A stretch of 64,000 bases of DNA, taken from assembly GCF_044647545.1 (NCBI RefSeq), contig NZ_CP172818.1; one strand, 5' to 3'. Below the pieces are notes generated by a model. It did not search any database. It was not told where the DNA came from and saw nothing but the letters and a program-made list of their open reading frames with translations. Both the position numbers and the translations under genes were made by a program. How positions within the stretch are numbered: the first letter of the stretch is position 1; every line of letters begins with the position of its first letter. Shown here in pieces: positions 1-64,000 of this stretch. The DNA comes from Escherichia coli (GTDB taxonomy: Bacteria > Pseudomonadota > Gammaproteobacteria > Enterobacterales > Enterobacteriaceae).

Positions 1-805
<805 letters not shown>

Positions 806-2239
806 CTATTTCAAGCGATAGTAAAGCTCACGGTACGACTTCGCCGCGACCTGCCAGCTAAAATCCATTGCCATAGCCTGACGTTGCACAAACCGCCACA
901 GTGAAGGACGGGACCACAGTACAAAAGCACGTCGAATAGCCCGTAATAGCGACCAGGCATTACTATCTTCAAAGACAAACCCACTGGCGACGCCATCTGC
1001 AAGGTTCTCAAGAGAACAGTCAGAAACCGTATCAGCAAGCCCACCGGTGCGCCGCACTAACGGCAGCGTACCGTACTTCAATCCATAAAGTTGCGTTAAG
1101 CCGCACGGTTCAAAACGGCTGGGCACCAGAATGACGTCCGCGCCGCCCATAATGCGATGCGAAAATGCTTCGTGATAGCCAATCTGAACGCCCACCTGGC
1201 CGGGGTATTCCGCTGCCGCCGCAAGGAAACCTTCCTGCAGCACCGGATCGCCCGCGCCGAGTAGCGCCAGTTGCCCGCCCTGCTCCAGAAGACCCGGTAA
1301 GGCCTCCAGCACCAGGTCGAGACCTTTCTGGCTGGTCAGACGGCTCACCACTGCAAAAAGCGGCACTTTATCGTCAACCTTAAGCCCCATTGCGATTTGT
1401 AACTGGCGCTTATTTTCCGCTTTATCTTCCAACGTATCGCGGGTGTAACGCGAGGCCAACAGTAAGTCCGTCTCTGGACTCCAGATTTTCTCGTCCACGC
1501 CGTTCAGTACGCCGGAAAGACGCCCTTCACGGTGACGCTGTTGCAACAGACCTTCCATACCGTAGGCAAACTGCGGTTCGGTGATCTCGCGAGCGTAGGT
1601 TGGACTGACTGCCGTAATGTGATCGGCATAGTACAGACCGGCCTTCAGAAAAGAGATTTGTCCGTTGAATTCCAGCCCATGAATATTAAAGAATGACCAT
1701 GGCAATTGGATGTCATTCATGTGATGTGCATAAAACATGCCTTGATAGGCCAGGTTGTGCACAGTAAACACCGACTTCGCCGGACGCCCGCGCGCCGCCA
1801 GATACGCAGGCGCAAGGCCTGCATGCCAGTCGTGCGCATGCACCACATCAGGACGCCAGAATGGGTCAAGCCCACTGGCCATTTCTGCCCCAACCCACCC
1901 CAGCAGCGCAAAACGCAATACGTTGTCGGTATAGGCAAATAAGTTGGTATCGTGATACGGGCTTCCCGGACGATCATAGAGATGCGGCGCGTCAATCAGG
2001 TATATGCCAACCCCGTTGTAATGACCGAACAACAGCGTGATATGTCCGGCGAAGGTATCACGACGGGATACTACCTGCGCATCGGTCACGCCACGGCGAA
2101 TATCGGGAAATGCAGGCAACAGTACGCGAGCGTCAACGCCGTCTGCGATTTGTGCTGCGGGTAATGCCCCAATAACATCAGCCAGACCGCCGGTTTTAAG
2201 CAGCGGGAACATCTCTGAACATACATGTAAAACCTGCAT
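806..2239 (-). CDS. glgA: Glycogen synthase GlgA
   Basis: ORF track 477 aa; N-terminus [22 protein letters not shown] with KTGGL motif; length matches GlgA. Confidence 0.95.
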
Positions 2240-3534
2240 TATCGCTCCTGTTTATGCCCTAACTTCCGTAGCATTTCGCGCGTTACCAGCACGATGCCTT
2301 CTTCTGAACGATAGAAACGACGTGCATCTTCCTCTGCGTTTTCACCAATCACCATGCCTTCCGGAATAACACAAGCACGATCGATGACGCAGCGGCGCAG
2401 ACGGCACGAGCGACCTACCCATACTTCCGGTAACAATACGGCGGAATCAATGTTGCAGAATGAATTCACGCGAACGCGCGAGAACAGAACGGACTGCACC
2501 ACCACCGAACCGGAGATCACACAACCGCCGGAAACCAGTGAGTTAAGGGTCATCCCGTGGCTACCGGAGCGATCCTGCACGAATTTCGCTGGCGGTAATG
2601 ATTCATTGTAGGTGCGAATTGGCCAATTGCGATCGTACATATCCAGTTCCGGCACCACAGAGGCCAGATCGAGGTTCGCTTTCCAGTAAGCTTCCAGCGT
2701 ACCCACATCGCGCCAGTACGGCTCGGCATCCGGGTCGGATTGTACGCAAGAGAGCGGGAACGGATGCGCATAGGCCAGACCGGCTTCGGTGATCTTGGGA
2801 ATCAAATCTTTGCCAAAGTCGTGGCTGGAGTTCTCATCGCGATCGTCTTCTTCCAGCAGTTCATACAGATAGTCGGCGTCAAAGACGTAGATACCCATAC
2901 TCGCCAGAGATTTGCTCGGATCGTTCGGCATTGACGGTGGGTTAGCAGGTTTTTCAACGAATTCGATAATTTTATCGTTCTCATCAACCGCCATAACGCC
3001 AAATGCGGAGGCTTCTTCAATCGGTACTGGCATACAAGCAACGGTGCAACGTGCGCCTTTTTCGACGTGGTCGATAAGCATACGCGAGTAGTCTTGCTTG
3101 TAGATATGGTCGCCCGCCAGGATCACCACGTATTCCGCTTTATAACGGCGGATAATGTCGAGGTTTTGGGTAACTGCATCTGCGGTGCCGCGATACCAGT
3201 TTTCCCCTTTCATTCTCTGCTGTGCTGGCAGCAGATCGACAAACTCGTTCATTTCTTCATTGAAGAATGACCAGCCGCGCTGAATGTGCTGCACCAGAGT
3301 GTGGGACTGGTACTGGGTGATCACGCCCATACGACGGATCCCGGAGTTGATGCAGTTAGACAGCGCAAAGTCGATAATGCGGAACTTACCGCCGAAGTGT
3401 ACGGCCGGTTTTGCTCGCTTATTGGTTAAATCCTTCAGGCGGGTACCACGTCCTCCCGCCAGTATCAGGGCAACAGATTTCAATGGCAGCTGGCGCGCCA
3501 ACATTAAGTGATCGTTCTTCTCTAAACTAACCAT
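2239..3534 (-). CDS. glgC: Glucose-1-phosphate adenylyltransferase GlgC
   Basis: ORF track 2239..3570; start placed at internal Met of [16 protein letters not shown] giving 431 aa; GGRGTRL nucleotide-binding motif. Confidence 0.93.
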
Positions 3535-3551
3535 GACTAACTCCTTTTTTA

Positions 3552-5525
3552 TCATCTCTGGAACACACACAATCCGTGTGCAGGTCCCTGCCAGACAGCC
3601 GTAATCACTGGGTTATCCTCTCCAGCGAATGGGGGAATGGCGTGCCACTCCCCAGCAGGTAAAACAATCTCTGTTACCTCAAGCGTGGCGTTAATTGCGA
3701 TCAAAAAGCGATCCGAGAGCAGAATTTGCAGCTGTTTCGGCCCGTTTTGCCACTCATCCGTGCTTAAAGGTTGAGCATATCGATTTAGCCAACGGACATT
3801 GCCGTCGCCTTCTTCCCACCAGCGATTCTCCATCAAAGCGGGAATGCGCTTGCGCAGATGGATTAACGCGGCGGTAAATGCGGTTAAACCACTGCTTGCC
3901 TGCGACCAGTCCAACCAGGTTAATTGGTTATCCTGACAGTAGGCATTGTTATTGCCATGCTGGCTGTGACCATGTTCGTCACCGGCCAGTAACATCGGCG
4001 TACCCTGGGAGAGCAACAACGTTGTTAACAGGGCGTGAATGCTGTCGCGCCGCCGTTCAACCAGATCAAGAGTACCGCCTAACCCTTCTTTACCATGATT
4101 GTTACTGTAATTGTTGTTGGTCCCGTCGCGATTTTCTTCTCCGTTTGCTTCATTGTGTTTATGGTTGAAGCAAACGCAGTCGCGAAGCGTAAAACCGTCA
4201 TGCGCGGTGACGAGATTAATCGCGGCACTCGGCAGACGACCATTACGTTTAAAAACATCGCTGGAGGCAGCAAAACGCCCGGCAAACGCCCCCAGAGGCA
4301 AATCATAATGCAGCCAGAAACGACGGGCAGCATCGCGGAAATGATCGTTCCACTCGGCAAACAGCGGCGGGAAATTTCCCACCTGATAACCACCAGGAGC
4401 AATATCCCACGGTTCAGCAATTAACTTCACCTGTGAGAGCACGGGGCAGTTCTGGATAGCGGTAAACAACGGCGCATCCTGACGGAACTCTGGCGTACGG
4501 CCCATGACTGCCGCCAGATCAAAGCGGAAACCATCGACGTGGCAGGTTTCTACCCAATAACGCAGGCAGGCGCAGGCATAATCCACCACCGCCGGATGAC
4601 TCAAATTGAGCGTATTGCCGCAACCGGTCCAGTTGTGATAATCGCCGTCTTCTCTTATCCAATAATAGCTACGGTTGTCGATCCCACGCAGAGAGAATAA
4701 CGGGCCGTCGAGGTCCAGTTCCGCGCTATGGTTGAGCACGATATCAAGAATGACTTCGATACCCGCTTTATGCAGTGCTTTGATTGCATCGCGAAACTCA
4801 TGCAGCGCCGTTTCTGGGGAGCAGGCATACGCCGGATGCAGCGCAAACATCGCCACCGGGTTGTAACCCCAGTAGTTACTTAGCCCCATGCGTTGCAGAC
4901 GTGGTTCACTGGCAAACTGCGCCACCGGCAGCAGTTCCAGCGCGGTAATGCCCAACTGTTTCAAATAGTTGATCATCACCGGATGCCCCAGGGCTTTATA
5001 AGTGCCACGGATCTCGACCGGGATCTCCGGGTGCAGGTACGTTAATCCTTTGACATGGGCTTCATAAATGATGGTACTGCCCCACGGCGTGCGCGGCGGA
5101 GCATCATCCTCCCAGTCATAGTGATCAACCACCACTACGCATTTCGGCGCAATGGCGGCGTTGTCGCGATAGTCAGGTTCATTATGACCGGCGTGCAGCA
5201 GCGGGTTATCTTTAAACTCCCCGTCAATTTGCCGCGCGCAAGGATCAATCAACAACTTCGCCGGGTTAAAGCGATGCCCCTCGGCGGGTTGCCAGGGGCC
5301 ATGAACGCGATAACCATAACGCAAACCCGGACGCGCATCCGGCAGATAACCGTGCCAAATGTCGCCACTGTGCCCTGGCAAGTCATAGCGATGTTCCTGG
5401 CCATTGGCGTCAAAGATACACAGTTCTACCCGCTCGGCATGAGCGGAGAAAAGTGTGAAGTTGACGCCCTGACCGTCGTAATGCGCGCCGAGGGGTGCGG
5501 GTTTGCCAATGGCGAGTTGTGTCAT
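3552..5525 (-). CDS. glgX: Glycogen debranching enzyme GlgX
   Basis: ORF track 657 aa; [31 protein letters not shown]-terminus; GFRFD catalytic region of GH13. Confidence 0.95.
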
Positions 5526-7708
5526 TCTGCCTCCCGAACCAGCCAGATAGTGGCCAGCGGTGGTAGTGTCAGGCTTAGTGAATGCTGACGACCGTGGCTG
5601 GCAATCTCATCGCTGTGTACCGTGCCGCCATTGCCGGCATTACTGCCGTGATAGTGCATGGAATCGGTATTGAGGATTTCACGCCATTTGCCCGGCTGGT
5701 TAATGCCGAAGCGATAATCATGACGCGGCACCGGAGTAAAGTTACTGGCAACGATGATTTCGTTACCCTCTTTATCGCGACGCACAAAGATCAGCACCGA
5801 GCGTTCTTTGTCATCCACCACCAGCCATTCAAAGCCGTACGGGTCAAAATCCAGTTCATGCATTGCTTTATGGTGGCGGTAGGTGAGGTTCAGATCGCGC
5901 ACCAGACGCTGGACACCGTGGTGCCAGTTATCGCCGCCTTCCAACAGATGCCAGTCGAGGCTGGCGTCATGGTTCCACTCGCGGCCCTGGGCAAATTCGT
6001 TCCCCATGAACAGCAATTTCTTGCCCGGGAATGCCCACATCCAGCCGTAGTAGGCGCGCAGGTTAGCGAATTTCTGCCATGCGTCGCCCGGCATCCGATC
6101 GAGAATCGATTTTTTACCGTGGACCACTTCATCATGCGACAACGGCAGGACGAAGTTTTCAGTGTAGTTGTAGAGCATCCCGAAGGTCAGTTTATCGTGA
6201 TGATACTGACGATAAACCGGGTCGAGCTTCATGTAGTCCAGGGTGTCATGCATCCAGCCGAGGTTCCACTTGTACCAGAAGCCCAGACCGCCCATGTCCT
6301 GCGGACGAGAAACGCCAGGGAAATCGGTAGACTCCTCCGCCATTGTCACCGCACCGGAAACCTGCTCACCAAGAATACGGTTGGTATTACGCAAGAATTC
6401 AATCGCTTCAAGATTCTCGCGCCCGCCAAATTCGTTCGGGATCCACTCCCCCTCTTTACGGCTGTAGTCGCGGTAAATCATTGACGCCACCGCATCGACG
6501 CGCAGCGCATCAATACCAAAACGTTCGATCCAGTAAAGCGCGTTACCGACAAGGAAGTTACTGACTTCACGGCGACCATAGTTGTAGATCAGCGTATTCC
6601 AGTCCTGATGATAGCCTTCGCGCGGATCGCTGTGTTCATACAAGTTCGTGCCATCAAATTCGGCAAGCGCAAAGTCATCGGTCGGGAAGTGGCCTGGCAC
6701 CCAGTCGAGAATCACGTTCAGACCAGCTGCGTGTGCGGCATCAATGAAATAACGGAAGTCGTCGCGAGTACCAAAACGGCGGGTCGGTGCATACAGGCCG
6801 GTTGGCTGATAACCCCAACTGCCATCGAAGGGATGCTCGTTAATGGGCAGTAGCTCGAGATGGGTAAAGCCCATCCATTTAGCATAAGGCACCAGTTGAT
6901 CGGCCAGCTCGCGGTAGCTCAACCAGAAATTGTTGTCGGTGTGGCGACGCCAGGAGCCCAGGTGAACTTCATAAATAGAGATTGGCGCATCAAACTGATT
7001 CGCTTTTTTGCGCTCTTCAGTCTGTACAACCTTTTCCGGCAGCCCGCAAATAAGAGACGCGGTTTCCGGGCGCATTTGCGCTTCGAAGGCATAAGGGTCG
7101 GACTTCAGACGCAAGTTGCCATTGGCATCAATCATCTCGTATTTATAGAGCTGACCGTTATGCGCCCCAGGGATAAACAGTTCCCAGATGCCGCTCTCTT
7201 TACGCAGGCGCATCGGATGACGGCGACCGTCCCAGTAGTTGAATTGCCCAACCACCGAGACCCGACGGGCGTTTGGAGCCCAGACAGAAAAACGCGTACC
7301 TGTGACGCCATCCATAGTATCTGCATGCGCGCCTAAGGTTTCATACGGGCGCAGGTGAGTACCTTCAGATAATAGCCAGGCATCCATTTCCTGGATTAGC
7401 GGACCAAAACGGTAAGGATCATCAATCAGGTTTTGCTGACCATGCCAGACAACAGCCAACTGATAGCGGAAAAAATTCTTACGTCGCGGAATGACACCGC
7501 TAAAGAATCCCCGTGAGTCGAGACACTCCAGTTTTGCGAGTTTGCGCCCGGTTTTCGGTTCAATCACCCACACATCGGTAGCGTCGGGTAAAAGGGCACG
7601 GACTTCCAGTCCCGCGGTGGTTTTATGCATCCCCAGTACGGAAAAAGGATCCGCAAAATGGCCTGCAATTAGCGCGTTAATCACGTCTCTATCGATACGA
7701 TCGGACAT
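5522..7708 (-). CDS. glgB: 1,4-alpha-glucan branching enzyme GlgB
   Basis: ORF track 728 aa; [29 protein letters not shown]-terminus; 4-nt overlap with glgX start. Confidence 0.95.
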
Positions 7709-7944
7709 GCTTGTCTTCCTGTTTTATTGTGTCACCCCATCCAACTGAATTTTTGACTTCTGGTTGTGACATTTTTTTGACCTGAACGGCGCAGCACTCT
7801 GTGCATCCTCTCTGCGTCGTCCTCACTTCAGGTAAGGCTGTGAATACTCGTGTATTCCGCCACCCTTAAAGAATAGCCAATGCTCTATTTAACTCCCGGT
7901 AAATCATGAAACATCTGCGCTTACTCCTGTATTACGCACTAGCA

Positions 7945-7962
7945 GGGGCGGCATCGCGCCCC
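7945..7962 (-). terminator. GC hairpin (ggggcg-N6-cgcccc) just downstream of asd stop; possible terminator
   Basis: Perfect 6-bp inverted repeat seen in sequence; no strong U tract on the asd strand, so weak. Confidence 0.3.
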
Positions 7963-7980
7963 AGATTTAATGAATAAAGA

Positions 7981-9084
7981 TTACGCCAGTTGACGAAGCA
8001 TCCGACGTAGCGGCTCCGCGGCCCCCCACAGCAGCTGGTCGCCCACGGTAAAGGCTGACAGGAACTCCGGTCCCATATTCAGCTTACGCAGACGGCCTAC
8101 CGGCGTGGTCAGCGTGCCGGTAACGGCAGCTGGGGTTAGCTCACGCATAGTGATTTCCCGATCGTTTGGAACAACTTTCGCCCACGGATTGTGCGCAGCC
8201 AGCAGTTCTTCCACGGTCGGAATAGACACATCTTTTTTCAATTTAATAGTGAATGCCTGGCTATGGCAGCGCAATGCCCCGACACGCACACATAAACCAT
8301 CTACCGGAATTACGGAAGATGTGTTGAGGATCTTGTTGGTTTCCGCCTGCCCTTTCCACTCTTCGCGGCTCTGACCGTTATCAAGCTGTTTGTCGATCCA
8401 CGGAATCAGGCTACCCGCCAGCGGCACGCCAAAGTTATCTACCGGCAGCTCACCGCTACGGGTTAAGGTTGTGACTTTGCGTTCGATATCGAGAATAGCA
8501 GAGGACGGGGTCGCGAGTTCATCTGCCACATGGCCATACAGATGGCCCATCTGGGTTAATAACTCACGCATATGTCGCGCACCACCGCCGGAAGCGGCCT
8601 GGTAGGTTGCAACGGACACCCAATCAACAAGATCATTGGCGAATAAACCACCCAACGACATCAACATCAGGCTTACGGTACAGTTACCGCCAACAAAAGT
8701 CCTGATGCCATTATTTAATCCGTCGGTAATGACGTCCTGATTGACGGGGTCAAGAATGATGATGGCGTCATCTTTCATGCGCAGAGATGATGCTGCGTCA
8801 ATCCAGTAACCTTGCCATCCGCTTTCACGAAGCTTTGGATAGATTTCGTTGGTATAATCGCCGCCCTGACAGGTCACAATGATATCGAGGGCCTTTAGCG
8901 CCTCCAGATCAAAGGCATCCTGAAGTGTGTCAGTGGTTCCGCCAAAAGACGGCGCAGCCTGACCAAGCTGAGAAGTAGAAAAGAAGACAGGGCGAATGGC
9001 GTCGAAGTCGCGCTCTTCAACCATGCGTTGCATGAGAACGGAGCCGACCATACCGCGCCAGCCGATAAAACCAACATTTTTCAT
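7981..9084 (-). CDS. asd: Aspartate-semialdehyde dehydrogenase Asd
   Basis: ORF track 7981..9144; start placed at [16 protein letters not shown] (367 aa); C-terminus RRMLRQLA. Confidence 0.93.
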
Positions 9085-9275
9085 AAGCGTTTTTTCCTGC
9101 AAAGATGTGTGCTGTATAAATGTGCCGGTCTCCTCCTGGCACATCTTTCACCATACAAAAAGCAGCCAAAGTCGCAAGTGAAATTAATCAATGATAGCGA
9201 AGCCATCAGTAATGCGACTTATCCTGCTTTGTTAGCACGCAGAAAGTCCGCGGCAATTATCAGGGAATTTGAGTT

Positions 9276-9869
9276 ATGAATGAAATCATTTCTGCAGCAG
9301 TTTTATTGATCCTGATTATGGATCCGCTCGGAAACCTACCTATTTTCATGTCCGTACTGAAACATACTGAACCGAAAAGACGGCGGGCAATCATGGTGCG
9401 AGAGTTGCTTATTGCTCTCCTGGTGATGCTGGTGTTCCTGTTTGCGGGTGAGAAAATTCTGGCATTTCTCAGCCTGCGAGCAGAAACCGTCTCCATTTCT
9501 GGCGGCATCATTCTGTTTCTGATCGCCATTAAGATGATTTTCCCCAGCGCTTCAGGAAATAGCAGCGGGCTTCCGGCAGGTGAAGAGCCGTTTATCGTGC
9601 CGTTGGCAATTCCGTTAGTCGCCGGGCCGACTATTCTCGCCACGCTGATGTTGTTGTCTCATCAGTACCCGAATCAGATGGGACATCTGGTAATTGCTCT
9701 GCTGCTGGCCTGGGGTGGCACCTTTGTCATCCTGCTACAGTCTTCGCTATTTTTACGTCTGCTGGGCGAGAAAGGGGTGAATGCACTTGAACGCCTGATG
9801 GGATTGATTCTGGTGATGATGGCAACTCAGATGTTCCTCGACGGCATTCGAATGTGGATGAAGGGGTAA
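9276..9869 (+). CDS. yhgN: MarC-family inner membrane protein YhgN
   Basis: ORF track 197 aa, hydrophobic; MNEIISAAVLLILIMDPLGNLPIF N-terminus. Confidence 0.9.
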   Translation: MNEIISAAVLLILIMDPLGNLPIFMSVLKHTEPKRRRAIMVRELLIALLVMLVFLFAGEKILAFLSLRAETVSISGGIILFLIAIKMIFPSASGNSSGLPAGEEPFIVPLAIPLVAGPTILATLMLLSHQYPNQMGHLVIALLLAWGGTFVILLQSSLFLRLLGEKGVNALERLMGLILVMMATQMFLDGIRMWMKG

Positions 9870-9880
9870 CGTTCAATCTC

Positions 9881-10001
<121 letters not shown>

Positions 10002-10062
10002 CGGATAGTTTTTACGATAAAGTACCTGGTTTGCTTCACAACTACCGGCGCGAACAAAAAAA

Positions 10063-11403
10063 TTAACTCAACAGCTGGAACGCAATCATCCCAACGATGG
10101 CACCAACAGTGCCGAGTATGGTTTCCATCATGGTCCAGGTTTTCAGCGTTTCGGCTTCGGTCGCGCCGGTAAATTTACCGAACAACCAGAAACCGGCGTC
10201 GTTAACGTGGCTGACAACAATCGAACCACCGGCGATACAAATCGACAGCGCCGCCATTTGCGCACCGGAGTAGTTCAGTTGTTCAATAACCGGCATCACC
10301 AGTCCCACCGCCGTTAAACAGGCAACGGTGGCAGAACCCTGAATGATGCGCACTGCAGCTGCCAGCACGAAGCAGGTGATGGCAATCGGCAGGCCCATGC
10401 CGGTTAACGCTTCGCCCAGTGCCGGACCTACGCCTGAGTCAACCAGCACCTGTTTGAACACGCCGCCCGCACCAATCACCAGCAGAATGATCCCCGCCGG
10501 TTGCAGCGCGTGACCGCAAATCTCCATCACTTTGTCTTTTGGCATGCCCTGACGCATTGCCAGACCGTAAATCGCCACCAGACAAGCAACCAGAATCGCG
10601 GTAAACGGATGGCCGATAAACTCGAACCATTCGTAAGCGGTAGAGCCTTCTGGCACAAAACGCGCGGCAATGGTTTTCAGCCCCACCAGCACCAGTGGCA
10701 ACAGGATCAGCGACAGGCTGAATCCGAAGGACGGCATTTTGCCTTCGCCGAGATGTGGTTCGCTGATGTCGTCAGGAATATGCAGCTCCACGTAGCGGCT
10801 GATGAAATTACCCCACAGCGGCCCGGCAATAATCATTCCCGGAATTGCCGCACACAGGCCAATCAGGATCATCCAGCCAAAGTCGGCGTTCATCTGCGAT
10901 GCCAGCAGCATTGGCGCTGGTCCAGGCACCAGGAACGCAGCCGCTGCCGCCACGCCTGCGAATAATGGGATTACCAGCTTCACCAGGTTCGTACCGGTGT
11001 GGCGCGCCATTGAGAAAGCAACGCTAATCAGCAGAACAATCGCCACTTCAAAGAACAGCGGTAGCGCACAGACCAGCCCCGCAAGACCGATGGCATAATG
11101 CGCGCGACTGTGACCGAAGGATTTGAGCATTTTGACGGCAATCTGATCGACTGCGCCGGTTTCATGTAAGATCTTGCCAAACATGGCTCCCAGGGCGACA
11201 ACCACCGCCAGAAAGCCGAGGGTGCCTCCCATCCCTTTTTCCATCGTCGCTGCGATTTTATCGAGCGGCATACCGGAAAAAAGGCCAGCCCCCATGGACA
11301 CCACCATCAAAGCCAGGAAAGCGTGCATACGCGCCTTCATGACTAAAAACAGCAGCAGTAAAACAGACCCTACTGCTGTTAAAACAAGCGTTAATGTAGT
11401 CAC
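10063..11403 (-). CDS. gntU: Low-affinity gluconate transporter GntU
   Basis: ORF track 446 aa, polytopic membrane protein; MTTLTLVLTAVGSVLLLLFLVMKARM N-terminus. Confidence 0.93.
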   Translation of the reverse strand: MTTLTLVLTAVGSVLLLLFLVMKARMHAFLALMVVSMGAGLFSGMPLDKIAATMEKGMGGTLGFLAVVVALGAMFGKILHETGAVDQIAVKMLKSFGHSRAHYAIGLAGLVCALPLFFEVAIVLLISVAFSMARHTGTNLVKLVIPLFAGVAAAAAFLVPGPAPMLLASQMNADFGWMILIGLCAAIPGMIIAGPLWGNFISRYVELHIPDDISEPHLGEGKMPSFGFSLSLILLPLVLVGLKTIAARFVPEGSTAYEWFEFIGHPFTAILVACLVAIYGLAMRQGMPKDKVMEICGHALQPAGIILLVIGAGGVFKQVLVDSGVGPALGEALTGMGLPIAITCFVLAAAVRIIQGSATVACLTAVGLVMPVIEQLNYSGAQMAALSICIAGGSIVVSHVNDAGFWLFGKFTGATEAETLKTWTMMETILGTVGAIVGMIAFQLLS

Positions 11404-11406
11404 TAC

Positions 11407-11934
11407 TTATTTGCCTTTTTTAATAACCTCAATGGTGCTTGCCACAACACCTTCCAGCGGTTGATCGATATCCACCACCAGTACATCGGTTTCGTCCGCA
11501 CCCGGCTCCTGCAGCGTTTCAAACTGCGTCACCAACATTTGGGTTTTAAAGAAATGGCCTTTGCGCGCTTTCAGGCGGCTTTCAATCACATCAAAATCGC
11601 CTTTCAGGTAGATGAAAGAGAGATTCGGATTACCCGCGCGTAGCAAGTCGCGATAGTGTTTTTTCAGTGCAGAACAGACGATCAGCGACACTTTATTGGT
11701 GCGCTGCATAGCAAACGCGGCGTCGTTCAGCGCCTGCAACCACGGTTTGCGATCGTCGTCATTCAGCGGTTCACCAGACGCCATTTTTTCGATATTGCGC
11801 CGTGGATGGAGGAAATCGCCATCAAGAAACGCGGCATGAAGTTGATGCGCCACTTCACTGGCGACCGCAGATTTGCCGCTGCCCGATACGCCCATCAAGA
11901 CGTAAATGTGGTGATCATGGTTAGTCGTGCTCAA
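11407..11934 (-). CDS. gntK: Gluconokinase GntK (thermoresistant), likely TTG start
   Basis: ORF track 11407..11955; canonical 175-aa protein begins at (L/M)STTNHDHHIYVLMGVSGSGKSAV; Walker A GVSGSGKS. Confidence 0.88.
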   Translation of the reverse strand: MSTTNHDHHIYVLMGVSGSGKSAVASEVAHQLHAAFLDGDFLHPRRNIEKMASGEPLNDDDRKPWLQALNDAAFAMQRTNKVSLIVCSALKKHYRDLLRAGNPNLSFIYLKGDFDVIESRLKARKGHFFKTQMLVTQFETLQEPGADETDVLVVDIDQPLEGVVASTIEVIKKGK

Positions 11935-11964
11935 AGTGGTGCCCCCACAATACAAGAATTAAAA

Positions 11965-11993
11965 ATGTTACGGGTAACTGTTATCGGTAACAT
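11965..11993 (-). promoter_or_regulatory. Tandem GntR operator half-sites in gntKU promoter
   Basis: Plus strand atgttacgggtaactgttatcggtaacat, reverse complement atgttaccgataacagttacccgtaacat, matching the GntR operator consensus ATGTTACC-N-GTAACAT; about 30-60 bp upstream of gntK start. Confidence 0.65.
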
Positions 11994-12072
11994 TGTCCGG
12001 CCGGACAATATCAGAAGCAATATCCATCCGTGCCTTAAGTGTATAAGTGTGAGCTACTTCAAATTTGTGGGC

Positions 12073-13068
12073 TTAAATAGATCCGCCCGGTGACAAGGTG
12101 AAACCTAAATCTAACATTTTCGGTGTCACAGATTCGCCACGAATACGCGCCAGCAGGCGTTCAGCGCCAATACTGCCCATCCGCTCACGCGGCGTCAGTA
12201 CGCTCGCCAACCGTGGTTCCATCACCTGACCAATGTCATGACCATGGAAACCGGCAATCGCCATATCGTCAGGAACTTTTAACCCCAGACGCTGACATTC
12301 AAACGCCGCGCCGACCGCCAGATCATCATTAGTACAGAACACGCCATCCAGCTGCGGATATTCCCGCCGTGCCTGGCGAATCAGTTCAATACCGGAAGAG
12401 TAAGAAGAAGATTGCTCAACCATCACGCTATACGGCACCAGGCCTGCATCCAGCATCGCCTGTTCGTATCCCTTCTGTTTGATGATAGTACGTTCGTCGA
12501 GACGTGCGCCGAGATAGGCAATGTGGCGATGCCCGCGAGCAATAATGGCAGTGGTCATCTGGCGTGCCGCTTCAAAGTTATCAAAACCGACGGCAATATC
12601 GAGGCACGGCGACTTGCTGTCCATCAACTCCACCACCGGAATCCCCGCCACTTCAATCATCTTTAAGGTGCGTGGCGTGTGAGTACGTTCGGTGAGGATC
12701 AGGCCGTCGATATTCCATGAGAGCATGGATTCGAGGCGTTCTTGCTCCATTTCCGGTTTATAACCGTAGTGCGCCAGCATGGTTTGATAACCGTGCGCGT
12801 CGGTGACGCTTTCGATTCCGCGTAATACTTCCGCGAAAACCTGGTTGGTGAGAGAAGGTAACAGGACGCCAATCGCCCGGCTGGTGGCGTTAGAGAGGAT
12901 ATCGGGCGCGCGATTGGGAATATAACCCAGTTCATCAAGAGCGGCGGCAATCTTGCCGCGTAGAGCGACGGAAACCTGCTCCGGGTTGCGTAAAAAACGG
13001 CTGACCGTCATTTTGGTCACGCCTACACGGTCAGCCACATCCTGAAGTACGGGTCTTTTCTTTTTCAT
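12073..13068 (-). CDS. gntR: Gluconate repressor GntR (LacI family)
   Basis: ORF track 331 aa; N-terminal helix-turn-helix MKKKRPVLQDVADRVGVTKMTVSRFL. Confidence 0.93.
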   Translation of the reverse strand: MKKKRPVLQDVADRVGVTKMTVSRFLRNPEQVSVALRGKIAAALDELGYIPNRAPDILSNATSRAIGVLLPSLTNQVFAEVLRGIESVTDAHGYQTMLAHYGYKPEMEQERLESMLSWNIDGLILTERTHTPRTLKMIEVAGIPVVELMDSKSPCLDIAVGFDNFEAARQMTTAIIARGHRHIAYLGARLDERTIIKQKGYEQAMLDAGLVPYSVMVEQSSSYSSGIELIRQARREYPQLDGVFCTNDDLAVGAAFECQRLGLKVPDDMAIAGFHGHDIGQVMEPRLASVLTPRERMGSIGAERLLARIRGESVTPKMLDLGFTLSPGGSI

Positions 13069-13212
13069 CGTCCTGAAGGTACAAAAGAGATAGATTCTTT
13101 TAGTTTAACACGGACGCCTCAGAACCTTCCCGGGGAAAACAGTGCTTGTTTACAATTATTAGATATACACTAAATCAATTGCATCGCATTGTGCTAACGA
13201 CACGGCAAAACC

Positions 13213-13274
13213 CCGGTCGCGTACATCAGCACGCGACCGGAGCGAGCGAGGAAGCCTGCAAAAAGGCAGGCTTC
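13213..13274 (-). terminator. Two tandem hairpins downstream of yhhW; the distal one is followed by GGUUUUGCC on the minus strand
   Basis: Inverted repeats ccggtcgcgt/acgcgaccgg (13213-13240) and gaagcctgc/gcaggcttc (13251-13274). Confidence 0.45.
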
Positions 13275-13291
13275 AAAGATGCCGTTGAGTT

Positions 13292-13987
13292 TTAAACCGG
13301 CGGCAGATCGAACAGTAACACTTCGCTGTCGCTATCCGCATGAATGGAGATTGCCTGCTCATCCCAGATTGCCAGACCATCGCTGGTCGAGGCTTTCACG
13401 CCGTTAATGGTGACATTGCCTTTCACCACCTGGATCCAGACGCGGCGTTCAGCGGCAATCTGATGCACCGACTGCTCATCTTTCAGCAATGCCCAACGAT
13501 ACAGTTCCATATCCTGATGCACTTTCAGCGAACCATCTCGCGCATCCGGCGAGAGCACCAGCTGTTTGCCCTGTACGGCATCGAAGCGACGCTGTTCATA
13601 ACGCGGCGTAATGCCGTTTTCTTCAGGCATGATCCAGATCTGATACAGATGCAGACGCTCGGTGCTGCTTGGGTTGTACTCAGAGTGACGGATACCCGTA
13701 CCCGCACTCATAATCTGGAACTCACCCGCCGGAACCTGCTCTTTATTGCCCATGCTGTCCTGGTGCTCAACAGTACCTTCCAGCACGTAGGTCAAAATTT
13801 CCATATCTTTATGCGGGTGAGTACCGAAGCCCTGCCCTGCTTCAATCACGTCGTCGTTAATCACGCGCAGCGCGGAGAAACCCATAAAGTTCGGGTCGTA
13901 GTAGTTGGCAAAAGAGAAAGTATGCCAGGAGTCCAGCCAGCCATGATTTGCATGACCACGTTCATTTGCTTTGCGTAAGTAGATCAT
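13292..13987 (-). CDS. yhhW: Pirin-like quercetin 2,3-dioxygenase YhhW (cupin)
   Basis: ORF track 231 aa; MIYLRKANERGHANHGWLDSWHTFSF and HPHKDMEILTYVLEG cupin metal-site motif. Confidence 0.9.
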   Translation of the reverse strand: MIYLRKANERGHANHGWLDSWHTFSFANYYDPNFMGFSALRVINDDVIEAGQGFGTHPHKDMEILTYVLEGTVEHQDSMGNKEQVPAGEFQIMSAGTGIRHSEYNPSSTERLHLYQIWIMPEENGITPRYEQRRFDAVQGKQLVLSPDARDGSLKVHQDMELYRWALLKDEQSVHQIAAERRVWIQVVKGNVTINGVKASTSDGLAIWDEQAISIHADSDSEVLLFDLPPV

Positions 13988-14109
13988 TTGTATTCGCCCC
14001 CTGAATGTTTTCGATGGGCTTAGTGTGGACCCGATCTGCCTGGGATGATAGAGGGTGAAAATTGACCCCTATGTTCAAAAAAATTGAACTATTCGAGGGG
14101 CCATCAAAC

Positions 14110-15147
14110 TTACTTCGCGAGAGTCACTGTGGAGGGAGAGGCTTGCTCAAAACCGCGTTCAAGGATTTCCAAATTGGTAAGAACTTCAGATTCCTTGACG
14201 TAATTTGGCGCACCGTTGGTGATGGTTTGATACAACGCATCATAAACGCGCCCGTAATCGCCCATCTCCGGCTTCATCTCTTCTCTGACCGTCACCCCCT
14301 CGTCATTGACATACTCCAGCACACCGACCGAATCATCCGCTGCGAATCCCGGTTCGCCCGGCATAATATTAGCCTTGAGGCTGGTTTCCTGCTGGTCGAT
14401 ACCGTATTTAATAAACGAACCTTTCTTACCGTGAACGATAAATTTCGGATAATCGATTTTCACCAGATGGCTGGTTTTGACGATGGCTTTCAGGTCGCCA
14501 TAAAACAGCTGCGCTTCAAAGGTGTCGTCAGGATTGGCTTTATTACGCAGGCTGCGGATGTCATAAGCGACGTGATCCGGGCGACCGAACAGAGAAATAA
14601 TCTGGTCCATCGTATGCACACCAAGGCCATAGAACGCGCCATCCTGCGGCAGCCCAGGTTTGGTTTCTGCCACCGGGCGGTAATAGTCAAAATGGCTTTC
14701 CACTTCAACAATCTCTCCCAGCTTGCCGCTTTCAATCGCTTTTTTCGCCGTCAGAAAACAGGAATCAAAGCGACGATTCTGATACGGCGTGACGGTCAGC
14801 CCTTTACTTTTCGCCAGCGCAAAAAGTTCTTTCGCTTGCGCAAGCGTCGGAGTGAATGGTTTTTCGACCAGCACATTTTTCCCGGCTTCCAGCGCGCGCT
14901 TCGCGTACTCGAAGTGGCTGTCCGCATGGGTGCAGACAACAACCAGCTTAACATCGGGATCGTTTAGCACTTCGTCGAGATCGCTGGTGAAATGGATATG
15001 AGAGTAAATGGGAGCCTGTTCTTCCGGCTTCGCATGGCGACGAAAAATATGCGCGACATGCCAGCTATCCTTGCGGTTAAGTACATACGGCAGATGGTAA
15101 CGGGTGGTGCTTTTGCCGAAGCCAATAAAGGCGCAGTTGATGACCAT
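14110..15147 (-). CDS. yhhX: Gfo/Idh/MocA-family NAD(P)-dependent oxidoreductase YhhX
   Basis: ORF track 345 aa; N-terminal Rossmann segment MVINCAFIGFGKSTTRYHLPYV. Confidence 0.88.
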   Translation of the reverse strand: MVINCAFIGFGKSTTRYHLPYVLNRKDSWHVAHIFRRHAKPEEQAPIYSHIHFTSDLDEVLNDPDVKLVVVCTHADSHFEYAKRALEAGKNVLVEKPFTPTLAQAKELFALAKSKGLTVTPYQNRRFDSCFLTAKKAIESGKLGEIVEVESHFDYYRPVAETKPGLPQDGAFYGLGVHTMDQIISLFGRPDHVAYDIRSLRNKANPDDTFEAQLFYGDLKAIVKTSHLVKIDYPKFIVHGKKGSFIKYGIDQQETSLKANIMPGEPGFAADDSVGVLEYVNDEGVTVREEMKPEMGDYGRVYDALYQTITNGAPNYVKESEVLTNLEILERGFEQASPSTVTLAK

Positions 15148-15269
15148 GATTTCGTCCTTTTTAAGGGGGTTATTTACACCTTAGCGCAAAGCGGACGTGG
15201 TTCCTACTGGAGTGCGCATAACGAACACAAGCACTTCCCGTGGATAATTTGAAAACGAAAGATCAAAAA

Positions 15270-15359
15270 AAAAGCCAGCACCCGGCTGGCTAAGTAATAC
15301 TGGAAGCAATGTGAGCAATGTCGTGCTTTCAGGTTCTCCGCGAGGGTCTTCCTGATCGC
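15270..15359 (-). ncRNA. ryhB: Small regulatory RNA RyhB (iron-sparing sRNA) with intrinsic terminator
   Basis: Minus strand reads GCGATCAGGAAGACCCTCGCGGAGAACCTGAAAGCACGACATTGCTCACATTGCTTCCAGTATTACTTAGCCAGCCGGGTGCTGGC followed by T9; matches RyhB as I recall it; located between yhhX and yhhY as in K-12. Confidence 0.9.
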
Positions 15360-15362
15360 AAG

Positions 15363-15384
15363 ACAATAATAATCATTCTCATTC
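15363..15384 (-). promoter_or_regulatory. Fur box overlapping the ryhB promoter
   Basis: aataataatcattctcatt immediately upstream of the RyhB 5-prime end resembles the Fur consensus GATAATGATAATCATTATC. Confidence 0.6.
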
Positions 15385-15480
15385 GCACTTGTCCAACACT
15401 TTTTGCAAAAAAATGCATTTGACTCGCATTTGAAAGTCAATGATGTTGAAAGGGACATTTACCCCAAAGAGGACAAAGGA

Positions 15481-16305
15481 ATGAGTGAGATAGTAATACG
15501 CCACGCAGAAACACGCGATTACGAGGCCATCAGGCAGATTCACGCCCAGCCGGAGGTGTATTACAACACGCTACAGGTGCCTCATCCTTCAGAACAAATG
15601 TGGCTGGAACGACTCACCGCTCGCCCTGGCATCAAGCAGTTAGTCGCCTGTATTGATGGAATCGTCGTAGGCCATCTCACCATTGACGTGCAACAACGCC
15701 CACGCCGCAGTCATGTTGCCGACTTTGGTATCTGTGTCGACTCCCGTTGGAAGAACCGCGGCGTCGCCAGCGCCCTGATGCGAGAGATGATTGAAATGTG
15801 CGACAACTGGTTGCGGGTAGATCGTATTGAGCTAACGGTGTTCGTCGATAACGCGCCAGCAATTAAGGTCTATAAAAAATTTGGCTTTGAGATTGAAGGG
15901 ACTGGCAAGAAGTACGCGCTGCGTAAGGTGAATCGGGAGATCATGGGGTGCGCAACTTACGATGTGTGGGTAGGTGCTGCGGCTCCTCCGGCCCCGCCCG
16001 CTACGGCGGGCTACGGCGCGCGGCCGCCGCCGCAAACGGCGCCGCACGAATCGGGCCGCGGGGCCGCCTGCCCGCTCCGCGCCCCGGCGGTCCCGCGCAC
16101 GGGCAGGGCACCGCGCGGGGCCAGCGCGGGCGCGCAGCGGTTACGCGACCCCGGGGGGTGCGCGTTCGGTGACGCACGGGCGACGCGGGGGCAGGCCGCG
16201 CACCCGACGGGGGGGACGGGGCGGCCGCGGCCCGCCGGGGCCCAGCGCGACGGGGGGCCCGACGGGCCGGCGGGGCGAGCCCTCACCTACCGGGAGAGGG
16301 CTTAA
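15481..16305 (+). CDS. yhhY: GNAT N-acetyltransferase YhhY, reading frame extended into a GC-rich block because no stop occurs at the expected 162-aa position
   Basis: ORF track 15403..16305; MSEIVIRHAETRDYEAIRQIHAQPEV start at 15481; after about 162 residues the frame continues as low-complexity Ala/Pro/Gly/Arg-rich sequence to 16305. Confidence 0.7.
   Translation: MSEIVIRHAETRDYEAIRQIHAQPEVYYNTLQVPHPSEQMWLERLTARPGIKQLVACIDGIVVGHLTIDVQQRPRRSHVADFGICVDSRWKNRGVASALMREMIEMCDNWLRVDRIELTVFVDNAPAIKVYKKFGFEIEGTGKKYALRKVNREIMGCATYDVWVGAAAPPAPPATAGYGARPPPQTAPHESGRGAACPLRAPAVPRTGRAPRGASAGAQRLRDPGGCAFGDARATRGQAAHPTGGTGRPRPAGAQRDGGPDGPAGRALTYRERA
15967..16276. other. About 310 bp block of extreme GC content (by eye well above 80 percent) between yhhY and ggt; open in several frames, no recognisable gene
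   Basis: Seen directly: runs such as ggccccgcccgctacggcgggctacggcgcgcggccgccgccg; contrasts sharply with the roughly 50 percent GC flanks; right edge abuts a hairpin gccctc-N11-gagggc and the ggt stop. Confidence 0.85.
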
Positions 16306-16309
16306 GATA

Positions 16310-18055
16310 TTAATACCCCGCCGTTAAATCATCCACCGAGCGCGAGTCGGATGCACCGTACAACTCACCATCCGACCCAACCATAATGCTTTGCGTACTG
16401 CCCATCGCCTCTTTCAGCGCCACTTTCTGACCTTTTGCTTCCAGCAGCTTGAGCGTATCCGGGCTAAACCCTTTTTCGACACGCAGCTCGTCCGGCAACC
16501 ACTGATGGTGGAAACGTGGCGCATTGGTCGCTTCGGCGACATTCATACCACAATCGATGCTATTCACCACCATTTGCAGCACGGTAGTGATGATCCAGCT
16601 CCCGCCAGGGCTACCGGTAACCAGCCAGGTTTTACCGTCTTTCACCACAATGGTGGGTGACATCGACGACAGCGGGCGTTTATTCGGCCCGACCGCGTTG
16701 GCGTCACCACCCACCAGCCCGTAAACGTTCGGTACGCCCGGTTTGGCGGAGAAATCATCCATCTGGTTATTGAGCAAAATACCGCTCTCGCCCGCGACAA
16801 TGCCCGTCCCGAAGGTGGTGTTCAGCGTATAGGTCACCGCCACCGCGTTACCGTCTTTATCCACCACTGAGTAATGGGTAGTTTGATTACTCTCATAAGG
16901 CGCAAGCTTGCCGGGGCGAATTTCGCTGGATGGCTTCGCTTTATTGATATCGATTTGATCGGCAATAGATTTGGCATAGGCTTTATTGGTCAGCGCCTGC
17001 CACGGTACTTTGACAAAATCCGGATCGCCAAGATATTCCGAGCGGTCGGCGTAGGCGTATTTCTCAGCTTCTGCCATGATTTGCATCGCGTCGGCACTGC
17101 CAAAGCCGTACTTCTTCATATCGAAGTTTTCCAGGATATTGAGGATCTGCACGATATGAATCCCACCGGAAGATGGCGGTGGCATCGAGTAAACCTGATA
17201 CCCGCGATATTCGCCGCTAATCGGTGTACGTTCGACCGCTTTATACGCCGCTAAATCTTCTTTAGTGATCAAGCCACCGTTTTTCTGCATCTCCTGGGCA
17301 ATCTGTTCCGCTATCGTGCCTTTGTAGAATTCGTCCGGGCCGTTTTCGGCAATCATCTCCAGGCTCTTTGCCAGGTTCGCCTGCACCAGCTTGTCACCCT
17401 TTTTCAGCGGCGCGCCCTCTTTCCAGAAGATAGCCTTGCTGTTTTCGTGATTCGGCAATACTTCGCTACCGTAGGTTTTGAGATCGTCAGCCAACGCGTC
17501 GTTAACGATAAAACCATCGCGTGCCAGTTTAAACGCCGGTTGCACCACTTTGTTCAACGGCATGGTGCCGTACTTCTCCAACGCCAGCGAGAAACCTGCT
17601 ACCGTACCGGGCGTACCAGAAGCCAGATGCGAAGTGAGTGATTTTTTGCTGTCCGGGTTACCCTGATCATCAAGGAACATATCGCGGGTCGCTTTGGCGG
17701 GTGCCATTTCGCGGAAATCGATAGCCGTGGTATTGCCATTTTTCGAGCGGATTAACATAAAACCACCGCCGCCCAGATTCCCCGCCTGCGGATGCGTTAC
17801 CGCCAGCGCGTAGCCCACTGCCACGGCAGCATCAACGGCATTCCCGCCCTCCTTGAGGATATCCACCCCCACCTGAGTGGCAGTAGCATCTACAGACGCC
17901 ACCATCCCCTGTTTCGCGCGTACCGGATGAAAGACATCTTCCTCCACGCCGTAAGAAACAGGAGACGGCGCAGGTGGCGCGGCTACCGTACTAAAACAAC
18001 TTCCTGTGAACAGAGCAGCAATGGCCACCCGGCGTAAAAACGTCGGTTTTATCAT
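16310..18055 (-). CDS. ggt: Gamma-glutamyltranspeptidase Ggt
   Basis: ORF track 16310..18082; start placed at MIKPTFLRRVAIAAL signal peptide (580 aa); Thr nucleophile region TTHYSVVD; C-terminus DDLTAGY. Confidence 0.93.
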   Translation of the reverse strand: MIKPTFLRRVAIAALFTGSCFSTVAAPPAPSPVSYGVEEDVFHPVRAKQGMVASVDATATQVGVDILKEGGNAVDAAVAVGYALAVTHPQAGNLGGGGFMLIRSKNGNTTAIDFREMAPAKATRDMFLDDQGNPDSKKSLTSHLASGTPGTVAGFSLALEKYGTMPLNKVVQPAFKLARDGFIVNDALADDLKTYGSEVLPNHENSKAIFWKEGAPLKKGDKLVQANLAKSLEMIAENGPDEFYKGTIAEQIAQEMQKNGGLITKEDLAAYKAVERTPISGEYRGYQVYSMPPPSSGGIHIVQILNILENFDMKKYGFGSADAMQIMAEAEKYAYADRSEYLGDPDFVKVPWQALTNKAYAKSIADQIDINKAKPSSEIRPGKLAPYESNQTTHYSVVDKDGNAVAVTYTLNTTFGTGIVAGESGILLNNQMDDFSAKPGVPNVYGLVGGDANAVGPNKRPLSSMSPTIVVKDGKTWLVTGSPGGSWIITTVLQMVVNSIDCGMNVAEATNAPRFHHQWLPDELRVEKGFSPDTLKLLEAKGQKVALKEAMGSTQSIMVGSDGELYGASDSRSVDDLTAGY

Positions 18056-18174
18056 CGTTATTCTCCAGAGATTAAGGGGCAACCCCAGCTAAGCCTGGTA
18101 TATAACTCTGAATTAATCCTGATGATTGCAGGAAAGGAGTAAACTTAAAGAATATCTTCAGAGGAGGATACGCG

Positions 18175-18615
18175 ATGAAACGACTTCTGATTCTTACGGC
18201 ACTCCTGCCGTTTGTCGGCTTTGCACAGCCCATTAATACTCTGAATAACCCTAACCAGCCGGGGTATCAGATCCCCAGTCAGCAGCGGATGCAAACCCAA
18301 ATGCAAACGCAGCAAATCCAGCAAAAAGGGATGCTGAATCAGCAACTGAAAACGCAAACTCAGTTGCAACAACAGCATTTAGAAAACCAGATAAACAATA
18401 ATTCTCAGCGGGTGTTGCAGTCACAGCCGGGGGAGCGAAATCCCGCCCGGCAGCAAATGCTGCCCAACACCAATGGCGGGATGTTAAACGGCAACCGTAA
18501 TCCGGATAGTTCGTTGAATCAGCAGCATATGTTGCCGGAGAGGAGAAACGGCGACATGCTGAATCAACCCGGCACGCCGCAGCCTGATATACCGTTGAAA
18601 ACTATTGGGCCGTAA
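18175..18615 (+). CDS. yhhA: Gln-rich secreted protein YhhA
   Basis: ORF track 146 aa; signal peptide [17 protein letters not shown] followed by Q-rich low-complexity sequence. Confidence 0.85.
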
Positions 18616-19345
18616 AGTTCGGACCAATCACATCAATCGCATCGGTACAGATGCAATCCACGCCCCAGCGCAGCAACTCTGCCGCGCGCTGGGGTTTATT
18701 GACGGTATAAACCAGAATTCGCAGTCCTGCATCTTTCAACTGCATCACTCGCGCTTTATCGAGCAACTTATGATTGAGATGAATAGAGACGCAGCCCAGT
18801 CGCGCGGTCAATTCTCGCCAGTCGTCGCGCCACTCATCAAGCAATAAACCGCGCGGCAGTTCTGGTACTGCTTGTTGCGCGGCGTCTAAAGCATCAATCT
18901 CAAACGATGACAGCAGCGGCGGCGTCATTCCGGCCCACAGTTCGCGTGCCGCCAGCGCCACCATTTTGCCCGTTAATGGCCCGGTGCCAGTGGTGGGTTT
19001 GATTTCGATATTCGCCATCATCCCGTGTTTGCGACAACGTTCCGCCACCTGCGAAAGCAACGGCAGTGGCTCACCTTTAAACGCTTTGCTGTACCAACTG
19101 CCTGCATCCACGCGCAGTAAATCCTGCCAGTTCAGATCGCCCGCGACGCCCCAGCCGTTGCTGGTGCGTTCAAGATTGTCGTCATGGAGCAGGAAGATTT
19201 CGCCATCTTTCGATAACTTCGCGTCAAATTCGATCATCTTATGACCGTATTTTGCCCCGACGTCGATTGCTGCCAGGGTGTTCTCCGGGGCCAGTTTACC
19301 GCCGCCACGATGGGCGACGATGCGGGGATAAGGCCAGTTACTCAT
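18602..19345 (-). CDS. ugpQ: Glycerophosphodiester phosphodiesterase UgpQ
   Basis: ORF track 247 aa; [24 protein letters not shown]-terminus (GDPD family). Confidence 0.93.
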
Positions 19346-20412
19346 ACTCGTTGTCCTGTTTCACCATCAAAAAGATGTAGCTGATTTTCCGGCAGATGCA
19401 GCCACAGCGTGCTGCCTGCCGTCGGGCGCTCCTGATGTGCCAGTCGCACCACCAGCTTCTGTTCGCCCCAGCGTCCGTGCGCCAGGTTATCTGCGCCGAG
19501 GATCTCCAGCGTGTCCATCACCAGCGGCACACCACCTTCTGCCTGCGAGCTTAGCGCTATATGTTCCGGGCGAATGCCGAGGGTCATTTTACGCCCGGCA
19601 TACTGACGGTAGCCACCGTTTAGCGGCAGCGTAATACAACCATCCAGTTCGAAATGCGTACCTTCGTTATTCACGCGACCTGCCAGCAGGTTCATCGCCG
19701 GGCTGCCGATAAAACTCGCTACAAACAGGCTGGCGGGCTTTTCGTAGACTTCCACTGGCGTGCCAATCTGTTCGGCAACGCCGCCGTTCATCACCATTAC
19801 TCGCTGGGCGAGCGTCATCGCCTCAACCTGATCGTGAGTAACGTAGAGTGAAGTCGTTTTCAGGCGACGGTGCAGTTGTTGCAGTTCAAGACGCATCTGC
19901 ACACGCAGCTTGGCATCGAGGTTAGAGAGCGGCTCATCAAACAGGAACACTGCCGGCTCACGCACAATCGCACGCCCCATCGCCACACGCTGACGCTGAC
20001 CGCCAGATAGCTCACGCGGGCGGCGCTTAAGCAGGCCGTCCAGCTCCAGAATGCGCGCCGCTTCTTTAACACGTTCGGCAATTTGTTGCTTGCCCATGCC
20101 GCGAATTTTCAGCCCCCACGCCATGTTCTCCTCTACGCTCATATGCGGATAGAGCGCGTAGTTCTGAAACACCATCGCAATCCCGCGATCTTTCGGCTCC
20201 ATTTCGGTGACACGCTTGCGGTCGATCCAGATATCGCCCGTCGTTACCCGCTCCAGTCCGGCCACCATTCGCAATAACGTCGATTTCCCGCAGCCAGACG
20301 GCCCGACCATCACGATAAATTCGCCATCCGCCACATCAAGGGTCAGCGGTTTAATGACCTGGGTTTTGCCATCCCAGCTTTTGGTTACTGCCTGTAATTT
20401 CAGTCCTGCCAT
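19342..20412 (-). CDS. ugpC: sn-glycerol-3-phosphate ABC transporter ATPase UgpC
   Basis: ORF track 19342..20451; start placed at [13 protein letters not shown] (356 aa); Walker [10 protein letters not shown], signature LSGGQRQR. Confidence 0.92.
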
Positions 20413-20413
20413 C

Positions 20414-21259
20414 TTATTTCTCACTATCGACCAGGCCGCGCACGAAGGCACGCTGCATCACTAAAACAATCACTACTGGTGGGATCAGCGTTAACAACAT
20501 CGCCGCCATCACCGAGTTCCATTCCGTGGTGCCTTCGCCAGTGGCGATCATCCCTTTAATCCCTGCCACGGTGGTGCCGAGATCAACGTCGGTAATAATC
20601 AACAACGGCCACAAATACTGGTTCCAGCCGTAAATAAAGGTGATCACAAACAGCGCCGCCAGATTAGTTTTGGACAGCGGAAAAACGATGTCGCAAAAGA
20701 AACGCATTGGTGACGCGCCGTCGATCCGCGCGGCTTCCACCAGCTCATCCGGCAGCGTCATAAAGAACTGGCGGAACAGGAAGGTGGCGGTCGCCGAGGC
20801 CATCAGCGGCAGCGTTAAGCCGGCGTAGCTGTCGAGCATCTTCAGATTGGCGATGACTTCCACCGTCGGGAAGATACGCACTTCAACCGGCAGCATCAGG
20901 GTGATAAAAATCATCCAGAAGAAGAGGTTACGTAGCGGAAAACGAAACCAGACAATGGCAAATGCCGAGAGCATCGAGACGGTAATTTTGCCGAGCGTAA
21001 TGCTGAACGCCATCACAAAGCTGTTAAGCAACATCCGCCAGAACGGCGCGCTATTCGTGCCTACCCCGTTCACCCAGATGTTGTGGATGTTTTCCAGCAG
21101 ATGTGTGCCGGGGATTAGCGTCATCGGTGCGGCATAGACTTCTTGTTTATCCAGCGTCGCCGCGACAAACGCCACGTACAGCGGGAAGAGGATCACCGCG
21201 ATCCCGAGGATCAGCATGGTATGGCTGAATATTGTCAGCCACGGACGGTTCTCAATCAT
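20414..21259 (-). CDS. ugpE: sn-glycerol-3-phosphate ABC transporter permease UgpE
   Basis: ORF track 281 aa, membrane protein; [22 protein letters not shown]. Confidence 0.92.
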
Positions 21260-22143
21260 TGGTAACGTACCTTGCTTTCAACATAGCGGAACTGCACCAC
21301 CGTCAGCACGATGACGAGGAACATCAACACCACCGACTGCGCGGCAGACGAAGCCAAATCCAGTCCGGTAAAGCCTTCACGGTAGATCTTATAAATCAGC
21401 GTCGTGGTGGCCTGTACTGGCCCGCCGGACGTGGCGGCGTCGATCACCGGGAAGGTGTCGAAGAAGGCGTACACCAGGTTCACCACCAGCAGGAAGAAAC
21501 TCACCGGAGCGATAAGCGGCAGCGCAATCTTAAAGAAGCGGCGAATCGGGCCTGCACCGTCGATGGCTGCGGCTTCGATCAACGAACGGGGAATGGATTG
21601 CAGCGCGGCATAGAAGAACAGAAAGTTGTAGCTAATTTGCTTCCACACCGAGGCAAACACCACCAGGAACATCGCCTGACCGCTGTTTTGTGCGTGGTTC
21701 CAGTCGTAGCCGAACTCAGCGAGAAAATGGGTGATCAGCCCGCGACCGGGGTTAAACAGAAAGATCCACAATACGGCGGCAACGGCGGGAGCCACGGCAT
21801 ACGGCAGCAGCATTAAGGTTTGATAGAAACGGCTGCCGCGCACGATGTACTCCACCAACGCCGCGAAGAACAGTGACACCAGCAAACCGCTGACGGTGAC
21901 AAAGGTGCTGAATTTTATCGTCGTCCAGAAGGAGTCGAGATAGTAGCTGTCATGAAACAGCGTGACGAAGTTATCCAGGCCGACAAACTGGCTGGAGAAA
22001 CCAAACGGATCGACGCTTTGTAGCGAGTACCACAACGCTTCGCCCGCAGGCCAGATAAAAAAGATAACGGTGATGATGAGCTGCGGCGCGACCAGCAAAT
22101 AAGGCAGCCAGCGCGAGCGGAACACCGGACGGGATGATGACAT
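21256..22143 (-). CDS. ugpA: sn-glycerol-3-phosphate ABC transporter permease UgpA
   Basis: ORF track 295 aa; [24 protein letters not shown]; overlaps ugpE start by 4 nt. Confidence 0.92.
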
Positions 22144-22164
22144 TACAGTTAATTCCTGAACTGT

Positions 22165-22232
22165 GCCGGATGCGCTTCGCTTATCCGGCCTACACGCGAT
22201 GCCAGGTCAGATAAGCGAAACGCATCCGACAT
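22165..22232. repeat. REP/BIME element (two inverted REP units) between ugpA and ugpB
   Basis: gccggatgcgcttcgcttatccggcctaca and gataagcgaaacgcatccgacatt match the REP consensus GCCGGATGCGGCGTAAACGCCTTATCCGGCCTAC. Confidence 0.8.
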
Positions 22233-22240
22233 TACACTGA

Positions 22241-23557
22241 TTAAGACTTCGTCGATTTCTCAAAGCGGCGCAGTAACTGATTCCCACGCTCAACGGCGGT
22301 ATCCAGCGCCTGCTGTGGCGTCTTCTTACCGGTCCACACGCTCTCCAGCTCTTCATCCACAATCACGCGGATCTGCGGCATGTTGCCCAGACGCAGCCCT
22401 TTGGTGAACGGCAACGGCGGCTTGTTCAGCATCTGACGCGTCGCGGTATCCGCCCCTGGGTTTTTCTCATAAAAGCCCTGCTCACGGGTCAGGTCATACG
22501 CCGCTTTGGTAATTGGCAGATAACCGGTTTTCTGATGCCACTCGGCAGCGTTTTCTGGCTTCGCGAGGAAGTCGAGAAACTTCGCCACGCCGGTATACGT
22601 TTCTTTATCTTTGCCCTGCATCACCCACAGGCTGGCTCCGCCGATAATGGCGTTTTGCGGCGCGTCTTTCGCATCGGCATCGTAAGGCATCATGCCTACG
22701 CCATAGTTAAATTTGGCGTACTCGCGAATGTTGGCAAGAGAACCGGAAGAGGCGGTCGTCATCGCGCAATCACCGTTATAGAACTTCTCGGTGGATTCAT
22801 CCTTACGCCCAACGTAGCTGAAATCGCCCTTCTTGTTCATCTCTTCGAGCATGGCGATGTGTTTCACCTGCTCCGGCTTGTTGAACTCAAGCACCGCGTC
22901 TGTGCCGTCAAAGCCGTTGTTTTTGCTGGCAAACGGCAAACCGTTCCAGGCGCTAAAGTTTTCCAGTTGGATCCATCCCTGCCAGCCGCTGGCGTAGCCG
23001 CACTTCATACCGGAGGCTTTCAGTTTTGCGGCATAGTCCGCCAGATCCTGCCAGGTTTTTGGCGGCTGTTCCGGGTCTAATCCTGCTTTCTTGAAGGCGT
23101 CTTTGTTGTAATAGAGAACGGGAGTCGAGCTGTTGAACGGCTGGGAGAGTAAGTGGCCGGTTTTGCTGTCGGAGTAATAGCCTGAAACCGTCGGCACAAA
23201 CTGCGACTCATCGAATTGAATCCCCGCCTCTTTAAACACGTCATACACCGGTTTAATGGCTTTCGACGCCATCATGGTGGCGGTGCCAACTTCATAAACC
23301 TGCAAAATAGCCGGAGCGTTGCCGGTACGAAATGCGGCAATCCCCGCGCTTAAATTCTGTTCGTAGTTGCCTTTATAGGTCGGTACAATTTTGTAATCCG
23401 GGTTTTCGGCGTTAAAACGTTGGGCCAGAGAATCCACCTCTTTGCCCAGTTCCCCTTCCATAGAATGCCAGAACGGAATGGTCGTCACTGCCTGCGCATT
23501 TGCCATTAAAGCCAGTCCGAGCGCCAGTGCTGAAGCTGTATAACGTAACGGTTTCAT
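22241..23557 (-). CDS. ugpB: sn-glycerol-3-phosphate periplasmic binding protein UgpB
   Basis: ORF track 438 aa; signal peptide [23 protein letters not shown]. Confidence 0.93.
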
Positions 23558-23675
23558 TGATTATCTCTCTTGTTGTACCGAATGCGCGAATTCACGCGTT
23601 TTATGCTCGCGGGGTAACATGACATGCTCGAATTACAGAAAAATAACTATTTTGTTACATTTTTAAGATAGTAAG

Positions 23676-23693
23676 GTGTCAGAAAGATGACAA
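23676..23693 (-). promoter_or_regulatory. Candidate Pho box (PhoB site) in ugpB promoter
   Basis: Minus strand reads TTGTCATCTTTCTGACAC, two 7-bp repeats with a 4-bp spacer resembling CTGTCAT-N4-CTGTCAT; ugp is a known Pho-regulon operon. Confidence 0.5.
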
Positions 23694-23794
23694 GGCGGTG
23701 ACGGCGCGGGCGAGGGAAAATGGGAGATGGGGCACGGATAAGCGGGAAAAATAGAAGGTCTGAATCAAACTCTACAGATTGCTCATCGTTTCAT

Positions 23795-23894
<100 letters not shown>

Positions 23895-23954
23895 ATTTTA
23901 CATTTGTAACCTGTCTCAAAGGAGTCTTTTGACTCCTTATCAATCAACGTGTTA

Positions 23955-24668
23955 TTACCCGCCTAAATACGCACTTCTCACCGCTTCGTTCGCCAGCAGC
24001 GCATCGCCGGTATCGGAGAGCACCACATGACCGTTTTCCAGAACGTAGCCGCGATCAGCGAGCTTCAGCGCCTGGTTGGCGTTCTGCTCGACGAGGAAGA
24101 TGGTCATCCCCTGCTCGCGCAGCTGCTCGATGGTGTCGAAAATTTGCTGGATGATAATCGGCGCAAGACCGAGCGATGGCTCATCAAGCAACAATAAACG
24201 CGGGTTGCTCATCAGCGCGCGCCCAATCGCCAGCATCTGCTGCTCACCGCCGGACATGGTGCCCGCCCGCTGAACACGGCGTTCATGGAGACGCGGAAAC
24301 AGTTCATACACCCACTTTATGCGTTCCTGGAACTGGTCGCGTTCGGCAAAAAAGCCGCCCATCGCCAGGTTCTCTTCCACCGTCATCCGCGAGAAAACAC
24401 GACGCCCTTCCGGAACAATCGCCACCGCTTCGCGCATGATTTTCGCTGTCTGCCAGTCGGTAATGTCTTTATCATCAAACACAATTCGCCCACTGGTGGC
24501 GCGTGGGTCGCCGCATAACGTGCCGAGCAAGGTGGTTTTCCCCGCCCCGTTCGCGCCAATCAGCGTGACAATTTCGCCCTGATTGATATGCAGGCTCACC
24601 TCATGCAGCGCCTGGATTTTGCCGTAGTGGGCGCTGACTTTGTCAAAGGACAACATGACTTTTTCCAT
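23955..24668 (-). CDS. livF: Branched-chain amino acid ABC transporter ATPase LivF
   Basis: ORF track 23955..24680; start placed at MEKVMLSFDKVSAHYGKIQAL (237 aa); Walker A GANGAGKTT. Confidence 0.92.
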   Translation of the reverse strand: MEKVMLSFDKVSAHYGKIQALHEVSLHINQGEIVTLIGANGAGKTTLLGTLCGDPRATSGRIVFDDKDITDWQTAKIMREAVAIVPEGRRVFSRMTVEENLAMGGFFAERDQFQERIKWVYELFPRLHERRVQRAGTMSGGEQQMLAIGRALMSNPRLLLLDEPSLGLAPIIIQQIFDTIEQLREQGMTIFLVEQNANQALKLADRGYVLENGHVVLSDTGDALLANEAVRSAYLGG

Positions 24669-24669
24669 C

Positions 24670-25437
24670 TTATGCCTCACCTAAATAGGCACGGATCACG
24701 TCCGGGTTATTACGGATCTGCTCCGGCGTACCGTTTGCCAGCGGCGTCCCCTGATTGACCACGTAAATTCTGTCTGAAATCCCCATCACCAGCTTCATAT
24801 CGTGTTCAATCAACAAGATAGTGGTGTTGTGATGGTTACGCAGTTCGGCAATCAGCTCATCCAGCTCTTTCGTCTCTTTCGGGTTAAGTCCTGCTGCCGG
24901 TTCGTCGAGCATTAAAATCTCCGGCTGCGTCACCATGCAGCGAGCGATCTCCAGACGGCGCTGGTCACCATAAGCCAGGTTGCTCGCCTGGCGGTTGGCG
25001 TGTTCCAGCAAACCAATGCGCTCAAGCCAGGTGGCGGCGCGGTCGAGCGCTTCACTCTGGGCGCGACGGAAAGAGGGTGTTTTCAACAGGCCGGAGAACA
25101 GCCCGGTTTTCAGTTGCTGATGCTGCGCCACCAGCAGGTTTTCAATCACCGTCATTTCACGGAACAGACGCACATGCTGGAAGGTGCGCACCACGCCCAT
25201 GCGGGCAATTTGCTGCCCCGGCAAACCTTCCAGATGCTGATCGCGCAGTAAAATAGTGCCGCCGGTGGGTTTATAGAATCCGGTCAGGCAGTTGAAGACC
25301 GTGGTTTTTCCGGCACCGTTAGGGCCGATTAACGAGACGATCTCCTGCGGGTACAGTTCAAGATTGACGTTGTTCACCGCCAGCAGGCCGCCGAAGCGCA
25401 TCATCAGGCCGTTAACAGATAATAATGGCTGACTCAT
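24670..25437 (-). CDS. livG: Branched-chain amino acid ABC transporter ATPase LivG
   Basis: ORF track 255 aa; [21 protein letters not shown]; Walker [10 protein letters not shown]. Confidence 0.93.
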
Positions 25438-26711
25438 GCCTGCTCTCCTTTCGCTGCGCCGTTCTTCAGCTTGAGTTGCGGGCGCGTCATGGGCAGCAAA
25501 CCCTGCGGACGCCAGATCATCATCAGCACCATCAAACCACCGAGCATTAACATGCTGTATTCGTTGAAATCACGCATCAACTCGCGCGATACCACCAGCA
25601 GAACTGCCGCCAGAATCACTGCAAATTGCGAGCCCATACCGCCGAGCACCACTATCGCCAGCACAAACGCCGATTCGGCAAAGGTGAAGGATTCCGGACT
25701 GACAAAGCCCTGACGCGCCGCGAACAGCGTTCCGGCAAAACCGGCAAACGCGGCACTGATGGTAAAAGCAGTCAGCTTGATACGACGCGGGCTTAAGCCC
25801 AGCGAACGACAAGCGATTTCATCTTCACGCAACGCTTCCCACGCGCGGCCCAGCGGCATCCGCAGCAGGCGGTTAATGACAAACAGGCTTAACACCACCA
25901 GCAGCAACGCCACCAGGTAGAGGAAAATGACGCGATCGGAGGGATCGTATTTCAGGCCAAAGAAATTACTGAACGTGTCCCAGCCGCCTTCGCGGGCAGT
26001 ACGACTGAACTCGAGTCCGAAGAGTGTCGGTTTGGGGATCTGACTGATTCCGTTCGGACCGCCGGTGATTTCAGTGTTATTGAGCAGCAATATGCGCACA
26101 ATTTCGCCGAAACCGAGGGTAACGATCGCCAGATAGTCACCGCGCAGACGCAACACCGGGAAGCCGAGCAGGAAGCCCGCCGCCGCCGCCATCAACCCGG
26201 CAATCGGCAGACAGGTCCAGAAGCCCAGACCGTAATAGTGATTGAGCAGCGCAAAAGTGTAAGCGCCGATGGCGTAAAAGCCGCCGTATCCCAGCACCAG
26301 CAGACCAGAAAGCCCTACCACCACGTTCAGCCCGAGACCAAGAATAATGTAGATCATGGTCAGGGTGGCGATATCCACCGTCCCGCGTGACACCATAAAC
26401 GGCCACGCCACCGCAAGCACCAGCAGCGCCACGAGGAACAGTTTCTGCTTCACCGTGGAGCCATCAATCGCGGGCAGAATAAACTTCGGCCCGGAAACGC
26501 TTTTTAGCCCTTTCTGGAAAGCCGGTCGCAAAAGCTGGAAGAAAAAGACCACCGCCGTGCCGATAAACACCCACTGCCAACGGATCTCTGAAGCCGTGTC
26601 GACCACCAGTTTGGTGCCATCCAGCTCCAGTTGCACGCCCATAAAGACGCCCGCCAGCACAAAGAACATAGCGGCAGAGAGCAGCGCCATTGCAATATGC
26701 ATCGGTTTCAT
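25434..26711 (-). CDS. livM: Branched-chain amino acid ABC transporter permease LivM
   Basis: ORF track 425 aa, polytopic; [23 protein letters not shown]. Confidence 0.93.
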
Positions 26712-27634
26712 ACTTTCTCTACCTCCGGGCGACCCAGAATACCGGTCGGCATCACCAGCAACACCAGAATCAGCAGGGCGAATGAGACCACATCTTTATA
26801 TTCCGTACTCAGATAGGCAGAAGAGAGCGCCTCCGCAATCCCCAGGATCAGCCCGCCAATCATCGCCCCCGGAATGCTGCCAATCCCACCGAGCACCGCA
26901 GCGGTAAAGGCTTTCATCCCGGCCATAAAGCCGATGTAGGGGTTAATTACGCCGTAGAACTGACCGAGCAGCACACCCGCCACCGCCGCCATCGCCGCGC
27001 CAATCACAAAGGTCAGCGCAATCACCCGATCGGTGTTGATGCCAAGCAGGCTCGCCATTTTCAGATCTTCCGCGCAGGCACGACAGGCGCGCCCCATGCG
27101 GGAATAGCGAATGAAAATCGTCAGCGCCAGCATGGCGAGGAAAGTAACAATCCAGATCACCGCCTGCATGGTGGTAATAGAGGCAGAGAAGTTTTCGCTA
27201 TGCCCCACCACCCACTGACCGTTAAACAGACTGGGCAGCGCCACGTCGCGCGAACCTTCGGTCAGGCTGACATAGTTTTGCAGGAAGATGGACATACCGA
27301 TTGCAGAAATGAGGGCAATCAGGCGCTTGGAGTTGCGCACCGGGCGATAGGCCACCCGTTCGATACTCCAACCGTAGGCGCTGGCAATGACGATTGCGCC
27401 AACGAATCCCGCCGCCACCAGCAGCCAGCCGGTATCAATTCCCAGCATCATCAGTGCAGCGATGATCATAAAGGAGACGTAGCTGCCGATCATATAAACC
27501 TCACCGTGGGCGAAGTTGATCATGCCGATAATGCCGTAAACCATGGTGTAGCCGATGGCTATCAGCGCGTAGGTACTGCCCAGCGTGACGCCGTTAAACA
27601 TCTGCTGCAAGAAATACAAAAACTGCTCAGACAT
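26708..27634 (-). CDS. livH: Branched-chain amino acid ABC transporter permease LivH
   Basis: ORF track 308 aa; [34 protein letters not shown]. Confidence 0.93.
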
Positions 27635-27681
27635 AAGGTAACCTTTCTAAACCCGCCCGTTTTTCACGGGCAGTGGGATGA

Positions 27682-28791
27682 TCACTTGGCTGCCGTGGAT
27701 GAACCGTCGGCGTGCCACTGGAAGACACCAAAATCAAATCCCTTAAGATCGCCTTTTTCATCCCAGTTCAGCGGCCCAATTACGGTGTTTGCACCGTTAG
27801 CTTTTAAATCTTTCACCAGCGCCAGCGGCTCATCGCTGCCGGTACGCTCAAGTGCAGTCGCCAGAGATTGCACCGCCGCGTAAGTGATCCAGACATATGG
27901 CCCGGACGGATCTTTCTTGTCTGCTTTCAGCGCATCAACGATGTCCTGATTTGCCGGATCCTGGTCATAGCGTTTTGGCATAGTGACCAACATGCCTTCG
28001 GCAGCATCGCCAGCAATATTCGACAACGACGCATTACCCACACCTTCCGGCCCCATAAACTGGGTTTTCAGGCCAACGGAACGGGCCTGGCGCAGCATCT
28101 GCCCCATTTCCGGGTAGTAACCGCCGTAGTAAACGAAGTCGATGTTTTCTTTTTTCAGGCGGGCGATCAGCGCGGAGAAATCTTTCTCTCCAGCGGTAAT
28201 GCCGTCGAAGAAGACGACGTTGGCGTTAGCCGCTTTCAGCCCGTCCTGCACCGAACGTGCCAGTCCTTCGCCATACTGTTGTTTGTCGTGAATGATGGCG
28301 ATGCGCTGGGGCTTCACCGTCTCAAGAATGTATTTTGCCGCCGTTGGCCCCTGGGAAGAGTCCAGCCCGGCAGTACGCATGATGTATTGATAACCGCGTT
28401 GGGTCAGCTCCGGATTGGTCGCTCCCGGCGAGATCATCAGAATACCTTCGTCTTCATAGATATCTGATGCAGGTTGGGTAGAGGAGGAACACAGATGACC
28501 AATAACATATTTAATGCCGTCGTTAACGATTTTGTTGGCGACCGCAACGGCTTGTTTCGGGTCGCAGGCGTCGTCATATTCCACGCCAACCAGTTTATCA
28601 CCCTTAATTCCCCCTTTGGCATTAATGTCTTTAATTGCCTGACGCGCGCCGTTAAATTCCATATCGCCCCACTGGGCAATCGGGCCGGACATCGCGCCGA
28701 CAACGGCGACTTTAATATCGTCAGCCATAGCGGTGTGTGAAATTGTCAGTGCAATCATCCCTGCGATGATAGTTTTCGCATTCCGTTTCAT
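27682..28791 (-). CDS. livK: Leucine-specific periplasmic binding protein LivK
   Basis: ORF track 27682..28845; start placed at [23 protein letters not shown] signal peptide (369 aa). Confidence 0.9.
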
Positions 28792-29214
28792 AGTCAAAAA
28801 TCCCCATTCGTGATGTTGTGTTGCTTTGTTTTTATGTGTTAACAAATCAGACTGTTCTTTTTTTATACTGCACTGTTTTTACCTGTCTGATTAAGGGTTT
28901 AGCGCAGTATTTTGTGATGATAGCGATTAAAATCCCTATTTTTCAGTCGATTAATAACAGATAATATTCTGAATTTATTGATAGATAAACAGAAAAAAGC
29001 GCCGTTGTCAGCATAAAATAACGGTACAAAGGGCAGAATAATTCACTACCATTTAGGGGATTATGCTGGATATTTTTCATTCTCTAATGTTTTAACTTTG
29101 TAATTATTGCTGAAAAAAAATTAATCACCTGCCAAAAGAAATAAAAAAGAGAAAGCCTCCGATTAAATTATTTCGCTACACTGGTTCCACTTTTGTGATT
29201 TACACGGGTTCCCC

Positions 29215-29598
29215 ATGAAGCTGACCATCATTCGATTAGAAAACTTTAGCGACCAGGACCGGATTGACCTGCAAAAGATCTGGCCGGAATATTCCCCTTC
29301 CTCTTTACAGGTTGACGATAACCACCGCATCTACGCCGCGCGTTTTAACGAGCGCCTGCTCGCGGCCGTGCGGGTAACCTTAAGCGGCACTGAGGGGGCA
29401 CTGGATTCCCTGCGCGTGCGGGAAGTCACCCGCCGTCGCGGTGTGGGGCAATATCTGCTGGAAGAGGTTTTGCGTACCAATCCTGGCGTTTCATGTTGGT
29501 GGATGGCGGATGCTGGCGTGGAAGATCGCGGCGTGATGACGGCGTTTATGCGAGCACTGGGATTTACGGCACAACAGGGTGGCTGGGAGAAGCGTTAA
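29215..29598 (+). CDS. panM: PanD maturation factor PanM/PanZ (GNAT fold, formerly YhhK)
   Basis: ORF track 127 aa; MKLTIIRLENFSDQDRIDLQKIWPEY; position between livK and livJ. Confidence 0.85.
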   Translation: MKLTIIRLENFSDQDRIDLQKIWPEYSPSSLQVDDNHRIYAARFNERLLAAVRVTLSGTEGALDSLRVREVTRRRGVGQYLLEEVLRTNPGVSCWWMADAGVEDRGVMTAFMRALGFTAQQGGWEKR

Positions 29599-29627
29599 TC
29601 GTCAAGTTTGATTTCACAAGTGATATT

Positions 29628-29727
<100 letters not shown>

Positions 29728-29785
29728 TGAAGCAACGTACTCGATATTAGCAATTTGGCGGCAACCCAAAGTTGCCGATTAATGA

Positions 29786-30889
29786 TTACTTCGCATCGGT
29801 CGCCGTGCCGTTGGCGTGCCAGTCAAATACGCCGAACTCAAAGCCTTTCAGATCGCCTTTCTCATCCCAGCTAAGCGGCCCCATCACCGTATCAACCGAG
29901 TTCGCTTTCAGGTATTTAGCGATCTCCGCCGGATCGTCAGACTGATTCAGCCCCGCTTGCAAAGATTGCAGCGCGGCGTAGGTGGTCCAGACGAACGCGC
30001 CGCTTGGGTCCTGTTTTTTCGCTTTGATCGCGTCAACAATCGGTTTGTTCGCCGGAACCTGATCGTAGTTCTTCGGCTTGGTCACCAGCAGCCCTTCCGC
30101 TGATTCGCCTGCAATGTTAGACAGCGAGACGTTAGCCACGCCTTCCGGCCCCATAAACTGAGTTTTCAACCCTGCCGCGCGTGCCTGACGCAGGATTTGC
30201 CCCATTTCCGGGTGATAACCACCGTAGTAAACGAAGTCGATATTCTCTTTCTTCAAACGCGCCACCAGGGTAGAGAAATCTTTTTCCCCAGCGGTGATAC
30301 CATCAAAGAACACCACGTTAGCATTGCCTTTCTTCAGGCCGTCCTGCACCGCACGCGCCAGACCTTCGCCGTACTGCTGTTTGTCGTGGACGATAGCAAT
30401 ACGCTGCGGTTTCACTTTCTCAAGAATATATTTCGCCGCCGTCGGCCCCTGGTCGGAGTCCAGGCCGGTAGTGCGCAGGATCAGCTGATAGCCACGGGCG
30501 GTCAGCTCTGGCGCGGTTGCCGCTGGGGTGATCATTAAAATGCCTTCATCTTCATAGATGTCTGACGCTGGCTGCGTTGATGAAGAACAGAGGTGACCAA
30601 TCACATATTTAATGCCGTCGTTAACGACTTTGTTCGCCACCGCAACCGCCTGTTTCGGGTCACAGGCATCGTCATATTTCACGATTTGCAGTTTGTTGCC
30701 TTTGATACCACCTTTAGCATTGATATCCGCAACCGCCTGCTCAGCACCAGTAAACTCCTGGTCACCGTACTGCGCCACCGGACCGGACATTGCGCCTACG
30801 ACGGCGACTTTAATATCTTCTGCCAGAGCCATATTGCTGAATGCCAGCGCGATACATCCTGCCAGTAACGCTTTACCCTTTATGTTCAT
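29786..30889 (-). CDS. livJ: Leu/Ile/Val periplasmic binding protein LivJ
   Basis: ORF track 29786..30946; start placed at [23 protein letters not shown] (367 aa); paralogous to LivK. Confidence 0.9.
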
Positions 30890-31104
30890 CCTGAGAATCC
30901 CCACTCTTCTGGTTATTACGTGTGTTGTGATGTTGTTGTGCAGCACTTTATTTCGTTTTATACGTAGCTACCCGTGCTTTAGCAGCATACTCTGCTAAAA
31001 CATACCCCATTTTTATGATATTGGAATAGCTATTTTGACAGTTTATTAACAATCTGCGTGGGGATTGGCGTTTTGCCGGAGGGGGAAACTGATTATTGTA
31101 GAGG

Positions 31105-31139
31105 CCCAAAAAACAAAAACCCCGGACTCTCATCCAGGG
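31105..31139 (-). terminator. Rho-independent terminator of rpoH
   Basis: Minus strand CCCTGGA-tgagag-TCCGGGG stem-loop (7 bp with one G-U pair) followed by TTTTTGTTTTTT, 20-55 nt downstream of the rpoH stop. Confidence 0.65.
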
Positions 31140-31160
31140 TTCTCTGCTTAATAGCGGAAA

Positions 31161-32015
31161 TTACGCTTCAATGGCAGCGCGAAGTTTTTTCATCGCGTTC
31201 TTTTCCAGCTGACGCACACGCTCAGCGGAAACGCCGTAACGGTCAGCCAGCTCCTGCAACGTGGACTTGTTGTCTTCGTCCAGCCAGCGCGCGCGGATGA
31301 TATCCTGACTACGCTCGTCCAGACCTTGCATCGCGTCGGTCAGACGGTTTGCCGCCTGCTCTTCCCAGTTATCATCTTCGATGCCGTCGGCAAAGTTAGA
31401 TGATTTATCCTGCAGATAGAGCACCGGAGCCATCGGCTGGCTGTCGGAATCGTCGTCGGAAGACAGGTCAAAGGTCATGTCCTGTGCCGCCATACGCGAT
31501 TCCATCTCACGTACGTCTTTGCTGGTTACGCCCAGTTCACGGGCCACCATTTCGACTTCATCCTGGTTAAACCAGCCCAGACGCTGCTTAGTTTTACGCA
31601 GGTTGAAGAACAGTTTGCGTTGCGCTTTGGTGGTCGCAACTTTGACGATACGCCAGTTACGCAGGACGTATTCGTGGATCTCTGCTTTGATCCAGTGAAC
31701 GGCGAAGGAGACCAGGCGCACACCCACTTCCGGGTTAAAACGGCGCACTGCTTTCATCAGGCCGATGTTACCTTCCTGAATCAAATCCGCCTGTGGCAGG
31801 CCATAGCCCGCATAATTACGAGCAATATGAACAACAAACCGCAGGTGAGACAGGATCAGCGTTTTAGCTGCTTCCAGATCGCCATGGTAATGCAGCTTTT
31901 CAGCCAGCGCCCGCTCCTCGTCAGCCGACAACATCGGCCACGCGTTAGCTGCCCGGATGTAGGAATCCAGGTTGCCAACTGGGGCTAAAGCTAAACTTTG
32001 CATTTTGTCAGTCAT
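31161..32015 (-). CDS. rpoH: Heat-shock sigma factor sigma-32 RpoH
   Basis: ORF track 284 aa; [29 protein letters not shown]; RpoH box QRKLFFNLR. Confidence 0.96.
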
Positions 32016-32108
32016 TCAAATCCTCTCAATCGATATCTTCTGGCGCTTCAGTGGTAGCAACAACTGTGCCAGAGCTTAAGAGCAACGAGGTTATCATTCA
32101 CTGTTTTA

Positions 32109-32135
32109 TCAGACAGTGATTTTATCCACAAGTTC
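32109..32135 (-). promoter_or_regulatory. Sigma-E-dependent promoter of rpoH (P3)
   Basis: Minus strand GAACTT-N16-TCTGA matches the sigma-E -35/-10 consensus; located about 100 bp upstream of the rpoH start. Confidence 0.65.
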
Positions 32136-32259
32136 AATGCAACGCTGTGAATAAATTACGCACAAAATGTGACATAGAGATGAAATACCGGGAAGAGACA
32201 ACGGGGTCTCTTTCCCTGCTACGGAACCCATTGCAGGGAAAGAGTATAACACGCTTTTA

Positions 32260-33318
32260 TTATTCAGGCGTAAAGTGGCGTAAATGTTGTACCGTGGCAA
32301 GCCACGCTGCCACCCAGCCAATCATCGAGCATACCAGCAGCAATAGCAGGCATTCATCGAACGATAAGCCATTGATATCAAACTTTGTTCCGAAAACCTG
32401 TGCCACTTCCGCAACCGCCGATGACAAACGCAGTACCAGAATTTCTGACAAAATTAGTGACAACAATGCGCCAGAAAATCCCAGCAATGCGCCTCCGTAC
32501 AGGAACGGGCGCAGGATGAAACCATCCGTCGCACCAATCAGTTTCTGCACGTTAATGGAGTCACGGCGAGCAAAGATACTCAGGCGCACACTGTTACCGA
32601 TGACGAGGAACACTGCTGCCACCATCAACACGCCGATCATCGCGGAAACGCGCCCGACCAGCCCGGTTAACGCCGCCAGACGGGCAAACCAGCTGTCATC
32701 CATCCGCACTTCGTCAATGCCATTGATCTGGGTGATACGATCACGCAGCGTATTCAGTGATTCCGTCCCCTGAAAATCGAGTTTCGGGATCACCACCGCC
32801 ACTGCCGGAAGCGGGTTTTCTTCCAGCATATCCAGCGCACCACCAAAACCAGACCAGTTACGGAACTCGCCCAGTGCGTCTTCACGAGAAAGATAATTCA
32901 CTTTCTCCACGCCTTGCTCGGCCTGCAACTGTGCCACCACGCCCGCAGCGGCGTCATCGTCCAGCGTTTTTTGCAGATAAACAGTGATTTGCGGTGACGG
33001 ATAATATTGCGTCGCCGCCTGGTTAACGTTTTTGTACACCATATAACAGACGCTGGGCAGCGTCAGGGAGATGGCGATAACCATCACCGTTAAAAACGTG
33101 GCGAACGGTTTGCTTTTCAGATCCTGCAATGCGCCGTGGAAGGCATAGCGCACCTGTTCGTTGAAAACGTTGGTTTTGCGATTTACCGGTTTTGGCGAGG
33201 ATTTCGCCCGTTTTGGCGCGTTACGACCGCCGTCGCCAGAGCCGCCGACCGATTTACGGAAGCGATCCAGACGCCCGCCAAACTGCCGAATATGATTGAT
33301 TGCATCGCGCTTATTCAT
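32260..33318 (-). CDS. ftsX: Cell-division ABC-transporter-like permease FtsX
   Basis: ORF track 32260..33345; start placed at [20 protein letters not shown] (352 aa). Confidence 0.92.
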
Positions 33319-33979
33319 GGCCCACGCCTCCATGCAAGTGACCATCGCTCAGGGTGAGCATGCGATAGGAACGCCGCGAGATCAGGTTGATGTCGTGCGT
33401 TGCCATCAATACGGTTACCCCAACGCGGTTAAACTCTTCAAACAGACGTAAAATGCCTTCCGACAGCGCGTCGTCCAGGTTACCAGTCGGTTCGTCCGCC
33501 AGCAGTACCGCGGGCTTGTTCACCACCGCGCGGGCAATGCCAACACGCTGTTGTTCACCGCCGGAAAGCTGAATAGGGAAGTTCTTCGCTTTGTCCAGTA
33601 GCCCGACTTTATCCAGCGCCGCCGACACCCGGCGACGAATGTCATCACCGCTGGCACCGGCGATAATCAGCGGGATCGCCACGTTATCATAGACAGTACG
33701 GTCCATCAGTAGATGGTGATCCTGGAAAATCATGCCAATCTGGCGGCGCAGAAACGGAACTTCACGGTTTTTCAGACGCGTGATGTCATGGCCGCTAAAC
33801 CAGATTTTCCCGGCGCTGGGCCGCTCAATCCCACAGATCAGCTTCAGGAGGGTACTTTTCCCTGCGCCGGAATGACCGGTCAGAAACGCCATCTCACCCG
33901 GCTGCATATGGAACGTAACGCCCTGCAGCGCCTGTCTCCCACCGAGATAAGCCTTGCTGACATGTTCAAAGCGAATCAT
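33311..33979 (-). CDS. ftsE: Cell-division ATPase FtsE
   Basis: ORF track 222 aa; [21 protein letters not shown]; Walker [10 protein letters not shown]. Confidence 0.95.
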
Positions 33980-33981
33980 TG

Positions 33982-35469
33982 TTAATCCTCTCGGGCAAAA
34001 AGTGCCTCTATAAAGTCGTCCGCCTTAAACGGACGCAAATCCTCAATACGTTCGCCGACACCAATGTAGCGGATAGGGATACCAAACTGGTCAGCCACCG
34101 AGAAAATTACCCCGCCTTTCGCCGTGCCGTCCAGTTTCGTTAGCGTGATGCCGGTTAAGCCAACGGCTTCGTGGAACAGTTTGGCCTGGCTTACCGCATT
34201 CTGCCCGGTGCTGGCATCGATGGTCAGCATAACTTCATGCGGAGCTTCAACGTCGAGTTTCTTCATCACGCGGACGATTTTCTTCAACTCTTCCATCAGG
34301 TGCGATTTGTTCTGCAGGCGTCCGGCGGTATCGGCAATCAGGACGTCGATGTTACGCGCTTTAGCGGCCTGAATGGCATCGAAGATAACAGAAGCGGAAT
34401 CCGCACCGGTATGCTGGGCAATCACCGGAATATTGTTGCGCTGACCCCAGACCTGAAGCTGTTCAACCGCTGCTGCACGGAAAGTATCGCCCGCCGCCAG
34501 CATCACCGATTTACCCTGCTGCTCAAACTGACGTGCCAGCTTACCAATCGTCGTGGTTTTACCCACACCGTTGACGCCCACCATCAGGATCACGAACGGC
34601 GTTTTACCTTCAACATTCAGCGGCTCATCGACTTTCGCCAGAATCTCGCCCATCTCTTCTTTCAGCAGGCCATAGAGCGCCTCGGCATCACGAAGCTGCT
34701 TGCGGGATGCGCCTTCTGTCAGATTGGTGATAATTTTACGTGTGGTTTCCACGCCCACATCGGCGATCAACAGCTGTTCTTCCAGCTCTTCAAACAGATC
34801 ATCGTCGATTTTTTTACCGCGGAACAGGCTGATAAATCCGGAACCGAGATTTTCTTTGGTTTTTAACAGGCTGCGTTTCAGGCGCGCGAAGAAACCTTCT
34901 TTGGTCGGTTTTTCCTGCTCCTGAGCGATTTCTTCCACCGGCTGCTCTTCTTCTGCCGGAGGAACCACTATCACCGCCTCTTCGGCAGCCAGCGCCTGTG
35001 CTTCCAGCTCTTCGTCGGTGATTTCTTCTTTAGCCGCTTCTTCTTCCGCCGCTTCGACAATCTCTACGGTTTCCGCTTCGGCCTGCCACTCTTCTGGCGA
35101 AACCTCTTCGGCGTTGACGTCTTCCGGCAACGGCAGTTCTTCACGCTCGATAGCCACTGGCTCCGGCGTTTCTTCTGCGACCAGTTCCGGCTGTGCAACG
35201 ACTTCCGCTTCAGGCTGCGCTTTTTCACTTTCAGCAACCTGTTCAGTAACTTCCACAACGTCGGCAGCAAAAGTTTCCGCCTCGGCTTCAGTATGCGCCT
35301 GCGGCTGCTCTTCAACGGCTTGTTCAGAAGCCTTCACAGGCTCTTGCGCCTGAACGATTTCTTCTACAACTGGTTGTTCATTCTGAACTTCTGTCTCTTT
35401 TTCCGGGGTCTGCTCTTTTTGACCAAAGCCCAGCCAGGAAAAAAAGCCACGTTTTTTTTCTTTCGCCAT
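33982..35469 (-). CDS. ftsY: Signal recognition particle receptor FtsY
   Basis: ORF track 495 aa; acidic N-terminal domain then SRP GTPase with GVNGVGKTT and DTAGR motifs. Confidence 0.95.
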   Translation of the reverse strand: MAKEKKRGFFSWLGFGQKEQTPEKETEVQNEQPVVEEIVQAQEPVKASEQAVEEQPQAHTEAEAETFAADVVEVTEQVAESEKAQPEAEVVAQPELVAEETPEPVAIEREELPLPEDVNAEEVSPEEWQAEAETVEIVEAAEEEAAKEEITDEELEAQALAAEEAVIVVPPAEEEQPVEEIAQEQEKPTKEGFFARLKRSLLKTKENLGSGFISLFRGKKIDDDLFEELEEQLLIADVGVETTRKIITNLTEGASRKQLRDAEALYGLLKEEMGEILAKVDEPLNVEGKTPFVILMVGVNGVGKTTTIGKLARQFEQQGKSVMLAAGDTFRAAAVEQLQVWGQRNNIPVIAQHTGADSASVIFDAIQAAKARNIDVLIADTAGRLQNKSHLMEELKKIVRVMKKLDVEAPHEVMLTIDASTGQNAVSQAKLFHEAVGLTGITLTKLDGTAKGGVIFSVADQFGIPIRYIGVGERIEDLRPFKADDFIEALFARED

Positions 35470-35618
35470 TTGCGACTACACTCCTCGCTGTTGCTTCATG
35501 GCACAGCGTTAACGCTATGTACATAGCAGCTAAAAAAATGATGAAATAGTCTATCACTTAACTTAATTCACATCACCGCCTGCAAGTATGTGTTATCTGG
35601 CGGATTGAGCAATTTATC

Positions 35619-36215
35619 ATGAAAAAACCGAATCATTCCGGCAGCGGCCAAATCCGCATTATTGGCGGGCAGTGGCGAGGCCGTAAACTCCCGGTTCCTG
35701 ATAGCCCAGGTCTGCGCCCCACCACCGACCGCGTACGCGAAACGTTGTTTAACTGGCTGGCTCCGGTCATTGTTGACGCCCAATGTCTGGATTGCTTCGC
35801 CGGAAGCGGCGCGCTGGGGCTGGAAGCGTTATCGCGCTACGCTGCGGGGGCCACGTTGATTGAGATGGATCGTGCGGTTTCTCAGCAGTTAATTAAGAAT
35901 CTGGCGACACTAAAAGCAGGCAATGCACGCGTGGTGAACAGCAACGCGATGTCATTCCTGGCGCAAAAAGGCACACCGCATAATATCGTGTTTGTCGATC
36001 CACCGTTCCGCCGTGGATTGTTAGAAGAGACGATAAATTTACTGGAAGATAACGGCTGGCTGGCTGACGAAGCCCTGATTTATGTCGAAAGCGAAGTCGA
36101 AAACGGTCTGCCCACTGTTCCGGCGAACTGGTCATTACATCGGGAAAAAGTGGCGGGTCAGGTGGCTTATCGGCTGTATCAACGCGAAGCACAAGGAGAA
36201 AGTGATGTTGATTAA
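35619..36215 (+). CDS. rsmD: 16S rRNA m2G966 methyltransferase RsmD
   Basis: ORF track 198 aa; MKKPNHSGSGQIRIIGGQWRGRKLPV; SAM-binding DCFAGSGALGLEALSR; DPPF motif. Confidence 0.92.
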   Translation: MKKPNHSGSGQIRIIGGQWRGRKLPVPDSPGLRPTTDRVRETLFNWLAPVIVDAQCLDCFAGSGALGLEALSRYAAGATLIEMDRAVSQQLIKNLATLKAGNARVVNSNAMSFLAQKGTPHNIVFVDPPFRRGLLEETINLLEDNGWLADEALIYVESEVENGLPTVPANWSLHREKVAGQVAYRLYQREAQGESDVD

Positions 36216-36474
36216 TATTGGACGTTTGTTAATGCTCTGCGTTTGGGGATTTTTAATCCTCAACCTGGTGCATCCCTTCCCGCGTCCGCTGAATATTTTT
36301 GTTAACGTGGCGCTGATTTTTACCGTGCTGATGCATGGTATGCAGCTGGCGCTATTGAAATCCACTTTGCCGAAAGATGGCCCGCAGATGACCACCGCCG
36401 AAAAGGTGCGGATTTTCCTTTTCGGCGTGTTTGAACTGCTGGTCTGGCAGAAGAAATTTAAAGTTAAAAAATAA
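36205..36474 (+). CDS. yhhL: Small membrane protein YhhL (DUF1145)
   Basis: ORF track 36082..36474; start placed at MLINIGRLLMLCVWGFLILNLV (89 aa); overlaps rsmD end by 11 nt. Confidence 0.8.
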   Translation: MLINIGRLLMLCVWGFLILNLVHPFPRPLNIFVNVALIFTVLMHGMQLALLKSTLPKDGPQMTTAEKVRIFLFGVFELLVWQKKFKVKK

Positions 36475-36476
36475 CC

Positions 36477-36836
36477 TTATTGTTCGCCTACAAAGCTGAC
36501 AAAGCGCGTTCCTTTATAGCTCAGCGTACCTTTATCGCCCACTGTCAGGGCGTGGTACTGCTGGGCGTCGAGGCGAAACGTCTGCTCCATTCCTCCGCTT
36601 TGCGGTTTGAAGCTTGCCTCATAGCGCATACTGGTGCCTGCCGGAGTCACTTCCTGCTGGCGCGAACGGCGATCGTTAATCGGTTTTTCCCGCTTGTTGC
36701 TCACCACCACCAGCTTTTGCTGGAGCGGTGCCATATCATTATCAGCTTTTTCCCGTCGTTGTTGCATAAAACGAAACGATGCGGCGACGATGATTAAGCC
36801 AATGATAACAATAAAGAAAAGAGGTGGTTTACTCAT
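36477..36836 (-). CDS. yhhM: Uncharacterised protein YhhM (DUF2500)
   Basis: ORF track 119 aa; MSKPPLFFIVIIGLIIVAASFRFMQQRREK N-terminal membrane anchor. Confidence 0.8.
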   Translation of the reverse strand: MSKPPLFFIVIIGLIIVAASFRFMQQRREKADNDMAPLQQKLVVVSNKREKPINDRRSRQQEVTPAGTSMRYEASFKPQSGGMEQTFRLDAQQYHALTVGDKGTLSYKGTRFVSFVGEQ

Positions 36837-36976
36837 CTTTATCCCTCATCGGAAAATGCGGAAATAAGCATACCCTGCCAGTTATGGTGTTGTCATCCGT
36901 CCACCCTCGCCACTAAACTGGAAGCAAGACCGTAGGCATTCCGCTTACGAAAAAATAACGAATTCAAGGAACTAAG

Positions 36977-37603
36977 ATGCTTTGGTCGTTTATCGCTGTC
37001 TGTCTTTCCGCATGGCTATCTGTGGATGCATCGTATCGTGGGCCAACCTGGCAACGCTGGGTGTTTAAACCGTTAACCCTTCTTCTCCTGCTGTTGCTGG
37101 CCTGGCAAGCGCCGATGTTCGACGCCATTAGCTATCTGGTGCTGGCGGGGCTGTGTGCCTCACTGCTGGGCGATGCGCTAACCCTGTTGCCACGTCAACG
37201 TCTGATGTACGCCATCGGCGCGTTTTTCCTCTCGCACCTGCTGTACACCATCTATTTCGCCAGTCAGATGACGCTCTCCTTCTTCTGGCCTCTGCCGTTG
37301 GTGCTGTTGGTTCTGGGCGCGCTGTTACTGGCGATTATCTGGACGCGTCTGGAAGAGTATCGTTGGCCTATCTGCACGTTTATCGGCATGACGCTGGTGA
37401 TGGTGTGGCTGGCAGGTGAACTGTGGTTCTTCCGTCCGACCGCTCCGGCACTCTCTGCGTTTGTCGGCGCTTCGTTACTGTTTATCAGTAACTTTGTCTG
37501 GCTGGGTAGTCACTATCGCCGACGCTTCCGTGCGGACAACGCGATTGCTGCGGCCTGCTACTTTGCTGGTCACTTCCTCATCGTCCGCTCGCTGTATCTC
37601 TGA
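36977..37603 (+). CDS. yhhN: YhhN-family inner membrane protein
   Basis: ORF track 208 aa, multi-pass hydrophobic; [28 protein letters not shown]. Confidence 0.85.
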
Positions 37604-37609
37604 TAAAAC

Positions 37610-37641
37610 TTGACTCTGGAGTCGACTCCAGAGTGTATCCT
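37610..37641 (+). promoter_or_regulatory. zntA promoter with ZntR (MerR-type) operator: -35 TTGACT, 20-bp spacer containing a perfect palindrome, -10 TATCCT
   Basis: Seen directly: ttgactctggagtcgactccagagtgtatcct; palindrome ctctggagtc/gactccagag; the 20-bp spacer is the MerR-family hallmark; 36 bp upstream of the zntA ATG. Confidence 0.85.
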
Positions 37642-37676
37642 TCGGTTAATGAGAAAAAACTTAACCGGAGGATGCC

Positions 37677-39875
37677 ATGTCGACTCCTGACAATCACGGC
37701 AAGAAAGCCCCTCAATTTGCTGCGTTCAAACCGCTAACCACGGTACAGAACGCCAACGACTGTTGCTGCGACGGCGCATGTTCCAGCACGCCAACGCTCT
37801 CTGAAAACGTCTCCGGCACCCGCTATAGCTGGAAAGTCAGCGGCATGGACTGCGCCGCCTGTGCGCGCAAGGTAGAAAATGCCGTGCGCCAGCTTGCAGG
37901 CGTGAATCAGGTGCAGGTGTTGTTCGCCACCGAAAAACTGGTAGTCGATGCCGACAATGACATCCGTGCCCAGGTTGAATCTGCGGTGCAAAAAGCGGGC
38001 TATTCCCTGCGCGATGAACAGGCCGCCGACGAACAACAAGCATCACGCCTGAAAGAGAATCTGCCGCTGATTACGCTAATCGTGATGATGGCAATCAGCT
38101 GGGGTCTGGAGCAGTTCAATCATCCGTTCGGGCAACTGGCGTTTATCGCGACCACGCTGGTTGGGCTGTACCCGATTGCTCGTCAGGCATTACGGCTGAT
38201 CAAATCCGGCAGCTACTTCGCCATTGAAACCTTAATGAGCATAGCCGCTATTGGGGCGCTGTTTATTGGCGCAACGGCTGAAGCTGCGATGGTGTTGCTG
38301 CTGTTTTTGATTGGTGAACGACTGGAAGGCTGGGCCGCCAGCCGCGCGCGTCAGGGCGTTAGCGCGTTAATGGCGCTGAAGCCAGAAACCGCCACGCGTC
38401 TGAGTAACGGTGAGCGTGAAGAGGTGGCGATTAACAGCCTGCGGCCTGGCGATGTGATTGAAGTCGCCGCAGGTGGGCGTTTGCCTGCCGACGGTAAACT
38501 GCTCTCACCGTTTGCCAGTTTTGATGAAAGCGCCCTGACCGGAGAATCCATTCCTGTGGAGCGCGCGACGGGCGATAAAGTTCCTGCAGGAGCCACCAGC
38601 GTAGATCGTCTGGTAACGCTGGAAGTGCTGTCAGAACCGGGTGCCAGCGCCATTGACCGGATTCTGAAACTGATCGAAGAAGCCGAAGAGCGCCGCGCGC
38701 CCATTGAGCGGTTTATCGACCGCTTCAGCCGTATTTATACGCCAGCGATTATGGCCGTCGCCCTGCTGGTAACGCTGGTGCCGCCGCTGCTGTTTGCCGC
38801 CAGCTGGCAAGAGTGGATTTATAAAGGGCTGACGCTGCTGCTGATTGGTTGCCCGTGTGCTTTAGTTATCTCCACGCCCGCGGCGATTACCTCCGGGCTG
38901 GCGGCAGCAGCGCGTCGTGGGGCGTTGATTAAAGGCGGCGCGGCGCTGGAGCAGCTGGGTCGTGTTACCCAGGTGGCGTTTGATAAAACCGGTACGCTGA
39001 CCGTCGGTAAACCGCGCGTTACCGCGATTCATCCGGCAACGGGTATTAGTGAATCTGAACTGCTGACACTGGCGGCGGCGGTCGAGCAAGGCGCGACGCA
39101 TCCACTGGCACAGGCCATTGTGCGCGAAGCACAGATTGCTGAACTCGCCATTCCCACCGCCCAATCACAGCGGGCGCTGGTCGGGTCTGGCATTGAAGCG
39201 CAGGTTAACGGTGAGCGCGTGTTGATATGCGCTGCCGGGAAACATCCCGCTGATGCATTTGCTGGTTTAATTAACGAACTGGAAAGCGCCGGGCAAACGG
39301 TAGTGCTGGTAGTACGTAACGATGACGTGCTGGGTATCATTGCATTGCAGGATACTCTACGCGCCGATGCTGCAACTGCTATCAGTGAACTGAACGCGCT
39401 GGGCGTCAAAGGGGTGATCCTCACCGGCGATAATCCACGCGCAGCGGCGGCAATTGCCGGGGAGTTGGGGCTGGAGTTTAAAGCGGGCCTGTTGCCGGAA
39501 GATAAAGTCAAAGCGGTGACCGAGCTGAATCAACATGCGCCGCTGGCGATGGTCGGTGATGGTATTAACGACGCGCCAGCGATGAAAGCTGCCGCCATCG
39601 GGATTGCAATGGGTAGCGGCACAGACGTGGCGCTGGAAACCGCCGATGCAGCATTAACCCATAACCACCTGCGCGGTCTGGTGCAAATGATTGAACTGGC
39701 ACGCGCCACTCACGCCAATATCCGCCAGAACATCACTATTGCGCTGGGGCTGAAAGGCGTTTTCCTCGTCACGACGCTGTTAGGGATGACCGGACTGTGG
39801 CTGGCGGTGCTGGCAGATACGGGTGCGACGGTGCTGGTGACGGCGAATGCGTTAAGGCTGTTGCGCAGGAAATAA
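37677..39875 (+). CDS. zntA: Zn/Cd/Pb-exporting P1B-type ATPase ZntA
   Basis: ORF track 732 aa; N-terminal GMDCAAC metal-binding motif, CPC in the membrane domain, DKTGTLT phosphorylation motif. Confidence 0.96.
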   Translation: MSTPDNHGKKAPQFAAFKPLTTVQNANDCCCDGACSSTPTLSENVSGTRYSWKVSGMDCAACARKVENAVRQLAGVNQVQVLFATEKLVVDADNDIRAQVESAVQKAGYSLRDEQAADEQQASRLKENLPLITLIVMMAISWGLEQFNHPFGQLAFIATTLVGLYPIARQALRLIKSGSYFAIETLMSIAAIGALFIGATAEAAMVLLLFLIGERLEGWAASRARQGVSALMALKPETATRLSNGEREEVAINSLRPGDVIEVAAGGRLPADGKLLSPFASFDESALTGESIPVERATGDKVPAGATSVDRLVTLEVLSEPGASAIDRILKLIEEAEERRAPIERFIDRFSRIYTPAIMAVALLVTLVPPLLFAASWQEWIYKGLTLLLIGCPCALVISTPAAITSGLAAAARRGALIKGGAALEQLGRVTQVAFDKTGTLTVGKPRVTAIHPATGISESELLTLAAAVEQGATHPLAQAIVREAQIAELAIPTAQSQRALVGSGIEAQVNGERVLICAAGKHPADAFAGLINELESAGQTVVLVVRNDDVLGIIALQDTLRADAATAISELNALGVKGVILTGDNPRAAAAIAGELGLEFKAGLLPEDKVKAVTELNQHAPLAMVGDGINDAPAMKAAAIGIAMGSGTDVALETADAALTHNHLRGLVQMIELARATHANIRQNITIALGLKGVFLVTTLLGMTGLWLAVLADTGATVLVTANALRLLRRK

Positions 39876-39881
39876 GGCAAA

Positions 39882-39907
39882 CCGATCGCAACATTGAGCG
39901 CGATCGG
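39882..39907. terminator. 8-bp-stem hairpin between convergent zntA and tusA; possible bidirectional terminator
   Basis: ccgatcgc-N10-gcgatcgg inverted repeat just after the zntA stop; followed by UUUGCC on the minus strand; U tracts weak. Confidence 0.4.
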
Positions 39908-39976
39908 TCCCCTCGCTCCTCTGGGGAGAGGGTTAGGGTGAGGGGAAAAGGCGGCATCGAAGCCAATCTTCCCCCA

Positions 39977-40222
39977 TCAACCGCCTTTACGAATCAAATA
40001 ACGATAAGGCAGTCCATCCGTCTCTTTCGCAACCAGTTCGTGTTCCATAAAGGTACAAAACCCAGGAATATCGCGGGTCGTCGCCGGATCGTCAGCAATA
40101 ATCAGCAACGTTTCACCTGGCTGCATATTGCGCACTGTTTTGCGCACCATCATTACTGGTTCCGGGCAGCGCAGGCCAAGTGCGTCGAGTGTGTGGTCAG
40201 GGCTGGAAAAGAGATCGGTCAT
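39977..40222 (-). CDS. tusA: Sulfur carrier protein TusA
   Basis: ORF track 81 aa; [28 protein letters not shown] with the CPxP active-site motif. Confidence 0.93.
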
Positions 40223-40442
40223 TTTCTTCTCATCACATAAAAAAACGGCGCTAGTTTACGCCCTGTGAGTCCGTAAGCAAACCAGGTTAACGATTGCGTG
40301 AAAATTAACCATTGCATTGTTAACGTAAAGCAGTATCATGCGGCGGCTCGAAAAAAGGGTCAGCACGTTATTATGTTAAGGTAACAGACGTGTCGTACGT
40401 ATTGGGTTCCCTCACCCCAATGGTTAATCAAAAAGGTACAAT

Positions 40443-41108
40443 ATGAACGTTTTCTCGCAAACTCAACGCTATAAGGCGTTGTTCTGGTTATCGTTATTTC
40501 ATCTTCTGGTGATCACCTCCAGTAACTATCTGGTTCAGCTTCCCGTATCCATTTTTGGTTTCCATACCACCTGGGGCGCGTTTAGCTTTCCGTTTATTTT
40601 CCTTGCTACCGACCTGACTGTGCGTATTTTTGGCGCACCGCTGGCCCGTCGTATCATCTTTGCGGTGATGATCCCGGCGTTACTGATCTCCTACGTCATC
40701 TCGTCGCTGTTCTATATGGGTTCCTGGCAGGGATTCGGCGCGCTCGCCCACTTCAACCTGTTTGTCGCCCGTATCGCCACCGCCAGTTTCATGGCCTACG
40801 CGCTGGGGCAAATCCTCGACGTGCACGTTTTTAACCGCCTGCGTCAGAGTCGTCGCTGGTGGCTGGCACCGACGGCTTCCACCCTGTTTGGTAACGTCAG
40901 CGACACGCTGGCCTTCTTCTTCATTGCCTTCTGGCGTAGCCCGGATGCCTTTATGGCTGAACACTGGATGGAAATCGCGCTGGTCGATTACTGTTTCAAA
41001 GTGTTAATCAGTATCGTTTTCTTCCTGCCAATGTATGGCGTATTACTCAATATGCTGTTGAAAAGACTGGCAGATAAATCCGAAATCAACGCTTTGCAGG
41101 CGAGTTAA
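40443..41108 (+). CDS. yhhQ: Queuosine-precursor transporter YhhQ
   Basis: ORF track 221 aa, polytopic; MNVFSQTQRYKALFWLSLFHLLVITSSNYLVQLP. Confidence 0.88.
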   Translation: MNVFSQTQRYKALFWLSLFHLLVITSSNYLVQLPVSIFGFHTTWGAFSFPFIFLATDLTVRIFGAPLARRIIFAVMIPALLISYVISSLFYMGSWQGFGALAHFNLFVARIATASFMAYALGQILDVHVFNRLRQSRRWWLAPTASTLFGNVSDTLAFFFIAFWRSPDAFMAEHWMEIALVDYCFKVLISIVFFLPMYGVLLNMLLKRLADKSEINALQAS

Positions 41109-41180
41109 AGGTTCGTTATCAGAGTTGTGATAAGATGGATGAATGAGCCGTTATGGCCGTTTATCGAAAGGAAGAAGTCA

Positions 41181-41738
41181 ATGCGCAATCTGGTTAAATA
41201 TGTCGGAATTGGCCTGCTGGTTATGGGGCTTGCGGCCTGTGATGATAAAGACACTAACGCTACGGCGCAGGGTTCAGTCGCGGAAAGTAACGCTACCGGG
41301 AATCCCGTCAACCTGCTTGATGGCAAGTTAAGTTTCTCGCTGCCAGCGGATATGACCGACCAGAGCGGTAAGCTGGGAACGCAGGCTAATAACATGCATG
41401 TCTGGTCCGACGCCACCGGGCAAAAAGCAGTCATCGTCATCATGGGCGATGATCCGAAAGAAGATCTGGCGGTGCTGGCGAAGCGCCTGGAAGATCAGCA
41501 ACGTAGCCGCGATCCGCAGCTGCAAGTGGTAACCAATAAAGCCATTGAGCTGAAAGGTCACAAAATGCAGCAGTTAGACAGCATTATCTCCGCGAAAGGC
41601 CAGACGGCGTACTCTTCCGTTATTCTGGGTAACGTGGGTAATCAACTGCTAACCATGCAAATTACGCTGCCCGCTGACGATCAGCAAAAAGCACAGACCA
41701 CCGCAGAAAACATCATTAATACGCTGGTTATTCAGTAA
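41181..41738 (+). CDS. dcrB: Periplasmic lipoprotein DcrB
   Basis: ORF track 41127..41738; start placed at [20 protein letters not shown] (lipobox LAAC), 185 aa. Confidence 0.88.
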
Positions 41739-41741
41739 GTT

Positions 41742-42959
41742 TTAAGATGATGAGATGGCCTCAGGTACTTCCACCGGAGGCCGTTTTTTTAATCGCCACG
41801 TCAGTAATAACGCGATTGCGACCAGTCCCGCCGCCGCCAGATAAATCACCGGGACGCCCGCCCAACTCATCACCAGCCCAGCCAGTGGTCCGGTCACGCC
41901 AAGCGATAAATCCATAAATACGGTGTAAGTTGCCAGCGCCGCCCCCTGATTTTGCTGCGGAACCGCTTTTACCGCCACTACGCCCAATGCCGGGAACACC
42001 AGCGAAAACCCCGCCCCCGCGAGTAAGACGCCGATTTTCGCCATCCACGGCATAGTCGCCACGCCAACCAGTAGCAGGCCGATTATCTCAACGCTAAAGC
42101 AAATCATCGCCACGTTTAAGCCGCCGATACGGTTAATGCCGTTAGGAAATAACAAACGCGTACCGACAAACGCACAGCTAAACAGCGTCAGCGCGAAAGC
42201 CGCACCGTCCCAACCTTTAGCGTCATAAAACAGCGTGATAAAGGTGGCGATAACGCCAAATCCGGCGGAAGCCAGTGCCAGCGCCATACCGTACAGCCAG
42301 ACGCGCCCAAGCACCGCGCGAAACGGCAGCGGTTTGCCTTTACTGGCTTTTACCGTCGGACGCGGGATCGCCAACAAAATGGCCACCAGCGCCACGCCCA
42401 TAATGATTAACGCTAACGCCTGCAAGCCGCCCCAGTGATAAAACACGACACCTAACGGCGCACCCATCGCCATCGCCCCGTAAGTGACAATGCCGTTCCA
42501 CGAAATCACCCGCCCGATATGCAGCGAACCAACCACGCCAACGCCCCATAGGGTCGATCCCGTTCCGGCAAAACTTTGCCCAATCCCAAGGATCACGCGC
42601 CCCAGGCACAGTAATAACAGGCTGATGACGGGCAGACTGGCGGTTAATCCTGCCGTCAGATACCCCAAACCGCTCAAAAAGCAGCCGCATAAACCGAAGA
42701 CGACAATCTTTTTGGGTCCCAGCAAATCGGCGTAACGTCCGGCATGAGGGCGGCTCAGCAAGGTGGCGAAATATTGCAGGCTGATAACCAATCCTGCCCA
42801 GAAAGCGCTAAAGCCCATCACATCATGGACATAGCCCGGTAATACAGCGAGCGGCAACCCGATGGTGAGGTAGCTGGCGAAGTTAAACATGACAATGGAG
42901 ACAATGCGCAAATTCAGGCGCAATCCGTTTAGCGCGGGTTCGGCTACGGGTTCGGGCAT
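41742..42959 (-). CDS. yhhS: MFS transporter YhhS
   Basis: ORF track 41742..43001; start placed at MPEPVAEPALNGLRLNLRIVSIVMF (405 aa); 12-TMS MFS-like hydropathy. Confidence 0.85.
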   Translation of the reverse strand: MPEPVAEPALNGLRLNLRIVSIVMFNFASYLTIGLPLAVLPGYVHDVMGFSAFWAGLVISLQYFATLLSRPHAGRYADLLGPKKIVVFGLCGCFLSGLGYLTAGLTASLPVISLLLLCLGRVILGIGQSFAGTGSTLWGVGVVGSLHIGRVISWNGIVTYGAMAMGAPLGVVFYHWGGLQALALIIMGVALVAILLAIPRPTVKASKGKPLPFRAVLGRVWLYGMALALASAGFGVIATFITLFYDAKGWDGAAFALTLFSCAFVGTRLLFPNGINRIGGLNVAMICFSVEIIGLLLVGVATMPWMAKIGVLLAGAGFSLVFPALGVVAVKAVPQQNQGAALATYTVFMDLSLGVTGPLAGLVMSWAGVPVIYLAAAGLVAIALLLTWRLKKRPPVEVPEAISSS

Positions 42960-43090
42960 GAGGATCACCACATTTTTACAACAGTGTTTCATTTTTACCA
43001 CGTGCTGACGTGAAAATCAGCAGTAAGAATCAGAATATTGCTGGCGTGACTCCCGCTACACTTAATACAAAAAGTCACAAGGAAGCCCCA

Positions 43091-44140
43091 ATGGAAACCC
43101 CTCAACCCGATAAAACGGGCATGCACATTCTGCTCAAGCTGGCCTCGCTGGTGGTGATCCTCGCGGGAATTCACGCAGCGGCAGATATCATTGTGCAGCT
43201 GTTACTGGCGCTGTTTTTTGCCATCGTCCTCAACCCGCTCGTCACCTGGTTTATTCGTCGGGGAGTACAACGCCCCGTTGCCATTACGATTGTGGTGGTG
43301 GTGATGCTGATCGCACTAACCGCGCTGGTCGGCGTACTGGCGGCATCGTTTAACGAATTTATCTCTATGCTGCCGAAGTTTAATAAGGAGCTGACGCGCA
43401 AACTTTTTAAATTGCAGGAGATGTTGCCTTTTCTTAATTTGCATATGTCGCCGGAGCGAATACTGCAGCGGATGGACTCGGAAAAAATGGTTACCTTCAC
43501 CACGGCGCTAATGACCGGGCTTTCCGGGGCAATGGCGAGCGTGCTTTTGCTGGTGATGACCGTAGTTTTCATGCTGTTTGAAGTGCGCCACGTCCCTTAC
43601 AAAATGCGTTTTGCGTTGAATAATCCACAGATTCACATCGCCGGACTACACCGCGCCTTAAAAGGTGTTTCGCACTATCTTGCATTGAAGACACTGCTAA
43701 GTTTATGGACAGGCGTAATCGTCTGGCTGGGGCTGGCGCTAATGGGCGTACAGTTTGCGCTGATGTGGGCAGTACTGGCGTTTTTGCTCAACTACGTGCC
43801 CAATATCGGCGCGGTAATTTCCGCCGTACCGCCAATGATTCAGGTGCTGCTGTTTAATGGCGTTTACGAATGTATTCTGGTCGGCGCATTGTTTTTAGTG
43901 GTCCATATGGTCATCGGCAATATTTTAGAACCACGGATGATGGGCCATCGCCTGGGGATGTCCACCATGGTGGTATTTCTTTCATTGTTAATTTGGGGAT
44001 GGCTGCTCGGCCCGGTAGGGATGCTACTTTCGGTACCATTAACCAGCGTGTGTAAAATCTGGATGGAAACCACCAAAGGCGGTAGCAAACTGGCGATTTT
44101 ACTGGGACCGGGCAGACCGAAAAGTCGATTACCGGGATGA
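43091..44140 (+). CDS. yhhT: AI-2E/PerM-family inner membrane protein YhhT
   Basis: ORF track 43010..44140; start placed at METPQPDKTGMHILLKLASLVVIL (349 aa). Confidence 0.85.
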   Translation: METPQPDKTGMHILLKLASLVVILAGIHAAADIIVQLLLALFFAIVLNPLVTWFIRRGVQRPVAITIVVVVMLIALTALVGVLAASFNEFISMLPKFNKELTRKLFKLQEMLPFLNLHMSPERILQRMDSEKMVTFTTALMTGLSGAMASVLLLVMTVVFMLFEVRHVPYKMRFALNNPQIHIAGLHRALKGVSHYLALKTLLSLWTGVIVWLGLALMGVQFALMWAVLAFLLNYVPNIGAVISAVPPMIQVLLFNGVYECILVGALFLVVHMVIGNILEPRMMGHRLGMSTMVVFLSLLIWGWLLGPVGMLLSVPLTSVCKIWMETTKGGSKLAILLGPGRPKSRLPG

Positions 44141-44194
44141 GGCGACAAGTGTTACGATACGCACTTTCATTTTCCATTAAACGTTGGCCCTGAT

Positions 44195-44782
44195 ATGTAT
44201 CGGATAGTTCTGGGGAAAGTTTCGACCTTAAGCGCAGCTCCTCTGCCACCGGGTTTACGCGAGCAAGCACCGCAAGGTCCACGACGCGAACGCTGGCTGG
44301 CGGGGCGTGCATTGCTTTCGCACACGCTTTCCCCGCTACCGGAGATCATCTATGGCGAACAAGGCAAACCTGCATTCGCGCCGGAAACGCCGCTATGGTT
44401 CAACTTAAGCCATAGCGGTGACGATATCGCCCTGCTGTTGAGCGATGAAGGCGAAGTCGGCTGCGATATCGAAGTGATTCGCCCGCGCGCCAACTGGCGC
44501 TGGCTGGCGAACGCCGTATTCAGCCTTGGGGAACATGCCGAGATGGACGCCGTGCATCCTGATCAGCAACTGGAAATGTTCTGGCGCATCTGGACGCGCA
44601 AAGAAGCCATCGTTAAACAGCGTGGCGGCAGCGCCTGGCAAATCGTCAGCGTAGACAGCACCTATAACTCCTCGCTGTCAGTCAGCCATTGTCAGCTAGA
44701 AAATTTAAGCCTGGCGATCTGCACCCCTACCCCCTTTACGCTCACCGCCGACAGTGTGCAATGGATCGATTCAGTTAACTGA
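44195..44782 (+). CDS. acpT: 4-prime-phosphopantetheinyl transferase AcpT
   Basis: ORF track 195 aa; MYRIVLGKVSTLSAAPLPPGLREQAP; WTRKEA motif of the Sfp-type PPTase family. Confidence 0.88.
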   Translation: MYRIVLGKVSTLSAAPLPPGLREQAPQGPRRERWLAGRALLSHTLSPLPEIIYGEQGKPAFAPETPLWFNLSHSGDDIALLLSDEGEVGCDIEVIRPRANWRWLANAVFSLGEHAEMDAVHPDQQLEMFWRIWTRKEAIVKQRGGSAWQIVSVDSTYNSSLSVSHCQLENLSLAICTPTPFTLTADSVQWIDSVN

Positions 44783-44827
44783 TCCGCCCACCCGACTGCC
44801 CATCTATTGATCCAGAACAGGTAATCA

Positions 44828-44855
44828 GTATGACGAATACTTAAAATCGTCATAC
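44828..44855 (+). promoter_or_regulatory. NikR operator in the nikA promoter
   Basis: Seen directly: GTATGA-N16-TCATAC dyad, the canonical NikR operator, about 40 bp upstream of the nikA start; a possible FNR half-site TTGATCCAG lies just upstream. Confidence 0.85.
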
Positions 44856-44892
44856 TTATTTCCGCCATCTATTTTAATCCATTGGGGTTACC

Positions 44893-46467
44893 ATGTTCTC
44901 TACACTCCGCCGCACTCTATTTGCGCTGCTGGCTTGTGCGTCTTTTATCGTCCATGCCGCTGCACCAGATGAAATCACCACCGCCTGGCCGGTGAATGTC
45001 GGGCCACTAAACCCGCACCTTTACACGCCTAACCAAATGTTCGCCCAGAGCATGGTTTATGAACCACTGGTGAAATATCAGGCAGACGGTTCGGTGATCC
45101 CGTGGCTGGCAAAAAGCTGGACCCATTCAGAAGATGGCAAAACCTGGACCTTCACCCTGCGTGATGATGTGAAATTCTCTAACGGTGAACCGTTTGATGC
45201 AGAGGCCGCGGCAGAAAACTTCCGCGCTGTGCTCGACAACCGTCAACGTCACGCCTGGCTGGAGCTGGCAAACCAGATTGTTGATGTCAAAGCTCTCAGT
45301 AAAACCGAGCTGCAAATCACCCTGAAAAGCGCCTACTACCCTTTCCTGCAAGAACTGGCCCTGCCCCGTCCTTTCCGCTTTATCGCCCCCTCGCAGTTTA
45401 AAAACCATGAAACCATGAATGGGATTAAAGCGCCGATTGGCACCGGGCCGTGGGTTTTGCAGGAATCGAAACTGAATCAGTACGATGTCTTCGTCCGTAA
45501 CGAAAACTACTGGGGCGAAAAGCCGGCGATTAAGAAGATCACTTTTAACGTCATCCCAGACCCGACTACCCGCGCAGTAGCGTTTGAAACCGGCGATATC
45601 GATCTACTATACGGTAATGAAGGGCTATTACCGCTCGATACCTTCGCCCGCTTTAGCCAGAACTCGGCTTACCACACCCAACTGTCACAGCCGATCGAAA
45701 CCGTGATGCTGGCGCTCAATACTGCCAAAGCCCCCACCAACGAGCTGGCAGTCCGTGAAGCTCTTAATTACGCGGTAAACAAAAAATCGCTGATCGATAA
45801 CGCGTTGTATGGCACCCAGCAGGTCGCCGACACCCTGTTTGCCCCTTCCGTGCCCTATGCCAATCTCGGCCTGAAACCGCGCCAGTACGATCCGCAGAAA
45901 GCAAAAGCGTTGCTGGAACAAGCAGGCTGGACGCTGCCCGCAGGCAAAGACATCCGCGAGAAAAATGGTCAGCCGCTGCGCATTGAACTGTCGTTCATCG
46001 GCACCGATGCGTTAAGCAAATCAATGGCCGAAATCATTCAGGCTGATATGCGCCAGATTGGCGCGGATGTCACGCTGATCGGCGAAGAAGAGAGCAGTAT
46101 CTATGCTCGTCAGCGCGACGGTCGTTTTGGCATGATTTTCCACCGTACCTGGGGCGCGCCATACGATCCACACGCCTTCCTGAGTTCAATGCGCGTACCG
46201 TCGCACGCTGACTTCCAGGCACAGCAAGGTTTAGCCGACAAGCCACTGATTGATAAAGAGATTGGCGAAGTGCTGGCGACACACGACGAAACACAACGTC
46301 AGGCACTGTATCGCGACATTCTGACCCGTCTGCATAACGAGGCGGTTTATCTGCCCATCAGCTATATCTCAATGATGGTGGTTTCAAAACCGGAACTGGG
46401 TAACATCCCCTACGCGCCGATCGCCACCGAAATCCCGTTCGAACAGATTAAACCGGTGAAACCTTAA
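44893..46467 (+). CDS. nikA: Nickel ABC transporter periplasmic binding protein NikA
   Basis: ORF track 524 aa; signal peptide [27 protein letters not shown]. Confidence 0.95.
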
Positions 46468-47407
46468 TGTTGCGTTATGTATTACGCCGCTTTCTGCTGC
46501 TGATCCCGATGGTGCTCGCCGCCTCGGTGATCATTTTTCTGATGCTGCGCCTCGGCACCGGCGACCCGGCGCTCGATTATCTGCGTCTGTCTAACCTGCC
46601 GCCGACGCCGGAAATGCTGGCTTCTACCCGCACCATGCTGGGGCTGGATCAGCCGTTGTACGTGCAGTACGGAACCTGGTTGTGGAAAGCGCTGCATCTT
46701 GACTTTGGTATCTCATTCGCCAGCCAACGCCCGGTGCTGGACGATATGCTGACCTTCCTGCCCGCCACGCTGGAGCTGGCGGGTGCGGCGCTGGTATTAA
46801 TTCTGCTCACTTCCGTGCCGCTCGGCATCTGGGCGGCGCGCCATCGCGACCGCCTGCCGGATTTCGCCGTGCGTTTTATCGCGTTTCTTGGCGTGTCGAT
46901 GCCTAACTTCTGGTTGGCGTTTTTACTGGTGATGGCATTTTCAGTGTATCTGCAATGGCTGCCCGCGATGGGTTACGGCGGCTGGCAGCACATCATTTTG
47001 CCTGCGGTTTCCATCGCTTTTATGTCGCTGGCGATTAACGCGCGTCTGCTGCGCGCCAGTATGCTGGACGTCGCCGGTCAGCGTCATGTGACCTGGGCGC
47101 GACTGCGCGGCCTGAACGACAAACAGACCGAACGCCGCCACATCCTGCGCAATGCCTCGCTGCCGATGATCACCGCCGTGGGGATGCACATTGGCGAACT
47201 GATTGGCGGGACGATGATTATCGAAAACATCTTTGCCTGGCCGGGCGTCGGGCGCTATGCGGTGTCGGCGATTTTTAACCGTGACTATCCAGTGATCCAA
47301 TGCTTTACGCTGATGATGGTGGTGGTTTTTGTGGTCTGTAATTTGATTGTCGATTTGCTCAACGCCGCGCTGGACCCGCGTATTCGTCGTCATGAAGGAG
47401 CGCACGC

Positions 47408-47411
<4 letters not shown>
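46467..47411 (+). CDS. nikB: Nickel ABC transporter permease NikB
   Basis: ORF track 314 aa; [24 protein letters not shown]. Confidence 0.95.
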
Positions 47412-50235
<2,824 letters not shown>

Positions 50236-50278
50236 CTATTAAAATTAAGTTCGTACGTCTGTAAAAAAGGATTTTACG

Positions 50279-53200
50279 ATGAGCGGAAAACCGGCGGCGC
50301 GTCAGGGCGACATGACGCAGTATGGCGGTAGCATTGTTCAGGGTTCTGCCGGGGTGCGTATTGGTGCCCCCACCGGCGTGGCCTGTTCAGTGTGCCCCGG
50401 CGGGGTGACGTCCGGTCATCCGGTCAATCCGCTGCTGGGTGCAAAGGTCCTTCCCGGCGAAACCGACCTTGCCCTGCCCGCCCCGCTGCCGTTCATCCTC
50501 TCCCGCACCTACAGCAGTTACCGGACAAAAACGTCCGCGCCGGTGGGGAGCCTCGGCCCCGGCTGGAAAATGCCTGCGGATATCCGCTTACAGCTGCGCG
50601 ATAACACACTGATACTCAGTGATAACGGCGGCAGAAGCCTGTATTTTGAGCACCTGTTTCCCGGTGAGGACGGTTACAGCCGCAGCGAGTCACTCTGGCT
50701 GGTGCGCGGCGGCGTGGCGAAACTGGATGAAGGTCACCGGCTGGCCGCACTCTGGCAGGCGCTGCCGGAAGAGCTTCGCCTGAGTCCGCATCGTTATCTG
50801 GCGACGAACAGTCCACAGGGGCCGTGGTGGGTACTCGGCTGGTGTGAGCGGGTGCCGGAGGCGGATGAGGTGCTGCCTGCGCCGCTGCCGCCGTACCGGG
50901 TACTGACCGGGCTGGTGGACCGCTTCGGGCGCACACAGACGCTCCACCGCGAAGCCGCCGGTGAATTCAGCGGCGAAATCACCGGCGTGACGGATGGTGC
51001 CGGGCGTCACTTCCGGCTGGTACTGACCACGCAGGCGCTGCGGGCAGAAGAGGCCCGGCAGCAGGCCATTTCCGGCGGGACGGAACCGTCCGCTTTTCCT
51101 GATACCCTGCCGGGTTACACCGAATATGGCCGGGACAACGGTATCCGCCTGTCCGCCGTGTGGCTGACGCACGACCCGGAATATCCGGAGAATTTACCTG
51201 CCGCGCCGCTGGTGCGCTATGGCTGGACGCCACGCGGCGAACTGGCGGTGGTGTATGACCGCAGCAATACACAGGTGCGCAGCTTTACTTACGATGATAA
51301 ATACCGGGGCCGGATGGTGGCGCACCGTCACACGGGCCGGCCGGAAATCCGTTACCGTTACGACAGTGACGGGCGGGTGACAGAACAGCTAAACCCGGCA
51401 GGCTTAAGCTACACCTATCTGTTATGAGCAAAACCGCATCACCATCACCGACAGCCTGAACCGCCGTGAAGTCCTGCATACGCAGGCGAAGGCGGCCTGA
51501 AGCGGGTGGTGAAAAAGGAACACGCGGACGGCAGCGTCACGCAGAGTCAGTTTGACGCGGTGGGCAGGCTTAAGACACAGACGGATGCCGCAGGCCGGAC
51601 AACAGAATACAGCCCGGATGTGGTGACGGGCCTCATCACGCGCATCACCACGCCGGATGGCAGGGCATCGGCGTTTTACTATAACCACCACAGCCAGTTA
51701 ACGTCAGCCACCGGGCCTGACGGGCTGGAAATACGCCGGGAATATGATGAATCCGGCCGTCTGATTCAGGAAACCGCCCCTGACGGCGATATCACCCGCT
51801 ACCGTTATGATAATCCACACAGTGACTTCCCCTGCGCAACGGAAGATGCCACCGGCAGCCGGAAAACCATGACGTGGAGCCGTTACGGTCAGTTGCTGAG
51901 CTTCACCGACTGTTCCGGCTACCAGACCCGTTATGACCATGACCGCTTCGGGCAGATGACGGCGGTGCACCGCGAGGAAGGCCTGAGCCAGTGCCGCGCA
52001 TACGACAGCCGTGGACAGTTAATTGCCGTGAAAGACACGCAGGGCCATGAAACGCGGTATGAATACAACATCGCCGGTGACCTGACCGCCGTCATTGCCC
52101 CGGACGGCAGCAGAAACGGGACACAGTACGATGCGTGGGGAAAGGCCATCCGTACCACGCAGGGCGGGCTGACCCGCAGTATGGAATACGATGCTGCAGG
52201 ACGGGTCATCCGCCTGACAAACGAAAACGGCAGCCACACCACCTTCCGTTACGATGTACTCGACCGGCTGATACAGGAAACCGGCTTTGACGGCCGCACA
52301 CAGCGTTACCACCACGACCTGACCGGCAAACTTATCCGCAGCGAGGATGAGGGGCTGGTCACCCACTGGCACTATGACGAAGCAGACCGCATCACGCAGC
52401 GAACGGTGAATGGTGAAACCGCAGAACAGTGGCGGTACGACGAACGCGGCTGGCTGACACAAATCAGCCATCTCAGCGAAGGGCACCGGGTGACGGTGCA
52501 TTACGGGTATGATGAGAAAGGCCGCCTGACCGGTGAGCGCCAGACGGTGCATCATCCGCAGACGGAAGCACTGCTCTGGCAGCATGAGACCAGACATGCG
52601 TACAACGCGCAGGGGCTGGCGAACCGCTGTATACCGGACAACCTGCCCGCCGTGGAATGGCTGACTTATGGCAGTGGTTACCTGGCAGGGATGAAACTCG
52701 GCGACACACCGCTGGTGGAGTACACCCGCGACCGCCTGCACCGGGAAACGCTGCGCAGCTTCGGCCGTTATGAACTCACCACCGCTTATACCCCTGCCGG
52801 GCAGTTACAGAGCCAGCACCTGAACAGCCTGCAGTATGACCGCGATTACACCTGGAACGACAACGGCGAACTCATTCGCATCAGCAGCCCGCGCCAGACC
52901 CGGAGTTACAGCTACAGCGACTCCGGCAGGCTGACCGGCGTTCACACCACCGCAGCGAACCTGGATATCCGCATCCCGTATGCCACGGACCCGGCAGGTA
53001 ACCGCCTGCCCGACCCGGAGCTGCACCCGGACAGCACCCTCAGCATGTGGCCGGATAACCGTATCGCCCGTGACGCGCACTATCTTTACCGGTATGACCG
53101 TCACGGCAGGCTGACGGAGAAAACCGACCTCATCCCGGAAGGGGTTATCCGCACGGATGATGAGCGGACTCACCGGTACCATTACGACAGCCGGCACCGG

Positions 53201-54514
53201 CTGGTGCACTACACGCGGACACAATATGCAGAGCCGCTGGTCGAAAGTCGCTATCTTTACGACCCGCTGGGCCGCAGGGTGGCAAAACGGGTGTGGCGGC
53301 GTGAACGGGACCTGACGGGCTGGATGTCGCTGTCACGGAAACCGGAAGTGACCTGGTACGGCTGGGACGGCGACCGCCTGACCACGATACAGAACGACAG
53401 AACCCGCATCCAGACGGTTTATCAGCCGGGGAGCTTCACACCACTCATCAGGGTCGAAACCGCCACCGGTGAGCAGGCGAAAACGCAGCGCCGCAGCCTG
53501 GCGGATGCGCTTCAGCAGTCCGGCGGCGAAGACGGTGGCAGTGTGGTGTTCCCGCCGGTGCTGGTGCAGATGCTCGACCGGCTGGAAAGTGAAATCCTTA
53601 CTGACCGGGTGAGTGAGGAAAGCCGCCGCTGGCTGGCATCGTGCGGCCTGACGGTGGCGCAGATGCAAAACCAGATGGACCCGGTGTACACGCCGGCGAG
53701 AAAAATCCACCTGTACCACTGCGACCATCGCGGCCTGCCGCTGGCGCTTGTCAGCACGGAAGGGGCAACAGAATGGTGCGCAGAATACGATGAGTGGGGC
53801 AACCTGCTGAATGAAGAGAACCCGCACCAGCTGCAACAGCTTATCCGCCTGCCGGGTCAGCAGTATGATGAGGAGTCAGGCCTGTATTACAACCGCCACC
53901 GCTATTATGACCCGCTGCAGGGGCGGTATATCACTCAGGATCCGATTGGGCTGAAGGGGGGATGGAACCTGTATGGATATCAATTGAATCCGATATCAGA
54001 CATCGACCCCCTGGGTTTATCTATGTGGGAGGATGCAAAATCGGGGGCATGTACTAATGGTCTTTGCGGCACACTATCCGCTATGATAGGTCCAGATAAG
54101 TTTGATTCTATAGATAGCACCGCATATGACGCCTTAAATAAAATAAATAGCCAATCTATTTGCGAAGATAAAGAGTTCGCTGGTTTAATATGTAAGGATA
54201 ATAGTGGCAGATATTTCTCAACAGCACCTAACCGAGGGGAAAGAAAAGGATCATATCCATTCAATAGCCCTTGCCCTAATGGTACTGAGAAAGTATCAGC
54301 TTATCATACTCATGGTGCAGATAGTCATGGAGAATATTGGGACGAAATATTTTCAGGCAAAGATGAGAAAATAGTTAAAAGTAAAGATAACAATATCAAG
54401 TCATTTTATTTGGGCACGCCCAGTGGTAATTTTAAAGCAATAGATAACCACGGGAAGGAAATAACAAACGGAAAAGGATTACCTAATGTCTGCAGAGTTC
54501 ATGGTAATATGTAA
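50279..54514 (+). pseudogene. rhsB: Rhs core protein RhsB with C-terminal toxin tip; interrupted by an in-frame TGA at 51425-51427, frame resumes downstream (ORF track segments 50279..51427 and 51506..54514)
   Basis: N-terminus MSGKPAARQGDMTQYGGSIVQGSAGVRIGAPTGVACSVCPGG; YD-repeat core; core-tip boundary motif DPIGLKGGW near 53940; both segments in the same frame, total 1412 codons as for intact RhsB. The break could be a real disruption or sequence error. Confidence 0.8.
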
Positions 54515-54869
54515 AAAAATATTTTTTAGGAACTGTGTCATTGTATCTTTGTTTGTTTTTACATACAACACATGGGCGCAGTGTAATAATAATATTAAAA
54601 TAATGCGCAAGTATGAAAGTGAGGGTAAATATACCGTTAGAAATTTGGTTAAAAATAAAGCTATAGCATTGGAATTAGCTGAGATATATGTTAAGAATCG
54701 TTATGGGCAGGATGCCGCAGAAGAAGAAAAACCATATAAAATCACTGAGTTAACAACAAGTTGGGTTGTTGAAGGCACCATTCACTCAGACCAAATTGCT
54801 GGTGGGGTTTTTATTATAGAAATAGGCAAAAATGATGGGGTAATTCTGAATTTTGGCCACGGAAAATAA
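54486..54869 (+). CDS. yhhH: Probable Rhs immunity protein YhhH, overlapping the 3-prime end of rhsB
   Basis: ORF track 127 aa; start lies 29 nt inside the rhsB tip, the usual toxin-immunity arrangement; AT-rich like the tip. Confidence 0.75.
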
Positions 54870-54958
54870 GTATGTAAGGATAATCAAACATCGTGTGCGC
54901 TGATGGCAGAGTAGGTGGAGGACTCCAGACAGTCAAACGATAAAAAAAGATAGCCTTT

Positions 54959-55357
54959 ATGGAGGCTCCTGCAATGTCAAATACATACCAGAAAAGAAAG
55001 GCAAGTAAAGAGTATGGTTTATATAATCAATGTAAGAAACTAAATGATGATGAATTATTTCGCTTACTTGATGATCACAATTCCTTGAAAAGGATTTCAT
55101 CTGCCAGAGTATTACAGTTAAGAGGTGGGCAAGACGCTGTTAGATTGGTAATTGAGTTCTGCTCTGATAAAAATTATATCCGTAGAGATATCGGAGCATT
55201 TATACTCGGGCAAATAAAAATTTGCAAAAAATGCGAAGATAATGTGTTTAATATTTTGAACAATATGGCATTGAATGATAAGAGCGCTTGCGTTCGAGCT
55301 ACGGCAATCGAGTCAACGGCCAGGGAAAGATCATCAAAAGTACACTTTTTGTACTAA
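54959..55357 (+). CDS. Short HEAT-repeat-like protein, possibly a truncated YibA-like orphan remnant of an Rhs element
   Basis: ORF track 132 aa; AT-rich; real start may be the internal Met at 54974 (MSNTYQKRK). Resemblance to YibA is from memory, not a search. Confidence 0.45.
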   Translation: MEAPAMSNTYQKRKASKEYGLYNQCKKLNDDELFRLLDDHNSLKRISSARVLQLRGGQDAVRLVIEFCSDKNYIRRDIGAFILGQIKICKKCEDNVFNILNNMALNDKSACVRATAIESTARERSSKVHFLY

Positions 55358-55464
55358 ATAATTCGCATTTTATGTTTAAAAATTGAGATATTCCTCATTA
55401 CCTGAAGCTGTTTTTTATTGCTTATACATGATCAAATACTCCTTACATAATTAAGGAGAACAAA

Positions 55465-56601
55465 ATGGTACTTAAAAAATTGATGGAACATATTTCTATT
55501 ATCCCCGATTACAGACAAGCCTGGAAAGTGGAACATAAATTATCGGACATTCTACTGTTGACTATTTGTGCCGTTATTTCTGGTGCAGAAGGCTGGGAAG
55601 ATATAGAGGATTTTGGGGAAACACATCTCGATTTTTTGAAGCAATATGGTGATTTTGAAAATGGTATTCCTGTTCACGATACCATTGCCAGAGTTGTATC
55701 CTGTATCAGTCCTGCAAAATTTCACGAGTGCTTTATTAACTGGATGCGTGACTGCCATTCTTCAGATGATAAAGGCGTCATTGCAATTGATGGAAAAACG
55801 CTCCGGCACTCTTATGACAAGAGTCGCCGCAGGGGAGCGATTCATGTCATTAGTGCGTTCTCAACAATGCACAGTCTGGTCATCGGACAGATCAAGACAG
55901 ATGAGAAATCCAATGAGATTACAGCTATCCCAGAACTTCTTAACATGCTGGATATTAAAGGAAAAATCATCACAACTGATGCGATGGGTTGCCAGAAAGA
56001 TATTGCAGAGAAGATACAAAAACAGGGAGGTGATTATTTATTCGCTGTAAAAGGAAATCAGGGGCGGCTAAATAAAGCCTTTGAGGAAAAATTTCCACTG
56101 AAAGAATTAAATAATCCAGAGCATGACAGTTACGCAATGAGTGAAAAGAGTCACGGCAGAGAAGAAATCCGTCTTCACATTGTTTGCGATGTCCCTGATG
56201 AACTTATTGATTTCACGTTTGAATGGAAAGGTCTGAAGAAATTATGCGTGGCAGTCTCCTTTCGGTCAATAATAGCAGAACAAAAGAAAGAGCCAGAAAT
56301 GACGGTCAGATATTATATCAGTTCTGCTGATTTAACCGCAGAGAAGTTCGCCACAGCAATCCGAAACCACTGGCACGTGGAGAATAAGCTGCACTGGCGT
56401 CTGGACGTGGTAATGAATGAAGACGACTGCAAAATAAGAAGAGGAAATGCAGCAGAATTATTTTCAGGGATACGGCACATCGCTATTAATATTTTGACGA
56501 ATGATAAGGTATTCAAGGCAGGGTTAAGACGTAAGATGCGAAAAGCAGCCATGGACAGAAACTATCTGGCGTCAGTCCTTGCGGGGAGCGGGCTTTCGTA
56601 A
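55465..56601 (+). CDS. yhhI: H-repeat-associated (ISAs1-family) transposase-like protein YhhI
   Basis: ORF track 378 aa; [51 protein letters not shown] typical of H-rpt ORFs found at the distal end of Rhs elements. Confidence 0.88.
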
Positions 56602-56688
56602 TCTTTCCCTGATACAAAAAAAAAACAAGTTCAAAACTTTATCCGGCAATCAATATATACACACAATATGAAGTCAAGTTTCCCTTCC

Positions 56689-57813
56689 TTACGCCATTGT
56701 CCCAATCGTCTTCCTGAATCGCAGCAGTGCGATGGTGAAAAATGCGCCGCCAATTGCCATCAGCGTCAGGAACTGCGGCCAGACGATTTCGAATCCGGCA
56801 CCACGGTAGAGAATGGCCTGCGCGAGGCTAACAAAGTGTGTCGTCGGCATGGTCAGCATAATGTCCTGCACCATCTGCGGCATACTTTCGCGCGGCGTGG
56901 AGCCACCGGAAAGCATTTGCAGCGGCAGCAGCACCAGAATCACCAGCAGCCCCAGTTGCGGCATCGAACGCGCTATCGTCCCCATAAAAATGCCGATTGA
57001 CGTGGTGGCAAACAGACTCAGCGCCACGCCCAGCATAAACAGCGGGATCGAGCCTTCAATCGGTACGCCCAGCACGCCTTTCACCATCAGTACCAGCGAT
57101 AATCCCGACACCACCAGCACCACCAGCCCCATCGACCAGACCTTCGCCATCATGATCTCAAACGGCGTTATCGGCATCACCAGTAAGTGTTCCACCGTGC
57201 CGTGTTCACGCTCGCGGATCAGCGCCGATCCGGTCAACACAATCGCCAGCATGGTAATGTTGTTGATGATCGCCATCACCCCGCCAAACCACGCGGGATC
57301 GAGGTTCGGGTTAAAGCGCATCCGGGTTTCCAGCGATACCAACGGTTCGCTGTTATCACGGTAGCGCGCGACAAAGCTGTTCACTTCACCGTTGATAATA
57401 TTCTGGATATACCCGTTGCCGGTAAATGCCTGGCTCATGCGCGTGGCATCGACGTTCACCTGAATATCTGGCTGGCGCCCGGCGAGGACATCACGCTGAA
57501 AATTAGGCGGAATATTTATCGCAAAGGTATAACGCCCGGCGTCCAGCCCGGCATCCATCTCATCGGCGGTGATCATCTCCGGTGGCAAAAACCACGGGCG
57601 ATAGAAGCTGTTAACGATCCTGTTCGATAACTGCGATTGATCCATATCGGCAATGGCGATCGGCGCGAGGTTCAACGATCCTGGCGTAACGGTCGCTGAC
57701 GAATACACCGACACCGTAAACGAGAAGACAATCAGCGTCAGCATCGCTTTATCACCGAGCAAACTGCGCAACTCTTTGATACCCAGATTAAAAATATTGC
57801 GTAAATGGCGCAT
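56689..57813 (-). CDS. yhhJ: ABC-2-type transporter permease YhhJ
   Basis: ORF track 56689..57897; start placed at [18 protein letters not shown] preceded by AGGAGGG; tandem ATGATG start overlaps the rbbA stop (ATGA). Confidence 0.88.
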   Translation of the reverse strand: MRHLRNIFNLGIKELRSLLGDKAMLTLIVFSFTVSVYSSATVTPGSLNLAPIAIADMDQSQLSNRIVNSFYRPWFLPPEMITADEMDAGLDAGRYTFAINIPPNFQRDVLAGRQPDIQVNVDATRMSQAFTGNGYIQNIINGEVNSFVARYRDNSEPLVSLETRMRFNPNLDPAWFGGVMAIINNITMLAIVLTGSALIREREHGTVEHLLVMPITPFEIMMAKVWSMGLVVLVVSGLSLVLMVKGVLGVPIEGSIPLFMLGVALSLFATTSIGIFMGTIARSMPQLGLLVILVLLPLQMLSGGSTPRESMPQMVQDIMLTMPTTHFVSLAQAILYRGAGFEIVWPQFLTLMAIGGAFFTIALLRFRKTIGTMA

Positions 57814-60548
57814 CATCCCTCCTGTTTTTTCAGCAGCAGGATGCTTAAGCCCACCACCAGCGGGATGGCTATCAGCAACGGGATAAAAAGTTGCCACAAA
57901 TCAGTCAGATCCAGCGCCTTCGAGAACGTCCCGCGGGCGATAGTCAGAAAATGACTGGTCGGGTAAACCTCGCCGATCCAACGTCCTGGACCTTCCAGCG
58001 AAGCTACCGGATCGATCATCCCGGAAAACTGCGTCGCCGGAATCAACGTGATGATCGCAGTGCCAAAAATAGCGGCAATCTGGCTTTTCATAAAGGTGGA
58101 GATCAGCAGCCCCATTCCGGTGGCAATGATGATATACAGCAGCGCCGCCAGGGTGAGCGTCAGGAAACTGCCTTTATGCGGTACGCCAAACACAAACACC
58201 GACAGGCCGCAGAGCAGGAAAAAGTTCAGCATCCCCAGCGCGATGTATGGCAACTGTTTACCAAGCAAAAATTCACTACGCGTGGTGGGGGTCACGTAAA
58301 GGTTGATAATCGACCCAAGCTCTTTTTCCCGCACCACGCTAAGGGCGCTTAGCATTGACGGGATCATCATCAGCAGAAGCGGGATCACCGCCGGAACAAT
58401 CGCTGGCAGGCTTTTTACGTCCGGGTTATAGCGATAGCGCGTCTCAATGTTCATCAGCCCGCTTTGGCTGGCGGGTGTCGATTGTCGGCTCGCCACATCC
58501 TGAAGCCAACTCTGGTGCATTGCCTGCACGTAACCTTTTACCGTTTCGGCACGACTGGGCATCGCTCCGTCGATCCAGACGCCGAGTTCCACAGGCGTAC
58601 CACGCGCGATATCGCGCCCAAAATTGGGAGGGATCTCAATTGCCACCGTGATATCGCCCGCACGCATCCGACGATCCAGCTCGTCATAACTGGTGAGCGG
58701 CGGCTGTTCGATAAAGTAACGGGAACCGGAGAGATTGAGCGTCCACGCCTGGCTACTGACGGTCTGGTCGCGGTCGAGCACAGCAAAGCGCAGGTTTTCC
58801 ACATCCATACTGATGCCGTAACCCATTATCAGCATCAGGATCACCGTTCCCATCAGCGCCAGCGTCGAACGTACTGGATCGCGTCGCAGTTCCAGCGCTT
58901 CGCGGCGGCTGTAGCTAAACAGACGGCGCAGGCTAAATCCCTGACGCGGCGCGTGGGTGGTGTCGTGTACCACGGGCGGCGCTTCGGCTTCGTTGCTCTG
59001 CCCTGCCGCTTCCTGCAAATAGGCGATAAATGCCTCTTCCAGACTGGCGGCTCCGCGTTTCTCAACCAGTTCCTGCGGTGTACCGCTGGCAAGCACTTTT
59101 CCGGCGTGCATCAGTGAGATGCGGTCGCAACGTTCCGCTTCGTTCATAAAGTGGGTGGAGATGAAGATAGTCACTTTGTCCTGGCGCGAGAGATCGACCA
59201 TCAACTGCCAGAACATATCCCTCGCCACCGGATCGACACCAGAAGTAGGCTCATCGAGGATTAACATCTCCGGGCGATGAATCACCGCCACCGCCAGCGA
59301 AAGCCGCTGGCGAATGCCGAGCGGCAATGACTCCGGCAGAACATCTTCAACGTCGTTGAGCTTAAAACGCTCGCTCATTTCAGCCACTCGCGCGGGAATT
59401 TCCGCTTCCGGGATATGAAACAGACGAGCATGTAACTCCAGGTTTTGCCGCACGGTGAGTTCGTTATAGAGCGAAAACGCCTGCGACATATAGCCCACCC
59501 GACGGCGAGTATCGATATCTTTTGGATCAACCGGTTGCCCGAACAGCCACGCCTCACCTTCGCTGGCGGGCAGCAATCCGGTAAGCATTTTCATGGTGGT
59601 GGATTTACCGCAGCCGTTCGAACCAAGAAAACCAAAAATCTCCCCGCGTGGAATGCGGAAATTGACGTGATCAACGGCAACGAAGGAACCAAAACGCATG
59701 GTCAGATCGCGCGCTTCGATGGCAATCTCTGCGTTTTCAGGTTGATATGGTGGGATCACTACCGCCTGATGCGCCTGGCGTTGCGCTTGCGGTAACAGAT
59801 TTATAAATGCTTCTTCCAGCGTGGCGCTTTGCGTTTGCTGCCGCAGCTCTTCGGCGCTGCCAGTTGCCAGCACTTCTCCTGCATTCATCGCTACCAGCCA
59901 GTCGAAGCGTTCCGCCTCTTCCATATAGGCGGTGGCAACCAGCACGCTCATATTGCTCTGCCGCTGGCGAATACTGTCGATCAGATCCCAGAACTGGGCG
60001 CGGGAGAGCGGGTCAACCCCCGTTGTTGGCTCATCAAGAATCAACAGTTCCGGGTCGTGAATTAACGCACAGCACAGCCCAAGTTTTTGCTTCATCCCGC
60101 CGGAGAGTTTCCCTGCCGGGCGATCGCGAAACGGTGCTAACCCGGTGCTGGTCAGCAGCTCATTGATTCGCACTTCCCGCTCCGCTTTGTCGTGACCGAA
60201 CAGGCGAGCGAAAAAATCGACGTTTTCATACACCGACAAGGTGTGGTAGAGATTTTTGCCCAGCCCCTGCGGCATCCAGGCGATGCGCGGGCAGACGTCG
60301 CGGCGATGCTTCGGGTCGCGCATATCGCCGCCCAGCACGATCACATTGCCCTGCTCAATGACGCGGGCACCGGAAATCAATGACAATAAACTCGACTTCC
60401 CGACGCCATCCGGACCAATCAGCCCAACCATGCAGCGGGCCGGAATATCGAGAGTGATATTGTTCAGCGCAACGGTTTTTCCATAATGCTGGCTCACGCC
60501 CGCCAGTTGCGCGACAGGCGGGACGGGAACCAGTTCCAGATGCGTCAT
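57813..60548 (-). CDS. rbbA: Ribosome-associated ATPase RbbA (fused tandem ABC ATPase plus permease domain)
   Basis: ORF track 911 aa; two Walker A motifs GPDGVGKSS and GSNGCGKST; C-terminal ABC-2 membrane domain. Confidence 0.92.
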
Positions 60549-61612
60549 TGCGGCAACCTCACCGCCAGGTCTTCAGGCCACGGAAGTTCTTCATTCACCC
60601 GCACCCACGCTACGCCCGGCAAACCGGTTTTGACATATTCCAGATGCTGCTGGAGTAATTCCGGTGGGATACGCGCTTTGACACGGAACATCAGTTTCAG
60701 CCGTTCATCGCTGGTTTCGACGGTTTTTGGCGTGAACTGGGCGACGCTGGCGACAAAACTGATGGTCGCCGGAATACGCAGATCTGGCGCGGCATCGAGG
60801 ATCAGCCGGGCTTCACCGCCCAGTTTCAGCGTGCCCGCCTGTTCGGTTGGCAGGAAGAAGGTCATATAGACGTCGCTGAGATCGACCATATTCAGTACCC
60901 GACCACCTGCCGCCAGCACTTCGCCTGGCTCGGCAACCCGATACTGCACGCGTCCGTCACGCGGGGCTTTCAGTTCGCTGTCATCGATATCTGCGGCAAT
61001 GCGCCGTTCAGTGGCTTGCGCGGCTTCGACGCGAGTTTGCGCCTGAATGATATTGGTGCGTGCCGCCTCTATAGCGGCTTTAGAAGCAGAAACCTGGGCT
61101 TTTGCTGATTCCAGCGCAGCTCGGGCGCTCTCAGCGGCGGCGCGGTCGTCATCCAGCTGTTGCGCAGAAATTGCCCCCCGTTGGGCCAGTGAGCGGGAAC
61201 GCGTATGACGTTTTGCTACGGAGTCCAGTTCTGCCTGGCGTTGATTAACCAGCGACTGTGCGGCACGAGTTTCGCTTTGGCGTTGCTCCAGCAAAGCCTG
61301 CGCGGCGGCAACGGCACTTTGTGCTTCTTTGATTTGCGCGATGGCTTCCATTCGCTGTTCCTGCAACACGCGAGTATCCATCTTCGCCAGCACTTCACCT
61401 TCTCGAACAAACTGGCCTTCTTTCACCAGAATGGTGTCGATACGCCCGGCAATTTTGCTGGCGATATCCACTTCCGTCGCTTCAATGCGCCCATTACTGA
61501 CAGCAAAGCCTTCCGGCACACCTGCCGGGCGCAACAGCCACCACGCCACGATAGCGGCCACCGCCAGTAACCCGACAACCCACCACGCCAGATGGCGCTT
61601 ACTCTTATCCAT
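60545..61612 (-). CDS. yhiI: HlyD-family membrane fusion protein YhiI
   Basis: ORF track 355 aa; N-terminal TM anchor, long Ala/Gln-rich coiled coil, C-terminal beta domain; 4-nt overlap with rbbA. Confidence 0.9.
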
Positions 61613-61977
61613 AATCGACCCGCCATAATCCCTGTAAGCAAACGACGCGTGTTACAACTGCCGCCGAACGACGTTCAGCGGATTCTTCCATCCGGGATAA
61701 GAAGGAAACGGCAAATACGACCAGCGCGCAGAGCATTGAGCGCCAACGTGGAAGGCTTAGTGAAAACGGGTAGTAATGTTGTCATCATCAGCATTCCTGG
61801 CCGTAAATGAAACACGCATACTCATAAGTGTGATCTATAAAACTGGCTGACAAAACGGTATCCATCCTGTTGGATAGCGTTTCACGCCTGTTCAGTTGCA
61901 GGAACAGAGCATTCCTTATTACGTTTTATCAACAGTCTCAACCAGATAGTAACATTAATATTCATGTTGTCTATGGT

Positions 61978-63600
61978 TCAGAGCTGTAACATTGTGCGCC
62001 TTCTAATCAAAGGCATAAGTCCATTTTTGTTTTTTTCATGCTGGTAAGACTTCCAGGGAGTGGTTATCTCAGGCCCCGCACCAGGGTTAATTTGGCAATT
62101 ATGCATGCTGAACATTCTTCCAGCATGTTTACTGTCACGGGCGTTAAGACCTAAAACTGTCCCCGTTTCACCTATGCGTTCTCTCCCACCATTTCCGTTA
62201 TGTGCAACAACTTGATTTATACCTAACATTTGTGAGCATGCTAATAGTGCTTCAAGTTTAGGTCTGTAATCTGTCGAAACAGAAAAATAACGATTAAAGG
62301 ATCGACAAGAGATAGCCCGGCTAGTTTTAAACTTTTTACCATTAATTATAGTATGATGCTTTTTATTAATAATTGCCGCTAATTCGACCGGATCGAGAGC
62401 ATTGGTCATTTCATCAATAGAGACTGTTATCGGTCCTATAATGTAACGTTTTCGCTGATCATCAAAAGTTATCCCATGATGATTTGCCATTATTTTGTAT
62501 TTGGGGTCATAGAAACATACAGGATAATCTTTTATCCCGTCGTAGGTATCCTCATCAAGTGGTTTCATACGCGTGAAGTTCTGCATATAGTTACCATTGC
62601 AATTCGTTTCATGATTACCAGCTAATACATGAAAATTTTCATTGATACTCATTATGCGTTTTAACAAATCGATGATAAATTGATCGCCACAGATATTACT
62701 AAATCGATCGCCGGTTTGGTCTCCCAGAAACGTACATGGCGTCACTGCGCCTTTATTAATAACTAAATATGGCTGAATACTTTCTAAAACAACATCTCTT
62801 CTGTTCAGAATACTGATTATTGTATTAACATTAATGTCTAGTTCCTCATTAATGTTTTCCCTTAATAAAACATTGAGAACTTCATCTTCTATATTAAGCA
62901 ACTGGCTAAGAAAATTTACTCCTTCAGCCATAATTCCCAAATGTCCCGTTGCGAAAAGCGCGTACAAAACTGCACCGACTGAGCCATCGGTATCACCAAA
63001 ATAGGTTGGTCTGGTACTTGTGGGATCAACGGGTGAACAATTGGAGAAATAGATTCTGTCAGCGAACTGGGGTTTTATAATTGTTTCGAATTTAATATCA
63101 GATACATTATATTGCGATATTTTCCAGTCCCAGATGGGTTTGTACGACTCAGTAACTGCAACATCATTAGCATTATCATTTACTGTCATATTATTAAGTA
63201 AATAAACAATGCTGCACCAATTAATATCGGTATCATCAAGAGGGCAACCGTAATTTTTACTATTAATTGTCACAATAAACTGATAACTATTATTCCTACG
63301 TAGAATATGGGCACGCATGCCCGATAGCATACTATATTTTTCTGAATGATTCGTTTCTATGGTAAATGAAATTTTGTCATCTTGAAAAGATTGTTGGAAA
63401 CGTTCTATTTGCCAATCATCAATTTTTTCCACAACTTCACCGAGCATTGTCCTGGCAATACTTGATATATCATCACCTATACCATTTGCAATATACCCAA
63501 ACAGTTCTTTAGTGAAGTTAGTAACATGCTCTTGCACCATATCATTTGTTGCGATAGTCGTTATACTGTCGTTAGTGCCTGCCACAGTTCCAAGTTTCAT
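61978..63600 (-). CDS. yhiJ: Uncharacterised protein YhiJ (DUF4049 family)
   Basis: ORF track 540 aa; MKLGTVAGTNDSITTIATNDMVQEHV; AT-rich codon usage suggests horizontal origin. Confidence 0.85.
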   Translation of the reverse strand: MKLGTVAGTNDSITTIATNDMVQEHVTNFTKELFGYIANGIGDDISSIARTMLGEVVEKIDDWQIERFQQSFQDDKISFTIETNHSEKYSMLSGMRAHILRRNNSYQFIVTINSKNYGCPLDDTDINWCSIVYLLNNMTVNDNANDVAVTESYKPIWDWKISQYNVSDIKFETIIKPQFADRIYFSNCSPVDPTSTRPTYFGDTDGSVGAVLYALFATGHLGIMAEGVNFLSQLLNIEDEVLNVLLRENINEELDINVNTIISILNRRDVVLESIQPYLVINKGAVTPCTFLGDQTGDRFSNICGDQFIIDLLKRIMSINENFHVLAGNHETNCNGNYMQNFTRMKPLDEDTYDGIKDYPVCFYDPKYKIMANHHGITFDDQRKRYIIGPITVSIDEMTNALDPVELAAIINKKHHTIINGKKFKTSRAISCRSFNRYFSVSTDYRPKLEALLACSQMLGINQVVAHNGNGGRERIGETGTVLGLNARDSKHAGRMFSMHNCQINPGAGPEITTPWKSYQHEKNKNGLMPLIRRRTMLQL

Positions 63601-63872
63601 CTTTTACCTCATATAATTCACCGCAAGGAATACATAGTTATCATTTAATCTTATGACATACACCTCATGTTCGACGGGAAAATAATTATATTTTGCACAA
63701 ATCATTCAGCCTTAAAGCATAATATGAAATTTCTTATCTCATAGTAGAGAAAGTCCCTAAAGATTGTAGAGGCGTCATCAGTACATGCCTCTACAATCGA
63801 TTAAGAAAAACTATGAAATACTGGCAGGATTAAAAAGACATACCACAGCACTCATGGAGTTTTAATGTGGTT

Positions 63873-64000
63873 GAAAACAACTAAGCCCTGGGACACCTTT
63901 TTTATCACCACGTTCGTTAGGTGCTATCTTCCAGGAATTTAGCCCCATGATATAATTATCAATTTTTTGATGCTGATCTACCCCTAATCCATAATGGCCA
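63873..64000 (-). CDS. 3-prime end of an unidentified minus-strand CDS that continues beyond the window end
   Basis: Open frame on the minus strand from the window edge to TAA at 63873-63875, C-terminus ...NSWKIAPNERGDKKGVPGLSCFQPH; by K-12 synteny this could be the yhiJ paralog yhiL, unverified. Confidence 0.4.

Follow-up and report, generated by a model that had tools for sequence, protein, structure and literature searches.

The operon yhiI-rbbA-yhhJ of Escherichia coli raises the question of whether its three products form an exporter in the cell envelope, or whether RbbA, which carries the label of a ribosome-associated ATPase, is a factor of translation encoded beside membrane proteins. 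The operon lies in a stretch of 64,000 nucleotides (the window), and positions are counted from its first nucleotide. On the sequence evidence, the operon most likely encodes an export pump of the membrane together with its periplasmic adaptor, rather than a factor dedicated to the ribosome. With a probability of about 0.7, the three genes form one operon for an ATP-driven ABC-2-type envelope exporter with its adaptor, with TolC presumably as the channel. The operon is known but poorly studied. Its genes have been named as a putative MFP plus ABC exporter before, in RefSeq, in product names of the EcoCyc style and in several papers, so that the novelty of the present analysis is low.

All three genes are real genes and not chance ORFs, because they have strong Pfam and NCBIfam matches, low dN/dS values and a near-universal presence in E. 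coli. The operon belongs to the core genes of E. coli, with 5413 of 5426 complete genomes carrying it, and the dN/dS values relative to K-12 (0.043 for yhiI, 0.028 for rbbA and 0.013 for yhhJ) indicate purifying selection. The membrane domain of RbbA has a single amino acid change in 381 residues relative to K-12.

The three ORFs are co-directional on the minus strand and together span 56689-61612, exactly where the original prediction had placed three tightly coupled genes (Table 1). The 4-nt overlap that it described between yhiI and rbbA can be read in the sequence (...gcaATGAcg), in which the rbbA ATG (60548-60546) and the yhiI TGA (60547-60545) have 4 nt in common. The ATGA overlap that it described between rbbA and yhhJ depends on which of two in-frame ATG codons is taken as the start. 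The junction reads GGGATGATG in short form and cAGGAGGgATGATGcgc in fuller form, with the rbbA stop TGA at 57815-57813. The first candidate ATG (57816) gives the 4-nt ATGA overlap, whereas the second (57813), which is the RefSeq start in EF7-18-51 and K-12, gives a 1-nt TGATG overlap. The AGGAGG Shine-Dalgarno sequence is better spaced for the second ATG (4 nt) than for the first (1 nt). Whichever ATG is used, rbbA and yhhJ abut without a spacer, and the junctions of homologous loci are as tight (-8 to +29 nt). Since neighbouring genes in bacterial operons most often meet in overlaps of 4 nt or 1 nt, the coupling of the three genes is ordinary operon architecture and nothing special.

Table 1. 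Features of the yhiI-rbbA-yhhJ locus and its leader, in window positions
Feature	Position	Strand	Description or basis
yhiI	60545-61612	minus	355 aa ORF
rbbA (old name yhiH)	57813-60548	minus	911 aa ORF
yhhJ	56689-57813	minus	374 aa ORF; start at second ATG
yhiI/rbbA junction	60545-60548	minus	ATGA start/stop overlap; sequence and RefSeq annotation
rbbA/yhhJ junction ATGATG	57811-57816	minus	rbbA TGA and two in-frame yhhJ ATGs, preceded by AGGAGG
RbbA NBD1 (about aa 12-245)	59814-60515	minus	Motif scan and family alignment
RbbA NBD2 (about aa 272-510)	59019-59735	minus	Motif scan and family alignment
RbbA ABC-2 membrane domain (about aa 540-911)	57816-58931	minus	Hydropathy; Pfam ABC2_membrane_3, aa 569-904
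yhiY, 37-codon small ORF	61675-61788	minus	Translation; RefSeq annotation; candidate regulatory uORF
yhiJ-yhiI intergenic leader (contains yhiY)	61613-61977	minus	Conservation; published Rho effect
Candidate sigma-70-like promoter, TAGACA-16-TACTAT, extended TG	61946-61973	minus	Single match, distal leader end

RbbA is a fused ABC protein in which two ATPase domains, NBD1 and NBD2, are followed by an ABC-2 membrane domain (Pfam: two ABC_tran and ABC2_membrane_3). It matches the NCBIfam equivalog NF033858 with 1595.8 bits (cut-off 1050) over model positions 1-908 of 909, and TIGR01188 drrA with 391.6 bits (cut-off 312.45). NBD1 has the Walker A motif GPDGVGKS, the signature LSGGM and the Walker B motif LLILDE; the motif scan and family alignment show no H-loop histidine in this domain, where ATAYM occupies the site. 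NBD2 has the Walker A motif GSNGCGKS, the Walker B motif MLILDE and the H-loop His (STHFM), with a degenerate signature, LPLGI. Walker A and the Walker B Glu are retained in both domains, and RbbA thus has the motifs of a catalytically competent ABC ATPase. Of its two composite sites, one matches the consensus throughout and the other is degenerate, a family-wide pattern that is also seen in YbhF and in nine of the nine homologs aligned. The consensus ATP site would be formed by Walker A, Walker B and the His of NBD2 together with the LSGGM signature of NBD1, while the degenerate site would be formed by NBD1, lacking its H-loop histidine, and the LPLGI signature of NBD2. The best affinities of the two domains are with DrrA, NodI and GldA models and with ABCA and ABCG23-like structures, not with ABC-F. 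The ABCG23-like structures are the same Tribolium entries that were later titled ABCH-9C.

The membrane domain of RbbA has six predicted TM helices and a periplasmic domain of ~140 aa between TM1 and TM2. YhhJ, the second ABC-2 membrane subunit, has the same six-TM layout and a periplasmic domain, and is 28% identical to the membrane domain of RbbA; the ABC2_membrane_3 scores are 137.5 bits for RbbA and 119.4 bits for YhhJ (cut-off 31.6). The AF2 model of YhhJ has a pLDDT of 81 (all AF2 runs used shallow MSAs of 10-11 sequences), and Foldseek matches it first to ABCH-9C, over both the membrane and extracytoplasmic domains, and then to NosY, ABCA1/3/4/7, ABCG and KpsM. The six-TM membrane domain and the position of the NBD N-terminal to the TMD point to an ABC-2, or type V, exporter architecture. 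RbbA would provide the two ATPase domains as well as a membrane domain of six helices, and YhhJ the second membrane domain, giving a pseudo-heterodimeric full transporter of the ABC-2 (type V, ABCA/ABCG/DrrAB-like) class.

The ABC-F proteins EttA, Uup, YbiT and YheS resemble RbbA in having two tandem ABC ATPase domains and in their translation or E-site effects in vitro. In vitro, RbbA is reported to bind the E site and to stimulate poly-Phe synthesis (PMC12096078). Full-length RbbA being unstable, a truncated form without the membrane domain was used in that work, and with it the yield of difficult peptides in vitro rose modestly, 1.3- to 2.1-fold. The RefSeq product name also keeps the term "ribosome-associated ATPase". 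RbbA could then be primarily a translation factor, a ribosome-bound E-site ATPase that releases deacylated tRNA, with its neighbours either incidental or a mere membrane anchor. This is improbable, however. E-site binding is reported only in vitro and for the truncated protein (PMC12096078), the six-helix ABC-2 membrane domain of RbbA is conserved under strong purifying selection, and concerns about images led to the retraction, in 2025, of the sole paper on an interaction in vivo (PMC12169533). The ABC_tran_Xtn domain (PF12848, the PtIM linker) is absent from RbbA at E<=0.001, while the same scan detects it in EttA, a genuine ABC-F protein that served as positive control (45.8 bits, aa 230-305); the linker between the NBDs of RbbA is about 25 aa long. 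The NBDs score 231+144 bits against YbhF and 97 bits against EttA, which is only 26% identical to RbbA and differs in that RbbA has a membrane domain, and the adaptor-ATPase/permease-permease synteny is kept down to 33% identity. Membership of RbbA in ABC-F conflicts with the missing linker domain and with the ~370-aa C-terminal membrane domain, since ABC-F proteins are soluble. The remark made earlier that a ribosome-associated label sits oddly with efflux thus agrees with the presence of the membrane domain and the absence of the ABC-F linker.

A dual function, in which the cytoplasmic domains of an exporter ATPase also contact ribosomes or a soluble proteolytic fragment moonlights, would reconcile the transporter architecture with the effects of the soluble RbbA fragment on ribosomes in vitro (PMC12096078). 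If this were true, translation at the membrane would be tied directly to export, or to a membrane stress that the pump senses. The likelihood of such a function is slighter still: the Pfam scan, the EttA comparison and the family alignment revealed no ribosome-binding sequence feature in RbbA, the stimulation in vitro is concentration-dependent and gives way to inhibition beyond about 2 µM, with RbbA as with the ABC-F proteins (PMC12096078), and the supporting in vivo paper is the retracted one (PMC12169533).

The exporter reading is strengthened by YhiI, whose domains and predicted fold identify it as a periplasmic adaptor of the HlyD/MFP family, anchored in the inner membrane. An N-terminal TM helix (aa 8-26, hydropathy) is accompanied by a lipoyl domain, an alpha-hairpin (aa 81-210) and a beta-barrel; the AF2 model has no membrane-proximal domain. 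The Pfam matches are HlyD_3 (63.7 bits, cut-off 22.2), HlyD_D23 (52.5, cut-off 30), CusB_dom_1 (46.6, cut-off 26.5) and Biotin_lipoyl_2, also above its cut-off, and the NCBIfam subfamily TIGR01730 RND_mfp is matched with 118.6 bits (cut-off 94.9). In the model (pLDDT 88.9), helices 81-144 and 150-210, of 61-64 residues, form a hairpin with a predicted length of ~95 Å, flanked by beta domains. The top Foldseek matches are all adaptors, headed by EmrA in EmrAB-TolC (7.5e-23) and MacA. The hairpin carries the RLS motif RxxxLxxxxxxS as R138, L142 and S149, which spans the predicted tip loop (aa 145-149), and all three residues are retained in 90% or more of the aligned sequences. This fits the experimentally defined TolC-binding RLS motif at the hairpin tip of adaptors (PMC3391258).

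The E. coli locus has no gene for the outer-membrane channel that a tripartite system requires, so that we infer the use of TolC. Among ten representative distant loci, with 33-58% identity, an ABC-2 permease gene directly follows the fused ATPase gene in all ten, and an MFP adaptor gene precedes it in nine. An OEP gene (TolC-family, PF02321, 146-157 bits) is found in two of the ten: in L010 it is the operon's fourth gene, and in L009 it is a neighbour of the locus; the other eight have no outer-membrane factor gene nearby. This absence from the E. coli locus and from eight of ten homologous loci, together with the lack of a membrane-proximal domain in YhiI and the fact that the papers found report no TolC-dependent phenotype, would suit an inner-membrane pump that has no outer-membrane channel, with YhiI acting as a periplasmic collar or chaperone that delivers the substrate to the periplasm or to the inner leaflet of the outer membrane, in the manner of Gram-positive ABC systems with an MFP. 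Such a pump is unlikely, given the conserved canonical RLS motif for TolC binding at the tip of YhiI, the length of the hairpin, the closest structures of YhiI, which are adaptors solved in complex with TolC, and the OEP genes of L010 and L009. Moreover, it is well established that AcrAB, MacAB and EmrAB of E. coli routinely use the unlinked tolC, and by analogy its use by YhiI-RbbA-YhhJ is plausible. In the tripartite exporter, YhiI would be held in the inner membrane by one helix and may form an oligomer around the periplasmic domains of RbbA and YhhJ, while its hairpin would dock through the RLS tip on the outer-membrane channel, presumably TolC encoded elsewhere. Complex formation and the direction of transport, like the use of TolC, are what we infer from this arrangement.

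The locus is colinear with ybhG, ybhF, ybhS and ybhR of E. coli, its module-for-module paralog. YhiI is 30% identical to YbhG (BLASTP 1e-29), RbbA(1-530) about 40% identical to YbhF in both NBDs (2e-69 and 3e-39), RbbA(531-911) 32% identical to YbhS (3e-49) and YhhJ 24% identical to YbhR (2e-32). Gene order, the four modules, the NBD asymmetry and the RLS motif of the adaptor are common to both operons, but YbhF and YbhS are separate proteins, while RbbA unites the tandem ATPase with the first permease in a single chain. An insert of ~70 aa after NBD1 is present in YbhF and in more distant homologs and absent from RbbA and its closest relatives. YbhGFSR is regulated by cecR, whereas no TetR-type regulator gene adjoins the yhiI operon, which has a leader with yhiY instead. 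The earlier description of a membrane fusion protein with an efflux-type ABC ATPase-permease is borne out by this colinearity, the domains, the RLS hairpin and the synteny; as for its tripartite nature, the adaptor and the ABC core are encoded but the channel gene is absent from the E. coli locus.

Other pumps share some of these features. MacAB-TolC is likewise powered by an ABC ATPase and has an MFP that is anchored at its N-terminus and bears a long hairpin with RLS at the tip, and MacA is a near-best match to the YhiI model. Membership in the MacB/FtsX (type VII) class, marked by an FtsX-type membrane domain of four helices and by a MacB periplasmic domain, was nevertheless rejected, as RbbA and YhhJ belong to ABC2_membrane families, each half has six TM helices and the NBD precedes the TMD. 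FtsX and MacB_PCD are absent from the Pfam results for the operon proteins, and MacB is absent among the Foldseek matches listed for the YhhJ model (best 50, E up to about 0.01). A review (Chem Rev 2021) placed the paralog YbhFSR in the MacB family, a placement for which the domain evidence gives no support. By structure and by sequence alike, YhiI matches EmrA best. The two have in common one TM helix at the N-terminus, a lipoyl domain, a long hairpin and a beta-barrel, and both lack a membrane-proximal domain, but the partner of EmrA is an MFS transporter and its identity to YhiI is only 17-19%. The fold of YhhJ resembles that of type V exporters with extracytoplasmic domains, namely ABCH-9C, ABCA1/3/4/7, KpsMT-KpsE and NosDFY, and the NBDs of RbbA score best against ABCA3/4/1. 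We know of no partnership with a hairpin-type MFP and a TolC-family channel for any of these; the adaptor of KpsMT, KpsE, is a different one.

The substrates of the ABCH, ABCA, Kps and Nos systems (lipids, glycolipids) are not transferable to YhiI-RbbA-YhhJ by homology alone. The fold class allows the weak guess that the exported molecule might be lipophilic or membrane-embedded. Drug and cation phenotypes have been reported for YbhFSR (PMC7190983), whereas no transport phenotype is known for the yhiI operon in the literature. In a screen for anthocyanin export, overexpression of yhiH-yhhJ gave only small effects.

Across E. coli, conservation of the operon's leader far exceeds that of the coding sequence: 3373 of 5412 genomes have it with an identity of 99% or more, compared with 62 of 5413 for rbbA. 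It contains yhiY, 62 nt upstream of yhiI and outside 56689-61612, whose translation start has been mapped by published ribosome profiling and which has been published as a candidate uORF with an RNA 3' end nearby. Rho-dependent premature termination has also been published, a fusion of the yhiI 5' region being more than 2-fold higher in rhoR66S. Expression of the operon is probably held low through Rho-dependent attenuation in the yhiY leader. A tentative proposal, likelier than the dual function of RbbA but still with the odds somewhat against it, is that no tripartite pump with a type V (ABCA/ABCG-like) ABC core is known before YhiI-RbbA-YhhJ-TolC, which would take a lipophilic molecule out of the envelope and be turned on via attenuation by yhiY and Rho. 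The sigma-70-like site in the leader is a candidate only, because one promoter match was found where 3.2 are expected by chance.

The products of the yhiI-rbbA-yhhJ operon have the composition that was originally predicted from sequence, a membrane fusion protein (MFP) combined with an ABC ATPase-permease. YhiI scores above the thresholds for the HlyD/MFP families of Pfam and NCBIfam and has one TM helix, at its N-terminal end. RbbA, in which two ABC ATPase domains (NBDs) are followed by an ABC-2 membrane domain, scores 1595.8 bits against the NCBIfam RbbA equivalog (cut-off 1050), and YhhJ is an ABC-2 membrane protein. The membrane domains of RbbA and YhhJ share one topology: six hydrophobic helices, of which TM1 and TM2 are separated by a periplasmic domain of ~140 residues. 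The ATPase motifs are distributed unequally between the two NBDs. NBD1 has the Walker A motif, the LSGGM signature and the Walker B Glu and is without the H-loop His, while NBD2 has Walker A, the Walker B Glu and the H-loop His together with a degenerate signature (LPLGI). This asymmetry is common to YbhF and to all nine of the distant homologs examined. In a head-to-tail dimer of such NBDs, one ATP site would be consensus (predicted for E433) and the other degenerate (predicted for E173), an arrangement typical of heterodimeric ABC exporters. A segment of ~70 residues that follows NBD1 in YbhF and in more distant fused homologs is missing from RbbA and its three closest relatives (RbbA residues 240-275, about 59724-59831 in the window), which suggests that a domain was lost in this lineage.

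A BLASTP comparison with the ybhGFSR locus of E. coli K-12 shows that the two systems are colinear, module for module, with identical gene order. YhiI corresponds to YbhG (30% identity), residues 1-530 of RbbA to YbhF (about 40% identity in each NBD), residues 531-911 of RbbA to YbhS (32%) and YhhJ to YbhR (24%). RbbA thus unites YbhF and YbhS in one polypeptide, and the operon is a paralog of ybhGFSR, whose products have previously been regarded as an ABC pump that depends on an MFP (PMC7190983).

All three open reading frames are called in the window at the predicted positions and in the same direction, as listed in the table.

Genes of the operon and elements of its upstream region (window coordinates)
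Feature	Position	Strand	Description
yhhJ	56689-57813	minus	ORF, 374 aa
rbbA	57813-60548	minus	ORF, 911 aa
yhiI	60545-61612	minus	ORF, 355 aa
yhiJ-yhiI spacer (leader)	61613-61977	minus	365 nt, contains yhiY
yhiY	61675-61788	minus	37-codon ORF, 62 nt 5′ of yhiI

The yhiI/rbbA junction has the expected 4-nt overlap, an ATGA start/stop at 60545-60548. At the rbbA/yhhJ junction, AGGAGGgATGATGcgc, where the rbbA stop codon occupies 57815-57813, the ATGA overlap of the original prediction holds only with the first ATG of yhhJ; RefSeq uses the second ATG, which gives a 1-nt overlap, both in an avian E. coli strain and in K-12 MG1655, and the Shine-Dalgarno spacing is better for this second ATG. With these junctions, yhiI-rbbA-yhhJ is an ordinary, tightly packed operon, and the literature already names it as one. 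Protein entries from a few E. coli assemblies in which RbbA and YhhJ are joined (P0001-P0010, 1285-1286 aa) were considered as Rosetta-stone evidence and rejected, since they are frameshifts within the last ~80 nt of rbbA. Each comes from a single contig and has 1-4 member sequences, TM6 is destroyed in some, and sequencing errors or rare mutations are their probable origin. Upstream of its own start, yhhJ has a further 84 nt of open frame (junction region 57813-57897), so a frameshift near the 3′ end of rbbA, for example in the A6 run, joins both genes.

The strongest computational support for the family as an envelope-spanning assembly is conserved synteny. A search of a 50%-representative set (1.84 billion representative proteins) yields about a dozen full-length fused RbbA homologs with 33-58% identity, and the genomic context was looked up for ten of them. 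An ABC-2 permease gene lies directly 3′ of the fused gene in all ten loci, and an MFP gene lies directly 5′ in nine, one of which is cut by the contig end and was confirmed by Pfam, no DNA being available for the tenth. The genes at these junctions are spaced by -8 to +29 nt. Two of the loci also carry a gene for a TolC-family outer-membrane factor (OEP), 6 nt after the permease gene and in the same orientation in L010, and upstream and divergent in L009; the OEP identity of both was confirmed (146-157 bits). The neighbors of the homologous loci were also searched for a clue to the substrate and show no consistent theme: besides an LTXXQ/Metal_resist protein and a P-type ATPase, there are an NRPS, a FadL-like channel and DUF924 together with a serine acetyltransferase. 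In two unrelated loci (L007, 2437-2913, and L012, 178-678), the gene adjoining the adaptor gene encodes a periplasmic LTXXQ/Metal_resist (CpxP/Spy/ZraP-like) protein, and L007 also carries a P-type cation ATPase. These neighbors may hint at a connection with envelope or metal stress, but a sample of two loci is too small for interpretation.

The model of YhiI, based on an alignment of 10 operon-linked adaptors, has a pLDDT of 88.9 and consists of the TM helix, a lipoyl domain, a hairpin and a β-barrel, without a membrane-proximal domain. The modeled hairpin is formed by two helices of 61-64 residues and, with 1.5 Å for each residue, is about 95 Å long. In the PDB, YhiI is matched best by EmrA in the EmrAB-TolC assembly (E=7.5e-23) and then by MacA. 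At the predicted tip is an RLS motif, R138-x3-L142-x6-S149, each residue of which is conserved to at least 90% across the aligned adaptors; in MacA, AcrA and HlyD this motif has been shown experimentally to bind the tip of TolC (PMC3391258). A second motif, F286...F293-T294-P295...R304 (YhiI residues 286-304, about 60701-60757 in the window), is invariant in all YhiI/YbhG-type adaptors of the alignment. It is located in a loop of the β-barrel domain, where the model confidence is lower, and may contact the ABC-2 periplasmic domains.

The YhhJ model (pLDDT 81) matches the insect lipid exporter ABCH-9C over both the membrane and outer domains, followed by NosY, ABCA1/3/4/7, ABCG and KpsM; there is no MacB-type match among its 50 best structural matches (E up to about 0.01). 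Judged from these matches, the system is type V rather than MacB-like, a placement that contradicts one review, in which the ybhGFSR paralog is filed as MacB-like. The search of a PDB copy turned up no solved structure for YhiI, RbbA, YhhJ or any close relative. To our knowledge, there is no structure of any ABC-2-type pump that works with a hairpin adaptor, and solving this system or its paralog YbhGFSR would close the gap.

In the mechanism that we propose, RbbA and YhhJ would form a 1:1 pseudo-heterodimer in which ATP binding and hydrolysis at the consensus site power the membrane domains. An oligomer of YhiI would sit over the periplasmic domains with its RLS tip docked onto TolC, whose gene is unlinked to the operon in E. 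coli, and the substrate would exit via the YhiI-TolC duct. Since many members of this fold class export lipids and glycolipids, a weak guess is that the substrate may be a lipophilic envelope or xenobiotic molecule.

The name RbbA steers readers to translation and away from transport, but RbbA lacks the features that define ABC-F proteins. Unlike ABC-F proteins, it carries a membrane domain; the linker between its NBDs is about 25 residues long, and the ABC_tran_Xtn domain is absent from RbbA while the same scan finds it in EttA. The NBDs score 231+144 bits against YbhF versus 97 bits against EttA, and their best-scoring models are DrrA, NodI and GldA. Among structures, they are closest to ABCA and to ABCG23-like entries (from Tribolium, with the title ABCH-9C). 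The biochemistry behind a ribosomal role was obtained in a reconstituted system with an RbbA fragment without the membrane domain, with 1.3- to 2.1-fold effects (PMC12096078), and the sole in vivo interaction study linking RbbA to the ribosome was retracted in 2025 (PMC12169533). The "ribosome-associated" label looks poorly founded, and all of the sequence evidence points to a pump. Together with the retraction, this is reason to re-annotate RbbA and to seek its substrate.

The genes, the operon and a putative MFP/ABC-exporter assignment are already on record. Added here are the recognition of RbbA as a YbhF-YbhS fusion, a degenerate ATP site throughout the family, the RLS motif, the OEP linkage in distant homologs, the explicit test that sets RbbA apart from ABC-F proteins and the conserved leader, which sharpen the annotation and leave its category unchanged. 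In the literature searched, a phenotype for the operon comes up only in passing, with a SNP from a GWAS of microcin C resistance, a mild response to butanol (induction), induction in EHEC in vivo, a note on biofilm architecture and a weak FlhDC SELEX peak within yhiJ. The operon probably encodes one of the last orphan E. coli ABC exporters, and its interest lies mainly in the doubtful ribosomal label and in a pump class without a structure.

The window is E. coli DNA. The rbbA gene is found in 5413 of 5426 complete E. coli genomes, and the window copy is 100% identical to that of ST648-type strains. Relative to K-12, dN/dS is 0.043 for yhiI, 0.028 for rbbA and 0.013 for yhhJ, and the RbbA membrane domain has a single amino-acid change in 381 residues; these are therefore real, constrained genes. 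The rbbA gene diverges from that of K-12 in a mosaic pattern, by 0-0.3% in 58189-58488 and 58789-59388 and by 2-5% in neighboring 300-nt bins, which suggests recombination tracts inside the gene.

The leader differs from that of K-12 at 2 of about 390 positions. Conservation against K-12 alone was set aside as evidence because stretches of rbbA are also only 0-0.3% divergent and the leader could be a recombination tract as well; it was therefore tested over all genomes. The leader is at least 99% identical to that of the window in 3373 of 5412 genomes (62%), compared with 62 of 5413 (about 1%) for rbbA, so its conservation greatly exceeds that of synonymous sites in the genes. About 20% of E. 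coli genomes retain just its proximal 160-232 nt. The start codon of yhiY has been mapped by ribosome profiling; residue 16 of YhiY is T in the window strain and P in K-12. Rho-dependent attenuation has been reported for the leader: published fusions to the yhiI 5′ region are >2-fold higher in a Rho mutant, and yhiY-yhiI is listed among candidate uORF-dependent attenuators. A riboswitch-like structured element in the leader is unsupported by thermodynamic folding, whose z-scores (-0.59 and -1.73) are not significant. Attenuation in the leader could explain why the operon is so inconspicuous in screens. The conserved leader is also a practical point of access, since its removal should unlock expression, and this may account for the poor yield of overexpression and knockout screens.

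Scans for promoters (1 promoter-like site versus 3.2 expected) and terminators (8 terminator-like sites versus 6.3 expected) are not above chance, and an Rfam scan of 56000-62500 gives no match. The spacer downstream of yhhJ (56602-56688) is 77 nt shorter than in K-12 (7516-7679 of the K-12 locus, L003). In K-12 it contains the palindrome CCGATGCGT...ACGCATCGG, a possible terminator or REP-like hairpin, which is missing from the window strain; only a T-run is present there (about 56615-56630). The GC content of the operon is 0.51-0.60, and both flanks are low in GC (0.32-0.42 in 54000-56500 and 62000-64000). One flank contains the rhsB tip, yhhH and the ISEc1/ISAs1-family transposase gene yhhI (55465-56601), which is convergent with yhhJ, and the other contains the DUF4049 genes yhiJ and yhiL. 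The core operon sits between accessory islands on both sides.

Follow-up and report, generated by a model that had tools for sequence, protein, structure and literature searches.

A perfect inverted repeat between yhiL and yhiJ of Escherichia coli is most likely a 3′-UTR stem-loop at a region of Rho-dependent termination

Introduction

What is the role of a perfect inverted repeat that lies in the spacer between two adjacent genes of Escherichia coli? The repeat studied here was picked out in a first-pass annotation, which placed it upstream of yhiJ and took it for a protein-binding palindrome or an RNA structure rather than a terminator, with an operator as the preferred reading. The genes on either side, yhiL and yhiJ, are H-NS-bound, of unknown function and included in LexA-regulon lists; a confirmed hairpin would help to delimit their transcription units. 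We analysed the repeat in the 64-kb stretch of E. coli DNA in which it was noticed (the window), in other genomes of E. coli and E. albertii, and in relation to published transcript data. Our analysis indicates that it is most likely an unannotated but ordinary 3′-UTR or intercistronic stem-loop without a U tract, located at a Rho termination region.

Results

The repeat follows the yhiL stop codon

The repeat is found in the 261-bp spacer that separates two co-directional paralogues, yhiL and yhiJ, on the minus strand. The downstream gene, yhiJ (61978–63600, minus strand), encodes a DUF4049 protein of 540 amino acids. Upstream is the 3′ end of a yhiL homologue, also of the DUF4049 family (63862–64000, minus strand; stop codon TAA at 63864–63862), which continues past the window end. 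The 441 bases from 63560 to 64000 are 100% identical to FDAARGOS_497, in which the yhiL homologue is annotated as an intact gene of 529 amino acids (RefSeq NZ_CP033850.1). Thus yhiL is intact in the window strain, whereas in K-12 it is a frameshifted pseudogene. Identity to K-12 is 94.6% in the spacer, 96.4% in yhiJ and 86–97% over most of the remaining yhiL. The spacer does not exceed the flanking genes in conservation; strong divergence is confined to the yhiL 3′ end. An alignment without gaps places the hairpin at 3,632,752–3,632,788 of MG1655.

The hairpin lies 64 nt 3′ of the yhiL TAA, on the same strand. Its other end is 47 nt upstream of the −35 hexamer of a putative σ70 promoter for yhiJ (63685–63715, minus strand), in which TTAAGG (63715–63710) is separated by 19 nt from TATAAT (63690–63685). 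A constitutive RpoD promoter and H-NS were assigned to the yhiL–yhiJ spacer by genomic SELEX (PMC3946193). The promoter was printed there as TTGACG-19-TATAAT; the K-12 sequence actually reads TTGAGG-19-TATAAT. The spacer was also included in a study of ‘promoter islands’ (PMC3661553), and peaks of RpoS holoenzyme from SELEX are listed for the yhiJ–yhiM interval (PMC5493296). A palindrome described as upstream of one gene should first be checked for a position just downstream of another, above all if the edge of the window cuts that other gene.

Reading of positions 63000–64000, together with a repeat finder, confirmed the sequence of the repeat as it had been described. It lies 162–198 bp upstream of the yhiJ ATG, in agreement with the distance of about 160–200 bp given before. 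The arms are indeed perfect, but they measure 12 bp rather than the 11 bp claimed, one base pair more on each side. Arm 1, GATTGTAGAGGC (63762–63773), matches arm 2, GCCTCTACAATC (63787–63798), at all 12 positions across a 13-nt spacer. In minus-strand RNA, which is the sense strand, the 5′ arm reads GAUUGUAGAGGC (63787–63798) and is the perfect complement of 63762–63773. It is followed by the 13-nt loop AUGUACUGAUGAC (63774–63786), by the 3′ arm GCCUCUACAAUC (63762–63773) and by the post-stem tail UUUAGGGACUUUCUC (63747–63761), which is U-rich and contains no canonical terminator U tract. The loop of the K-12 type, AUGUUCUGAUGAC, can add three inner pairs. Six of the 12 pairs in the stem are G–C, and the window has a single copy of the arm sequence.

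The repeat exceeds chance and folds stably on both strands

The 64-kb window has four perfect inverted repeats whose arms measure 11 bp or more and whose loops measure 3–20 nt. First-order Markov simulation gave a mean of 0.26 such repeats per window, and of 0.015 for the local AT-rich 2.1 kb. The hairpin has a folding energy of −18.0 kcal/mol on the minus strand and is slightly more stable on the plus strand (−19.8 kcal/mol, 14 pairs). Folding in an 81-nt context yielded z = −4.9 for the minus strand and z = −6.5 for the plus strand, and none of 200 shuffled sequences folded as well. Since four repeats were observed against 0.26 simulated, and since folding beats the shuffles, the palindrome exceeds what chance would produce.

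A permissive Rfam scan of 63000–64000 returned miRNA and snoRNA matches only, at chance level and far below threshold. We also considered an extended rod in which the stem would be prolonged by the outer helices CAUAGU/ACUAUG and UUCUUAA/UUAGGGA. This structure was rejected: most alleles have G opposite G at 63810/63745, and a C-to-A change at 63805 breaks a further pair in eight sequences.

The hairpin accompanies the locus in E. coli, with arm variants that pair on the sense strand

Conservation across E. coli had been proposed as a check of the palindrome. When 5426 complete E. coli genomes were searched with four 49-nt queries, the locus was identified in 4170, and the hairpin was present in each of them. 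The window sequence itself, with perfect arms, accounted for 724 of these genomes. The K-12 type, whose sole difference is an A-to-T change in the loop and whose arms are likewise perfect, accounted for 2657, so that perfect arms are found in at least 3381 genomes (at least 81%). Asymmetric arms, due to C-to-T changes on the minus strand, were present in at least 534 genomes (at least 13%): the innermost C of the 5′ arm, at 63787, was changed to T (GGC to GGU) in 346, and the C at 63769 in the 3′ arm (GCCUC to GCCUU) in 188. Other variants were found in 255 genomes. Three of the four queries matched one place per genome, and the fourth matched 4172 places in the 4170 genomes (median one). Being single-copy, the hairpin is not a member of a repeat family (REP/BIME, ERIC or another MITE-like element).

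To this survey we added 90 more spacers of the E. coli type, taken from metagenome contigs and retrieved genomes, which made 91 sequences in all. The C-to-T change at 63787 was present in 22 of the 91 and gives a U·G wobble on the minus strand. A third C-to-T arm variant, seen once (sequence L047), also keeps a G·U pair on this strand. Changes that break a pair in the arms (G5 to A and G5 to T) were confined, among the sampled sequences, to single low-coverage metagenome contigs.

The C-to-T arm variants have different consequences for the possible forms of the element. They yield G·U pairs in minus-strand RNA and A·C mismatches on the plus strand, and they break the DNA dyad. The common arm variants cost the minus-strand fold 1.6–2.6 kcal/mol and the plus-strand fold 5.5–6.4 kcal/mol. 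This pattern, in which G·U pairing is retained on the minus strand only, speaks for an RNA structure on the sense strand; its statistical support is not strong, and the finding that three of the four arm transitions are wobble-compatible is not significant. Outside the arms, C/T and G/A polymorphisms were about equal in frequency by manual tally, so a simple mutational bias is not an obvious explanation. Among the 91 sequences, polymorphism affected 4 of the 24 arm sites, 4 of the 13 loop sites and 64 of the other 223 spacer sites, and the arms showed no significant excess of conservation over the loop or the remaining spacer. No compensatory double change was seen within E. coli (91 sequences) or in E. 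albertii (L004, L005 and L132). Of the two forms first proposed for the repeat, an RNA structure is the one that these results support, and specifically one on the minus strand, where the fold reaches −18 kcal/mol and the variants keep G·U pairs; for the protein-binding form we found no support.

The arms are degenerate in E. albertii

Members of the DUF4049 family are found essentially only in Escherichia. In species-representative genomes, searches with YhiJ peptide patterns confirmed no relative, and a conserved 20-mer matched unrelated organisms only. The comparison was therefore made with E. albertii. Its yhiL–yhiJ spacer is 356 bp long (L004) and retains the immediate flanks of the hairpin (CTTAATCGAT and TTAGG), the block ATAAGAAAnTTCATATTATG, the −10 element and the Shine–Dalgarno region. 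In L004, L005 and L132 the arms are degenerate, although the flanks align. The homologous 37 nt are about 57% identical to those of E. coli and fold at about −9 kcal/mol (z = −0.85). Judged from these alignments, the perfect hairpin is specific to E. coli, having been gained there or else lost by decay in E. albertii.

On manual realignment, the 3′ arm of E. albertii equals that of E. coli at 8 of 12 positions. In the 5′ arm GAT(T/C)G and GAGG are common to both species, and the TA of E. coli corresponds to CACT in E. albertii. Such a clustered difference is the pattern that would be expected of a single template-switch ‘palindrome correction’, the direction of which an outgroup would be needed to tell.

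Three other features of the comparison were noted. About 72 extra nucleotides in the E. albertii spacer lie directly 3′ of the yhiL stop codon. In this species (L004, 1447–4000) a yhiL-like gene directly follows yhiN, with no yhiM between them. Finally, the block ATAAGAAAtTTCATATTATG (63718–63737, minus strand), between the hairpin and the putative −35, is the same in E. coli and E. albertii but for one base, and in E. albertii it contains the 8-bp palindrome AATTCATA/TATGAATT. This block is a stronger candidate than the reported palindrome for a conserved site of protein binding.

A published Rho-dependent discontinuity falls inside the hairpin

The first-pass annotation had stated that no U tract flanks the repeat and that a terminator is the less likely reading. 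The first statement was essentially right: a consensus terminator scan of 63400–64000 found no terminator-like site on either strand, yet the minus-strand tail does contain 8 U in 15 nt. By the usual definition of an intrinsic terminator (G+C-rich stem, loop of 3–8 nt, at least 5 U in 8 nt), the hairpin differs in its 13-nt loop and in having three U followed by AGGGAC. The second statement held for a canonical intrinsic terminator. In the broader sense it is doubtful, as the hairpin sits at the position expected for a 3′-end element of yhiL and a Rho region of K-12 peaks inside it.

Adams et al. (2021) mapped 1078 Rho termination regions by DirectRNA-seq with and without bicyclomycin (PMC7815308). 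Their Supplementary file 2 contains a region at MG1655 3,632,784 on the minus strand, classified as ‘orphan’, with a Rho score of 2.77 (p = 5.2 × 10−6). Coverage there was 73 upstream and 36 downstream without bicyclomycin, and 182 and 249, respectively, with the drug (PMC7815308). These published data show a bicyclomycin-sensitive, that is Rho-dependent, discontinuity at the hairpin in K-12. Position 3,632,784 falls inside the hairpin and is the fifth nucleotide of the 5′ arm. The peak was called with 800-nt windows, so that its placement within the hairpin is a single data point of low resolution. According to the authors, the coordinates of Rho regions are likely to be nearer processed 3′ ends than true termination sites (PMC7815308). 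Moreover, the measurements come from K-12, in which yhiL is a pseudogene, and not from a strain with intact yhiL like that of the window; the frameshifted yhiL RNA of K-12 is untranslated, which invites Rho there.

At 36327xx and 36328xx the Term-seq tables of the same study list no 3′ end (PMC7815308); because H-NS binds the locus and its expression is weak, this absence is uninformative. The 100 nt 3′ of the hairpin have 13 C and 18 G and thus lack the enrichment of C over G of a rut-like region, nor is a rut site evident there. C was highest relative to G (ratio 1.25) in the 78-nt segment 63870–63793, which starts a short way upstream of the hairpin and reaches into the 5′ arm.

Hairpins resembling that of yhiL

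Dar and Sorek (2018) reported that Rho-dependent transcripts end just after stable stem-loops without U tracts. The stem-loops shield the RNA from PNPase and RNase II; REP elements make up 24% of them (PMC6061677). The yhiL hairpin resembles this class in being stable, on the sense strand, 3′ of a gene and devoid of a canonical U tract; like 76% of the class, it is unique and non-REP (PMC6061677). In K-12 a bicyclomycin-sensitive discontinuity, called with 800-nt windows, is mapped at it. Its 13-nt loop and perfect 12-bp stem lie at the long end of the range. It differs from the class in that no steady-state 3′ end is on record for its foot and no C-over-G region follows it, and in that the Rho evidence comes from a strain with a yhiL pseudogene.

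Like the intercistronic stabilisers (REP/BIME, malE–malF), the yhiL hairpin is located between co-directional genes, and it could protect an upstream 3′ end and uncouple the levels of the two paralogues. Unlike the multi-copy REP and BIME elements, it is present in one copy. A protective role at 3′ ends was reportedly proposed earlier for REP elements, by Peters et al.

Within the window, the closest parallel in anatomy is a hairpin between ftsX and rpoH (32208–32244; MG1655 3,600,976–3,601,012), with arms CTCTTTCCCTGC/GCAGGGAAAGAG. It lies 15 nt after the ftsX stop codon, upstream of rpoH. The two hairpins share perfect 12-bp arms, a 13-nt loop, the lack of a U tract and a position between an upstream stop codon and a downstream promoter region; they differ in that the ftsX–rpoH hairpin is of unrelated sequence and has a more G–C rich stem. 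The tables of Adams et al. contain no Term-seq 3′ end for it (PMC7815308).

The paralogue yhiJ is likewise followed by a hairpin with 12-nt arms, AAACGCUAUCCA/UGGAUACCGUUU (61853–61882, minus strand), which are 92% complementary and enclose a 6-nt loop. We counted this parallel in favour of a 3′-end role for the yhiL hairpin. Located between yhiJ, whose stop codon is about 95 nt away, and the small gene yhiY, the hairpin at 61853–61882 ends in UUUU and has the look of a terminator for yhiJ. Two other perfect inverted repeats of the window have 11-bp arms. The repeat at 4142–4176, inside a minus-strand ORF of 657 aa, has a 13-nt loop; the repeat CGCCGAAAAGG/CCTTTTCGGCG at 36396–36427 has a 10-nt loop, lies between convergent ORFs and by this arrangement looks like a bidirectional terminator.

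Discussion

We favour the interpretation that the palindrome encodes a sense-RNA stem-loop that lacks a U tract and belongs to the yhiL 3′ UTR, where it would mark and protect the transcript end after Rho-dependent termination. We put the probability of this reading at about 0.55. Transcription from the yhiL promoter would pass the stop codon and be halted in or beyond the spacer, largely by Rho. The 3′-to-5′ exonucleases PNPase and RNase II would then trim the RNA back to the hairpin, which would thereby set and protect the 3′ end of the yhiL mRNA and limit read-through into yhiJ. The short UUU and the U-rich tail may contribute pausing or weak intrinsic termination, and yhiJ would be transcribed from its own putative promoter 47 nt further downstream. 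The data show the anatomy, position, stability, single-copy state and population pattern of the element and, through the published work, the discontinuity in K-12; we infer that the hairpin forms in vivo, that a 3′ end lies at its foot and that the yhiL mRNA is stabilised.

The alternative that survives best is that the hairpin has no selected function, being a neutral product of a spacer that is AT-rich, bound by H-NS and horizontally acquired. It could stem from a replication template switch that ‘corrected’ a quasi-palindrome, and its conserved look would then reflect young E. coli alleles. The share of polymorphic sites in the arms (4 of 24) is not significantly under that of the remaining spacer (64 of 223), compensatory covariation is absent and the site has no reported RNA 3′ end, all of which would fit such an origin; so would the degenerate E. 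albertii version, with its clustered difference of the kind that one template-switch event might leave. On the other hand, a perfect 12-bp repeat is very unlikely to arise by chance, both high-frequency arm variants are wobble-compatible on the sense strand, and the published Rho-region peak is inside the hairpin. In addition, a hairpin of −18 kcal/mol in a transcribed 3′ UTR blocks exonucleases whether or not it was selected to do so (PMC6061677). We regard a purely neutral origin as unlikely, while giving it more weight than any of the alternatives below.

The hairpin might instead act as a weak intrinsic terminator, which together with the UUU and U-rich tail would release the yhiL transcript without Rho and attenuate read-through into yhiJ. 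The likeness to intrinsic terminators is evident: the hairpin follows a stop codon and precedes the next promoter, UUU adjoins the stem, 8 of the next 15 nt are U, and in K-12 three extra pairs can close the loop to 5 nt. It departs from them in that the U run is broken after 3 nt by AGGGAC, the loop of the window strain is long (13 nt), the stem is half G–C and the consensus scan was negative on both strands. In K-12 the drop in coverage is relieved by bicyclomycin, which points to Rho dependence. Release by the hairpin itself is improbable in our estimate.

We assign a similarly small chance to the operator first preferred for the palindrome, in which the DNA duplex would be bound by a dimeric regulator of yhiJ, or of yhiL and yhiJ together. 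The 12-bp dyad is perfect in 81% of the genomes, and its distance from the putative −35, some 50–85 bp on the upstream side, is one from which activators can act. Against an operator, the centres of the half-sites are separated by 25 bp, a spacing unusual for dimeric regulators. The arms are asymmetric in at least 13% of the genomes, and in E. albertii they are not conserved, whereas the block ATAAGAAAnTTCATATTATG and the −10 are. The spacer does bind RNA polymerase holoenzymes and H-NS in vitro (PMC3946193, PMC5493296); in the E. coli papers found to name yhiJ or yhiL, these SELEX peaks and H-NS are the only binding reported for the spacer, with no specific factor at the palindrome.

Nor does the palindrome contain a LexA box, within three mismatches, or another recognised motif. 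LexA was considered as a binding factor, yhiL and yhiJ both being in SOS/LexA-regulon gene lists (PMC11002266, PMC6590174), and was rejected: the sole LexA-like site near the locus, TGCTGTTGTTTTTTACAATT (MG1655 3,634,628–3,634,647; L003 5629–5648), is in the yhiL–yhiM spacer and has 5 of 6 core bases. This site probably explains the ‘potential SOS box’ that reviews attribute to yhiL. Both genes rise late after ciprofloxacin (PMC11002266); their co-transcription is hinted at by this shared late rise and by their shared place in the LexA-regulon lists.

A more elaborate proposal is that the hairpin is a dedicated regulatory element, specific to E. coli and acquired once this lineage had separated from E. 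albertii, and that it sets the ratio between the two DUF4049 paralogues. It would do so as an operator for an unknown regulator or as an RNA switch; such a switch would control termination by Rho, RNA processing or the passage of transcription from yhiL into yhiJ, for example late in the SOS response. Taking its two versions together, we consider this proposal doubtful, with a low probability.

Finally, an antisense hairpin on the plus strand, or the start of a 26-aa plus-strand ORF (63785–63865), seems highly improbable: the fold is slightly more stable on that strand (−19.8 kcal/mol, 14 pairs) and a promoter-like TGCACA-18-CATAAT (63694–63723, plus strand) lies just upstream, but such promoter-like matches are at chance level (3 found, 2.5 expected), the common variants introduce A·C mismatches that cost 5.5–6.4 kcal/mol, the C-to-T change at 63787, a G-to-A change when read on the plus strand, removes the ATG of the ORF, and no plus-strand feature has been reported at the site.

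If the 3′-UTR stem-loop were confirmed, it would add one more unannotated 3′-end element to the E. coli map and would be of little importance beyond annotation.

Other features of the locus

The last ~300 nt of yhiL (63862–64000 and beyond; L001 4303–4602) are only 74.8% identical to K-12, with 24 gap columns, and the boundary of this divergence between the window strain and K-12 is about 64 nt from the hairpin. A 33-aa ORF, MICAKYNYFPVEHEVYVIRLNDNYVFLAVNYMR (63604–63705, minus strand), ends 4 nt short of the yhiJ ATG; in K-12 and E. albertii it is shortened to 19 codons. Its translation is improbable, because the ATG of the ORF is upstream of the putative −10.

YhiJ matched the Pfam family DUF4049 with E = 7 × 10−173. 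Below threshold, residues 293–391 matched Metallophos (calcineurin-like phosphoesterase; E = 0.0064), and a further sub-threshold match was to the phosphatase domain of Legionella WipA (E = 0.042). A GNHE motif is present in the YhiJ sequence (LAGNHETN). By these sequence similarities, the YhiJ/YhiL family may consist of divergent metallophosphatases.
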